NCBI GenBank assembly: GCA_951406725.2
Contig: OX597814.1
Span: 188,604,001 to 188,668,000 of the forward strand
Direction of reading: 5' to 3'
Origin: Octopus vulgaris
Lineage: Eukaryota
Length of the DNA: 64,000 nt
Part shown: one piece after another, positions 1-64,000 of the stretch
How the letters are laid out: every line of letters starts with the position of its first letter
Numbering within the stretch: position 1 is the stretch's first letter
Translations under genes and position numbers: made by a program
The notes under the pieces: model-generated
Told to the model about the DNA's origin: nothing
The model's database searches: none
What the model saw: only the letters and a program-made list of their open reading frames with translations

Positions 1-340
1 CCCACTGCGTGGCACCTTGGGCACGTTCTTTACTATAGCCTCGGGCCGACCAAAGCGTTGTGAGTGGATTTGGTTGACGGAAACTGAAGGAAGCCCGTCG
101 TATATGTGTGTATATATATGTATGTGTGTTTGTATATGTTTGTGTGTCTGTGTTTGTCCTCCCCAACGTCGCTTGATAACTGTTGCTGGTGTGTTTATAT
201 CCAGTAACTTAGCGGTTCGACAAAAGAGACCGATAGAATAAGTACTAGGCTTACAAAGAATAAGTACTGAGGTCGAATTGCTCGACTAAAGGCGGTGCTC
301 CAGCATGGCCGTAGTCAAATGACTGAAAAGAGTAAAAGTG
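1..340 (+). mobile_element. SINE family A, head cut by window edge
   Basis: Matches the multi-copy consensus: ggcaccttgggc..ggaaactgaa, internal (TA/TG)n, tail ggcggtgctccagcatggcc..actgaaa. Confidence 0.9.
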
Positions 341-351
341 TATACATATAT

Positions 352-450
<99 letters not shown>

Positions 451-593
451 AATATATATTTATATTATATAGAGGGTACTACTATTCATAGATACCGCAC
501 GCTAGGAGGGACCCTTGCGGTCAAAACTACTAAAATAAACAAATTGTACCGAATGCAAAACTTCAAAGCAAGTAATTTTAAAAAAAGAATTTA

Positions 594-657
594 GTTACAT
601 ATCACCTGTGATTTCGCAATTAATGCAGAAAATGCATTCTATGCTCATCAGTGCAAC
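594..657 (-). ncRNA. Minimal type I hammerhead ribozyme motif
   Basis: Minus strand reads gttgca CTGATGA gca..tgc GAAA tcac-ag-gtga TA tgtaac: 6 bp stem I (one GU), full core, stems II and III, AUA cleavage triplet. Confidence 0.85.
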
Positions 658-961
658 AAACTCAAGACATATAAGAAAAAACATAACATTACAAACCCGA
701 CAGCCAACCGTAGATTTCGTCGTAGCATGTACGAATGTTTATCTTTAATATACACAAATATATATAAACCAGAAGTGATTCGAGCATATGAAACTTAATA
801 AGCCTTGATGACACCGCTATTTGAATATATACACTCTTTGCTCTCTTTAGTGCGTTACCTTATTTCATTTCGTTTGTCGAGCACTTCACCGACACCAAGT
901 GGAAGAAAATGCATACAGGAATTGTATGGCAGTCCGAAATCTAATACAAATAAAGATATAC

Positions 962-1376
962 TCTCTTTACTCTCTCTCTTTTACTTGTTTCAGTCAGTTG
1001 ACTGCGGCCATGCTGGAGCACCGCCTTTAGTCGAGCAACTCGACCCGGGACTTATTTATTCTTTGTAAGCCCAGTACTTATTCTATCGGTCTCTTTGCCG
1101 AACCGCTAAGTGACGGGGACATAAACACACCAGCATCAGTTGTCAAGCAATGCTAGGGGGACAAACACATACACAAGCATACACGCACACACACATATAT
1201 ATATACATATATACGACGGGCTTCTTTCAGTTTCCGTCTACCAAATCCACTCACAAGGCTTTGGTCGGCCCGAAGCTATAGTGGAAGACACTTGCCCAAG
1301 GTGCCACGCAGTGGGACTGAACCCGGAACCATGTGGTTGGTAAGTAAGCTACTTACTACACAGCCACTCCTGCGCC
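962..1376 (-). mobile_element. SINE family A, full length
   Basis: tRNA-like head ggcgcaggagtggctgtg with B-box-like ggttcagtccc, internal microsatellite, agtaaaag-type tail. Confidence 0.92.
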
Positions 1377-1494
1377 TATATCGTAGTTTGTATTATATTG
1401 CACCCTTTGTAGACGCGCATCTTAGCCGGTATTTGTGTGTTGCTAAATGTCTCGAATCACACGCAACCCGCTTGTATAAAAACATATTATTTAT

Positions 1495-1793
1495 TTTTAT
1501 TTATGCGCCCTTTTCAAACCTAGCCAAGCTCATGGGTACGGTTTCCCGGTTTCGGTGGCGTATGTGTTTCCCCCCAGCTGGACGGGACGCCAGTCCATCG
1601 CAGCGTTGCTCAAGAAACAGGAAGAGAAGTTGACGCGAAAGAGTACAACAGGGGTCACCACTACCCCCGCCGGAGCCTCGTGGAGCTTTTGGGTGTTTCG
1701 CTCAATAAACACACAACGCCCGGTCTGAGAATCGAAACCGCGATTCTCCGACTGCGAGTCCACTGCCCTAACCACTGGGCCATTGTGCCTCCA
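1495..1793 (-). mobile_element. SINE, family D head with family C (V-domain-like) tail
   Basis: Head ggaggcacaatggcccagtggttaggg..ggtttcgattc; tail gcgatggactggcgtcccgtccag..gaaaccggg. Confidence 0.85.
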
Positions 1794-2209
1794 TAAAAAC
1801 ATATACTGCATGAAATGTTTCCTTTTGGATTTTATGAAAAAAAAAAGACAGAAAACAAACAAAGAATAGTCACGGCTGGAACTTATTTGTCCAGAAGATT
1901 GCTCCACCAGAAATTATCAATGGTTAAATGCATACAGTGACATTTAGGTTATTAGAACCAACAGGCAAATCTCTCATAAATTAGACGATTAGCTCTTCAG
2001 GATGGAGAGAATACATTGGATAAGGAGTTCTTGAAAAGCTCTAAAAATACAGAATTGGCTGGAACAGCTTTGATTATATATTTGCTTGTTCGGGACTGGC
2101 GTTGAGTTAAACGAAAACAACAGTAACAACAACAACAACTACTGCGTGAATATCGTCCCAAATTCATTTCTCCTTTTGTCACAGAAGTAATCATTGTGAA
2201 TTGTTAGGA

Positions 2210-2942
2210 GGCGCAGGAGTGGCTGTGTGGTAAGTAGTTTGCTTACCAACCACATGGTTCTGGGTTCAGTCCCACTGCGGTGCATCTTGGGCAAGTGTCT
2301 TCTGCTATAGCATCGGACCGACCAAAGCGTTGTGAGTGGATTTGGTAGATGGAAACTGAAAGAAGCTCGTCATATGTATATATGTGTGTATGTGTGTGTA
2401 TGTGTGTGGAGGCAGATTGGCCCAGTAGTTAGGGCAGCGGACTCGCAGTCGTAGGATCGCGATTTCGATTCCAAGAAAGGGCATTGTGAGTGTTTATTGA
2501 GCGGAAACACCTAAAGCTCCACGAGGCTCCAGGAGGGGGTGGTGGTGATCCCTGCTGTACTCTTTCGCCACAATTTTCTCTCACTCTTTCTTCTGTTGGC
2601 CTGCTCGCTTAGCCAGCGAGGTGGCGTCATTTGAAGGCTAAGACAATGCGAAGCGCATTGTGACCAGCGATGTGTAACGATATCTGATAGCCTGGTCGGT
2701 CACGGTGATATATATGTATGTATGTGTATATGTTTGTGTGTCTGTGTGTGTTCCCCCAACATCACTTGCCAACTGATGGTGGTGTGTTTACGTCCCCGTA
2801 ACTTAGCGGTTCGGCAAAAGAGACCGATAGAATAAGTACTAGGCTTCCAAAGAATAAGTCCTGGAGTCGATTTGCTTGACTAAAAGGCGGCGCTCCAGCA
2901 TGACCGCAGTCAAATGACTGAAACAAGTAAAAGAGTAAAGAG
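2210..2942 (+). mobile_element. SINE family A with nested family D SINE
   Basis: A head at 2210 and A tail at about 2730-2942, interrupted within the internal microsatellite. Confidence 0.9.
2408..2709 (+). mobile_element. SINE family D
   Basis: tRNA-like head with A and B boxes; homologous to 32760-33042. Confidence 0.88.
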
Positions 2943-3652
2943 CGTATGTTTTGAATGTAAATTAAGAGTTAACTGTTATTTAAATGCAATTACATTTAAA
3001 TGTAAATTAGGATTAAATGAATTTAGAAGGAAATTAAAATTAATGATATACGTCTATGAGTAAGAAAGAAAACAAGTATTTTGGTTTCAAGCAAGTAAAA
3101 AAGCCTCCGGAATTTATGACACAAATTTCAGTAGAAGAGTATGTTTATTAAGAATTTAAATATTTAGAATAAATAATATATCGATGTATGTTTGAGTTTC
3201 TCTTTTGTGATAACCTTAGGTTCTTATTGACAAACTTGTTCGCAATGAGTTTAAATATGTATAGAAAACTTTAACTGAACTTCATACATTCTAGAAGCTA
3301 GTTTATCGACTTTGTACCAGATAATTGGTCAACGTATAAATAAAAAATCACACGACCAGCAATATCATAACTAACTGGACTATAATAACTATTGTAAAAA
3401 CTAGTATACCCGTACCGTTAAAAAAAGAAATAAGCCAAAAATGTTATTTGATCATGCATCAACATAACATACACTCCATACAGCTGTTATCAGCTTGTAT
3501 ATCATGAAAAGCTAAATTGTTATTGAAAATACTTTGAAGGATTGGATCCAGAGAGAATTAGATATAAATTACATATAGATTACTTTAAAATCTTATTAAG
3601 GTTAGAGCAGTAAGAACTTTTCTAGATTTCTCTAACCGTCATTTTATTAAAT

Positions 3653-4065
3653 GGTGCAGAAGTGGCTGTGTGGTAAGTAGCTTGCTTACCAACCACATGA
3701 TTCCGGGTTCAGTCTCACTGCGTGGCACCTTGGGCAAGTGCCTTCTACTATAGCCTCGGACCGGCCAAAGCCTTGTGAGTGGATTTGGTGGACGGAAACT
3801 GAAAGAAGCCCGTCGTATATATGTATATGTATGTGTATATGTGTGTATATGTTTGTGTGTCTGTGTTTGTTTCCCCAACATCACTTGACAAGCGATGGTG
3901 GTGTGTTTACGTCCCCGTAACTTAGCGGTTCGGCACAAAAGAGACCGATAGAATAAGTACTAGGCTTACAAAGAATAAGTCCTGGGATCGATTTGCTCGA
4001 CTAAAAAGGTGGTGCTCCAGCATGGCTGCAGTCAAATGACTGAGACAAGTAAAAGAATAAAAGAA
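3653..4065 (+). mobile_element. SINE family A
   Basis: Full-length match to other copies. Confidence 0.92.
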
Positions 4066-4189
4066 CAGAATAAACTGATGAGCCTGCGCCGTAAAAATTG
4101 AAGATAAATTGAAGCTTTAGTACAGAAAACTAGGTTTATTTTGAAATACTGGGACTTACATTCATAAAATTCGTATTGAGCACTCATAA

Positions 4190-4578
4190 AAATAAATAAA
4201 TGCGCCCTTTTTAAAGCCTAGCCAGGCTCATGGGCCCGGTTTCCCGGTTTCAATGGCGTATGTGTTCCCCAGCTGGACGGGACGCCAGTCCATCGCAGCG
4301 TTACTCATTTTTGCCTGCTGAGTGGACTGGAGCAACGTGAAATGAAGCGTTTTGCTCAAGAACACAACGCGTCGCCCGGTCCAAAAATCGAAACCACAAT
4401 CTTGCGATCATGATGCTGACAGCCTAACCACTAAACCACGCGCCTCCACTTGCAGCCTTTTAAAGCCTAGCCAGGCTCAGGGGCCCGGTTTCTCGGTTTC
4501 TATGGCGTATATGTTCCCCAGCTGGACGGGACGCCAGTCCATCGCAGCGTTACTCATTTTTGCCAGCTGAGTGGACTG
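4190..4578 (-). mobile_element. SINE family C, full copy (4190-4447) plus second partial copy
   Basis: tRNA-like head ggaggcgcgtgg..gtggttagg, CORE-like gttgtgttcttgagcaa, V-like gcgatggactggcgtcccgtccag; tail repeated at 4453-4578. Confidence 0.88.
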
Positions 4579-5309
4579 TAGATGGTGACTACTGTGACTC
4601 CTTTAGGCCATAACTGCTTTAGGTACATGCTTCCGATCTTGACAAGCTCTAGCAATTTTGAGTTTTGGGGTTTCCCTTTTGTCTTTCTGGAAAGAGCGTA
4701 TTAAAACCATAATATAGGCAGAAGATTCTTATTTTTGATTTCGTATTCCTGTTTTCTCCGCATGACTTTTGATTGGTGATTCTCGAAAAAGTTAATAAAC
4801 ACGTTCATCTGTTGAAGTGCAGATATGTTATTTGAGGCAGCGAATTACTTTGTATAGAGTTTTCTTGCATATATTGTAGTTTGTGATAGACACAAAGATC
4901 GTCAGGGATTGGCTAATTCCAGTTGTTATTTCACTGTTTGAATTATTTGTTTTACATTTACCAACGTAGGACACAATTAGTTTCCTCAGATTAGAATTCA
5001 GATTCAATTGATTTCTTTTCTAAAGATACAGGATAGTCATGACTGGAATGCTTTAGGTCATGGGTCAGGTCAGATCTGCTCAGTAACGGCTGACCCGAGG
5101 CTAAATGATAACAGTATAATAGCATAATTCCGTATCAGTTTTAAGTATGGCATACCTGTAGTGTTGAAAGTATGAGCATCTTCCAAGATTTCAATAATTT
5201 CAGCGAACAAATAACCAGACTCAATCGATTGAATAAACAACTTTCAATAAGAATACCTCATCTCTCTTCCTATATATCTTAACCTGATATTTTTTCTCTT
5301 CCATTCTCT

Positions 5310-5722
5310 TTTACCCTTTTTACTTTTTTACTTGTTTCAGTCATTTGACTGCGGCGATGCTGGAGCACCGCCTTTAGTCAAGAAAATCGACCGCAGAACT
5401 TATTCTTTGTAAGCTTAGTACTTATTCTATCGGTCTCTTTTGCCGAAAGGCTATGTTACGGGGACGCAAACACACCAGCATCGGTTATCAAGCAATGTTG
5501 GGGGAACAAACACAGACACACACACACACGCACATACATATATATATACGACGGGCTTCTTTCAGTTTCCGTCTTTGGTCGGCCGAGACTATAGGAAAAG
5601 ACACCTGCTCAAGGTGCCACGCAGTGGGACTGAACCCGGAACCATGTGGTTGGTAAGCAAGCTACTTACCACACAGCCACTCATGCGCCTATAGCTACTT
5701 ACCACACAGCCACTCCTGCACC
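5310..5722 (-). mobile_element. SINE family A with duplicated 30 bp head end
   Basis: Consensus match; agctacttaccacacagccactc repeated at 5660 and 5693. Confidence 0.9.
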
Positions 5723-5957
5723 TATTGTGACACCTCTGCTATCCAACCAGTTTTAATTCCACGATTCCTTCGAAGACCAGTCATCCCAACGTCTTCCATC
5801 TTTCAGTTTTTCTAGTTAAAAACTGATAAGCTCCAACGTACTTATTGGACAATTAAAAATAAATACTGGTGAATTAAGGACCAGGTTATGTTTAAACACT
5901 CACTTCGCTTACTCCCTACAATACGAACATAGTTAATTCCATTTCTTAAAAAAAAAA

Positions 5958-6278
5958 GACTCCGCCGGTTACGACGACGAGGGTCCCAGCTGATACGATC
6001 AACGGAACAGCTTGCTCGTGAAATTAACGTGCAAATGGCTGAACATTCCACAGACACGTGTACCCTTAACGTAGTTCTCGGGGATAATCAGCGTGACACA
6101 GAGAGTGACAAGGCTGACCCTTTGAAATACAAGTACAACTCATTTTTGCCAGCTGAGTGGACTGGAGCAACGTGAAATAAAGTGTCTTGCTCAAGGACAC
6201 AACGTGTCGCCGGGAATCGAACTCACAACCTTACGATCATGAGCCGAATGCCCTAACCACTAAGCCACGCGCCCTCAC
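5958..6278 (-). mobile_element. SINE with family C head and a different body and tail
   Basis: tRNA head and CORE-like segment shared with C; flanking duplication aattccatttct on both sides. Confidence 0.85.
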
Positions 6279-6746
6279 AATTCCATTTCTAATTGCAATT
6301 CAGTAACCCTTATACGAAACTGCTGATTGGAAATACTAGGCTGAATCACCTTGAATAATCTTACCTTCCAGTTTTGGTTCTGTAAACGTAATTATCTCTA
6401 CAATCGAACTTCCTCGTGCCAAGAATCGTGGCGTCGATAATCGTATTCAATTATCGAATTTATTACTAAAAGACAGTAGAAGATTGCCAATTTGGACCTA
6501 AGAAACCTATAATGTTATGGAATATTCGGTTTTTACTATATTATCAATATTGGCTTCAAATCTTGGCACAAGACCAGTAAGATCAAAGGGGGGGGGGGTA
6601 AGTTGATTACATCGACCCCAGGGATCAACATCGGCGGAATTTGAACTCAGAACGTAAGGTAATGACGGACGAAATGTCGCTTAACATTTTGCCAGGTGTG
6701 CTATCAGTGCTACCAACTCAACGTTTTTATACTGATTTTTTTTAAA

Positions 6747-7153
6747 GATAGCGAACTGGTGGAATTGTTAGCACACCAGGCAAAATGCTTAGCGGTATTT
6801 CGTCTATCGCTACGTTCTGAGTTCAAATTCCGCCGAGGTCGACTTTGCCTTTCATCCTTTCGGGGTCGATTAAATAAGTACCAGTTAAGCACTGGGGTCG
6901 ATATAATCGACTTAATCTGTTTGTCTGTCCTTGTTTGTCCTTTCTGTGTTTAGCCCCTTGTGGGTAGTAAAGAAATAGGTATTTCGTCCGTGTTTACGTA
7001 CTGAGTTCAAATTCCGTCGGTGTCGACTGTGCCTTTCATTCTTTCGGGGTCGATAATGTAAGTATCAGATGAACACTGGGATCGATGTAATCGACTTACC
7101 CCTCACTTAAAAATTACTGGCATTGTGTCAAAATGTAAAATTTGAAACCAATA
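6747..7153 (+). mobile_element. SINE family B, two units
   Basis: Meta-domain-like gcctttcatcctttcggggtcgataaa..agtaccag; preceded by a degenerate minus-strand copy at about 6553-6715. Confidence 0.9.
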
Positions 7154-7434
7154 TTACGATGACATTTTTTAACAAACTGTTTTCTTAAACATAAAATCCA
7201 CCACAATGTTCCTATGTATTTGATTATCACCACTTTTCAACTTTTCTCGCTACACAAAGTTCAACGTGTTTTCCACGTTATTATATTTCAATCAAATACC
7301 ATCTACATCAATCTTATACCTTACATTAAACATATCTTCAATCGTAACAGTTTCATTCCTTACACACTCAGCAATTACACTTACAGCCCTGCAATTTCTT
7401 CTCTATAGCAACGTACATTACATACTAATGTTCC

Positions 7435-7790
7435 TTATTTCTTTATTGCTCACAAGGGGCTAAACACAGAGGGGACAAACAAGGACAGACAAACAGACTA
7501 AGTCGATTATATCGGCTCCAGTGCGTAACTGGTACTTATTTAATCGACCCCGAAAGGATAAAAGGCAAAGTCGACCTCGGCGGAATTTGAACTCAGAACG
7601 TAACGGCAGACGAAATACCTATTTCTTTACTACCCACAAGGGGCTAAACACAGAGGAGACAAACAAGGACAGACAGACGGATGAAAGGCAAAGTCGACCT
7701 CGGCGGAATTTGAACACAGAACGTAACGGCAGACGAAATACCGCTAAGCATCTCGCCCGGCGTACTAACGATTCTGCCAGCTCACCGCCC
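7435..7790 (-). mobile_element. SINE family B, two units, one internally deleted
   Basis: Consensus match. Confidence 0.9.
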
Positions 7791-8321
7791 TAATACTAAT
7801 AATTAAATACCTATATTTCACTACCAAGTGTTTAAGAAGACATTTTTATGACAGAAATTCCCCCCCCTCTCTCTCTCGCACATCTGATGTTATTTGAATA
7901 AAAGTTACTTGCATTATCATTAACAATGAAATGCTTTCCCCCGTCGGGAAAATGTGATTTCATATTGCTTCAATCGCATTGCTTCAATCGCATATGTAGC
8001 ATATGTTGTACTGCTTCTTTCAAATAATCGTTGCAACACTTGAAAGGGACTGTGAGTAGCTGAGGAGGTGCAATAAGATCGAAACACGCCTAGAGTCATC
8101 ACTTGGCTGCCACAAATAAGACATATTCACCTTGTATATTTTCATTAATTCTATTTTATTGAAATTCCGGGAGTTTCTCTTGCTTCTTCTGAGAATATGT
8201 TTCTTTAACACTAATTATTTTGATTCATTAAAGTTATAATTTCAATTCAATATAATTATTTTGGTTTAAAACTTCAAGTATGATAGTCTCTACTTTTCTA
8301 TGTTGTTCATGTAGAAGTGCC

Positions 8322-8858
8322 TTAGTGATTCGATAACCAGTGGATGTATTCCACTGAAATTAGGTAAATAATCCTTCGAACAGACGGTCAGCAGCGACGC
8401 CTGCTGAGTTCGGCTACTCTGCATTCATAAAGGGCAAATACCATGAAACATGTCTGCAAATGCCTGACCAGCAAAGGGGAGCGACTGACCTCCCCTGTTC
8501 GTAGGTTATAATGGACACAGCTTCGTGTGTCATATAGCTAGCTAGAGGCGATGGCCTCTTGGAGCTAATCAACGGCAGCTTACGTCCTATATTTATGGAC
8601 TGCCATATTAGCTTGGCGATAACGGTTAATAACTTCTATTTTATTCTATGGCTGCACATTCTCTCTACATTTTAGTACATTTATTCTACATTCATTTATT
8701 TATTCCTTTAATTTATTTTTGTAATACACCTTTGACCTTATATTGATTTTTTAATTCTAACTTATCATGGCTCAGTAGTTAGAGCGTCCGGCTTACAATC
8801 ATGAGGTTGTAATTTCGATTCCTGGACCAGGGTGTGTGTTATGTTCTTGAGTAAGATA
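8322..8858 (+). repeat. Unclassified 540 bp structured direct repeat, copy 1
   Basis: Highly similar to 11505-12039; many hairpins, a T-rich spacer, then a truncated SINE C-type head. Confidence 0.9.
8418..8460 (+). ncRNA. Atypical hammerhead-like motif (core UUCAUAA)
   Basis: tgca TTCATAA aggg-caaata-ccat GAAA catg TC tgca; HHR spacing with U3:A8 but G5 replaced by C. Confidence 0.5.
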
Positions 8859-9196
8859 CTTTATTTCCCGTTGAAAGGAAATTTTGCAACGCCATATGAA
8901 TAAGTCTCTTTGGTCAAACTTCACTCGAGGTATGCAACACAACAACGAATCTACAGCTTTCTTGATCTATCTTCATCAAGAGTTGCTTCGATGATCATGT
9001 ATTCTCTTCTTAATAGCTGGACTTCAATCTTTTTGAGAAAACGTGTACTTCTTTGCTTCAACCAGTTATTCCATACCCCTACTGCTGAAGGCATTCTAGA
9101 GGTTAATGATACATATTTCTCCCGGTTATTACACATTAAAATACACGCAGATACATATACATATATAAAAATACAGATGCATATACATTCTCTAGG

Positions 9197-9776
9197 ATTA
9201 GCACGCCGGACGAAATGCTTAGTTGTATTTCGTCTGCCGTTACGTTCTGAGTTCAAATTCCGCCGAGGTCGACTTTGCCTTTCATCCTTTCGGGGTCGAT
9301 AAATTAAGTACCAGTTACGCACTGGGGTCGATGTAATGCACTTAATCCCTTTGTCTGTCCTTGTTTGTGCCCTCTATGTTTAGCCCTTTGTGGGTAGTAA
9401 AGAAGTAGGTATTTCGTCTGCCGTTACGTTCTGAGTTCAAATTCCGCTGAGGGCGACTTTGCCTTTCATCCTTTCGAGGTCGATAAATTATGTACCAGTT
9501 ACGCACTGGGGTCGATGTAATGGACTTAATCCGTTCATCTGTCCTTGTTTGTGCACTCTATGTTTAGCCCCTTGTGGGTAATAAAGAAATAGGTATTTCG
9601 TCTGCCGTTACGTTCTGAGTTCAAATTCCGCCGAGGTCAACTTTGCCTTTCATCCTTTCGGGGTCGATAAATAAAGTACCAGTTACGCACTGGGGTCGAT
9701 GTAATCGACTTAATCCGTTTGTCTGTCCTTGTTTGTCCTCTCTGTGTTTATTCCCTTGTGGGTCGTAAAGAAATAG
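9197..9776 (+). mobile_element. SINE family B tandem array, three units
   Basis: Three units of about 182 bp, each restarting at gtatttcgtctgccgttacg. Confidence 0.92.
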
Positions 9777-10682
9777 GATCATCGATAGAGTATTTATATG
9801 TAAGACAGACTGTTAAAGTGTCCATACCCACCAATTATTAAAAAATAAAAGCCGGTGTAATTTTAATCATTTATCAACTACCAAAAATAATAGAACCACT
9901 GTCTGTGCTTTGCTTGACTTCTTGTGTGCAAATTTTTATATATGTCTGAAATCAATACATCTATTGAATTCCAATTCGATATTTAGTCGCGCTAAGGCGA
10001 TCTTGTGATATGTTTATTCTGCGATAGTTCTTTATCAGTTTATGCTTACTGAATGGACGTTCTGCTCAGACTGACGCTGCAGGTACCGTGGGAAACATCA
10101 AGAATGACGTACAAATTGAATATATTTTGTTCAGTGAATGCATGGGTTTAAGTTGTAGTTGCCCAAAGTTGTGATGGTGTATTATAGTTTTCAAGTCGAT
10201 TAATTCGTTTGAAAGTTATTTGTCATTTACATTGTAAGCTTTTGGTAATGACACGCACTTCGAAGCCAAAAGATTTTCTACTATATACAGGTATCGTCAG
10301 AGGAGAGAATAGTTGCTTCAGATATACTTTTTAGATCACCAGTGACATAATAAACAATGGCAAAAAAGAAGAAACAAATATCCAAAATAATGATTCTGCA
10401 TGTGTGTCAGAATCCGTTGTCTAACTTTCATCATTTGATTGGTTCTCATCAACAAAATTAGTTTCACTTTCTCCCATTTGCACGCTGTTCAGTTTCAATT
10501 TGTGAACTGTTAGGAAGTATTTTGATTCTGTTGAGTGACATGCATTCTCATGTCCTCATCTGGTTCGACGTTCGTGCTCCCGTTAACATCAGCAGCATAG
10601 TATTGTATACAAAATATGCTAGAGTTGATATTGAAGCGAGTAACATTGAAAATCTGAGGAAACTGTGAAATTAATTAGGCAC

Positions 10683-11170
10683 ATTCTTTTACTTGTTTTC
10701 AGTCATTTTGAGTGTGGCCATGCTGGAGCACCGCCTTTAGTCGAGCAAATCGACCCAGGACTTAGTCTTTGTAAGCCTAGTACTTTATTCTATCGGTCTC
10801 TTTTGCCGAACCGCTAAGTTACGGGGACGTAAACACACCACCATCGGTTGTGAAGCGATATTGGAGGGACAAACATCCCATCCAGCTGGGAAACACATAC
10901 GCCATTGAAACCGGGAAACGGCCATGCTGGAGCACCGCCTTTAGTCGCGCAAATCGACCCCATGACTTATTCTTTGTAAGCCTTGTACTTATTCTATCTG
11001 TGTCTTTTGCCGAACCGCTAAGTTACGGGGACGTAAACACACCACCATCGGTTGTGAAGCGATATTGGAGGGACAAACATCCCGTCCAACTGGGGAACAC
11101 ATACACCATTGAAACCGGGAAACCGGGCCCATGAGCCTGGCTAGGCTTTAAAAGGGCGCATTTATTATTT
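10683..11170. mobile_element. Duplicated chimera of SINE A 3' half (minus) and SINE C tail (plus)
   Basis: Unit of about 200 bp repeated at about 10717 and 10921. Confidence 0.85.
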
Positions 11171-11504
11171 ATTAATAATGTTCACAGAACTCAACCGTAT
11201 ATGGTGGCCATATTAGTACCATTGCCATGTCCTTGACTGGGGAAAACGTTCAAGGGAGGGATATTTTTACCCATGTTTTATTTATCAGATTTGAAATCTC
11301 CGATCCTGTTTTCTCACAACAGTCTTCCAAAGATAGAAATCCCTCGTGAATTGCAAACTTACAACCCAATGTTCGAAAGTAGCATATAAATATTGTTTGT
11401 TCGATATGTGCAGAAATCAGTGCTACGTCAACAAATTTTGACAATATTTTAGAATTTTGCGATGTGTTTCAAAAGGAGATCGGAACAAAGAGAAATATAT
11501 TCAT

Positions 11505-12039
11505 TTAGTGATTCGAAACCAGTGGATGTATTCCACTGAAATTAGGTAAATAATCCTTCGAACAGACGGCCAGCAGCGACGCCTGTTGGCTTCGGCTACT
11601 CTGCATTCATAAAGGGCAAATACCATGAAACATGTCTGCAGATGCCTGACCAGCAAAGGGAAGCGGCTGACCTCCCCTGTTCGTAGGTTATAATGGACAC
11701 AGCTTCGTGTGTCATATAGCTAGCTAGAGGCGATGGCCTCTTGGAGCTAATCAACGGCAGCTTACGTCCTATATTTATGGACTGCCATATTAGCTTGGCG
11801 ATAACTGTTAATAATTTCTATTTTGTTCTATGGCTGCACATTCTCCCTACATTTTGGTACATTTATTTTACATTCATTTATTTATTCCTTTAATTTATTT
11901 TTGTTATACTCCTTTGACCTTGTAATGATTTTTAATTCTAACTTATCATGGCTCAGTAGTTAGAGCGTCAGGCTTACAATCATGAGGTTGTAATTTCGAT
12001 TCCTGGACCAGGGTGTGTGTTATGTTCTTGAATAAGATA
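11505..12039 (+). repeat. Unclassified 540 bp structured direct repeat, copy 2
   Basis: Highly similar to 8322-8858. Confidence 0.9.
11600..11642 (+). ncRNA. Atypical hammerhead-like motif, copy 2
   Basis: tctgca TTCATAA aggg..ccat GAAA catg TC tgcaga; 6 bp stem I. Confidence 0.5.
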
Positions 12040-12204
12040 TAGCAGTCTTTTGACTGCTATTTCTAAATTTTCGGTGAAGCAACTTGCTGCTTAACCCTTA
12101 ATTATTGTTATAATTATATAAAAACATTTTGTGTAAGTTTTTACCGAATATAGTTATTTTCCATACTGAAAACTAGTTGGTAAATTTATTAATTCATTAA
12201 ATTA

Positions 12205-12540
12205 ATAATTCTTTACCCTATATCTGTAATATATATATATATATATATTAACATGTATATATAGATATATATTTATATGTATATATATATACATATATAT
12301 ATATATATTTGTGTATATACATATGTATGTATTTAAAGATATGCATAAATGTGTGTATATATATATATGTATATATACGTGTATATTTAAATACATATAT
12401 ATATATGTGTATATATAAAGACATATACATATATATATATATGTATTTATATACACGTATATTATATACACATATTTATATATACATATATACACGTATA
12501 TATATATGTATATATATATGTATATATTCATGTATATATA
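12205..12540. repeat. Imperfect (TA)n microsatellite
   Basis: Seen directly. Confidence 0.95.
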
Positions 12541-13955
12541 AACTTAGATAAACTTAGATATGTTTCGACCAATGATTGGTCCAGGCCATGTCTAACTTAA
12601 TAGCACCACCTGAGAGGATTATTTGAATCCTGTTTAAGTCAAGTTTTGTTTATGGTCCATTCAAGTCGTGAGTTTTTGTTGGGTGAGTTGTATCCAATTA
12701 TGGGTGGCTTATCTGGTATTCCTTGAAGGAATCTATCCAGATTCCGTTTAAAGTTGATGGGAACCTGTTCCTCTTTGATCTCTTTCGGGACAATGTTAAA
12801 TAGGGCAGGGCCTGTTGAGGAAAAGAAATTATGTTGTAGTGTACATGTATGCTGTGATCTTGAATTGGGCAGGGGACGTATGGCCCGTGGTCCCAGTCTT
12901 GGATGAACCTTGAAGCTAATGTTCAGGTCGTTTGGGCAAAATTGGCGGTATATTCTCCACATCGTACAAATAATGTACCGCTCACGGCGACGCTGGAGAG
13001 AGTAAAATTTCAAGGCTTTAAAGCGATCCCAATAATCGAGAGCAGCCATGCCTTCAATTCGTTTAGTGAGTGCCCTCTGGGGTGATTCAATCCTCGAGAT
13101 GTTTTGTCTTGTATGGGGAGACCACAGTGGGCAGCAGTATTCGAGGTGTGTCCGTACAAAGGAGGAGAAAAGTGGTATGATGACACCTTGTTCTCTGGAC
13201 CGGAAAGTTCTTAAGATCCAGGAACTCATCCTACGAGCTATATCGACCTTCTTGTTGGTGTGTGCACTCCAACTGAGATCGTCATCAACAATTACACCCA
13301 GGTCTCTGATATTGTTAGAGGCTGTGAGCGGTTCCCCTGAAGGAAGAGAGTATGGCTGTTTTAGTGAGGAATTTCTTCCAAAATGCATCAGCTCAAATTT
13401 TCCCTCGTTCAGTTGCATTTTGTTTCTGTCTGCCCATTGACTCACAGCATATAGATCAGACTGGAGTTGAGTTCGGTCTACTTCTTCATTGACGATTTGC
13501 TGGAGCTTAGTGTCATCAGCAAATATTTTCACTTTGCAGTAATGTACGACACTAGAAAGGTCGTTTAGGTAGATTATGAAGAGTAGCGGACCCAAGACAG
13601 TCACCTGGGGGACACCGCTGGTGACTTTTGCTGGGCTTGAGTGGACTCCATCAACTACATGTTGTGTTCTATTCGCCAGGAAATACTTGATCCAGTGTTG
13701 AACTTTTCCACGGATTCCAACATTTGCCAATTTTGAGAGTAGGATATTATGGTCTACCCTGTCGAACGCTTTATGACATCAGAGTTCGAACCTGTTCCCA
13801 AGGCTTTGAGCACATCTTTAATGTGGTGTAAGAGCTGTGTTAGACAGTCCCTGCCACAGCGAAAGCCATGCTGATTTGCATTTAGGAGTTTGTGGGTCTC
13901 CAGGAAGTCAGCTATCTTTGATCTTAACACTCTTTCAAACACTTTGATGATGTTT
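12536..13955 (-). mobile_element. CR1-clade LINE, 5'-truncated, RT pseudogene
   Basis: QHGFR, SGVPQ.TVLGPLLF, FADDTKL, DLGV, LEYCCPLWSP, YSLQRRRER; small frameshifting deletion in the DVIxLDFxKAFD motif near 13770; 3' stem-loop and tatctaagtt tail repeats; flanked by (TA)n. Confidence 0.93.
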
Positions 13956-13971
13956 ATATATATATATGTGA

Positions 13972-14002
<31 letters not shown>

Positions 14003-14131
14003 CATGAATATATATCCAGGTGCATGAATATATATGTATACATATATATACATATATACATGTATATATATATGCATGTATATTTATATGCATGTATGTA
14101 TTTTATATACATGTATTTTTATGTTCCTGCA

Positions 14132-14209
<78 letters not shown>

Positions 14210-14308
14210 TGTATATGCATATATATATATTTGTGTATATTTATATATATATGCATATATATATATATTTATATATATGTATGCATATATATATGTATGT
14301 ATACATAC

Positions 14309-14389
<81 letters not shown>

Positions 14390-14483
14390 CATATGTATAT
14401 ACATGTAGATATGTACGTATATATGTATATAAATACACTTTTATGTATATATATTTTATATATATATATATATCAATATATAT

Positions 14484-14523
<40 letters not shown>

Positions 14524-14535
14524 GTACAAATATAT
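13956..14535. repeat. (TA)n-rich microsatellite field
   Basis: Seen directly. Confidence 0.95.
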
Positions 14536-14748
14536 GTGTTTGTGTGTGTCTGTGTTTGTACCCCACCATCACTTGACTACCAATGTTGCTGTGTTTACCT
14601 CTGTATAACGTAACCATTTGCAAAACACACCGATAGAATAAATAATATTCTTACAAAGAATAAATCTTGTTGTCAAAATCATCGACTAAATATGGTGATC
14701 CAGCATGCCAGCTGTCACATGACTGAAGCAAGTAACAGAATAAACAAC
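14536..14748 (+). mobile_element. Degenerate SINE A 3' half
   Basis: Diverged match to tail consensus. Confidence 0.75.
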
Positions 14749-14749
14749 T

Positions 14750-14789
14750 ATGCCATTCTAATCCCGAGCAACGCCGGGTATCTCTGCTA

Positions 14790-14790
<1 letters not shown>
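14750..14790 (+). mobile_element. Isolated Helitron 3' terminus
   Basis: Hairpin cccg-agcaacgc-cggg followed by CTAG then T. Confidence 0.7.
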
Positions 14791-14809
<19 letters not shown>

Positions 14810-14822
<13 letters not shown>

Positions 14823-15322
14823 AAACCGTAGTTGTGTGAGTGTCTGTCCCCTTCGATTTAGATTCCTAACTACTCCCACATTTTGCGGTGCAGTTTAACC
14901 AAATTCGGGTATCTTATAGTCGTGATTCATATCGAGCCCGTCTGAGTATTAGCGCGCGTCTACGAGGAGTCTACGATTTTAAAAATAATTTAACATCATT
15001 TTTTATTCCATTTTAATGCATAATTTTTCGTGTGTCGATGGCGGCGGAGTTGGCGTCCATGGTCACACCTGCACCTGTTTGCTTCTCCCCCTTCTTCCCT
15101 CCCTCGTGAAGCTGTGGGGAAGGGAGTGTAAGGAAATTAACGTCGTAAAGCGTTGTCAAGGAGACCAGCGTTCTTTTAGAAAACGACTTCATGGCTTGAA
15201 GACACCAAAACAGAAATGGCTAAGAAAGCCCAAATTGGCATCTATAAGGGAAGTAACTCTCTAAAAATGCTTATATAGTTATTTCCCTTACAAACCCGAG
15301 CAACGCCGGGCGATACTGCTAG
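14810..15322 (+). mobile_element. Non-autonomous Helitron
   Basis: Nearly identical to 56316-56829; 3' GC hairpin plus CTAG then T; 5' end merges into (TA)n. Confidence 0.85.
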
Positions 15323-15342
15323 TATATACATAAATATATATA

Positions 15343-15493
<151 letters not shown>

Positions 15494-15590
15494 CATCATC
15501 AAGCACAGCAACATAAAAATATTTGCAGATGATTCCATATATACATAAATATATATTTATATACATATATAATATATATATATATATATA

Positions 15591-16946
<1,356 letters not shown>

Positions 16947-16951
<5 letters not shown>

Positions 16952-17090
16952 ACAAAGTGGAGTTGTAGGGTACCGCACGAGTGGAATTATATACGAAAGA
17001 AGGTTTGAAAATGCAATTTTAAAAGATGTTTATTTACTTTACCGGTTTAAACATCTTTTAAAATTGCATTTTCAAACCTTCTTTCGTATA
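16947..17090. repeat. Inverted repeat (arms about 43 bp) in (TA)n; miniature Penelope-like end
   Basis: tatacgaaagaagg..gatgttta and its reverse complement; loop contains accggt; extension resembles 24591-24635. Confidence 0.8.
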
Positions 17091-17103
17091 TATATATATA
17101 TAT

Positions 17104-17345
17104 ATTAAATTAGAGATAAAACCACTATTAGGCAAATCATACAATGAAAAATTTAAGCCAATACATAAGATTAATTAATTTATATTATTTTAAATATATA
17201 TCAAAATTATTAAAAATATACTCATTATCTTTTTTTAATAATTTTGATATATATTTAAAATAATATAAATTAATAAATCTTATGTATTGGCTTAAGTTTT
17301 TCATTGTATGATTTGCCTAATAGTGGTTTTATCTCTAATTTAATA
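17104..17345. repeat. Inverted repeat (arms about 110 bp) in (TA)n
   Basis: taaattagagataaaaccactattaggc and gcctaatagtggttttatctctaattta; one arm extends to about 17430. Confidence 0.85.
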
Positions 17346-17903
17346 TAATATAATATTTTACTATAAAATTGGATTCAATCCTAAATATGATTTTCCCCTG
17401 TAAGTTTGGATTTATTCCCTAATATTTTATTATATATATATATGCATATATATATATTTCCACACACTTATATCGTCTTTTACTATTTATAGTATTACGT
17501 ATATTGTTCAATTGTCGTTTGGTAATTGAAGAGATGAAGTTGGTATATTTAGCAGGTCAATAGATTACGCACATGTTTTCCCTTGTTTCCTCGAAGCAAT
17601 TTTGGAATAATTTCGTATTTCGTCCCCAGAACAAACTGATCATCAAGCTTTCAGTCGCAACATTGCCTCTTTTTTATTTTTTTTTTTTGTATATCAGGAA
17701 CTACATTGACCAAAACATCTTTTATGCAGATAGTAGAATGTGTCTTGAAGAAGAATACATAGCTGTTATTTCTAGTAAGTCGAATGCCCACATAGAAATT
17801 TCCCTTACTGAATAGCGAAACTAACGAGAATATATCGATGCTCAATTACAATATAGAAAATATTCTTAGTCAGCGATGCAGCAGCGAGACCAAACGAACT
17901 CAC

Positions 17904-17904
<1 letters not shown>

Positions 17905-17968
<64 letters not shown>

Positions 17969-17985
17969 TCCCTCCCCCCTCTCTC
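17905..17985. repeat. (CT)n microsatellite
   Basis: Seen directly. Confidence 0.95.
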
Positions 17986-18196
17986 AATCTATCTGTCTGT
18001 TTGTCTATTTATCTATCTTCGCGTTTCTTCGTTTCCAAACGAAGAAGATGCATACATGTTGAAAGGAAGAGCTGACAGTGTTTTCAGTTACATATATAGT
18101 TACACATACATAAGCTCCATTATTAGTACATATATCTATGCACACATGAATGTGCATGAGTGTGTGTGTATATATATACGTGCGCACGTGCACCCA

Positions 18197-18522
18197 CACA
18201 TACATACACACATACATACATACATATATACATACATGCATACATACATACATACATACATACATACATACATACATACATACATACATACACACATACA
18301 TACATACATGCATACGTACATACATACATACATACATACATACATACATACATACATACGTACGTACATACATACATGCATATATACATACATACATACA
18401 TACATACATACATACATACATACATACATACATACATACATACATACGTACATACATACATACATACATACATACATACATACATACATACATACATACT
18501 TACATACATACATACATACACA
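18197..18522. repeat. (CATA)n microsatellite
   Basis: Seen directly. Confidence 0.95.
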
Positions 18523-18956
18523 CTACCTATATGTATGTTTAAATTTTATTATTTATCTCTTGTTATTTTATCTCTCTTGAGGCCACCAGCCACATTAATT
18601 ACCTCTCCGAATTCTCTTTATCTCTACCTCATGTTTCTTTAATTTCTTCAAAATCTTTCCTCCCCTTCCATGTTCTCTTTATTTCAATTCACTGTTTTCT
18701 CTCACTGATGCCAATTCAGTCGTCTTATTTCATTCCTTTAGCTTGGCTCCTTTTATATCGTTGAAAAAAAAAAAAAATTTTTGCTTGAAAATAAAATTCT
18801 TTTTGCATTTGTATAAGTGTGTGTGTGTGCATTTAGAGTTAGGTTTTCTTTTTTCTTTTCTTTGGCTGATTATTATGGCTTGTTTTTCTACAGCTGCAGA
18901 CACGAAGGAAAAGAGAGAGAAGAAGAAAGAAAGAGAGAGATTACCGAGAGAAACAA

Positions 18957-18987
<31 letters not shown>

Positions 18988-20033
18988 ACTAAAAGAGAGG
19001 GAGATTGTGAAAGAAAGTGATAGAGAGACCGAGAGAAAGGGAGTAGGAGAGAAACCAGGCTTTGATCTAAAATGCTAAGATTGTCAGATTCAGTGGAGTA
19101 GGACAACCCGATAGACACCAGCTTGCACAATGGCAACCAACTAAGCGAGGGAGACGGAATCTTCTTGACGACGAATGTTGCTGGTGAATTGGAAGCATTT
19201 TCGATAAAAAATTAACGTGTATCTATTAGAATATGTACGCATCACACACTCACACGCATATGATATATAAATGTGTGTGCATAAATATATGTGTGTATGC
19301 GTGCGTGTGTGTGTACGTATGTATGTATAATTCTACATTCATACCGTCGAGTAGTATGTTACTGGTTACAGAATATAACCGGTCAGAAATTTACCGATGG
19401 TTTCGTGCTTACTGTTACACTTGATAATATTGACGATTCTTCTCACTTACTAGCCGGAAGCACTTACTCTCCTGTATGCTGGAGGGTGAATATGCAATCA
19501 AAGTTCACTCAGTGGTGATTAAAAGAAGAAAGAAACAAGATTAGAAAATACTCCTGAATTCAAAAAGCGAGATTCTTAACCACTGCCTTTATGATAGAAA
19601 ATTTGTTTTGGTAACGTGATCGTCCCTTTTTACGGACTAGAGAACGGAAAACAATTATGTAGGAACAGCTGACTCCTGTCAACCACAGCTGACATTTCCT
19701 AATTCTATCCTGGAAAATGTTATACCTTTCCATTGTTTTATTTTTTTTTTCCTTTCCTTCCACTTCTTATCACCATCGAGTGAACGGGGACTGTATATTC
19801 ATTTCCGACATAAAAGAGACTATGCGCATCCAACTAGCATGCTTGAGGAGTCAGCAGTATTGCCAAATGTAATAGTAAGTTGCTGTGAAACTGTGGATAA
19901 CTTTCTGACTGGTTATATTCCATGATCAAAAACATACTACTTGACAAAATAAAACAATATTACCACTCAAATTCTGTTTTAGAGTGCGCTTTTTTTTTGA
20001 TTTCTGAACAACACAACTAACCGGTAATTTCAT

Positions 20034-20093
<60 letters not shown>

Positions 20094-20097
<4 letters not shown>

Positions 20098-20292
20098 TGT
20101 AGGAAGAAATGGAGCTGAACGAAGATTTAACAAAATTCCTTTATATTATTTTCTACATATGTTTCGAAGGCTGCAAAGTCCCTAATTCGGATTGAATAAG
20201 GAGTCCATTTTGCAGCCTTCGAAACATATGTAGAAAATAATAAAAAGGAATTTTGTTAAATCTTCGTTCAGCTCCATTTCTTCCTACACTTA
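20094..20292. repeat. Inverted repeat (arms about 84 bp) in (TA)n containing HHR 3' half
   Basis: Arms 20094-20177 and 20209-20292; each carries cttc GAAA catatg TA. Confidence 0.88.
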
Positions 20293-20442
20293 ATATATAA
20301 AACTTCAAATTTCCGCACTAAGGCACGGTTTTTATGCCCCATGGTCGTAACTTCAACCGTGCTTTTTCTGTTGTGATTTTTGCTACCCAGGTATCGGTTA
20401 TCATTTGAATTATCCGTAATAAGATAATTCATTTATCTACTT

Positions 20443-20512
<70 letters not shown>

Positions 20513-20517
20513 TACAT

Positions 20518-20551
<34 letters not shown>

Positions 20552-20860
20552 TGAAATAAATAATATATGTATATGTATATATGTATATATACATATATGT
20601 ACATACCTTCAAATATTTGTATATATACATGCATATATGGGTACAGGACGTAAAAAAAGGTGAACAAAATGAAAAACGAACATTTTTTCAAACAACGAAA
20701 GAAACAAAGAAAGAGAGAGAAAATAGAAAGTTCCCGACAATGCGGAAATTAAAAAAAAAACTTTCATATTTCAGCCCCATGTTCAGAAGAAAGAAAAAAC
20801 AGTCTGAGAATAGCCAAGTTATGTAGGTTCGTTTAATAAATTCAAGCGAACTACAATGCT

Positions 20861-21047
<187 letters not shown>

Positions 21048-21067
21048 TATCTAGTTTTGACTTGTTT

Positions 21068-21124
<57 letters not shown>

Positions 21125-21155
21125 CAAAATAAGCAACAAGGATATCCAGAGGTAA

Positions 21156-21242
21156 TGCAGTACGATCGTTTCATGCAATTCCATTTAATTGAACAATGCA
21201 ATCATTACATCAATTTAAAATGCAAAGCAATCGTCAGCAGCA
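21156..21242 (-). ncRNA. Minimal type I hammerhead ribozyme motif
   Basis: tgctg CTGACGA ttgc..gcat GAAA cgatcg TA ctgca; palindromic stem III; single mismatches in stems I and II; points into (TA)n. Confidence 0.75.
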
Positions 21243-21334
21243 CAAAGACATAGAATTTAAATTAACTAGAACAGATGGACGCACTAGCATAATTATACCT
21301 AAAATCTCCAAGAAGTTAAGGAGATAGACAAAGA

Positions 21335-21490
21335 ACATACTGAAAGTGAATGTAGCTAAGAGTAAGGTGATGAGATGATCGAGAAATAGAATGACTGGAT
21401 GGATGTGAGTATATATGGTAAGATGTTAGAGGAGGTGGGTGTTTTTAAGTATCTGGGACCACATGTAACGGCAGATGGGGTGGGGTTGGC
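21335..21490 (+). mobile_element. RTE-clade LINE RT fragment
   Basis: LKVNVAKSKVM and LEEVGVFKYLG translated with disruptions. Confidence 0.75.
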
Positions 21491-21508
21491 TGAGGATATA
21501 TGTGTGTG

Positions 21509-21540
<32 letters not shown>

Positions 21541-22249
21541 TGTATGTATGTATGTATGTATGTATGTATGTATCTATTTATCTATCTATCTATTTATCTA
21601 TCTATGCATATGTATGTATATAAATATGTATGTATATAAATATATAAGTATGTACTATGTGTGTATGACGAGCGAATATGTGTGTGGGTATTCCTGTGTT
21701 TTTTCATGTGAAAACAACTTACAGCTACGTAAAGCTATTCAAGACTTCCAACGGTAGAATATGTTATATTATATGAACATAACACACTCTACTCCTTGAG
21801 GTATTCAATACGCTTTTTGTATGTGTAAGTTTTGTTCACACGAACAAAGTACAAGAATGTTAATTAGCTCCCCTGTCTCGAATATTTTGAATATTTTAAT
21901 TACACACACTAAAACAAAGACATAACAGATAAACTAATACACATACATACATACATACATACACACACATACATATGTTTACATACACATACACGCACAT
22001 GTGCGTATATACTTATACTCATGTATGTGTATGTATTTGTGTAAGTATGTGTAGGTTTGAACGTGTGTTAGCGTACTTTAGTGTTAATAAGCGATTAAAA
22101 TTACACTTCAATACGTTTTAAACGTAGAGTGTATATTTATTCATCTAGATTCAGGACTTGCAGCTGGATCATTGCTTCCTTGTATTACTAAAGTACAATA
22201 ATATTTTGTAGCTCTGATTATAGTGTTGTATATATATATATATGTATAT

Positions 22250-22445
22250 AGGGGGAGAGTTCACGAACAAAAACAAAAGACAAAGACAGGTGGTAGAGAA
22301 AACAAACAGATGTATTGTTATAACGCTCAGGAATTGAAAAAGTCTTTTACGTTTCGAGCCTACGCTCTTCTACAGATAAGAACACAGAAAGAAAAGGAGA
22401 GAAACAAGGAGAGAAAAAAATGTTTGTAATGGCTACCGATCTATC
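22250..22445 (-). mobile_element. Putative Penelope-like terminal remnant with HHR-like motif (22344-22380)
   Basis: CTGTAGAA gagc-gtag-gctc GAAA cg TA aaag; homologous to 16718-16907; 3' end abuts (TA)n. Confidence 0.6.
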
Positions 22446-22937
22446 ATGGTAAATGCCGGACAGAGGGGTCACACAGGAGAGCGAAGAAGTAGGGGAGATA
22501 ACAAAGTAAAGATGATCCCCAAATCGAAGGGGCGTGTGTGTATAAGAGAGTACTTATGTGTGTGTGAAAGAGGGCTGGTGGTCTTGACGTGTACATGTAT
22601 ATACATATATAACCCCCTCACCCACACATACACACGCAAATTGTATGTTATCAATTTTATGGTTCAATTTTCTATGAAATTTGGCTAGTCGTTAATGAGG
22701 ATATGTATTACACGGGTCCAAGGAGGACTTCTTTTTCGTCTCCACAAAGTCGAATGATTTAGTTTAGATAGTATACTGCCGTTGGAAATAATACTAGCTA
22801 GAGAGAATACTATTTGAAGATTATACTATAGTATCAACGATACAAGGTGGGTACGTTGGTGTAAATGTTAGCACACTTGTCGCGAAAACATAGAGGTGTG
22901 TGTACGAGTCCCCGCCGTACGGAAAACTCACTTTTAA

Positions 22938-23222
22938 GTGGTGGCACATGGCCTAGTGGTTAGAGCAGCGGACTCGCGGTTTAGAATCTCAGACCGGGCG
23001 ATGTGTGTGTTTATGAGTGAAACACCTAAGCTCCACGTGGCTCCGGCAGAAGGTAATGGCGAACTTCTGCTGACTCTTTCGCCACAACTTTCACTCATTA
23101 TTTCCTCCTGCATCTTGCAGCTCACCTGCGACGGACCGGCGTCCCGTCCAGGTGGGGAACCTATACGCCAAGAAAACCGGGAAACCGGCCCTTATGAACA
23201 GGCGTGGCTCGAGAAGGAACAA
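22938..23222 (+). mobile_element. SINE, D-type head with V-like tail
   Basis: tRNA-like head; cctgcgacggaccggcgtcccgtccagg. Confidence 0.82.
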
Positions 23223-23782
23223 ATAATCAACAATACAAAAATTAAAGCCATTTGTCAGAATTAAAAACATAAAATAAGCTAAGGGAAATAACTCAAATGG
23301 ATGATGGTTCGGATGATGATACAAACAAGTTCTCAATTGATAGAAATTTGATTTTTTTGTTGGAGAAAGCAAATAAAAGTTTCGCACTCAATGCAATTTT
23401 AAAAAAGAATGAGGAAATAATTTTAAGAAATTAAAAATTAAAAATTAAAAATTAATCTCTGTAAATGAGATAATTTGGTGAAATTAATTTATATGCTTAA
23501 ACATTTGGTTATTGCTTGGAAAGTAAAAGCAAATATGGATTTATCTGTTATACTAACACAATATACTGATTTCTACCTGAGACACAAAGTATCAAATTTG
23601 GAAAAGGGATCAGTCAATTGTATCTTCCTCAGGTATGTAGGTCTTTACTTTATTGATGCCGGAAAGATGAAAGGCAAAACTGACCATGATGTGGTTTGAA
23701 CTCAGAACATCAAGAGGTGCTTTAATGCTTTTACCACTCATCACATTAGACAGAAAAACAGATCCAGTTATTCTTGAAATCA

Positions 23783-24040
23783 CAGTGTTTCTCAACCGTT
23801 TTTTTTTTTAGCTATGAAACCCCTTATTGATTTTCATTTTACTCCAATGGACCAGACCCTCTTAGCCATTCGATGTTTAAAAAAATCTAATTATATTTTT
23901 ATAATTAAATATTATTAGGAACTGTGTAAAAAAATAGTTTAAAATATTTTATGTATCGGAGAAGTGTAACCAATTTCTTGCAGATAAAAAATTTAACCAG
24001 GAAATCCAAAGGCCTTAAGGACCTCCACTGAGAATCACTG
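23783..24040. mobile_element. Old hAT-like MITE
   Basis: Imperfect TIRs cagtgtttctca and tgagaatcactg; no clear TSD. Confidence 0.45.
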
Positions 24041-24208
24041 ACATATTATCTACATTGTAGATTGTAGCAGTGAAATCAGTCAATGTTTATATCAAGCAAT
24101 TAGGTGTCAGTAAGCACATTGGACTACGACAACTGTTTTCGACCTGATAAATACCAGCATCGAGCAAATATGAAATTTATATCTCTCCTCTTCTTGTTAA
24201 TGATTCTA

Positions 24209-24369
24209 GGTGCAGGTGTGGCTGTGTGATAAGAAGATTGCTTCCGAACAACAAGGTTCAGGCTTCTGTCCCAAAATGTGGCACCTTGGGTAAGTGTCTT
24301 CTACTATAGCCCCTGATCAAACAAAGCCTTGTGAGTGGATCTGGAAAATGGAAACTGAAAAGAAGCCCG

Positions 24370-24372
<3 letters not shown>
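24209..24372 (+). mobile_element. SINE family A head
   Basis: Diverged head followed by (TATC)n and a different tail ending in (GAT)n. Confidence 0.75.
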
Positions 24373-24414
<42 letters not shown>

Positions 24415-24542
24415 AATAAACACACATGGATCCTGGAGAGCTGACCAACTCTTATCAAAGCGTCCACTCCGTGCCAGTGTGTAAAACGGAAGTTAAATGA
24501 TGATGATGGTGGTGGTCGTGACGATGATGATCATGATGATTA

Positions 24543-24593
<51 letters not shown>

Positions 24594-24730
24594 TCAATAA
24601 ATGGTGGTGTTGTGTTGACCGCACGTGGAGAAATGATAAGTAAGGAAAAACTTTTTTAAAAATGCAGAATGCTCAAATGAAAGAAAATTTTAATAAAATG
24701 ATAAAATGATAAAATATATAAATATATATT

Positions 24731-24771
24731 TATTCAACCGGTTTTCGTCATTGTATGACTTGTCAAGAATA
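24731..24771 (-). ncRNA. Minimal hammerhead variant (U3:A8) in inverted pseudo-LTR
   Basis: Reverse complement of 27390-27430. Confidence 0.65.
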
Positions 24772-25646
24772 TTTATGTTTTAAGAAGTTTTTTTAAAAAT
24801 TAGAAAGGGGAAAAAAAGAAAATTGCATTGTTTTTTGTAAAAGAATAATGATAAAAATGTACAAAAATTAAAAAATAAGTTCTCCGATACATTGTGAGTT
24901 CGTTGTGTATCTTGAGTTTTATGGTTGTTTACGAAAAAATTACCTTGAGGTGTTAAGATCCAAAGGGATTAAGAGCATGTGTTGTGTTGTGTTGTTAAAT
25001 TCAGCATGTTTGCAGGACAGGAAGTAGTAGTAATTGTGGTCCTGGTTCTTCAGTTCCTGTGTTGTGAGTAAGGGGAGACAACTCTTTTGAGTTCTTCAAT
25101 AAAACCCAAATTATAAAACTATCATTTTAGCTTCATTTGCATTATCTTTTTTATATAATTGCTTGTTAACTTAACTTTCAGATTTTAACACTTTATTTAT
25201 ATTATTTTCTAATAATATAAATCTGCATAGACAATTGCATTTCAAATTGTCATATCATTTATAATAAAAATGATAGTAATAACAACAATAGTAAAAATGA
25301 TATTTAAAGAATATAAGTTTTAGCTTGAAGTGATGAATGCATGGTATCTTTATATATTTGTGTTAGTCCATCCATGAAGAGTGAGGTAGAGAAAGGAAGT
25401 TTGATCAACGAGGAGTTTGCATATTAAGTTGTGTTTGGAATTTTTCAATAAAGAGATTCTCCTTGTTAATTCTCTCCTGTGTGGTGATCCCGTCTTTACA
25501 TTGGTAGAAGGGGAATATATAGAATTTGGGGTTTAAGTCTTTAGCACATGAGTCTAAGTGGTCACTCAGTGGAATTTGTCGGTATTCCGGGAGATTTATT
25601 TGTTCTTTATGCACCGTTACTCGTTTACGTAACGGGAGACTCGTTT

Positions 25647-26756
25647 CATGTTTTCCACACCTACCTAATGGAAAACTGGAAAAAGTATTTAGATGATTGT
25701 TTCATCATATGGAAAGAACCTTATGAAAAACTCCTGGAATTCAAAACCATACTAAACAACATACATCCCAACATCCAATTCACTATGGAATTAAGCAAAC
25801 ATCATCTCCCATTCCTTGATCTCCTAATTATAAAAACACCTGAGAACCAAATCATAACAGACATCTACCACAAACCTACAGACTCACAACAATACCTCCT
25901 CTTTAGTTCATGCCACCCAAAACACACCAAGACAAATATCCCTTTCAATTTAGCTAAAAGGGTATGCACCATTGTCTCGGATCCAAAAACACGAGAAATA
26001 CGCCTTCAAGACCTCAAAAAAACACTATTACAACGTCAATATCCCTCCACCCTTATAGAGTATGGAATAAAACGCGCCAAAAAACTAGACAACACTACAC
26101 TGAAAACCACCCAACCTAACACCACACACAACCTCAAAATACTTCCATACATTTCCACCCACAACCCCAAAAATATCGAAGCATACACCACAATCATACA
26201 AAACCTCAGTCTACTGTCAACAGACCCAAAAATGAAAAACATTATAAATACACACAAAATCCTCAAATGCAAAAGGCAACACAAATCTTTAAAAAAACTC
26301 TTGACAAATGCCAAACTTCACACACCACATCCACCCCCAACAGTAAAAAAATGTGCACGCTCAAACTGTGCTACCTGCCCCTTTCTACTTGAAGGCTCTG
26401 AATTTACCTTCAAACAAGGTACGAAGTTTAAAATCAAAACTAACTTCTCCTGTTCCTCCGAGAACCTTATCTACGTTCTCACATGCGCTGGTTGCCAACA
26501 TAATTATGTTGGACAAACGAGTCTCCCGTTACGTAAACGAGTAACGGTGCATAAAGAACAAATAAATCTCCCGGAATACCGACAAATTCCACTGAGTGAC
26601 CACTTAGACTCATGTGCTAAAGACTTAAACCCCAAATTCTATATATTCCCCTTCTACCAATGTAAAGACGGGATCACCACACAGGAGAGAATTAACAAGG
26701 AGAATCTCTTTATTGAAAAATTCCAAACTCAACTTAATATGCAAACTCCTCGTTGA
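25647..26756 (+). pseudogene. Penelope-like RT C-terminus plus GIY-YIG endonuclease (open frame, N-truncated)
   Basis: YLDDCF, LPFLDL, YHKPT, SCHP, Cys cluster C..SNCATC, NLIYVLTC..C..NYVGQT, conserved R and E; the first 33 aa of the track ORF come from the inverted arm. Confidence 0.92.
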
Positions 26757-27389
26757 TCAAACTTCCTTTCTCTACCTCACTCTTCATGGATGGACTAACA
26801 CAAATATATAAAGATACCATGCATTCATCACTTCAAGCTAAAACTTATATTCTTTAAATATCATTTTTACTATTGTTGTTATTACTATCATTTTTATTAT
26901 AAATGATATGACAATTTGAAATGCAATTGTCTATGCAGATTTATATTATTAGAAAATAATATAAATAAAGTGTTAAAATCTGAAAGTTAAGTTAACAAGC
27001 AATTATATAAAAAAGATAATGCAAATGAAGCTAAAATGATAGTTTTATAATTTGGGTTTTATTGAAGAACTCAAAAGAGTTGTCTCCCCTTACTCACAAC
27101 ACAGGAACTGAAGAACCAGGACCACAATTACTACTACTTCCTGTCCTGCAAACATGCTGAATTTAACAACACAACACAACACATGCTCTTAATCCCTTTG
27201 GATCTTAACACCTCAAGGTAATTTTTTCGTAAACAACCATAAAACTCAAGATACACAACGAACTCACAATGTATCGGAGAACTTATTTTTTAATTTTTGT
27301 ACATTTTTATCATTATTCTTTTACAAAAAACAATGCAATTTTCTTTTTTTCCCCTTTCTAATTTTTAAAACAACTTCTTAAAACATAAA

Positions 27390-27430
27390 TATTCTTGACA
27401 AGTCATACAATGACGAAAACCGGTTGAATA
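27390..27430 (+). ncRNA. Minimal hammerhead variant (U3:A8) in Penelope pseudo-LTR
   Basis: tattc TTGACAA gtca-tacaa-tgac GAAA accggt T gaata; one extra A makes the stem III register ambiguous. Confidence 0.65.
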
Positions 27431-27522
27431 AATATATATTTATATATTTTATCATTTTCTCATTTTATTAAAATTTTCTTTCATTTGAGCATTCTGCATT
27501 TAAAAAAAAATTTTTCCTTACT

Positions 27523-27569
<47 letters not shown>

Positions 27570-27949
27570 CTGTACATACTATGTGTGTGTATGTATTTGT
27601 CTTTGTGTTTGTGCTTTTCCCATTCCATCACCTGACAATCCGTTTTGGTTTGATTACGTACCCATAACCTAATAATTCCGAGAGAATAAGTGCCAGATTT
27701 TAATAAAAATAAGTACTGGAGTCAATTTGATCGACTAGACCCTTGAAGACGGTGCCACCAGCATGACCATAGTGTTATGACTGAAACCTGTAAAAGACAA
27801 AAATAATATGTAATTCTTGTGTTCACCATAATTTAAAATGTTTAAAGCCATCTTGATTTTATTAAACCCATGATTTTTCCGCCCTATCCTTATTTCACAC
27901 AGCTATTCATCCAAGTTGCTTCCTTTTCCTAATATAAAATATGACTGAG

Positions 27950-28300
27950 AGCGACGAGCTGGCAGAAACGTTAGCACGCCGGGCGAAATGCTGAGCGGTA
28001 TTTCGTCTGCCGCTACGCTCTGAGTTCAAATTCCGCCGAGGTCGACTTTGCCTTTCATCCTTTCGGGATTGATAAATTAAGTACCAGTTACGCACTGGTG
28101 TCGATGTAATCGACTTAATCCGTTTGTCTGTCCTTGTTTGTCCCCTTTGTGTTTAGCCCCTTGTGGGTAGTAAAGAAATAGGTATTTCTTCTGCCGTTAC
28201 GTTCTGGGTTCAAATTCCGCCGAGATCAACTTAATCCGTTTGTCTGTCCTTGTTTGTCCCCTCTATGTTTAGCCCCTTGTGGACAGTAAAGAAATAAGAA
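27950..28300 (+). mobile_element. SINE family B, two units
   Basis: Consensus match; flanking duplication ataaaatatgact. Confidence 0.9.
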
Positions 28301-28518
28301 ATAAGAATAATAAAATATGACTAAAACACTCTCTAATGAAAATTAGTCAATAAAGAAAGGCAATAAGATTAGTGTTAGCCAATACGAAAGGCAAGCTAAT
28401 GTGATGAATCTGAATCCTTACGCGGTCCATTGTCCTGCTAGAATTAGCGGATAGATCGTTCTGAAATCACACACCCAATAAATTCACACTTATAAATCAA
28501 AACCACACTTATAATATA

Positions 28519-28739
28519 TGTTTCTTTATTACCTACAAGGGGCTAAACATAGAGGGGACAAACAAGGACAGACAAACGAATTAAGTCGATTACATCGACC
28601 CCAGTGCGTAACTGGTACTTAATTTATCGACCCCGAAAGGATGAAAGGCAAAGCCGACCTCGGCAAAATTTGAACTCAGAACGTAACGGCAGACGAAACA
28701 CGGCTACGCATTTCGCCCGGTTCTGCCAGCTCACCGCCT
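28519..28739 (-). mobile_element. SINE family B
   Basis: Consensus match; flanking duplication cacttataatata. Confidence 0.9.
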
Positions 28740-28882
28740 TAGTCACTTATAATATAACCACACTTTGGATGATATATTTTGCTGTCAGAATAAACAATGG
28801 ATAACCACGACTAGAATATTGTTATTTGCTGACATGGTGGTAAACGACATGAACCACAACTTCCGTTATTTAGCGCCATCAA

Positions 28883-29140
28883 GGCGGCGAGCTGGCAGGA
28901 GCGTTAGTGCATAGAGCAAAATGCTTAGCTGGCGGCGAGCAGGCGGGAACGTTAGTGCATAGGGCAAAATGCTTATCTGCAATTCGTCCGTCTTTATGTT
29001 CTGAATTCAAATTCTGTCGAGGTCGACTTGGCCTTTCATCCTTTCGAGGTTGATAAAATAAGTACAAGTCATATACTGGGGTCGATGTAATCGCCTCCTA
29101 CCCCTCAAAAACTGCTGGTCCTGTGCAAAAATACGAAACC
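28883..29140 (+). mobile_element. SINE family B, duplicated head, alternative tail
   Basis: ggcggcgagc head repeated at 28930. Confidence 0.85.
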
Positions 29141-29183
29141 CGTTTTAGCTTCATTCAACTAGTCTAGGAGTTAGAAAACTATT

Positions 29184-29360
29184 GAGCAAATTAAATATTT
29201 AAGAGCTACGAACAAAGAAACCAACAAGAGTTGCAAGAAATAACAGTCAAAACATTAAAATATACACGAGGAAAGTTAATATTAAAACATTCGCGAGCAA
29301 ATTAAATATTTAAAGCTACGAACAAGCCAACAGGAGTTGCTAGAAATAACAGTCAAAACG
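29184..29360. repeat. Imperfect tandem duplication, period about 110 bp
   Basis: gagcaaattaaatatttaa..gctacgaacaa..gaaataacagtcaaaac occurs twice. Confidence 0.8.
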
Positions 29361-29894
29361 TTGTTTAAACCAGACATTTATTATTTGAAAAAATTTAAGA
29401 ACTAAAGTTTGCAATACGCTCTAAGATTTTATAAAATAAATGATCTTTCTCGTATCTTCTTCTTCACATAAATTCACAAATATAAGAATCAACCATGCCC
29501 AGATACTTTCAATTTGTTGAGTGTGAGTCCCATCTGTTATGAAAGCAAATAATTATAGAACAAATGGTGATTACACTCCTTGTGCGCATGCGCAGCATCT
29601 TTGGTTACTATAGAAACAGAGTTCTTCGCACTCAGCTATGAAACACGCGGTGCTTCTTTGGTTTGGTTACTATAGAAGCAGACTTCTTCGTCAAGGTTAT
29701 GTCTAAAATATTCATTTCTGATTGGCTAAAGTACCCAAATTTTGCAAATTTTAAAAGCTAATAATTTCTTAATTATGGATATATAAAGAAAGTGAATTTC
29801 ATTTTTATAATTAGTATACAAAACTTAATCTATATACCAAATTTGGAAACAATTGGAACAGAATCGAAAACAAGGAAGAAAACCACAAAGATCC

Positions 29895-30210
29895 GTTCCA
29901 GTCATTAAACTTCGGCCATGCTGGGTAAGGCCTAGTGTTTATCCTGTGGGACCCTTTGGCCGAACCGCTAAGTTACGGAGACGTAAACACACTAACACCG
30001 GCTGTGAAGTGGTAGGGTGGAGGCAAACAGAGACACAAAGACGTACACACACATGAACACGCACACACACACTCACATACCACACACACACACACACACA
30101 CATACATACGTATATACGACAGGGTTCTTCCAGTTTCCGTCTATCAAATCCACTCACCCCAGGCTATAGTGGAAGAATCGACCTTAGGTGCCACGTAGTA
30201 GGACGGAACC
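29895..30210 (-). mobile_element. Degenerate SINE family A
   Basis: Partial consensus match. Confidence 0.8.
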
Positions 30211-30298
30211 CGCCTAAGTCTATATATATGTGTATGTATGTATACATACATATATATATATATGTACACACACACGCATACACACACACACACACACA

Positions 30299-30353
<55 letters not shown>

Positions 30354-30581
30354 GGACATGTGAACAATTTTGCATTGATCTGAAGGGTTACTCCATAATT
30401 TTTTTGAATAAAAATTTATTATTCTTTAACAACAATAGTACTGACATGGACTTCGAAGTCTTGACCAGCTTAGCCATCATCGGACTGCGTACATACATAC
30501 ATGTATACACACACTCACACACACACACACATATACATGCATACATAAACACATATGCATCAGAGCGTACGTGCGTATATG

Positions 30582-30799
30582 TATTTCACTACTGCCCACA
30601 AGGGGCTAGACACAGAGGGGACAAACGGATTATGTCGATTACATCGACCCCAGGGCGTAACTGGTACTTAGTTTATCGACCCCGAAAAGGATGAAAGGCA
30701 AAGTCGACCTCGGCGGAATTTGAACTCAGAACGTAACGGCAGACGAAATACGGCTACGCATTTCGCCCGGCGTGCTAACGAGTCTGCCAGCTCGCCGCC
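30582..30799 (-). mobile_element. SINE family B
   Basis: Consensus match. Confidence 0.9.
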
Positions 30800-31396
30800 T
30801 TTATATACGTGCGTATATGTATATGTGGTTGGGTGTGCACGTGTGTATGTGTGGGTGGGTGTGCACGTGTGTATGTGTGAATTTGTGTGCGTGCGTTTAG
30901 GAAAAAAAGCATAAAATACCACCTACGCAATTTACAACTTCCTATGAAAAGGAAAACAATTCCTCTCTGTTATTTAAGAAGGTAGGTTGAGACGATATAC
31001 AATGTAATGGTGAACAAGTTCTCTGAACTGTGAACTACAAAAACAAAGAAAAAAAAAAGGGAAATTAAAAAGTCTGAGAAATTAGTCACATTTATATAGA
31101 AGTCATTTTTTTTATATGAGTCATATCTATTATGTTTTATGGTGTAAATTTGGATTAAACAAAACCTGTGGAAATAGATAAAAGTGTCACATAATTAGGC
31201 ATTATAGAGACAAGAATATTTCACAGAATATTTAGCAATGATACATATAATTAGAGAATATGTGATACTTTTCCCTGCATGAGATGTTACATGAACTGTT
31301 TTTAAACACTAATTCATGCACAGTAATACTAATGTACGTATAAGATTTGTGTAATGGAACTGTCAATAGGGAATATTGAGTTTTTTTTAACAATTC

Positions 31397-31551
31397 CTGT
31401 GGCTGTGTGATAAGAAGCTTATGTCCCATCGATATGGTTCCAGGTTCAGTCCAACTTCGCGGCACATTGCGCAAGTGCCTTCTACTATAATCTCTACTAT
31501 AAAGCCTTGTGAGTGGATTTGATAGACGGAAACTGATAGAAACCCGTCGCG

Positions 31552-31626
<75 letters not shown>

Positions 31627-31810
31627 TTATTTATCTGTCTATCTGTCTGTCTGTCTGTCTGTCTGTCTCTCAGTATGTATATATGTATGCATGTATGTAT
31701 GTATGTATGTATGTATGTATGTATGTATGTATGTATAATATATATATGCATATATTTTTACGTTTGTCCTCCCCGTACCATGCCTTGACAACCGATGCTG
31801 GTGTGTTTAT
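31397..31810 (+). mobile_element. Degenerate SINE A with expanded (TATC)n and (TATG)n
   Basis: Head and start of 3' half recognisable. Confidence 0.75.
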
Positions 31811-31944
31811 TTCTATAAATTGCCTTTGACGTTATATCTATTAACGTTTTTTTTTTTAAATAACTTACCAGCGTTCCCTTCTTTATACATGTAGTAATTA
31901 CATTCGGTTAAAATGTCTTACTGATGCGTTTTGTCTCTCTTTCT

Positions 31945-32030
31945 TTCCCTGATGAGAAGATTGCATTGTTTTACATCATTTTATTCCTTCTGGAATAAGA
32001 CCAATGTTTTCTTCGAAACATATGTCGGAA
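31945..32030 (+). ncRNA. Minimal type I hammerhead ribozyme motif
   Basis: ttcc CTGATGA gaaga..tcttc GAAA catatg TC ggaa; GUC site; long stem II with inner cattg/caatg and ttattcc/ggaataa; 36 bp upstream of (TA)n. Confidence 0.87.
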
Positions 32031-32759
32031 GTATAAAGATTTGAACAACACCTGCGTTTAATTCCATATATATATATATTTATATATATATATATATAAT
32101 TAAATAAGGCTAGAAATTGATATTAATCAATTAAAACCAGTGGCTTAGCATATTTAAAAAAATCCGAAGATTAAAAATTGTTTTACATACAAAATTTAGA
32201 GGACTGACCACTAAAAGTGGACAGCCTATATGCTAAACATAGACGTCAAATCGCCATTACCACGAAGAATGTGTTCTCATGAAAAATCTCAATAAAAAAC
32301 CAAAATGCAAAAATAAGCAAGACAAATGAAAATATACGAAATAAAAAACGATTACCTATGTACCATTGGTTTCACTTGTTAATATTTACGTACATGGACA
32401 CGCAACTATCTGCAAGGTCATCAGTCTCTATATAAAGACGACGTATGAGCGTTCAGATTTTGCCGAACGACTTGCACAAATGATTTGTTCATAGTGATCA
32501 ATTGTCCATACCGCATATTAGCACACTCTCTTCATCAAATCGGTGATTGTCTGAACAGATGCACGGAGTACCACGCGTGAGGTATCGAAGTTATCGCAGA
32601 GCAACGCGTGATGTAGTTTTTTGCTCAAGAACACAACACACCACCCAGTCTATGTATTGAAATCACGATCGCTATATCGCGAGCGCAACACCTTAACCAT
32701 TAAGCCATGCGCCCTCACACACACACACGCAAACACAGATATATGTGTATGTATGTATG

Positions 32760-33042
32760 TGATCACCATCAGATGTTGTTACACATCGCTGGTCACAATG
32801 CGTTCGCATTATTTTAGCCTTCGTATGACGCCACTCCGCTAAGCGACCAGGCCAACAGAAGAAAGAGTGAGAGAAAGAGTGGTGAAAGAGTACAGCAGGG
32901 ATCACCACCCCCTGCCGGAGCCTCGTGGAGCCTTTTAGGTGTTTTCGCTCAATAAACACTCACAACGCCCAGTCTGGGAATCGAAACCGCGATCCTGCGA
33001 CCGCGAGTCCGCTGCCCTAACCACTAGGTCATTGCGCCTCCA
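32760..33042 (-). mobile_element. SINE family D
   Basis: Homologous to 2408-2709; adjacent C-type head remnant at about 32590-32716. Confidence 0.88.
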
Positions 33043-33619
33043 CATGTATGTATGTATGTATGTATGTATATTGTTGGCTTTAAGCTCGTTAACTCGAAGA
33101 AAGATTTTCTGATAAAACCCACTTATTTACAAACGGAGAATGTGTACACTTTTCCTTAGGTTGCAAGCCGTTCTAGTTATAACAATAACGAGCTTGGAAA
33201 TACTCAAAGGAGACACACAGCAGATATACAGCAGACTAGACGAAGCGGAACACCCAAAGACTGGCTTTCTAGAACTATCTGTATGCAAAGCTTCTCATTC
33301 CATTTTTCATATCAGAATCCCTCTCTTTATTTTACATTGAATATATACGAGGGTATTAAGTAAATACGCGTGTAATATATAAGGTTAGCGTGTGTCTGTA
33401 TGCATAGATATGGGTGTTTGAATTACGTCGATGCAGGTCTGTCTGAAAATTGTTTTTACAAATCCTGAACTGAGGTTGATATTGCTATATATATCTATGT
33501 ATTTTTGTTTTGATATGGGGACCACCAGATGAGATGGTGTATTTACGTGCACTGCACTCCTTGCTCTTTTACTGCAGTCAAAGTCAGTCTCATGTCTGGG
33601 TCAACAGCATTAGCTGTAC

Positions 33620-33689
<70 letters not shown>

Positions 33690-33743
33690 TTTGTAAATCC
33701 TTGTGTGTATCACTATCAGCTATTTATATATACACATACATAT

Positions 33744-33848
<105 letters not shown>

Positions 33849-34304
33849 TACACAGATATATATATCCATATATATATGTAAATTATATATATATATATAT
33901 ATATATATAAGAGAGAGAGAGAGAGATAAATAAATTATGTATAATAGAGAGTGTGTGTGTATGTATGTACGGATGTATGTATGTATGCATGTAGGCATGT
34001 ATGCATCTATGTGTGGATGTATATATGCATGCGTTTTTGCAAGTATATCTGTGAAGTTCAGAAGTTCGTTCCGTATCTACGAAGCTCCGAGTTTGATCTT
34101 GTGTCACACCCTCTTTGGGCAAGTGTCTTTCCTGTTGTCTCACGTTAACCAGTGTCTTTCGAGTGGAATGTGGCAGCCACAAACACTGTGGAGAAGCTTA
34201 ACCTATATCACATGCCTATTGTAGCCTTGCTTTATTGCAAGACTGAAACAACAAAATTGTAAGAAGAGAACAGGCAAAAAAAAAGAAGAAGATAACCAAC
34301 CATA

Positions 34305-34977
34305 GGCGCAGGAGTGGCTGTGTGGTAAGTAGCTTGCTAACCAACCACATGGTTCCGGGTTCAGTCCCACTGCGTGGCACCTTGGGCCAGTGTCTTCTGC
34401 TATAGCCCCGGGCCGACCAATGCCTTGTGAGTGGATTTGGTAGACGGAAACTGAAAGAAGCCTGTCGTATATATGTATATATATATAAGTGTGTGTGTAT
34501 ATGTTTGTGTGTCTGTGTTTGTCCCCCTAGCATTGCTTGACAACCGATGCTGGTGTGTTTACGTCCCCGTCACTTAGCGGTTCGGCAAAAGAGACCGATA
34601 GAATAAGTACTGGGCTTGCAAAAAAGAATAAGTCCCGCCGGGGTCGATTTGCTCGACTAAAAAAAAGGCGGTGCTCCAGCATGGCCGCAGTCAAATGACT
34701 GAAACAAGTAAAAGAGTAAAGAGTAAGAGTAATGTATGTGTGTGTTTGTGTGTCTGTGTTTGTCCCCCTAGCATTGCTTGACAACCGATGCTGGTGTGTT
34801 TACGTCCCCGTCACTTAGCGGTTCGGCAAAAAGAGACCGATAGAATAAGTACTGGGCTTACAAAAAAGAATAAGTCCCGCCGGGGTCGATTTGCTCGACT
34901 TTAGTAAAAGGCGGTGCTCCAGCATGGCCGCAGTCAAATGACTGAAACAAGTAAAAGAGTAAAGAGTAAAGAGTAAA
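34305..34977 (+). mobile_element. SINE family A with duplicated 3' half
   Basis: Tail module repeated at about 34500-34730 and 34740-34977; long flanking duplication. Confidence 0.92.
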
Positions 34978-35519
34978 GGTAGGCAAAAAAAAAAAAATAG
35001 AAGATAACCAACTCATAATGATAACCAACCTTGATAACAAGCAAATCTGAAATTCAGCGAACTCACCATTTCGTATTTAAAGTTAAAACTTCTCAGCCAA
35101 TTACGTAATCTTTTAATTTCCTCCTGAATCACAATAGAACTAAAGACGCTGATGATAAACAAACTTAACTGTTAAATAATAACAAACTATAATTGCTAAA
35201 TTGATAGTTAAGGAAATTCTTAATTGACGACGCGTCTGACATACGTACAGGCATATACGCACCCATTAATACACACACACACACACACACACACAGAGAA
35301 CTAATAAAAACAAAGCCTGTTCGTATTTTACGTATTTGAGCTTGTTTTTGCTTGCCTAGGTCTGAAAGAATATTTGTAGAGATATGGAGCTACCACGAAA
35401 GAAACTGCTGTGATAATGATTTGGAACTGAAGTCTTTAACTTGTTGATATTTGCTGCCATGTTTCTGAGAAATTTATTATTCGCAGCACACGGCTCCGTT
35501 GATAAAATTTACATTCTTT

Positions 35520-36322
35520 TATTCTTTTCTACTCTAGGCAAAAGGCCCGAAATTTTTGGGGAGGAGGGGGCCAATCGATTAGATCGACCCCAGGACGCAA
35601 CTGGTACTTAGTTTATCGAGCTCGAAAGGATAAAAGGCAAAGTCGACCTCGGCGGAATTTGAACTCAGAACGTAGAGACAGACGAAATACCTACTTCTTT
35701 ACTACTCACAAGGAGCTACATACAGAGGGGACAAACAAGGATAGACAAACGGATTAAGTCGATTATATCGACCCCAGTGCGTAACTGGTACGTATTTAAT
35801 CGACCCCGAAAGGATGAAAGGCGAAGTCGACCACGGCGGAATTTGAACTCAGAACGTAGAGACAGACGAAATACCTATTTCTTTACTACCCACAAGGGGC
35901 TCAACACAGAGAGGATAAACAAGTACAGACAAACGGATTAAGTCCATAATATCGACCCCAGTGCGTAACTGGTACTTAATTTATCAACCCCGAAAGGATG
36001 AAAGGCAAAGTCGACCTCGGCGGAATTTGAACTCAGAACATAACGGCAGACGAAATACGGCTACGCATTTCGCCCGGCGTGCTAACGTTTCTTATTTCTT
36101 TACTGCCCACAAGGGGCTACACACAGAGGGGACAAACAAGGACAGACAAACGGATTAAGTCGATTATATCGACCCCAGTACGTAACTGGTACTTACTTAA
36201 TCGACCCCGAAAGTATGAAAGGCAAAGTCGACCTCGGCAGAATTTGAACTCAGAACGTAGCGGCAGACGAAATACTGCTAAGGATTTCGCCTGGCGTGCT
36301 AACGTTTCTGCTAGCTCGCCAC
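35520..36322 (-). mobile_element. SINE family B tandem array, four units
   Basis: Repeated units; the 3'-most unit carries the alternative tail. Confidence 0.92.
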
Positions 36323-37676
36323 CTTCGACCTACACAGTTCCTATTCATGAAATTAACCTGAAAGCGTGTAAGTATCCCACAGATACATGTACACCTATGG
36401 AAGTTATCGGACCGAGTCAGTCAGACACAACCTGAGAGAAAGAAAGAGAAGAACCAAATCGAGTATTGGTATTTCATTTATTGTTCCCGAAAGGATGAAA
36501 GGCAAAGCTGACATCGGCATGATTTGAACCCAGAGCTCAGAGAGCCGATAGGAATACCGCAACGATGTAACGATTCTGCTAATTCGGTACTTTTTTAAAC
36601 AAAAGTATGGAAGACACAATAGCGCTGTTATGTTTTTAATTCGGGAAAGAAATGTAAGTATAACGGAATAGAAACTGTTTGATGATTAAATTATAAAACT
36701 GCAATCTAAAGTTTTTAATTCAACCACGAAAATCTATTGAGTACGATCTTATCGGTGTGAAAGTGTTTAAAAGGAGTTTTGTGACAGTTAATTGTTTTAT
36801 TTTATGCGTGACAGGCACTACAGAATTAGCAACCGGTCCACCTCAAGGGATCACTTTCGAGATAGACCTAATTACACTTACCTTCAGATTAGTAAATCTC
36901 TTGTGAAACATATGAACATAAACTATTCCCATATGGCACTTTCCGAAAATTTAACGCCTTTATGGTCTGCCAATATTGTGTTCAAATATATATTTTAAAA
37001 TAAAGAAGGGAAGATAGTCGAGACATTTAGGCACTGTACTAAACACTTTCCATTAATAATTTTCATTATACACGGTCTTGAGTTCAAAAACTTTCGTTAC
37101 TGATTTTACCTTTCATCGTTCTAAGAGCGATCAAATATTTATCATTCAGTCGATAATAAATGCCCCATTGCAACCTTTTTCTGGTTTCTTATTAAATGAA
37201 ATCAATAATTCAAGCAGTGTTACGTCTCTTTGCATTCGGTGTTCATATTCTGCTGAAACTAACTGCCTTCATTTCTTCAGTGTCGATAAAATAAGATATT
37301 CTACTTCATGGTCACCCCATCTTTAATTTTCAGGTATAGTGTATGCATTATCACGTTATCCATTGTATTCTTTTTGTGATTCGGATGCATGCAGAACAAC
37401 TATGAATGGGATACGTTATCCTCTAGTTATATTTCTGTTGTCTATACTATAATAAAGAAAGCTGCTTATGCATTTCTTTGGAGTGTGTAGCTTTTATTTT
37501 CAAAGTCTACAGTGTCTAGAAAATACTTTAAAATTCTAATTTATATATATATATATATATCAAGTAGGTACTGTAAATTTAGGGTGAATACTTGATAAGT
37601 GTAAGCACCTGTATATGCCAGATAGTGGCAGAGGTGAGAGAGAATATATCAAATAAAATTAAGAACAGAACACAAA

Positions 37677-37715
<39 letters not shown>

Positions 37716-37797
37716 TGTATGTATGTATGTATGTATGTATGTATGTATGTATGTATGTATGTATGTATGTATGTATGTATGTACATTGCGGAACTGT

Positions 37798-38185
37798 TAT
37801 CGGGCGAAATGCGTAGCTGTATTTCGTCTGCCGTTACGTTCTGAGTTCAAATTCCGCCGAGGTCGATTTTGCCTTTCATCCTTTCGGGGTCGTTAAATTA
37901 AGTACCAGTTACGCACTAGGGTCGATGTAATCGACTTAATGCCTATATCTGTCCTTGTTTGTCCCCTCTGTGTTTAGCCCCTTGTGGGTAATAAAGAAAT
38001 ATGTATTTCGTCTGCCGTTACGTTCTGAGTTCAAATTCCGCCGAGGTTGACTTTGCCTTTCATCCTTTCGGGGTCGATTAAATAAGTACCAGTTACGCAT
38101 AGGGGTCGATGTAATCGACTTAATCCCATTGTCTGTCCTTGTTTGTCCCCTCTGTGTTTAGCCCCTTGTGGGTAGTAAAGAAATA
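37798..38185 (+). mobile_element. SINE family B, two units
   Basis: Consensus match. Confidence 0.9.
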
Positions 38186-38207
38186 TTTTAATGAGTTATA
38201 TCTATTT

Positions 38208-38310
38208 ATCACCTGAAGAGACACATCTGCACCGTCGGATGCTCCTGAACCAGTTAAGTATCTCATCTGTGAGAGATCGATGTTAATTGTGACGAAACAA
38301 TTGTCATGAT
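38208..38310 (+). ncRNA. Minimal type I hammerhead ribozyme motif
   Basis: atcac CTGAAGA gacaca..tgtgac GAAA caattg TC atgat; palindromic stem III, GUC site, one mismatch each in stems I and II. Confidence 0.78.
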
Positions 38311-38858
38311 TAATAAAAAAATTCTTGTATCTTCCATCTTCCGTCTTTCATTTACTATACACGCACGCACACACACACGCGCGCGCACAGACACACATCA
38401 AAATGTTGATTTGAAGACCCTTTTTTTTTATTGAAATTGCAAGTCAGAAACATAATTTTAATTCGCTGCGAGTTACAGTTTTTCGACCTCTAGAAAAGAT
38501 CAGGGTTGCCCACATTATTCAAACGTTACTTTCTATAGACTTATCACTGAAAAACGTTTCTCCAAATTATAAGTGTAATCTAGCGTCATCGAAAGTCATG
38601 TTGGTTCTAGTATCCTTTCATATTTGTTAGGTGTTCTTAAAGAAACAAAAACCTGAAGAGGGAACGGTATATTAACTTACGTCAATTGTACAAAATATAA
38701 ACTTGTTTCATTTTTTCTTGTAACTAAAGTATTTGATTGTTCTACACGATGTTTTTGATTTAAAAAAATAGTCATTATAGGAGATTGTTACAGCACATGA
38801 TAAGGACCAAAACATGAAAGCCTTTATATATTTCCAACACTTAATTCAGATCGTGTTA

Positions 38859-39369
38859 TCGTAAATCCTCGAGTATAGTCCGCCAGTGAGTATAATACGC
38901 AGGGAATTTTTAGGGGGCTGTACCTCTGAAAAACCTAAACCTTGTGTATAATACGCACCCCTTCTCTAACTTGAGTCGTGCGTAATTAAGCCAGCAGCAC
39001 CTAATCGAACAAACACTTCTGCGCATGCGTAACACAATGATGGTGATGTTCTTAACTGTTATATGGGAATGTAAATATGTTAGCAAATTGTTTTTGTTAC
39101 CTGTTATTCTGTGTTCTGAATACTTTTATTTTAATAAATGATGCTTACTGCAAGTTATGGATGATTCTTTTATGACTTCATTGCTTTCAGGTATTTTCGC
39201 AGCCGACATCACTAAATACGTCTGAACAAACATTACTGGACTGCAAATAGAGACACAGACATTGCTTAGAAAATATTTTTCATTTTCAAACCTCGTATAT
39301 AATACGCACTAGGGATTTTGACCTTTAAATTTTTGGGAAAAAATGTGGATTATACTCGAGGATTTACGG
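38859..39369. mobile_element. Tc2/pogo-like MITE
   Basis: TIRs cgtaaatcctcgagtata and tatactcgaggatttacg; TA on both flanks; internal tataatacgca three times. Confidence 0.88.
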
Positions 39370-39569
39370 TAATGCTAAAATGTACAGATATGTATATGTC
39401 GACGACAGAGAATTAATGCAGAGGAAATAATAAGTACTGTTGAACGAATAAAGGGTACAAAGGAAAATTTGACAGCAAATCGCAAAAGTTACAGAAATTC
39501 AGAATCAAATCTGTAAATATTATTTAGCGAATAGCCGAAAACCGCTTCCCGGCAGTGTTTCTTCTTGTA

Positions 39570-39992
39570 TTACTCTTTTTACTCTCTTTTACTTGTTTCA
39601 GTCATTTGACTGCGGCCATGCTGGAGCATCGCCTTTAGTCGAGCAAATCGACCCCGGGACTTATTCTTTGTAAGCCCAGTACTTATTCTATCGGTCTCTT
39701 TTGCCGAACCGCTAAGTGACGGGGACGTAAACACACCAGCATCGGTTGTCAAGCAATGCTAGGGGGACAAACACAGACACACAAACACACGCACACATAC
39801 ATACATATATATATATATACACATATATACGACGGGCTTCTTTCAATTTCCGTCTACCAAATCCACTCACAAGGCATTGGTCGGCCCGGGGCTATAGCAG
39901 AAGACACTTGCCCAAGATGCCACGTAGTGGGACTGAACCCGGAACCATGTGGCTGGTAAGCAAGCTACTTACCACACAGCCACTCCTGCGCC
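39570..39992 (-). mobile_element. SINE family A
   Basis: Full-length consensus match. Confidence 0.92.
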
Positions 39993-40989
39993 TATTGGTA
40001 ATAAAGTTATCAAAGTTAAATTCAAACGCTATCAGTGTCAATTTTATCTTTTATAACTTTCCTTAAATATGTGGTCTTGTACCAAAAACAGACATCAGTA
40101 GTGGGATTACGTATATATTCATTCTTTCTTTAGCTCTACTCTAATTTTTCGGAAATTGTATTAAGTAATTCAGTACCAGCTGTGTTATATTAGGGCTGCA
40201 AATTGGCAGAATCATATGAACGTATGAAAAGAATATCCATGTGGTGTTTGTCCCAGCTCTTCTTGTTCTGAGTTTAAATGTGGTGAGGATCAACGATGTC
40301 CGTCGTCCTTCCAGAGTCAATAAAATTAGTACCTATTTCTTTACTACCCACAAGGGGATCTTGAGATCGATTCAATCGACTAAATTCCTACACTCCACTT
40401 TAAAAAAATGTTACCGTGTTTCTATATTAGAAATTATACGAACTGGTTGTATCCGCTATTGTTATAAATATTGCTTGATATGAAAACCTAAGCGTATAAT
40501 TTAATGTCAGAGGAAACGTTCAACATTCAGATTGTATGCTTGTGTGATTAACATGCTTGTGTAACTTGCATGCTTATGTGTTTGGCATGCTTATGTGGTT
40601 GGTATTCCTTAGTAAAAATAGCAGAGCGACAAATTATATTTTAATAAATAACGCGTAACTTCTACAAATAAACTCTAAAACTATACTGAAACCTATTAAA
40701 TTTCTCGGTTGGCGATAAAGGTTTTCTGCTATTAAGTTGGTAGGTGTTGCAGAAAATTCCTGATGAGTTAAGAGCAGTGAGGAGAGTAGGAGAGGGATGA
40801 ACTAAAAAAAATATTATCGGACTCCTAAATCAAAGCAATGATTATTTCCATCCAGACACACGGTGTAATATCCATGAGCTCGGACATTTTTCTCTCAGTG
40901 TTTTAACGCTGAATAGCTGTGCATGGGAAGTAGAGTATATTTAAATACTGTAAGCGGCACAAAACTACGATTTTTTTTCTATTTATAGC

Positions 40990-41182
40990 AGGAGCCCTAA
41001 AATTTTGAGATAGGCGGGGGTTAGTCGTTTTCATCGACCCTAGTGCTCAACTTATTTCATCGACTCCGAAAAGATGAAAGGAAAAGAGGACCTCGGCGGA
41101 ATTTGAACTCAGAACATAAAACCGGGAGAAAGACCGCTAAATATTTTATTCATTGTGCAGACAATTCTACCAGCTCGCCGCC
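40990..41182 (-). mobile_element. Degenerate SINE family B
   Basis: gacctcggcggaatttgaactcagaac core. Confidence 0.75.
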
Positions 41183-42010
41183 TTGGAACACTGTACAACT
41201 GAGTAAATTTCTTCCACCCTGTTGTACTGTGATCATCTGTTATCAATTTGTAATGAGTTACGTAATGAAGCGCTCTTAGCATCCTTGCATCGGCTGGCTA
41301 TGAAAAGAGAGATACGCAAAGACGGCAAAAAATGCACAGATCGTAGCGATAAGTTTAAATTCTAATGCTAATTAGGAAAACTGATTAGTTTTTCTCTCCG
41401 GTACTTAGCCTCATAGTCAATACTCAATTTCAATAGTTTCGACCAGCCTGACTCAGGGATACACGCCGCTTAATGATAGGGCTCAGGTTATAGCCTATGT
41501 AGGGAAAAACTCACCAGATCCTACTATACGAGAAGATATTCCCATCTTTTAAAAGACAAGACGAAAGGTTGTCCTTCAATGAGCGGTATATGACGTACAT
41601 ACTTTTATAAAAACTTATCTTACGCAATTAAGATAAATACTGCTAAAACGGCAAGCCTCTTACATTTTTCTGCTTGACATTTCGTAATTTCTGATTAAAG
41701 TTATTACTTCAGAAGAGGGCTAAATTGCAGATATGACATTTACACCTTCCAGAAGACGGAATAGTGACATAAGTGGGGAATCCAAACTTGGTTAACTACC
41801 CAGTTTGTGGGAAATATACCACGGCTCCACTATTTCACACGCATTTAAATAATTACATACAGACACATATATGCATATTTACTTACATACGTATGTATGT
41901 GCGTGCTATTACGCAGCCATAAATATTATATAAATATGCGTATACTTACATATATGCGAGTGTGTGTATATGTATATATATATATATACGTATGTGTTTA
42001 TATATGTATA

Positions 42011-42358
42011 GGCGTCGGAGGGCTATGTGGTAAGTAGCTTGCTTACCAGCCACATGGTTCCGGGTTCAGTCCCACTGCGTGGCATCTTGGGCAAGTGTTT
42101 TCTACTATAGCCTCGGGCCGACCAAAGCCTTGTGAGTGGATTTGGTGAACGGAAACTGAAAGAAGCCCGTATATATATGTATGTGTTTGTGTTTGTCCCT
42201 CTAACATCGCTTGACAACCGATGATGGTGTGTTTACGTCCCCGTAACTTAACGGTTCGGCAAAAGAGACCGATAGAATAAGTCCTGGGGGTGATTTGCTC
42301 GACTAAAGGCGGTGCTCCAGCATGGCCACAGTCACATGACTGAAACAAGTAAAAGAGT
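42011..42358 (+). mobile_element. SINE family A
   Basis: Consensus match with internal deletion. Confidence 0.9.
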
Positions 42359-42749
42359 GAAATATATATATATGTTTATAAATACATGCAGGCATACAAT
42401 TATGCAGACACACACGCACATATATATATACACATATACAACATATACAATGGAGGGTTGACAGGGACTTCGAAGTTTTGGCATGCTGGCTTTCATCTGA
42501 CAGTTTTATGGAAGACGAGCAAACAGAAATTTTGAAGTCGCTGTGAGCATTGTACTTGTAAAAGTTAAAATATGTACTCCATTAAAAAGGATAGGGAATC
42601 TTTTAGTTTAACATTAAATTGCTTTTATATAAACGTGACTTAAAAGCACATATTAATACGTGTATATACATACATACATACATACATACATACATACATA
42701 CATACATACATACATACATACATACATACATACATACATACATACATAG

Positions 42750-43780
42750 AAAAGCACGCTATTGATTTTGTTGAAATTGCAATGATGGAGACTTGGATCC
42801 AGGTTAGAAACCAGCTCTTCCTCTATTGGCAAGAAATAAAACTGAATAACGACATACATACATACATATATACCTACATACATACATACATACATACAAA
42901 AGTACCCTATTAATGTTGTTGAAATTCCAGTGAAGGAGACTTGGATCTAGGTTAGAAACCAGCTCCTCATCTATTGACAAGAAATCTTGAAATAAAACTG
43001 AATAACGGCATACATACTTACAAACATACATACAAACATCATACATACATACATGGTGGCTGTCCCCTCGTTATCGAGTATGGCCATTGCACGAAGCTTA
43101 ATCAATCTTGTTATCGTGCAATGCCTGTGCAAGAAGATTTTTTTTTAAGTGAGGAAAGGCTGTGCACTGAGTCAATCCCACTCACTAAGCAACAGCAGTC
43201 ATAATCCGAAAAGAAGAACAAGTCAACATCATCGGTAATCACTGAGCCGCAGGTTTTATGTCGGAGTTATCCCAATTACCTGAGTTACCTTCTCCTAGAA
43301 GGATGCCCGAACAAAGGCTAGGAGTCCTTCACTCCCAATGGTTTAACAGCGCGATCGGGTATTCAGTCCGATTATTTCTATGTTCCCGCGCATGATACAG
43401 CCTTAAGACATTTATTGGATAGCCGTTGACTCTCAAGAGTTCCTCCGCCCTTTGACCAGTTTTGTCTTTCATCCCGCAGGGTGTCCAATAAACACCCTCC
43501 TCATCAAGCAAGCTTGGTGGGGTTGCTGGTTTAGTCGCCGACGACCCGACCATGCAACAGGTTGTACTGGGTTACATGTTACCAGTAGCACTCGAAAGTG
43601 ACCTGACATAACATTCATACATACATACATACATACATACATACATACATACATACATACATACATACATACATACATACATACATACATACAAAAGTAC
43701 CCTATTGATGTTGTTGAAATTTCATTGAAGGAGACTTGGATCTAGGTTAGTAACCGGCTCTACCTCTGAATAATGACATA
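42750..43780. repeat. (CATA)n-embedded 110 bp repeat, three copies (42750, 42898, 43693)
   Basis: ttgttgaaatt..gacttggatc..ggttag..actgaataa units, each bounded by (CATA)n. Confidence 0.85.
43055..43615 (-). mobile_element. Unclassified non-coding insertion in (CATA)n, possibly RTE-derived
   Basis: Relatively GC-rich block flanked by (CATA)n; ggcgactaaa and ctaggagaagg motifs recall RTE-type UTRs. Confidence 0.5.
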
Positions 43781-44636
43781 CATACATACATACATACTCG
43801 TGGAACACCCCAATAAAAACGTCAATTCGGTACAAACATAACAAGCCAAATATTGTTCTGGCAAAGCGAACAATGTCATGCACTGTTGTAGAGGTCAGCT
43901 GCCCAACGGATTTGAATGTGCAATAAAAAGATAATTCAAGAAAAAGAAAACAGTTACGGCGAATTAATGCGGAACTTACAGCTCCTGTACCGTGACTATG
44001 AATTCTCATTTGTACCTAACTTCATAGGTGCATTAAGTTATGTACCAAACGTAAACGAATAACCGGAGATCGTAAATACTTGTTTAACAGTCTATTTATC
44101 TATCTACATATTTATTTGTTTATTTATCTATTTATTTATTATTAGCATGTTTCATCGTTTCGTTCAAAACTGAACGACAAAATTTTCTGTGATTAAACGT
44201 AACCCAAATTTTTGTAAATAGCGGATATGTGGAGATTCATTTTTTCCCCCTTTTTCGACTGATGAATACTAGAGGTAGGAAACCTTATGTCCATGGAGGT
44301 CTTAATAGACCGCCCTTCAACATTAACCAATAACAGAATATGTTGTTCTCCGACATATCTAAATATACTACAGCACACATGTAGTTTTATTGGGACTATT
44401 TTGCTGCAATATCGAGTACGTTTATGGCAAAATACAATTTTAGTTTACTCAAAGATACCACAACATTGTCTGCAATGTGCATAATATAGCTACAATACTA
44501 TATAATTATATATATGCGTGTTTACATACACACAAACACATACATGCTCACAAACACACACACACGCACACATATATATATACACACATATGTATGTATG
44601 AATTTTATTGAGTCTTACATACATACATACATACAT

Positions 44637-44671
<35 letters not shown>

Positions 44672-44892
44672 TACATACATACATACATACATACACACAC
44701 ATGTATATATAAAGACATATATACACAAATACAAATAAGCTCGTAGATGCAAAAGAGTTGGAAAAAATAATAATTGAAAATGAAAGTTATGATGAAATAT
44801 TATTTTATTAAAGCCTCCCGCCACCAAATACTTTACAAACTGTGACTTTAACGTAACCTTTCATCAGACAGTTATAATAATACATGTATGTA

Positions 44893-45291
44893 TTCTTTTA
44901 TTCTATTATTTGTTTCAGTCATTTGACTGCGGCCATGCTGGAGCACCGCCTTTAGTCAAAAGAATCGATCCCAAGACTTATTCTTTGTAAGCCTAATACT
45001 TATTCTATCGGTGTCTTTTGCCGAACCGCTAAGTTACAGGGATGTAAACACATCAACATCGGTTGTCAAGCGGTGGTGGTGGTGGTGGCGGTACAAACAG
45101 AGATACACAAGCATATACATACATACAGGCTTCTTTCAGTTTCTCTTTGCCAAATCCACTCACAAGGCCTTGGTCCGCCCAAGGCTATAGTAGAAGTCTA
45201 CTGTGCAGTGCAAGGTGCAGCGCAGTGGGAATGAACCCGGAACCATTTGGTCGATGAGCAAGCTACTTACCACACAGCCACTCCTGCACCT
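44893..45291 (-). mobile_element. SINE family A
   Basis: Consensus match. Confidence 0.88.
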
Positions 45292-45480
45292 ATTTGTGTG
45301 TATTTTTGTGTATATGTGTATGTGTATGTGTATATGTGAGTGTGTGTGTGTGTATCTTTGTGCTTGCGCCGTTTGTTCACGCTGCCACTTGACAATCAGT
45401 GTTGCTTTGTTTACGCCTCCGTAAGTTAGCTGTTTGGCAAAATACACCGATAAAATGAGTCTCAGTTTGAAAAAATAAGT

Positions 45481-45829
45481 GATTTCAGCAGTAGTGATGA
45501 AGATGTTCCTTGTTTTGAAGATGATGAAGACTTTTCTGGTGTAGAAGATGATGAAGACTTTTCTGGTGTAGAAGATGATGAAGAGTTTTCTGGTTAAAAA
45601 GATGATTAAAGATGATTACTATTGTAATTTGTATGCTTTCCTTTTGTATGCTTGCTTCTATACAGCAATGTTTTCTGCTTTTGTAATGTGCTGCTAGACT
45701 GCTTTCAACAATATATGCTTAAATACACTTAAAACTTTTTTTCCTGAATTTGCCCTGCTGAAATGAGGGTGCGTCTAATATGCCAGTGCGTCTAATATGC
45801 CAGTGCGTCTAATATGCCGTCAAATACGG
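45481..45829 (+). mobile_element. Tc2/pogo-like transposon 3' end inserted in an old SINE A tail
   Basis: Ends aaatacgg then TA; three gtgcgtctaatatgcc subterminal repeats; three repeats of about 27 bp (gaagatgatgaaga..ttttctggt) reading EDDEDFSG; SINE tail resumes at 45830. Confidence 0.7.
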
Positions 45830-46393
45830 TATTTGGTTTCAAGTTTTTCGAGTAAATACTTCGAAGCTGTGCCCCAGCATGGCTGTAGTCCAATGACTGA
45901 AACAAGCAAAAGATTAAAGATATATAAATGGATGAGTACTAGACAGTGAAAGCGTAAAAGAATAATATGGAGCAATTTTAATATATATATTCATTCAAAT
46001 ATCTAAAAGTACAAATTGTGTTATTTTTCAAAAAAATATTTAAGTTTATTTCAGCGCATAATTTAAATGATAGCCGTCAACTGATTTCCTCTCTTCAAAT
46101 TAATTGGTCAGTTACTTAGAGTAGCAAGACTGTTTAAATTACATATATCAATGTATATTATATTATATTAATGCCCAAAACTAATGTCTCACCCAGATTT
46201 GATGTTTGTAACGAGAAATAGCACCATGAACCAAATTATTTATGCATTATCTGTTAATGTGTTGGTCATAAATACATTACAAAGACTAACTCAAGTTGTA
46301 CAAGTATAAGGCACAAGGCCATTGTCTTGGATGAAACGACGCATCATGATAGGAGAAAATACAAATATAGGCACAAGTATGGCTGCGGAATTA

Positions 46394-46805
46394 GGCGTAG
46401 GAGTGGCTGTGTGGTAAGTAGCTTGCTTACCAACCACATGGTTCCGGGTTCAGTCACACTGCATAGTACCTTGGGCAAGTGTCTTCTACTATAGCCTCAG
46501 GCCGACCAAAGCCTTGTGAGTGGATTTGGTAGACGGAAACTGAAAGAAGCCCGTCGTATATATGTATCTATATATGTATGTATGTGTGTATGTGTATGTT
46601 TGTGTGTCTGTGTTTATCCCCCCAACATCGCTTGACAACCGATGCTGGTGTGTTTACGTCCTCGTAACCTAGCGGTTCGGCGAAAGAGACCGATAGAATA
46701 AGTACTAGGCTTACAAAGAATAAGTCCTGAGGTCGATTTGCTCGACTAGAAGGCGGTGCTCTAGGATGGCCACAGTCAAATGACTGAAACCAGCAAAAAA
46801 GTAAA
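46394..46805 (+). mobile_element. SINE family A
   Basis: Full-length consensus match. Confidence 0.92.
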
Positions 46806-47037
46806 ACCAGCCACGTGGTTTTGGGTTCATTCTCACTACGCGGCACTTCGGGCAAGGGATTTCTACAACAGCCTCGCGCCGACTCACAGCTTTGCGAGTG
46901 AATTTGGTTGGCGGAAATTGTGTAGAAAACTATCGTACATACCTACATATATGCATGAATACATACATACACACATACATAAATACATACATACATACAT
47001 ACATACATACATACATACATACATACATACATACATA

Positions 47038-47336
47038 CAAACAAAATTACTCTGTTGATGTTGAAATTCCAATGAAGGGGATTTGGATCTAGGTTAGAAA
47101 CCAACTCTTCCTTTATCGGCAAGGAATTTTGAAATAAAGCTGAATAGCGACATACATACATACATACATACATACATACATACATACATACATACATACA
47201 TACATACAAAGGTACCCTATTGATGTTGTTGAAATTCCAATGAAGGAGACTTGGGTCTAGGTTAGAAACCAGCTCTTCCTTTATCGGCAAGAAATCTTGA
47301 AAAAAAACTGAATAGCGACATACATACATACATACA

Positions 47337-47370
<34 letters not shown>

Positions 47371-48031
47371 CATACATACATAACAAAAAGGAATACTTGT
47401 GGAATTGCCAGTGAAAACCTCAATAATATGCAAACACAATAGACCTGACATAATGATTGGGGATTGAGAAAAGAAATTGTGTACAATTGTAAAATCAGCT
47501 GCTGCAGTTACTCTATCAAGATTACAAGTTCTTATATCTGTAATTATTGGGAGATTGAGATATGTGACACACTGCCTAAATATCAATCTTAAGAAATTAT
47601 ACTTCTCAAAACTAGAAAGGAGAAAGCTGATTCCAATCCATCACTGGAACTGTAGAAACCTATAAAACTTTCCAGAAGTTTATAATTTGCGTGTACATGA
47701 CATGTCTAGATATGTAAATATATGCATGAGAATGCATACATAAAACAAAACATACAAATCTGCACACATACATACATACATACATTCATACATACATACA
47801 TACATACATACATACATACATACATACATACATACATACATACATACGTACGTACGTACATACATACATACATACATAAATACATACATACATACATACA
47901 TACATACGTACGTACGTACAAAAATACCCTCTTGATGTTGTTGAAATTCCAGTGAAGGAGCCTTGGATCTAGGTTATAAACCGGATCTTTCTCTATAGGC
48001 AAGAAATCTTGAAACAAAATTGAATAATGAC
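47038..48031. repeat. (CATA)n-embedded 110 bp repeat, three copies (47038, 47208, 47920)
   Basis: Same unit as 42750-43780. Confidence 0.85.
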
Positions 48032-48689
48032 ATACATACATACACAATCATACACACACACTCACACATATATGTATTTGTATGTATGTGTATGTATATG
48101 TAAGTGTGTGTGTGTGAGTGTGTGTGTGTGAGTGTGTGTGTGTGTGAGTGAGTGTGCGTTCGCCCGTATGTTTGTGTTTGCCCTCGCCCTCCCACTTAAC
48201 AACTGGTGTTGGTTGTTTACGTCCCCCGTAACTTTACAATTCTGTAAAAAAAAATAGTATAGAGAAGTGGTTCCTAAACTTTTTCGGGCTTACCTCATCT
48301 TGGCACCCAGACTACATTCCTAGCGTTACCTTCCTTCCACACCCACCACCACAAACATAGATAAATTTCTGTATCAAATTCAAAACAACAGTATTTCACA
48401 AAACTTAACCTAGTTATTTTGTTGTCTTTATGTCCATCATCACCCCCGTTTGTCCACCCCATTATCGCCATTACTTTGATTATACGACGCTGCATTTCTT
48501 CTCCCTTCTTTGCAATGTGTATGTGTGTGTGAGAACAGAAATCATATATAATGTGTTGAGCTTTTGGATAATCTATAAGAACCAGCTAAGTTGAAGTGAG
48601 GATCTTATGACCAGTTTTGTCTTTTTTAAAACTCATCAGGGATCGATCATAACACCTTACAACTACTGAATTCAGAAGAAGCTATCTTC

Positions 48690-48938
48690 TTACCCTTTAC
48701 TCTTTTACACTTTTACTTGTTTCAGTCATTTGACTGTGGCCATGCTGGAGCACCGCCTTTAGTCGAGCACATCGACCCCAGGACCTATTATTTGGAAGCA
48801 TAGTACTTATTATATCGGCCTCTTCTGCCGAACCGCTAAGTTACGGGGACGTAAACACACCAGCATCGGCTGTCAAGCGATATTGGGGGGTGGGGGTGGA
48901 ACAAACACAAACACACAAACATATATACACAGACACAC

Positions 48939-48996
<58 letters not shown>

Positions 48997-49040
48997 GACG
49001 GGCTTCTTTCAGTTTCCGTCTACCAAATCCACTCACAAGG
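48690..49040 (-). mobile_element. SINE family A, 5'-truncated
   Basis: Consensus match. Confidence 0.88.
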
Positions 49041-49648
49041 AATTATGTTTTAGCAGGTATCACAACTGTCTCTTAGATGGCTCATGTGATGATATATTAA
49101 TACATTTAAATTTACCGACTATATGCCTAAATAAAGGAATATAATTAAGGGATTCTAAATTTCACATTTAGTTGAAAAAGTCGGTTTAAAATTTAACCAA
49201 CAAAAATATATTCGAATATAATGATTTTCCCTAAAGCGTTTCATTTCTTGAAGCAGCTTGCGTGTGATCTGAAAGCGGCAAGTACAACCAGCTCTGTTCT
49301 ATGCCGTCCACTCTTTCCCACAGAGAATGTCGTTTAATCAATAAAACGATGCAAATTTTACTCACAGAACAGTATGCTGCGAAAGATTACAGTTTTCAGA
49401 AAATTAACTGCGAATATCAAAAAATTAAAGATTTCAGTGTCAAATTATTAGCACAGCAGTTTCTTTAGTGTTAGTTCCACATCTCCACATATTCAGTCCA
49501 CCTGTGAAAATCTAACTCGTGGACAAAGCGCAGAAACATCAGTAGCTGAAAGCAAAGACAGTTTGACTAGTGTCACCTACCTTAAGGTTCATTAGAGTGT
49601 TGTTACATTTCGTATTAAGTCCCCACATTTTACAATTCTTTAAATATA

Positions 49649-50510
49649 CTAGCAGTATAGCCCGACGTTGTTCGGGTTTGTTTTTTAGTTGCGCTTAAAA
49701 CAGCAGACTTTGATGTCGCGTTAACGAAGTTTTGACATAGTTTCAATCTATGAATAAAAGTATAGTGTAGCCATGCTCGAGTTTGCTCTGAATGTGCTGC
49801 AAATGTGTAATGCCGCCTTCAGTTGTTGGTATTGTTGGTTAGTATTCCTTCTATTAACATTATGGAGAAAAAAATTACCCGTAGATTTAAAGCAAAAATG
49901 AAGCTCAAGTTTCGAACTGTACTGAAAACCTATTAAGAAGTTAACACTGCAACAGTATTCATTAGGAAAAAGTACAGGAAAATCCAAAGCGTTAGTAAGA
50001 ACAGTTTGTAGTTACACCCCCCCCCCCAAATATGTTATTTTGAAGCCAAACGGGTGGGCAACATGAAACGTGGTTGTACCTGTAAAATGAATAAAATGGA
50101 CTATTTTACATCACGTATAACTAAAAAAATCTTTAAAATCAAAACATACCCATTGAAGGTTTGATTTGAACATCATACATAGTAACAGTATGTAGATCGC
50201 ACTTTATCTAGTTGAAATACACCGAAAAATGGCGACAGAGCAGTAAAAAAATCGTAAAAAATAGGGATTTTCATAGCAAAAAAAAATAAAGCACCTATTT
50301 GATGTAAATAATGTTTGGTCATAACATGGTCCGATTTGAATTTTTTCTTCTACGGAATGAAGAGCAAGCCTTCTTCTATCGTACTCTCAATTTTGGTCAA
50401 CTTGCGCCGCAGGGTCTCGGAGAAGATATTGTTAGTTGAAGGCTACCAAACCTGCCACACACACACACACACAGAGAGAGAGAGACAACTTCAGCTTTAT
50501 ATATATATAT
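49649..50510 (-). mobile_element. Non-autonomous Helitron, second family
   Basis: 3' cccga-acaacg-tcggg..atactgCTAG then T; 5' tatatataaagctgaagttgt resembles the start of the 56316 element. Confidence 0.75.
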
Positions 50511-52332
50511 ATTTACACAAGTAATAGTCGGTTTACGTTTTTCATGAGAGTACACGCTCTTAAATTAAGTAATTGGAAGGGGAGATAAGCGATAATGATT
50601 GAGCTTTAAAAGACAGGTGAAACTCGTCTCACGACAGTCCTCGCTTTCATTGGCAAAAACGCTTATGGTTTATCTACGTTATATTTTCACAATCTATGAT
50701 TGTTAAATATACTGTATATGTTTTCGTTTACAAATATTCTCATAATCTCGCTGTATTGGCAGTTTCGTTTACGCTCGCGCGCACACAAACGTGTATATGT
50801 GTGTGTATGTGTGTGTATATTTGTTTTTGTGTAAATGTATATAAATATATGTGTATATATATATGTATACATTCATATGTGTGTATATATTTATGTGTGT
50901 ATGCGTATGTATCTGTGTATATATTTGTTTTTGTGTAAATGTATATAAATATATGTATATATTTATATATACATATGTGTGTATATATTTATGTGTGTGT
51001 ATGTGTGTCAGTTTGTAGATATATATATATGAATGTGTGGACGCGTGTATGTCTGTATATATATGCCTAGTATGTGTGCACATATGTGTATACATATATA
51101 CACATAGATATAGGCGGACATTGAAAGAGAGAGAGAGAGAGAGAGGTACAGGGTGAAAGAAAGAGAGGGGTTAAAGAGAATGATAGAAGGAAGAAAAAGA
51201 GAGTGGAGAGAAAAATAAAGAGAGGCGAGATTCGTGTGTGTCCGTGTGTCCGTGAGAGAGAGAGACAGAGAGATGAAAAAGAGAGGAAGATGGAGAGGGA
51301 AAGAGAGGGAGAGAAGAGAAAAAAGGAGATAAATATATTCGGTTTTGTAATTTATAACAGCTATTATTTTACTAACAGAATTCTATCGAGGGAAATATTT
51401 TTTAAAGTAGATTAATATGTAAGAAGTCCCATGGTTTGGTAACTAACTAGTAACTAAAAACGTTTTGCATGCTCATCCGAACGTATTTTCAAGTTAATAA
51501 AAGCAGAATATTGGGAAAAAAATCAATTTTTACTACACAATAAATTCAGTTGTAAACTTAATGAGTCAGACTTTATAAGAAATCACCTTTTTGAACTTTC
51601 CTCTTTAATCGACCATTTTTGCTGAAACATTCAAAACAGCTTTCGAAAAACTATAAAATTCTACATTAGTGAGAACCGATCTATTATGTATTGCAAACGC
51701 ACATCTATTAAACATGCAACATCCAATACGTTAATTCTTTCAATTTTGCATAAGTTCTCGTTGACTCGATTATACAAAACGGTTTCGATCTCTGTTTGGA
51801 ATCATCCTAGCTCAGTTGCGCGGGTAAAATTTCTTAGGCAACGCACATTCGTAATTATAGTTTTTGATTAAGATAAGAAGTTGGATTCTAGCTTCTAGGA
51901 TTATACAAAGTTTTAAAGCATAATGATTGATAACAGATGTATGGCGTGCAACAACAGCTTGGAAAAAGTAATATTAGCTGTAGAGAAGCTAAGTGAAATA
52001 GTAGCTGACTTATATATATATATACACATACATACATACACGCATACATACATAAATATATATATATACATATATATATATATATGCATGTATATATATT
52101 CCACCTCAGCATCGGAAACTCGGAGTTTTATCATGGGTACCAAATAGTTGTCACATATTACATTTACAGATAAATTCCTCTATTAACATAGTATCAAGGT
52201 CTCTTTCATTCTTTTGTTGTCTTACCATTTCAAAATCGTTGGTACTTTTGAGTTTCAAGGGCGATGCTAGTCATCAGTTATTTTGAATTTGTCCACTCAC
52301 TCGTATATGTAGATATATATATATATATATAA

Positions 52333-52561
52333 GGCGGCGAGCTGGCAGAAACGTTAGCACGCCGGGCGAAATGCGTAGCCGTATTTCGTCTGTCGTTACC
52401 TTCTGAGTTCAAATTCCGCCGAGGTCGACTTTGCCTTTCATCCTTTCGGGGTCGATAAATTAAATACCAGTTACGCACTGGGGTCGACGTAATCGACTTA
52501 ATCCGTTTGTCTGTCCTTGTGTGTCCCCTCTGTGTTTAGCCCTTGTGGGTAGTAAAGAAAT
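52333..52561 (+). mobile_element. SINE family B
   Basis: Single full unit within (TA)n. Confidence 0.92.
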
Positions 52562-52583
52562 ATATATATATAGAGAGAGAGAC

Positions 52584-52628
<45 letters not shown>

Positions 52629-53333
52629 GAGGTGGAAAGGAGGCGGCAAAACTGAATAAAATAGCCAATTAAATGTATGTCTAATAATGCATAAATAGTT
52701 CTCTCTAACATAATGCAACAGAGTGTTTCCGATGACCCGCCTTGCTTAAATATCCAAATGCATTGGAATACCCACCGTAGGGATCCAAATATCCACAATT
52801 GGGATACGTGCGTTGAATCAAATTATATAAATTAGTGTTTATCGTAATACGCACACACACACACACACACACATAATTTATGTAATTTGAAGTATGAGTG
52901 CCCAAGAAAATGTAAAGAGCTGTACATTCAAATATGTGATGATAAACTTTATATACAAGCCAAGTTAGATTCCCAGAATTTATGTTACATAGATACTCGT
53001 TCCCATTCATCAACGTTACCGAGATCTTTCCCCTTATTTTTGGAAGTTTCTTTTTACAGGAAAACGAACATTCCTTTCACTCTCTTGTATTGTCATAAAT
53101 TAGATCTTTTTCTACAGACTGCACCAATTATCTGTTTTCTTATTCTTGAAGTAATCTCCTTTTATATTTATATTACTTATGATAGGCTTTGGAGAGAACT
53201 TCATCCTTGGACTGTTTCCTTGGTTAAAAACTGGATTCACATATTTTCAGATAGTTTCTACATGAAGGGAAACTTGGAGTGAACAATCACAATATGGTTT
53301 ATCGCCGTGAAAAAAAATGGTGGTTCGGATTAA

Positions 53334-54098
53334 GGCGGCGAGCTGGCAGAAACGTTAGCATGCTGGGCGAAACGCTTAGCGGTATTTCGTCTGTCTTTAC
53401 GTTCTGAGTTCAAATTCCGCCGAGGTCGACTTTGCCTTTCATCTTTTCGGGGTCGATAAAATAAGCACCAGTTACGCACTGGGGTCGATGTAATCGACTT
53501 AATCCGTTTGTCTGTCCTTGTTTGTCCCCTCTGTGTTTAGCTCCTTGTGGGCAGTAAAGAAATAGGTATTTCGTCTGTTTTTACGTTCTGAGTCCAAATT
53601 CCGCCGAGGTCGACTTTGCCTTTCATCCTTTCGGGGTCGATAAAATAAGCACCAGTTACGCACTGGGGTCGATGTAATCGACTTAATCCGTTTGTCTGTC
53701 CTTGTTTGTCCCCTCTGTGTTTAGCCCCTTGTGTGCAGTAAAGAAATAGGTATTTCGTCTGTTTTTACGTTCTGAGTTCAAATTACGCCGTGGTCGACTT
53801 TGCCTTTCATCCTTTCGGGGTCGATAAATTAAGTACCAGTTACGCACTGGGGTCGATGTAATCGACGTAATCCGTGTGTCTGTCCTTGTTTGTCCCCTCT
53901 GTGTTTAGCCCCTTGTGGACAGTTAGGAAATAGGTATTTCGTCTGTCTTTATGTTCTCAGTTCAAATTACGCCGAGGTCGACTTTGCATTTCATCCTTTC
54001 GGGTCGATAAATTATGTACTAGCTGCGTACTAGGGTCGATCTAATCGACTGGCTCCTCCCCAGAAATTTCAGGCCTTGTGCCTAGAGTAGAAAAGAAT
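53334..54098 (+). mobile_element. SINE family B tandem array, four units, single TSD
   Basis: One head, three internal tails, terminal alternative tail; TSD atg(g/t)tggttcggatt at 53317-53331 and 54097-54111. Confidence 0.93.
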
Positions 54099-55364
54099 GT
54101 TGGTTCGGATTCTTCGCGGGGCAATGAAAGAAGGCCGATCCAGAAAAGCATTGTTGCTCTTTCATGCAATTGTTAGATCAACTGTTCCTTTGTGATATGT
54201 TTGAAACTTAGAATTCCTTTTAAACACTTCTATTACACATCGAATTTCATTGGAGGCCGGCATTTTTATTGCCTCCTAAATCCCGTTTTGTCTGCAATGT
54301 CATTAACACGCGTCGCGTAACAAAATTCAGATATTGACGATGATGATGTTGATGATGCTGATAATAAAAATAGTAATGACAATAATTATAGCAACATTAG
54401 CAATAACTAATTTTCTTTGATGATCTAATTAAATACACAAAAAATTAGCTATGACAGACATTCAAAAGCACTACAAAATATATTGGAGAATACCTGCCTG
54501 GAAAAAAAAATAAACAAAAGAACATTTATTGCAAGAATGCTAAATGTTAATGGTGAACTAAGTGATAAAAGATATGCAAATTATATGAAGCCACAAGCTA
54601 TACACGACACCAATTAAGCTTAACTATCGTTTAACGGCATTAGAAAAATATTATTCATTGGACATTTTCTGATAATGTCTTATTTCTTATCTGTACGGTG
54701 ATGTTTAGAGAATATCGCAGCAAATTTCATAGAGTACAAATGAAGATGACTGTATAAAATGAACAATAATAAATTAAAACAAAATACGAAATAAAAAAAG
54801 GATAAATATTTCCTAAGCATAAACTACTAAAGGTTAAAAAAACATATATGATAAATGATAAAAAAACACACGCACACATATCTCCCATAAAGAATTAATT
54901 TCATTAAATGCGAGTATGCTTTTGCATACTATCGAAAATGCGTGGTGGTTCTTTCCTCTTTGTGCACGTGTATTTTACTTTTAACATATACTCACATTCA
55001 GGCACACACATACTCATATACAACACGCACAAATATACGCATACATATCAAACGCAAAAACTAATTCATACACACATTCGTTTGTCTTTGTCGGGATAAA
55101 TTAAGTTAAATGACTACGGCAAGTATCAATTGATAAATTGTCTTTTTATACATTTTTTTCATGCTGTTAGTGTGCCATGTAATAGAATTTCAGTTAAAAA
55201 TTATTTAGCGTCCAAATGAAATATAAAAATGTGTCTAGCGAAATGATGTAATAACAAACCCAACTACCACAAAAAAAAAAAAAATAGCTGCTGAAACAAT
55301 AACAACAGCCACAAAAACAAAAAAGAAAAACAGCTACAAAAACAATAACAACAACGATAGTTAT

Positions 55365-55770
55365 TATTATTCTTTCTATTTTGGCACAAAGCTATCAATT
55401 TTGAGGGAGGGGGGAAATCGATCAGATCGAACCTAATACTTGGATGGTACTTTATTTTATCGACCTCGGTGTGATGTGAAATTAGAACGTAAGAAGCTGG
55501 AAGAAATATACTAAAAAGCATTTTGTCCGACATGCTTATGATTTAGTAAGCCCGCCGCCTTAATAACAATAGCAATTTTTCTACAAGTGGCAAGAGGCCT
55601 GAAATTTTGGGGTCGTAGATTAGTCGATTGCATCAACCCCGGCGCTCAACTGATACTTATTTTTTCGACCCTGCTAACTTTGCCTTTCATCCTTTCAGAA
55701 CGCAAAACCTTAAGAAATATTGCTAAGCATTTTGTTCGACATACAAAAAATTATGTCAGCTAGCTGCTTT
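55365..55770 (-). mobile_element. Two degenerate SINE B copies
   Basis: Diverged consensus matches. Confidence 0.65.
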
Positions 55771-55797
55771 AATAACGATGATGATGATGATGATGAT

Positions 55798-56010
55798 GAG
55801 AGGACTCGGAGAGCACAAACTTCCACCAAGGCAATCCCAATGTCATCTCAATGATTAGCCATGGATGATTTTTATAATGACAATATCTGAAATAAACTCG
55901 ACTGCTCTCACGAACGAGAATACTAAAAATGAACACGACTGCTCTCAAAAATTAAGTAAAAACACCGGGAAAATAATCCAGAATCCTTGTCCGATACCTG
56001 ATCGATCCCA
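55798..56010 (-). mobile_element. Helentron-associated (DINE-1/HINE-like) element fragment
   Basis: gaggactcggagagcacaaacttccaccaagg end; shares aaataatccagaat..gatcgatcc with 57024-57060. Confidence 0.55.
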
Positions 56011-56315
56011 ATGGTAGTCACGAAATGTGAAGATAGCTGTAGAATATTTAATAACAGTAATAAATAGTTTATCCTTATCTAATACAAGCCAAAGTTAACA
56101 CATTCACCATCCAGAATAGTTTCAAATGTGGAGGTAATAATAGTAAGTTCTACTCAGGAATTTTAAAATGAATAACATGAGATCTTTTGGTTTTCTCTTC
56201 TCTTAAATTCCGGCCTTCTTTTAGTATGCCTGTTGTTTTATGATCGATGATTAGATGTATGTATATATGTGAGTAAACTGTAAAGTGTTAATATGTATGT
56301 ATGATAAATAAAATA

Positions 56316-56829
56316 TCTATATATATAAAACTGTAGTTGTGTGAGTGTCTGTCCCCTTCGATTTAGATTCCTAACTACTCCCACATTTTGCAGTGCAGTT
56401 TAACCAAATTCGGATATCTTATAGTCGTGATTCATATCGAGCCCGTCTGAGTATTAGCGCGCGTCTACGATGAGTCTACGATTTTAAAAATAATTTAACA
56501 TAATTTTTTATTCCATTTTAATGCATAATTTTTCGTGTGTCGATGGCGGCGGAGTTGGCGTCCATGGTCACACCTGCACCTGTTTGCTTCTCCGCCTTCT
56601 TCCCTCCCTCGTGAAGCTGTGGGGAAGGGAGTGTAAAGGAAATCAACGTCGTAAAGCGTTGTCAAGGAGACCAGCGTTCTTTTAGAACAACGACTTCATG
56701 GCTTGAAGACACCAAAACAGAAATGGCTAAGAAAGCCCGAATTGGCATCTATAAGGGAAGTAACTCTCTAAAAATGCTTATATAGTTATTTCCCTTACAA
56801 ACCCGAGCAACGCCGGGCGATACTGCTAG
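56316..56829 (+). mobile_element. Non-autonomous Helitron, complete
   Basis: A then TC 5' start, 3' hairpin cccg/cggg and CTAG then T, no TSD; second copy at 14810-15322. Confidence 0.9.
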
Positions 56830-57023
56830 TATGTTATAAATATATGTTTGTGTTATTTAATTTCTGAACGGTTTTGACGCTGTTTGTTTATGTAGTGTGA
56901 ATTCTTTATCCATCAGTTTCTACCAAGTTAGAGACGAGAGTAAAATAAAACCTTGGAAATAGCCTAAACTGAGAAAGACTTCAAAGTGAACGTAAGATCG
57001 TAATCATGTAAAGTAAATATAAC

Positions 57024-57212
57024 AAATAATCCAGAATTCTTGTCCGGTACTGGATCGATCCAAAAATCTAATCAGTTCGTGCCAATTACGAGGTCAAACA
57101 TCCCTGAAAGTTTCGTCCGAATCCATCCAGCGGTTCTTGAGATATCTTGTCCACGGACAAACAAACAAACACGACTGAAAGCAATACCTCCGCCTTCACT
57201 AAGGCGGAGATA
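57024..57212 (-). mobile_element. Helentron-associated (DINE-1/HINE-like) element fragment
   Basis: Terminal palindrome ctccgcctt-cact-aaggcggag, (TTTG)n, then gatatctcaagaaccgctggatggattcggacgaaacttt. Confidence 0.65.
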
Positions 57213-57213
57213 C

Positions 57214-57275
<62 letters not shown>

Positions 57276-57276
<1 letters not shown>

Positions 57277-57666
57277 TCATTCTTTTATTAGCCACAAGGG
57301 CTCACTTAAAGGACATGCAACAACATCAAAGACAAAAATGGGACGATGCAATGGGTTTTCCGCGTGTAAACAATATAAATAACAATTAAAATTGAATGAA
57401 TAAAAATTCCCAATAGGAGAAGCGCTTTAGAGTCCTCGTGGAAAAATCTACAAAAGCCATGGGTGTTTGATCAACAGGGCAAAATCCCTTCTTTTATTTC
57501 TCACAGGTGTATACTTAGAATTGATACTTTCACACCAGCCATTCTTCCAATGTTCATCCGCCTATCAACAAACTTGCTAGAAGGCAACACTTCTCTCTCG
57601 ACCCTCAAATTCCTTTTCAAGTCAAAAGTTGATGATGGCTTGGCCAAAGAGAACAGTGTCTGTATT

Positions 57667-57667
<1 letters not shown>
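57276..57667 (-). mobile_element. LINE 3' fragment (L1/Tx1-like) between (TAA)n tracts
   Basis: ORF end KRNLRVEREVLPSSKFVDR, 3' UTR ending agcccttgtggctaataaaagaa; clade assignment tentative. Confidence 0.55.
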
Positions 57668-57734
<67 letters not shown>

Positions 57735-58143
57735 CCTATAATCTCTGTTCCGTGAGTTGAAACAATCCTCTTTCTCTCCATTGATCATAAATGCGTTGTC
57801 GGTAGCCCCTAATACGAGCACCATTTTCGTCTACAGGGTTGCTGAGGTAGTAACACTCCATGACCACAGCATTGACTTGTTTGTGCCATCTACACCATGT
57901 ATGCTGGTCCATTGCTGGATAACGACAGGCTGGAGTCGGACCAGTATATCTGAGCCTGCCGGGTGCAACAATGTCACTATCTAGGGCTTCAGTTTCATTA
58001 CCACCGTTATTCACAATATTTTGTGTTTTCATTGTCACTCATATGAAGTAGCAATTATCAGGTTGCGCAATTACCAGTGTTTTTATTGTGACACCATCAC
58101 TAGATGTATCATCGATTAGGACATGGGGAGATTCCAACCGCTT
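57735..58143 (-). mobile_element. Inverted 5' segment of Dong/R4 LINE
   Basis: W..VNAVVMECYYLSNP..RGYRQR..W..RGLFQLTEQRL continues as RQVRAIRK..WFTEAELEAIK on the plus strand. Confidence 0.8.
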
Positions 58144-60397
58144 TCAGAGATTATATAGACAAGTTAGAGCAATAAGAAAAAAAACGTTGGTTCACAGAAG
58201 CAGAGCTCGAAGCTATCAAAAGACGGATATTGGAAAGCAGCAGCAGAAGAAACGATGAAAATAAAGCTCTTACTGATAAAAGTAATCTTATAGCAGAAAA
58301 CAGAGGTGAGATCTCTAATAAACGAAAAGAAAAGAACAGTGATAGCTTGCTCGATGAGAGATATACAGATGGTCTGGAAGAAGACAAGAAATTTAATGGT
58401 GACGTGACAGATGGGCAAAAGGCAATCTACGACAGAATAAAGGAAAGGCGACAGATCGATAGCGACATTATTTGCAACCTTAAAAAGGCTGATCGGTGGA
58501 AATTGAACCAAGAGACGAAAAATGTGAATGAAATTGTGAAATACATCACAACAAAAACCACAGAAACAAATAATTTGATCAAGGCAGCAAGTATTACTGT
58601 AGCAGAAAATGTGGGTGTTGATGTCAAGAAAAAGAAATATAATGGGAGTGACAAAAGAAAAGATCCATGGTAGAAAAGAAGAATTTAGTTATGCTCTCGA
58701 AGGACATATCTCTGTTAGACCGAAAAGAGAAGGGTGAGCTTAAAAGCGAACAAAAATACAGAGCATTGAACGGGAAGTATGATATTGAAAGAAAGGGCCT
58801 GAAAGTGATAATGGAGGAACTGAAACAGTGCCTCGGTGCAAAAGAAGAAAAAAAAGATGGTAAGATATGACCAAAGAATGAAAGGATACCAGCAGAATAG
58901 GTTATTCAGAGATCAGAAGAGATTCTACAAAGAAATAAATGGAGGATGTACAGATGAAAAGTTGGTACTAGATAACATTGAAAGTCAAAGGTTTAGGAGT
59001 GACATCTGGAGCAAAGATAAGGAGCACAAGAAGGATGCTGAATGGTTGCAAGAACTGAAACAAACAGTAGTTTGTCATTTCAGTGAGGGAAGTGAAGGAA
59101 ATAAATGGGCAACTGGAGGGCGCCGGGACCAGATGGAGTTCAAGGCTACTGGATCAAAAGATTTGGTGAATGTCATGCACGAATAGCTGCACAACTCAAC
59201 ACATTGTTAAATGCCAACCAAGTAACACCAGAGTGGTTGACAATGGGTAGGACAATGCTGTGCTTGAAAAACACGGAACAAGGCAACACGGTTGACAATT
59301 ACAGACCGATATTCTGCTTGCCACTGGAAAATGGAGGCGCGTGGCTTAATAGTTAGGGTGTTAGACTCATGATTGTAAGCGTGTGGTTTCGATTCCTGGA
59401 CCGAGTGATGCGTTGTGTTCTTGAGCAAAACACTTCATTTCACGTTGCTCCAGTCCACTCAGCTGGCAAAAATGAGTAATCCTGCAACGGTCCAGGTGAG
59501 AGAATTTATACGCCACCGAAACCGGGAAACGGGACCTTATGAGCCTGGCACGGCTCCAGAAGGAAACACACTTATGTGGAAATTATTGACTGGAATAGTC
59601 GTAGAGTGAATGTACGGACATCTGGAGAAAATGGAATCCTGCCACATGAGTGCAGAGGTACCAAGGATCAACTCCTTGTAGACAAAACTACTGTAATTAG
59701 AGACTGCAAGGCGAGGAAAACTATCTTAACCACGTCATGGATCGATTATCACAAGCCATACGATATGATCACACATTTTGGGATCATGGAATGTCTGAAC
59801 CTATTTGGTATTGCATCGAATGTTGAGCGATTGCTTGAAAAAAAGTATGGCGAAGTGGAGCACGGAACTGACAGCATATGGAAGACGTTTAGGGACAATA
59901 GAAATCAGGATAGACATCTTCCAAGGGGACTGCTTATTCCCACTGATCTTTGTACTGTGCATGATACCACTAGCACTGGTTCTGAGGGAAGCAAAGAATG
60001 GGTATGTATTCAAAAGCCGCCAACAAAAAGTCAACCACTTGTTATTCATGGATGACCTCAAACTTTATGGTAAGGATAGATCTCAAGTCAGTTTCTTCGT
60101 TGATACGGTGTATACTTTCAATGCTGATGTCAGAATGGTGTTCGGACTGAAAAAAGAGTGGTGTGTTAGATTTGAAGAGAGGCAAAATTAAATGTATGGA
60201 CGGGATAGCGATACCGTCGTGGGAGGTTATGTAGCAAATAATACTATAAGTACTCGGGGATATTGGAAATGGATAAATTGATAGAGAAAGAAACGACAGA
60301 AAGTTTTAAGGTGGAGTACTTGCGCAGACTGAGACTGATCCTTAAGTCGATATTAAACGAACGAAATAAGATTTAAGCTATCAACACCTGGGCGGTT
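58144..60397 (+). mobile_element. Dong/R4-clade LINE, degraded RT pseudogene
   Basis: [62 protein letters not shown], YKYxG, INTWAV; many frameshifts. Confidence 0.88.
59333..59570 (+). mobile_element. SINE family C nested in the Dong/R4 LINE
   Basis: Interrupts the CLP..MWKLL motif. Confidence 0.88.
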
Positions 60398-60854
60398 TCT
60401 CTCTATGTGGTCCTTGGTCTGTTCGAAATGAGAGCAAAAATATTCTTGAAATCACCTCCACATTGACTTGAAAATAAGAAAAAAAAGAGACTTTAAAAAA
60501 AGGCGCAAGATAGCCACGACTAGAAATATTGAGGTCTCAAATCTGCTTGAACAGTGTTGACCAGGGACTCCTCTTCCTGCTCTCCTGTTCCCCTTCCTCC
60601 TTCCTTCCACCCATCCTCCCTTCCTCTACTTCCCCTTCTCTTTCCTTCCTTCCTTCCTTCTTCTCTCCCTCACTATCAACATCATCGCGGACGTCACGCG
60701 AGCGCAGCTGCCACCCTGATTATCGTTGTTATCATCATCATCAACATCACCACATCATGATCATGATCAGCATTAACAACACCCTCATCACTATGACTTT
60801 CTCTAATGCTACCGATTGACGTTGTCCTCCTAGTCCTCCTCGTCACGGCGACGA

Positions 60855-60907
60855 CCACCACCACCACCATCACCACCACCATCATCATCATCATCATCAT
60901 CATCATT

Positions 60908-60960
<53 letters not shown>

Positions 60961-60985
60961 TATCATCGTCGTCGTCGTCGTCATG
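60855..60985. repeat. (CAC)n, (CAT)n and (CGT)n trinucleotide repeats
   Basis: Seen directly. Confidence 0.95.
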
Positions 60986-61104
60986 CATCTTTATACATTC
61001 CTCCGCCACCCAATTATCCATCATGCTACTTTCCTTACTCCTCTCTTTGATCTTTCTGAATTTCTAGCCCCAATTTGTCCACAGAAAACAATTTGAAGTT
61101 AATA

Positions 61105-61430
61105 TTTTGCTGGTAAATGTGAAATGGCAGCAACATATGATAAAACGACTGTCTTTATGGAGACCCTGCCTAAAGTTAGCGTGAAAATGAATCAAAGGCG
61201 GCTGCGACTATCCGGTCACTGCGTGCACCATTCTCTGAAATGGAAACGTCCAAATTAGTCTTGCGGAACTCACATTATCGTGATGTAAGAGGGAGAAGTC
61301 GTTACTCTTACATCGACTCCTTGATCGCAGTGACTGGCCTGAAATGTATCCTGGGCCTCAAGGCAGTGATAGTGGACTGAGAAGTGTGGCGGATGGACTT
61401 AGTTGCTGCAGCTCGAATTGGAACCCTGTC
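61105..61430 (+). mobile_element. RTE-clade LINE C-terminal fragment
   Basis: LYG.LPKVS..QRRLRLSGHC..SKLVL..RGR..YIDSL..VWR across frameshifts. Confidence 0.7.
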
Positions 61431-61455
61431 ATAATAAAAAGAGAAAACTGTAGGC

Positions 61456-62385
61456 CAGGGGTGGGCGAACTTTTTTGATCGCGGGCCGCACAGTGCGTCT
61501 TTGCAACCTTGGCGGGCCTCATTTATAAAAATCAAGTGAAAATATTTTTGAAGGCGGTTATAGACCTATAAACACACAATTGATTGAAAGGAAATTTTGT
61601 GAAATATTCCTGGTTTAAGTGATTTAATTTATTTTTTAGAGTATCGGGTTCATGTTTTTCGGTTATTTGCTCCTATAGTTGAAATTATTACAGGAACCTC
61701 GGTTATTTTGGACAGCCTGTTATTGCTTACAAATTGCCAGGAACGGAATTTTCCAAGTAAAATCTGCACTAATTGTGGACAACCATGATGAATATTATAC
61801 TTAAATTCTAGGATACCCAAAATAAAAGATTTTAAAGAGAAATAACAGTTTATTAATATGAATTGATATCTGAAATTAGAAACGTCACCTGAAGCATTTA
61901 TTTGAAAAACAAAGCGGCTCTGTAAATAACAATATCAATGAGAATGATGCAGCTGTCTACTGTCATTTACCAGTTTGTCAAAATTAGGTGTCAAGTTGCT
62001 TGTGCTGATTCTTAACACTGACTGAAGATTTGAGTCTGTGAGAAGTGATCGATTCTTGCCCTTGTTAATTTTCATGATGGAGAAAGTCTGCTCACATATG
62101 TAAGTTGATGCAAACAACACAAACATCTTTCTTGCACAATGTGTTTTATTATGATGTCATGGGAATATTTCTCGAAATTTTTCATCGTTTCACAGTAGCT
62201 GAAACAAACAAACAGCGGACAATTTTGTGAAGGCGCGAAACAGTGAACTGAAATAAAATGCAAACTATTGTGAATTACCGTACAACTGAAACAGTCACGA
62301 AGTATCTGCATAGACGTTGGGATTCATAAAAGCTCTCGGCGGGCCGCATGAAAACCTATGGCGGGCCGTAGTTTGCCCACCCCTG
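61456..62385 (-). mobile_element. hAT (Buster/Charlie/SPIN-like) deletion derivative
   Basis: TIRs caggggtgggcgaact and agtttgcccacccctg; 8 bp TSD ctgtaggc; dimerisation-domain remnant FASTYICEQTFS.MK..RS.LTD..L at 61935-62126. Confidence 0.93.
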
Positions 62386-62389
62386 CTGT

Positions 62390-62797
62390 AGGCGTAGGAG
62401 TGGCTGTGTGGTAAGTAGCTTGCTTACCAGCCACATGGTTCCAGGTTCAGTCCCACTGCGTGGCACCTTGGGTAAGTGTCTTCTACTATAGCCTCGGGCC
62501 AACCAAAGCCTTGTGAGTGGATTTGGTAGACGGAAACTGAAAGAAGCCCGTCGTATATATGTATTTGTATATATATATATATGTGTGTGTGTGTGTCTGT
62601 GTTTGTGTGTCTGTGTTTGTCCCCCCAACATCGCTTGACAACCGATGCTGGTGTGTTTACGTCCCCGAAAGAGACCGAAAGAATAAGTACTAGGCTTCCA
62701 AAGAATAAGTCCTGGGGTCGATTTTCTCGACTAAAGGCGGTGCTCCAGCATGGCTACAGTCACATGACTGAAACAAGTAAAAGAGTAAAGAGTAAAG
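62390..62797 (+). mobile_element. SINE family A
   Basis: Consensus match. Confidence 0.92.
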
Positions 62798-63000
62798 AGA
62801 GAGTTTGCTTTTCTGACAGAATCCAGCATGTGCTTCTTATATTTTCATCACGAAGATAAGAAACAAGTTTTCATTGAACCCATGGCGATTACCGACTGTC
62901 ACTGTTGTCTCAGAATTATTATTTTTTTTACTTATACGCCCTTTTCAAGCCTAGCCAGGCTCATGGGCCCGGTTTCCCGGTTTCTATGGCGATGCCAGTC

Positions 63001-63445
63001 AGTTCAATTCAATTCAATTCAATTCAATTTTTATTGGCTCTAAAAGCAAAAGTAAGGCCATGTAGGGAGACAGGGAGTTATGTACAGGGAGGGTGGTCAT
63101 ACAAAGAGTTCAGGCCATTTCTGGTCAAGAGAGACTTTGAACCGAGCGGTCGTCGGCATCTTCACTATCTCGTCCGGTAGCTTATTCCACGGATCCGCAA
63201 CCCGGACGGAGAAAGCCCCTCTCCTTCGACTGAGATGAAATCGTCATAGATAGAGCTTTTCGGAGTGACCCCGCAGCCCACGCTCTGAAGCATGAATGAA
63301 GAACAGCTCTTTCGTGAGGTTACACTTTCCGCTTATGATGTTGTGAGCGAGAATGAAATCACCACGGCGTCGTCGTTTTTCGAGAGAATAAAGGTCGAGC
63401 GTCTTCAGCCTTTCTTCATATGACAAATGCTTGAGACCAAGCATT
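63001..63445 (-). mobile_element. CR1-clade LINE 3' fragment nested in a SINE C-type tail
   Basis: LSYEERL..LDLYSLEKRRRRGD, RGHS.KL, FSVRV..WNKLP; (TTGAA)n tail; SINE tail at 62930-63000 resumes at 63447. Confidence 0.88.
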
Positions 63446-63749
63446 GAGTCCATTGCAGCGTTACTCAAAAAACAGGAAGAAAGAGTGTGCTTTTACTGTT
63501 TGCAAGGCAAGATGCATCAACAAAAATATAGAATGGCAATGAGTTCTCACTTAGCGACAACGTTTGCAAACTCACACAGTGGAAAACAAAATGGTACCTA
63601 AGCGTGTGTATATGATGTACACCAAAAGTGTCGGTGATATACGTAGGGGGAACATTGGGAATAGTCAGTATACTAAGGAATGACTGAGACAACAAACCTG
63701 AACTAAAATTCAACATCCGAAACACAAACAGTATACACATAGCTCTTTA

Positions 63750-64000
63750 TTTTTTTTTATGCGCCGTTTTCAAACCAAGCCAGGCTCATGGGCCTGGTTT
63801 CCCGGTTTCTATGGCGTATGTGTTCCCTCCAGCTGGACGGAACGCCAGTTCATCGCAGTATTACTCAAGAAACAGGAAAAAAGAGTGAGAGAAAGTTGGG
63901 GCGAAAGAGTACAATAGGGATCGCTGCTAGATGTTGCTACACATCGCTGGTCAAAATGCGCTTCGCATTGTTTTAGCCTTCAAATGACGCCACCCTGCTG
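63750..64000 (-). mobile_element. SINE C/D composite, runs off window edge
   Basis: V-like tail plus D body segments. Confidence 0.75.

What the first reader, a model, noticed from the sequence alone, without database searches (positions are those of the whole stretch)
8322..12039. Unidentified 540 bp direct repeat folding into a long rod tipped by an atypical hammerhead (retrozyme or pseudo-LTR-like)
Seen: two highly similar copies 3.18 kb apart. Nested pairings ccttcgaacag/ctgttcgtagg (8373-8383 with 8495-8505), ggtcag/ctgacc, tgctg/cagca and tgca/tgca close on a motif with exact type I HHR spacing: 7 nt core TTCATAA, stem II, GAAA, palindromic catg, GUC. Further hairpins flank it (cagtgga/tccactg, gacac/gtgtc, agaggc/gcctct, gtcc/ggac). 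Several differences in copy 2 keep or extend pairing (tgttgg/ccagca, 6 bp stem I), while one or two weaken it. Known: U3:A8 is a natural HHR covariant, G5 is normally essential, and HHR-bearing direct repeats define retrozymes and Penelope pseudo-LTRs. Inference: this is a new ribozyme-bearing repeat with a non-canonical core, or an inactivated copy duplicated locally.
Basis: partly seen in the sequence, partly recalled or inferred. Interest (0 to 1): 0.8.

Follow-up and report, generated by a model that had tools for sequence, protein, structure and literature searches.

The report
Dead copies of a Penelope-driven retrozyme
The repeat is a local duplication of a mutated, likely dead copy of an abundant ~362-base jumping element whose other copies carry an intact hammerhead-ribozyme motif and which likely spreads as a small RNA circle copied by Penelope-type retrotransposon enzymes.

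Summary
The 537-bp repeat (96%) and the hammerhead (HHR) spacing are real. The 'atypical C5 core' is decay. The first ~300 bp belong to a dispersed family (2,620 first-look candidates) whose core is UUGAUAA: G5 in 67 of 69 loci; 142 exact G5 cores genome-wide against 11 non-G5. Both window copies share G5C and a broken stem II. The other ~230 bp are unique flank and a SINE head, so the repeat is a later local duplication, not an LTR pair. Elsewhere the unit is ~362 nt, ORF-less, circularly permuted and up to ~2.7 units in tandem. 67 of 69 copies end at one of two sites ~55 nt apart, 30 have inverted 5' arms, and 42 abut TA-rich repeats: the Penelope-like (PLE) insertion signature. Tandem units of one insertion share rare variants (50 of 176; 6 expected), as a circular template predicts. 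RT+GIY-YIG PLEs in the genome carry the same U3:A8 core with different paired stems, but no homologous partner was found. Verdict: new non-LTR retrozyme family, a known kind. Cleavage and circles are untested.

The parts
8322..8858 (+). copy 1 of the local 537-bp duplication (retrozyme copy + unique flank + SINE head)
   Evidence: alignment; flank found only at the two window places
11505..12039 (+). copy 2 of the local duplication; its SINE head is cut off where copy 1 runs on, so copy 2 is likely the derived one
8329..8631 (+). 5'-truncated (sub-monomer, ~0.84 unit) retrozyme copy; ends at the first of the family's two 3' end sites
   Evidence: unit positions 176-361 + 1-117
11516..11813 (+). 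second retrozyme copy, same structure
   Evidence: L002
8418..8460 (+). type I hammerhead, decayed: stem I 8418-8423/8455-8460, core 8424-8430 with G5C at 8426, stem II 8431-8434/8441-8444 broken at 8443, GAAA 8445-8448, palindromic ACATGT stem III, predicted cut 8454/8455
11600..11642 (+). same decayed hammerhead in copy 2 (C5 at 11608, stem II break shared, stem I intact)
8373..8505 (+). long predicted rod closing on the hammerhead; family-wide variants in it mostly keep pairing
8632..8765 (.). AT-rich unique flank, co-duplicated, not part of the element
   Evidence: 2 matches genome-wide
8766..8858 (+). head of a tRNA-like SINE (label recalled), co-duplicated; related pieces elsewhere in the window
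   Evidence: blastn of the repeat against the window

Best explanation
The two window copies are mutated, likely dead insertions of a dispersed ~362-nt ORF-less repeat family with an intact type I hammerhead motif, which likely works as a non-LTR retrozyme: a self-cleaving RNA that would be closed into a circle and copied back into the genome by a Penelope-like RT/GIY-YIG enzyme. Steps. (1) Inferred: a copy with two hammerheads is transcribed, cuts itself at GUC (probably as a dimer through the ACAUGU palindrome) and frees a 362-nt unit. (2) Inferred, by analogy with published retrozymes: a host ligase circularises it. (3) Shown as genomic anatomy, enzyme inferred: a Neptune-like PLE protein nicks AT-rich or (TA)n DNA and starts reverse transcription internally at one of two sites ~55 nt apart, about 180 and 235 nt downstream of the cut site. 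(4) Inferred from shared variants: the RT runs round the circle and gives permuted copies of 0.8-2.7 units, often with a second, inverted arm primed from the other strand. (5) Shown: one 5'-truncated copy acquired G5C and a stem II break, and was then duplicated 3.18 kb away with 230 bp of its flank.
For: Family: 2,620 candidates, 40 scored, best pieces 90-100% identical, on many contigs. Core: G5 in 67 of 69 loci; 142 exact 37-nt G5 cores against 11 non-G5 of three kinds, the C5 + stem II break only in the window pair; a natural copy pairs all three HHR stems. Unit: HHR-to-HHR 358-365 nt in 19 of 22 units, GC 40-45%, circular fold z -1.7 to -9.0. PLE signature: 67 of 69 3' ends in two windows, 30 inverted arms, 42 next to TA-rich repeats; the outer ends of inverted arms, which the queries did not select, fall at the same two sites in 17 of 21; this matches the two internal RT start sites and AT-rich targets of PMC11167929 and the inverted arm plus tail of 10.1101/2021.04.23.441226. 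Circle signature: 50 of 176 rare variants are shared between tandem units of one locus, 6.2 expected (46 loci); the longest forward run found is 981 nt. Structure selection: with a fold from one copy only, family-wide variants in stems keep pairing in 13 of 19 cases, singletons in 33 of 151 (p 7e-5). Helper present: intact 781-aa RT+GIY-YIG ORFs whose 3' repeats carry TTGATAA..GAAACATGT with a different, paired stem II, two 3' ends and (TA)n targets; 1,528 such cores against 44 in the control. G5C is a standard inactivating change (PMC11875169 passages).
Against: No cleavage or circular RNA was shown. No PLE with a repeat homologous to the unit was found: blastn of the unit against 46 PLE-bearing loci gave only an inserted family copy and one 41-nt hit, and local alignment to two PLE 3' regions was at shuffle level. 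Within-locus distance (0.044) is below the median between-locus distance (0.080), but it was at or below the nearest other locus in only 13 of 46 loci, and some long loci share no rare variant (L053 0 of 11, L112 0 of 14). One of two cross-subfamily structure tests was not significant (5 of 9 against 17 of 70, p 0.11), and stem changes are one-sided G-U swaps, not double compensations. The loci are top-scoring hits to three queries that themselves end at the two sites, so short or earlier-ending copies are under-sampled. In a PLE in vitro, HHR cleavage was not needed for insertion (PMC11167929).
Confidence: 0.72

Rival explanations
1. Same family and same PLE helper, but no circular RNA: copies come from linear read-through transcripts of short tandem parents, or from RT re-initiation on one linear unit, and the hammerhead is an accessory.
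For: HHR mutants did not affect insertion of an Anolis PLE in vitro (PMC11167929); PLEs form partial tandems themselves; several long loci share no rare variants between units; 8 of 9 Xenopus dimers did not cleave in vitro (10.64898/2026.07.22.740005).
Against: Rare variants shared between tandem units 8-fold above expectation; no array above ~2.7 units among the 40 best hits to a 977-nt query; core columns vary less than the average column (12 of 828 against 6.1%, inflated by subfamily columns).
Confidence: 0.18
2. The unit is the pseudo-LTR of an autonomous PLE not yet found, and these are its truncated ends.
For: Same U3:A8 core and end behaviour as the genome's PLEs.
Against: The sequence upstream of the HHR closes back on the unit itself; no shared 5' flank abuts the element in 69 loci, and only 2 of 69 loci hold a PLE fragment anywhere.
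Confidence: 0.05
3. One reading: the C5 core is a working non-canonical ribozyme and the 537 bp are a functional terminal repeat pair.
For: C5 occurs at 5 places genome-wide; the rod still folds.
Against: C5, A5 and U5 are all sporadic (5, 5, 1) against at least 142 G5; the window pair also breaks stem II; the repeat includes unique flank; no long ORF or PLE match between the copies.
Confidence: 0.03

Closest known systems
Metazoan non-LTR retrozymes (Cervera and de la Pena 2020, PMC7229834; mussel 350-390 nt, axolotl 330-350 nt)
   Same: Type I HHR in a 150-450 bp head-to-tail unit, GC under 50%, no LTR or ORF, TSDs longer than 4 bp, self-paired circular fold, 2-bp palindromic helix III.
   Different: U3:A8 core; almost all sampled copies are dispersed 0.8-2.7-mers, not arrays of up to 62 units; no sequence link tested; expression and cleavage not shown here.
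Penelope-like elements, Neptune-like by the CX4CXXC linker, and their pLTR hammerheads (PMC4209133; PMC11167929)
   Same: U3-A8 core already reported in Schistosoma PLE hammerheads; two 3' ends, inverted 5' arms, AT-rich targets, variable 5' truncation.
   Different: No ORF; the unit closes on itself; end sites ~55 nt apart against a 30-40 bp tail; canonical 6-bp helix I and 4-bp helix II rather than a minimal HHR; no homology to the PLE repeats examined outside the core.
Vertebrate retrozymes as PLE derivatives (bioRxiv 10.64898/2026.07.22.740005)
   Same: Co-occurrence with EN+ PLEs, many dispersed monomers.
   Different: That work rests on co-distribution and pLTR homology in Xenopus and sampled no mollusc; here the link is insertion anatomy and a shared rare core, without pLTR homology.

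Membership tests
non-LTR retrozyme | type I hammerhead with intact core and three stems | tested here: met
   family level; the two window copies fail (G5C, stem II break)
non-LTR retrozyme | 150-450 bp head-to-tail unit with an HHR in each unit | tested here: met
   358-365 nt in 19 of 22 units, up to 3 HHRs in tandem; window copies are sub-monomers
non-LTR retrozyme | GC under 50%, no ORF, no LTR structure | tested here: met
   GC 40-45%; ORFs of only 72-73 aa over the window copies; PBS/PPT not searched
non-LTR retrozyme | TSDs longer than 4 bp when present | tested here: met
   16 of 56 loci pass a crude >=9-nt filter, about ten are clear non-simple TSDs of 9-16 bp by eye
non-LTR retrozyme | stable self-paired circular fold | tested here: met
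   prediction only: z -1.7 to -9.0 against 30 shuffles, 22 units
non-LTR retrozyme | self-cleavage in vitro | not testable with these tools
   needs a bench assay
non-LTR retrozyme | accumulation as linear and circular RNA | not testable with these tools
   only assembled contigs were offered, which cannot show ends or circles
Penelope pseudo-LTR pair | direct repeats flanking an RT + GIY-YIG ORF | tested here: not met
   no PLE match or long ORF between the copies; none abutting in 69 loci
PLE-mobilised element | two 3' end sites, inverted 5' arms, AT-rich or (TA)n targets | tested here: met
   67, 30 and 42 of 69 loci
PLE-mobilised element | homology to the terminal repeat of an autonomous partner | tested here: inconclusive
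   only the HHR core is shared; a few PLE families examined
plant LTR retrozyme | type III HHR in LTRs, 4-bp TSD | tested here: not met
   type I topology, long TSDs

The most novel reading that the evidence does not exclude
This family is a viroid-like RNA circle that hijacks a Neptune Penelope enzyme with no sequence homology to it beyond the ribozyme core, recognised by structure, and each insertion records rolling-circle reverse transcription from two fixed internal start sites. Its genomic copies would be direct fossil evidence for the circular intermediate and the PLE helper that have so far been proposed for animal retrozymes, and a compact template for reconstituting the reaction.
Probability: 0.4. 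Interest if true: 0.65.

Novelty: new member of a known kind. Interest (0 to 1): 0.42.

Why it matters
The window pair itself is ordinary decay and local duplication. The family is useful. The helper and the circular intermediate of animal retrozymes are proposed rather than shown, and this family's insertions carry both signatures: PLE-type ends, and rare variants shared between tandem units. Young intact PLE ORFs with the same rare U3:A8 core sit in the same genome, so trans-mobilisation of a small RNA circle is directly testable in vitro. The host looks like an octopod (recalled SINE look, 2.8 Gb; not established by any search). Four searches pairing octopus or cephalopod with retrozyme, hammerhead ribozyme, self-cleaving ribozyme, or Penelope + non-autonomous listed no paper whose title or abstract start describes such a family; subscription papers, Repbase/Dfam and bioRxiv supplements could not be checked.

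Tried and rejected
RNA evidence: no RNA holder listed on record. Four coded runs laid (three guessed RNA, one unlabelled; contigs only) cover the unit in fragments. Contigs cannot show ends, strand or circles, so this is used neither for nor against. One long contig's flank traced to a single genomic locus, L107, so it is that locus's own flank and not a PLE body. Rfam: no hammerhead hit, only microsatellite-driven miRNA matches and a weak tRNA. Earlier scan findings: none. The alifold-based stem test (0 of 12 shared variants break pairs) is circular and was replaced by the held-out tests. A second ribozyme (HDV-like, twister, hairpin) in the 3' hairpins was considered by eye from recalled consensus and not found; not formally tested. 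RNase P/MRP, 7SK, SRP, telomerase RNA and IRES readings were dropped after the Rfam result and the dispersed copy number. Partner search: 30 GIY-YIG loci plus 16 larger stretches gave no pLTR homologous to the unit; the window's own PLE also did not align. A Pfam family tried for PLEs was absent from the library.

Full report
Observation. The two copies align over 537 columns (8322-8858 and 11505-12039) at 96.1%. The nested pairings and hammerhead (HHR) spacing are as described. The first 304 nt fold better than all 100 shuffles on either strand. Rfam has no hammerhead hit here.

What the repeat is made of. A search of the own genome (2.8 Gb) with 8322-8645 gave 2,620 first-look candidates, of which 40 were scored. 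Apart from the window pair, matches cover about query 8-310, window 8329-8631. The next 134 bp occur only at the two window places, and the rest is a SINE head (label recalled) that continues in copy 1 and is cut in copy 2. No long ORF lies between the copies, and a PLE protein matches the window only at 25.4-26.7 kb. So the 537 bp are a local duplication of an insertion plus flank, not a terminal repeat pair.

The core. In 28 other copies, position 8426 is G in 27 and 8443 is C in 27. Over 69 distinct loci G5 holds in 67. These 69 come from 89 fetched; I dropped 17 re-fetches, window copy 2 and two segmental duplicates. Genome-wide there are 142 exact matches to a 37-nt G5 core and 11 to a looser 34-nt non-G5 pattern: 5 C, 5 A, 1 T. 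The patterns differ in length, so 142 is a floor. C5 together with the stem II break occurs only in the window pair. A natural copy (L008) pairs stem I (6 bp), stem II (4 bp) and the 2-bp palindromic stem III without a break. Window copy 1 breaks two pairs and copy 2 one. G5C is listed among core mutations that prevent catalysis (PMC11875169, two passages). U3-A8 is already reported in Schistosoma PLE hammerheads (PMC4209133, passages). The differences between the two window copies are private changes or retained family bases, not compensations.

The element. Copies are circular permutations of one unit, running head to tail past their own start. HHR-to-HHR spacing is 358-365 nt in 19 of 22 units (four of the 22 are re-fetched or duplicated loci), GC is 40-45%, and circular folds score z -1.7 to -9.0. 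48 of 69 loci hold over 400 nt of forward sequence and the longest holds 981. A 977-nt query found no longer array among 40 scored hits. About ten of 56 loci show clear 9-16 bp target duplications. These meet the genomic criteria for non-LTR retrozymes in PMC7229834 (sections 13 and 14 read, plus passages).

How it moves. 67 of 69 copies end in one of two narrow windows about 55 nt apart (37 and 30), 30 have an inverted arm at the 5' side, and 42 abut TA-rich simple repeats. The queries end at these sites, which under-samples earlier ends. Later ends would have been seen, and 17 of 21 inverted arms have their outer end at the same two sites. Two adjacent internal RT start sites, AT-rich targets and extension on both strands were shown for an Anolis PLE (PMC11167929, parts 1-2 of 4 read). 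Inverted 5' arms and a tail are general PLE features (10.1101/2021.04.23.441226, passages). The genome holds many near-identical intact 781-aa RT + GIY-YIG ORFs with a CX4CXXC linker, which that paper assigns to Neptune and Nematis. Their 3' repeats carry TTGATAA..GAAACATGT around a different but paired stem II, have two 3' ends and sit in (TA)n. The shared core occurs 1,528 times against 44 in the control. Outside the core no homology was found, so the exact helper is not identified. A 2026 preprint argues from co-distribution and pLTR homology that animal retrozymes derive from PLEs (10.64898/2026.07.22.740005, parts 1-3 of 5 read; supplements closed).

Circle or line. In 46 loci with overlapping tandem units, 50 of 176 rare variants in one unit recur in the other, against 6.2 expected from column frequencies. 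Inverted arms share 6 of 56, against 1.6. This is what copying one circular template more than once predicts. Against it: close kin share variants too, within-locus distance was at or below the nearest other locus in only 13 of 46, and two long loci share none. Re-initiation on a linear unit would give the same pattern.

Selection on structure. With a fold taken from one copy, variants common in the family keep pairing in 13 of 19 stem cases and singletons in 33 of 151 (p 7e-5). Cross-subfamily tests gave 6 of 8 against 21 of 85 (p 0.007) and 5 of 9 against 17 of 70 (p 0.11). The changes are one-sided, mostly G-U swaps in the HHR-tipped rod. This supports RNA-level constraint on source copies, moderately.

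Verdict. Shown: a dispersed ~362-nt family with an intact U3:A8 type I HHR motif and PLE-type insertion anatomy, and two decayed, locally duplicated copies in the window. Inferred: self-cleavage, circularisation, and the PLE helper. It is a new member of a known kind. The literature searches naming octopus or cephalopod (listings only) showed no description of it. The host assignment is recalled, not tested, and repeat databases could not be checked.

Noticed in passing
window 24636-27525: 5'-truncated Neptune-like Penelope element (RT end, Cys linker, GIY-YIG; 55% identical to the 781-aa family) with a 1011-bp, 99% inverted 5' arm, set in (TA)n, and a third U3:A8 hammerhead-like motif at about 27391-27429 (core TTGACAA, stem II GTCA/TGAC, palindrome ACCGGT).
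   Followed up: partly
L091-L098 (for example L091 2745-6200): Young Penelope family with many intact 781-aa ORFs, an upstream ORF region with no Pfam match (479 aa in L094), tandem TGACGT/ATTGG-rich repeats in the 3' repeat, a U3:A8 hammerhead and two 3' ends.
   Followed up: partly
L099 3437-3988 and about 4500-6800: A retrozyme copy and a Penelope copy sit tail to tail across a long TA-rich microsatellite; shared target preference, not one event.
   Followed up: partly
window 12639-13778 (-): 379-aa open frame that looks like a LINE reverse transcriptase fragment (label recalled).
   Followed up: no
window 9198-9777, 10686-11115 and many other places: 184-bp and ~204-bp period tandem units of abundant dispersed repeats lie between the two copies (families D11, D16).
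   Followed up: no
family alignment, unit positions 285-286: Two subfamilies differ in hammerhead loop II (CAAATA against CAACAA) and at about 15 linked positions.
   Followed up: partly
L044 and L053 (C15, 95 kb apart); L010 and L025 (C30): Pairs of insertions with the same flanks, so segmental duplications carry family copies elsewhere too.
   Followed up: no
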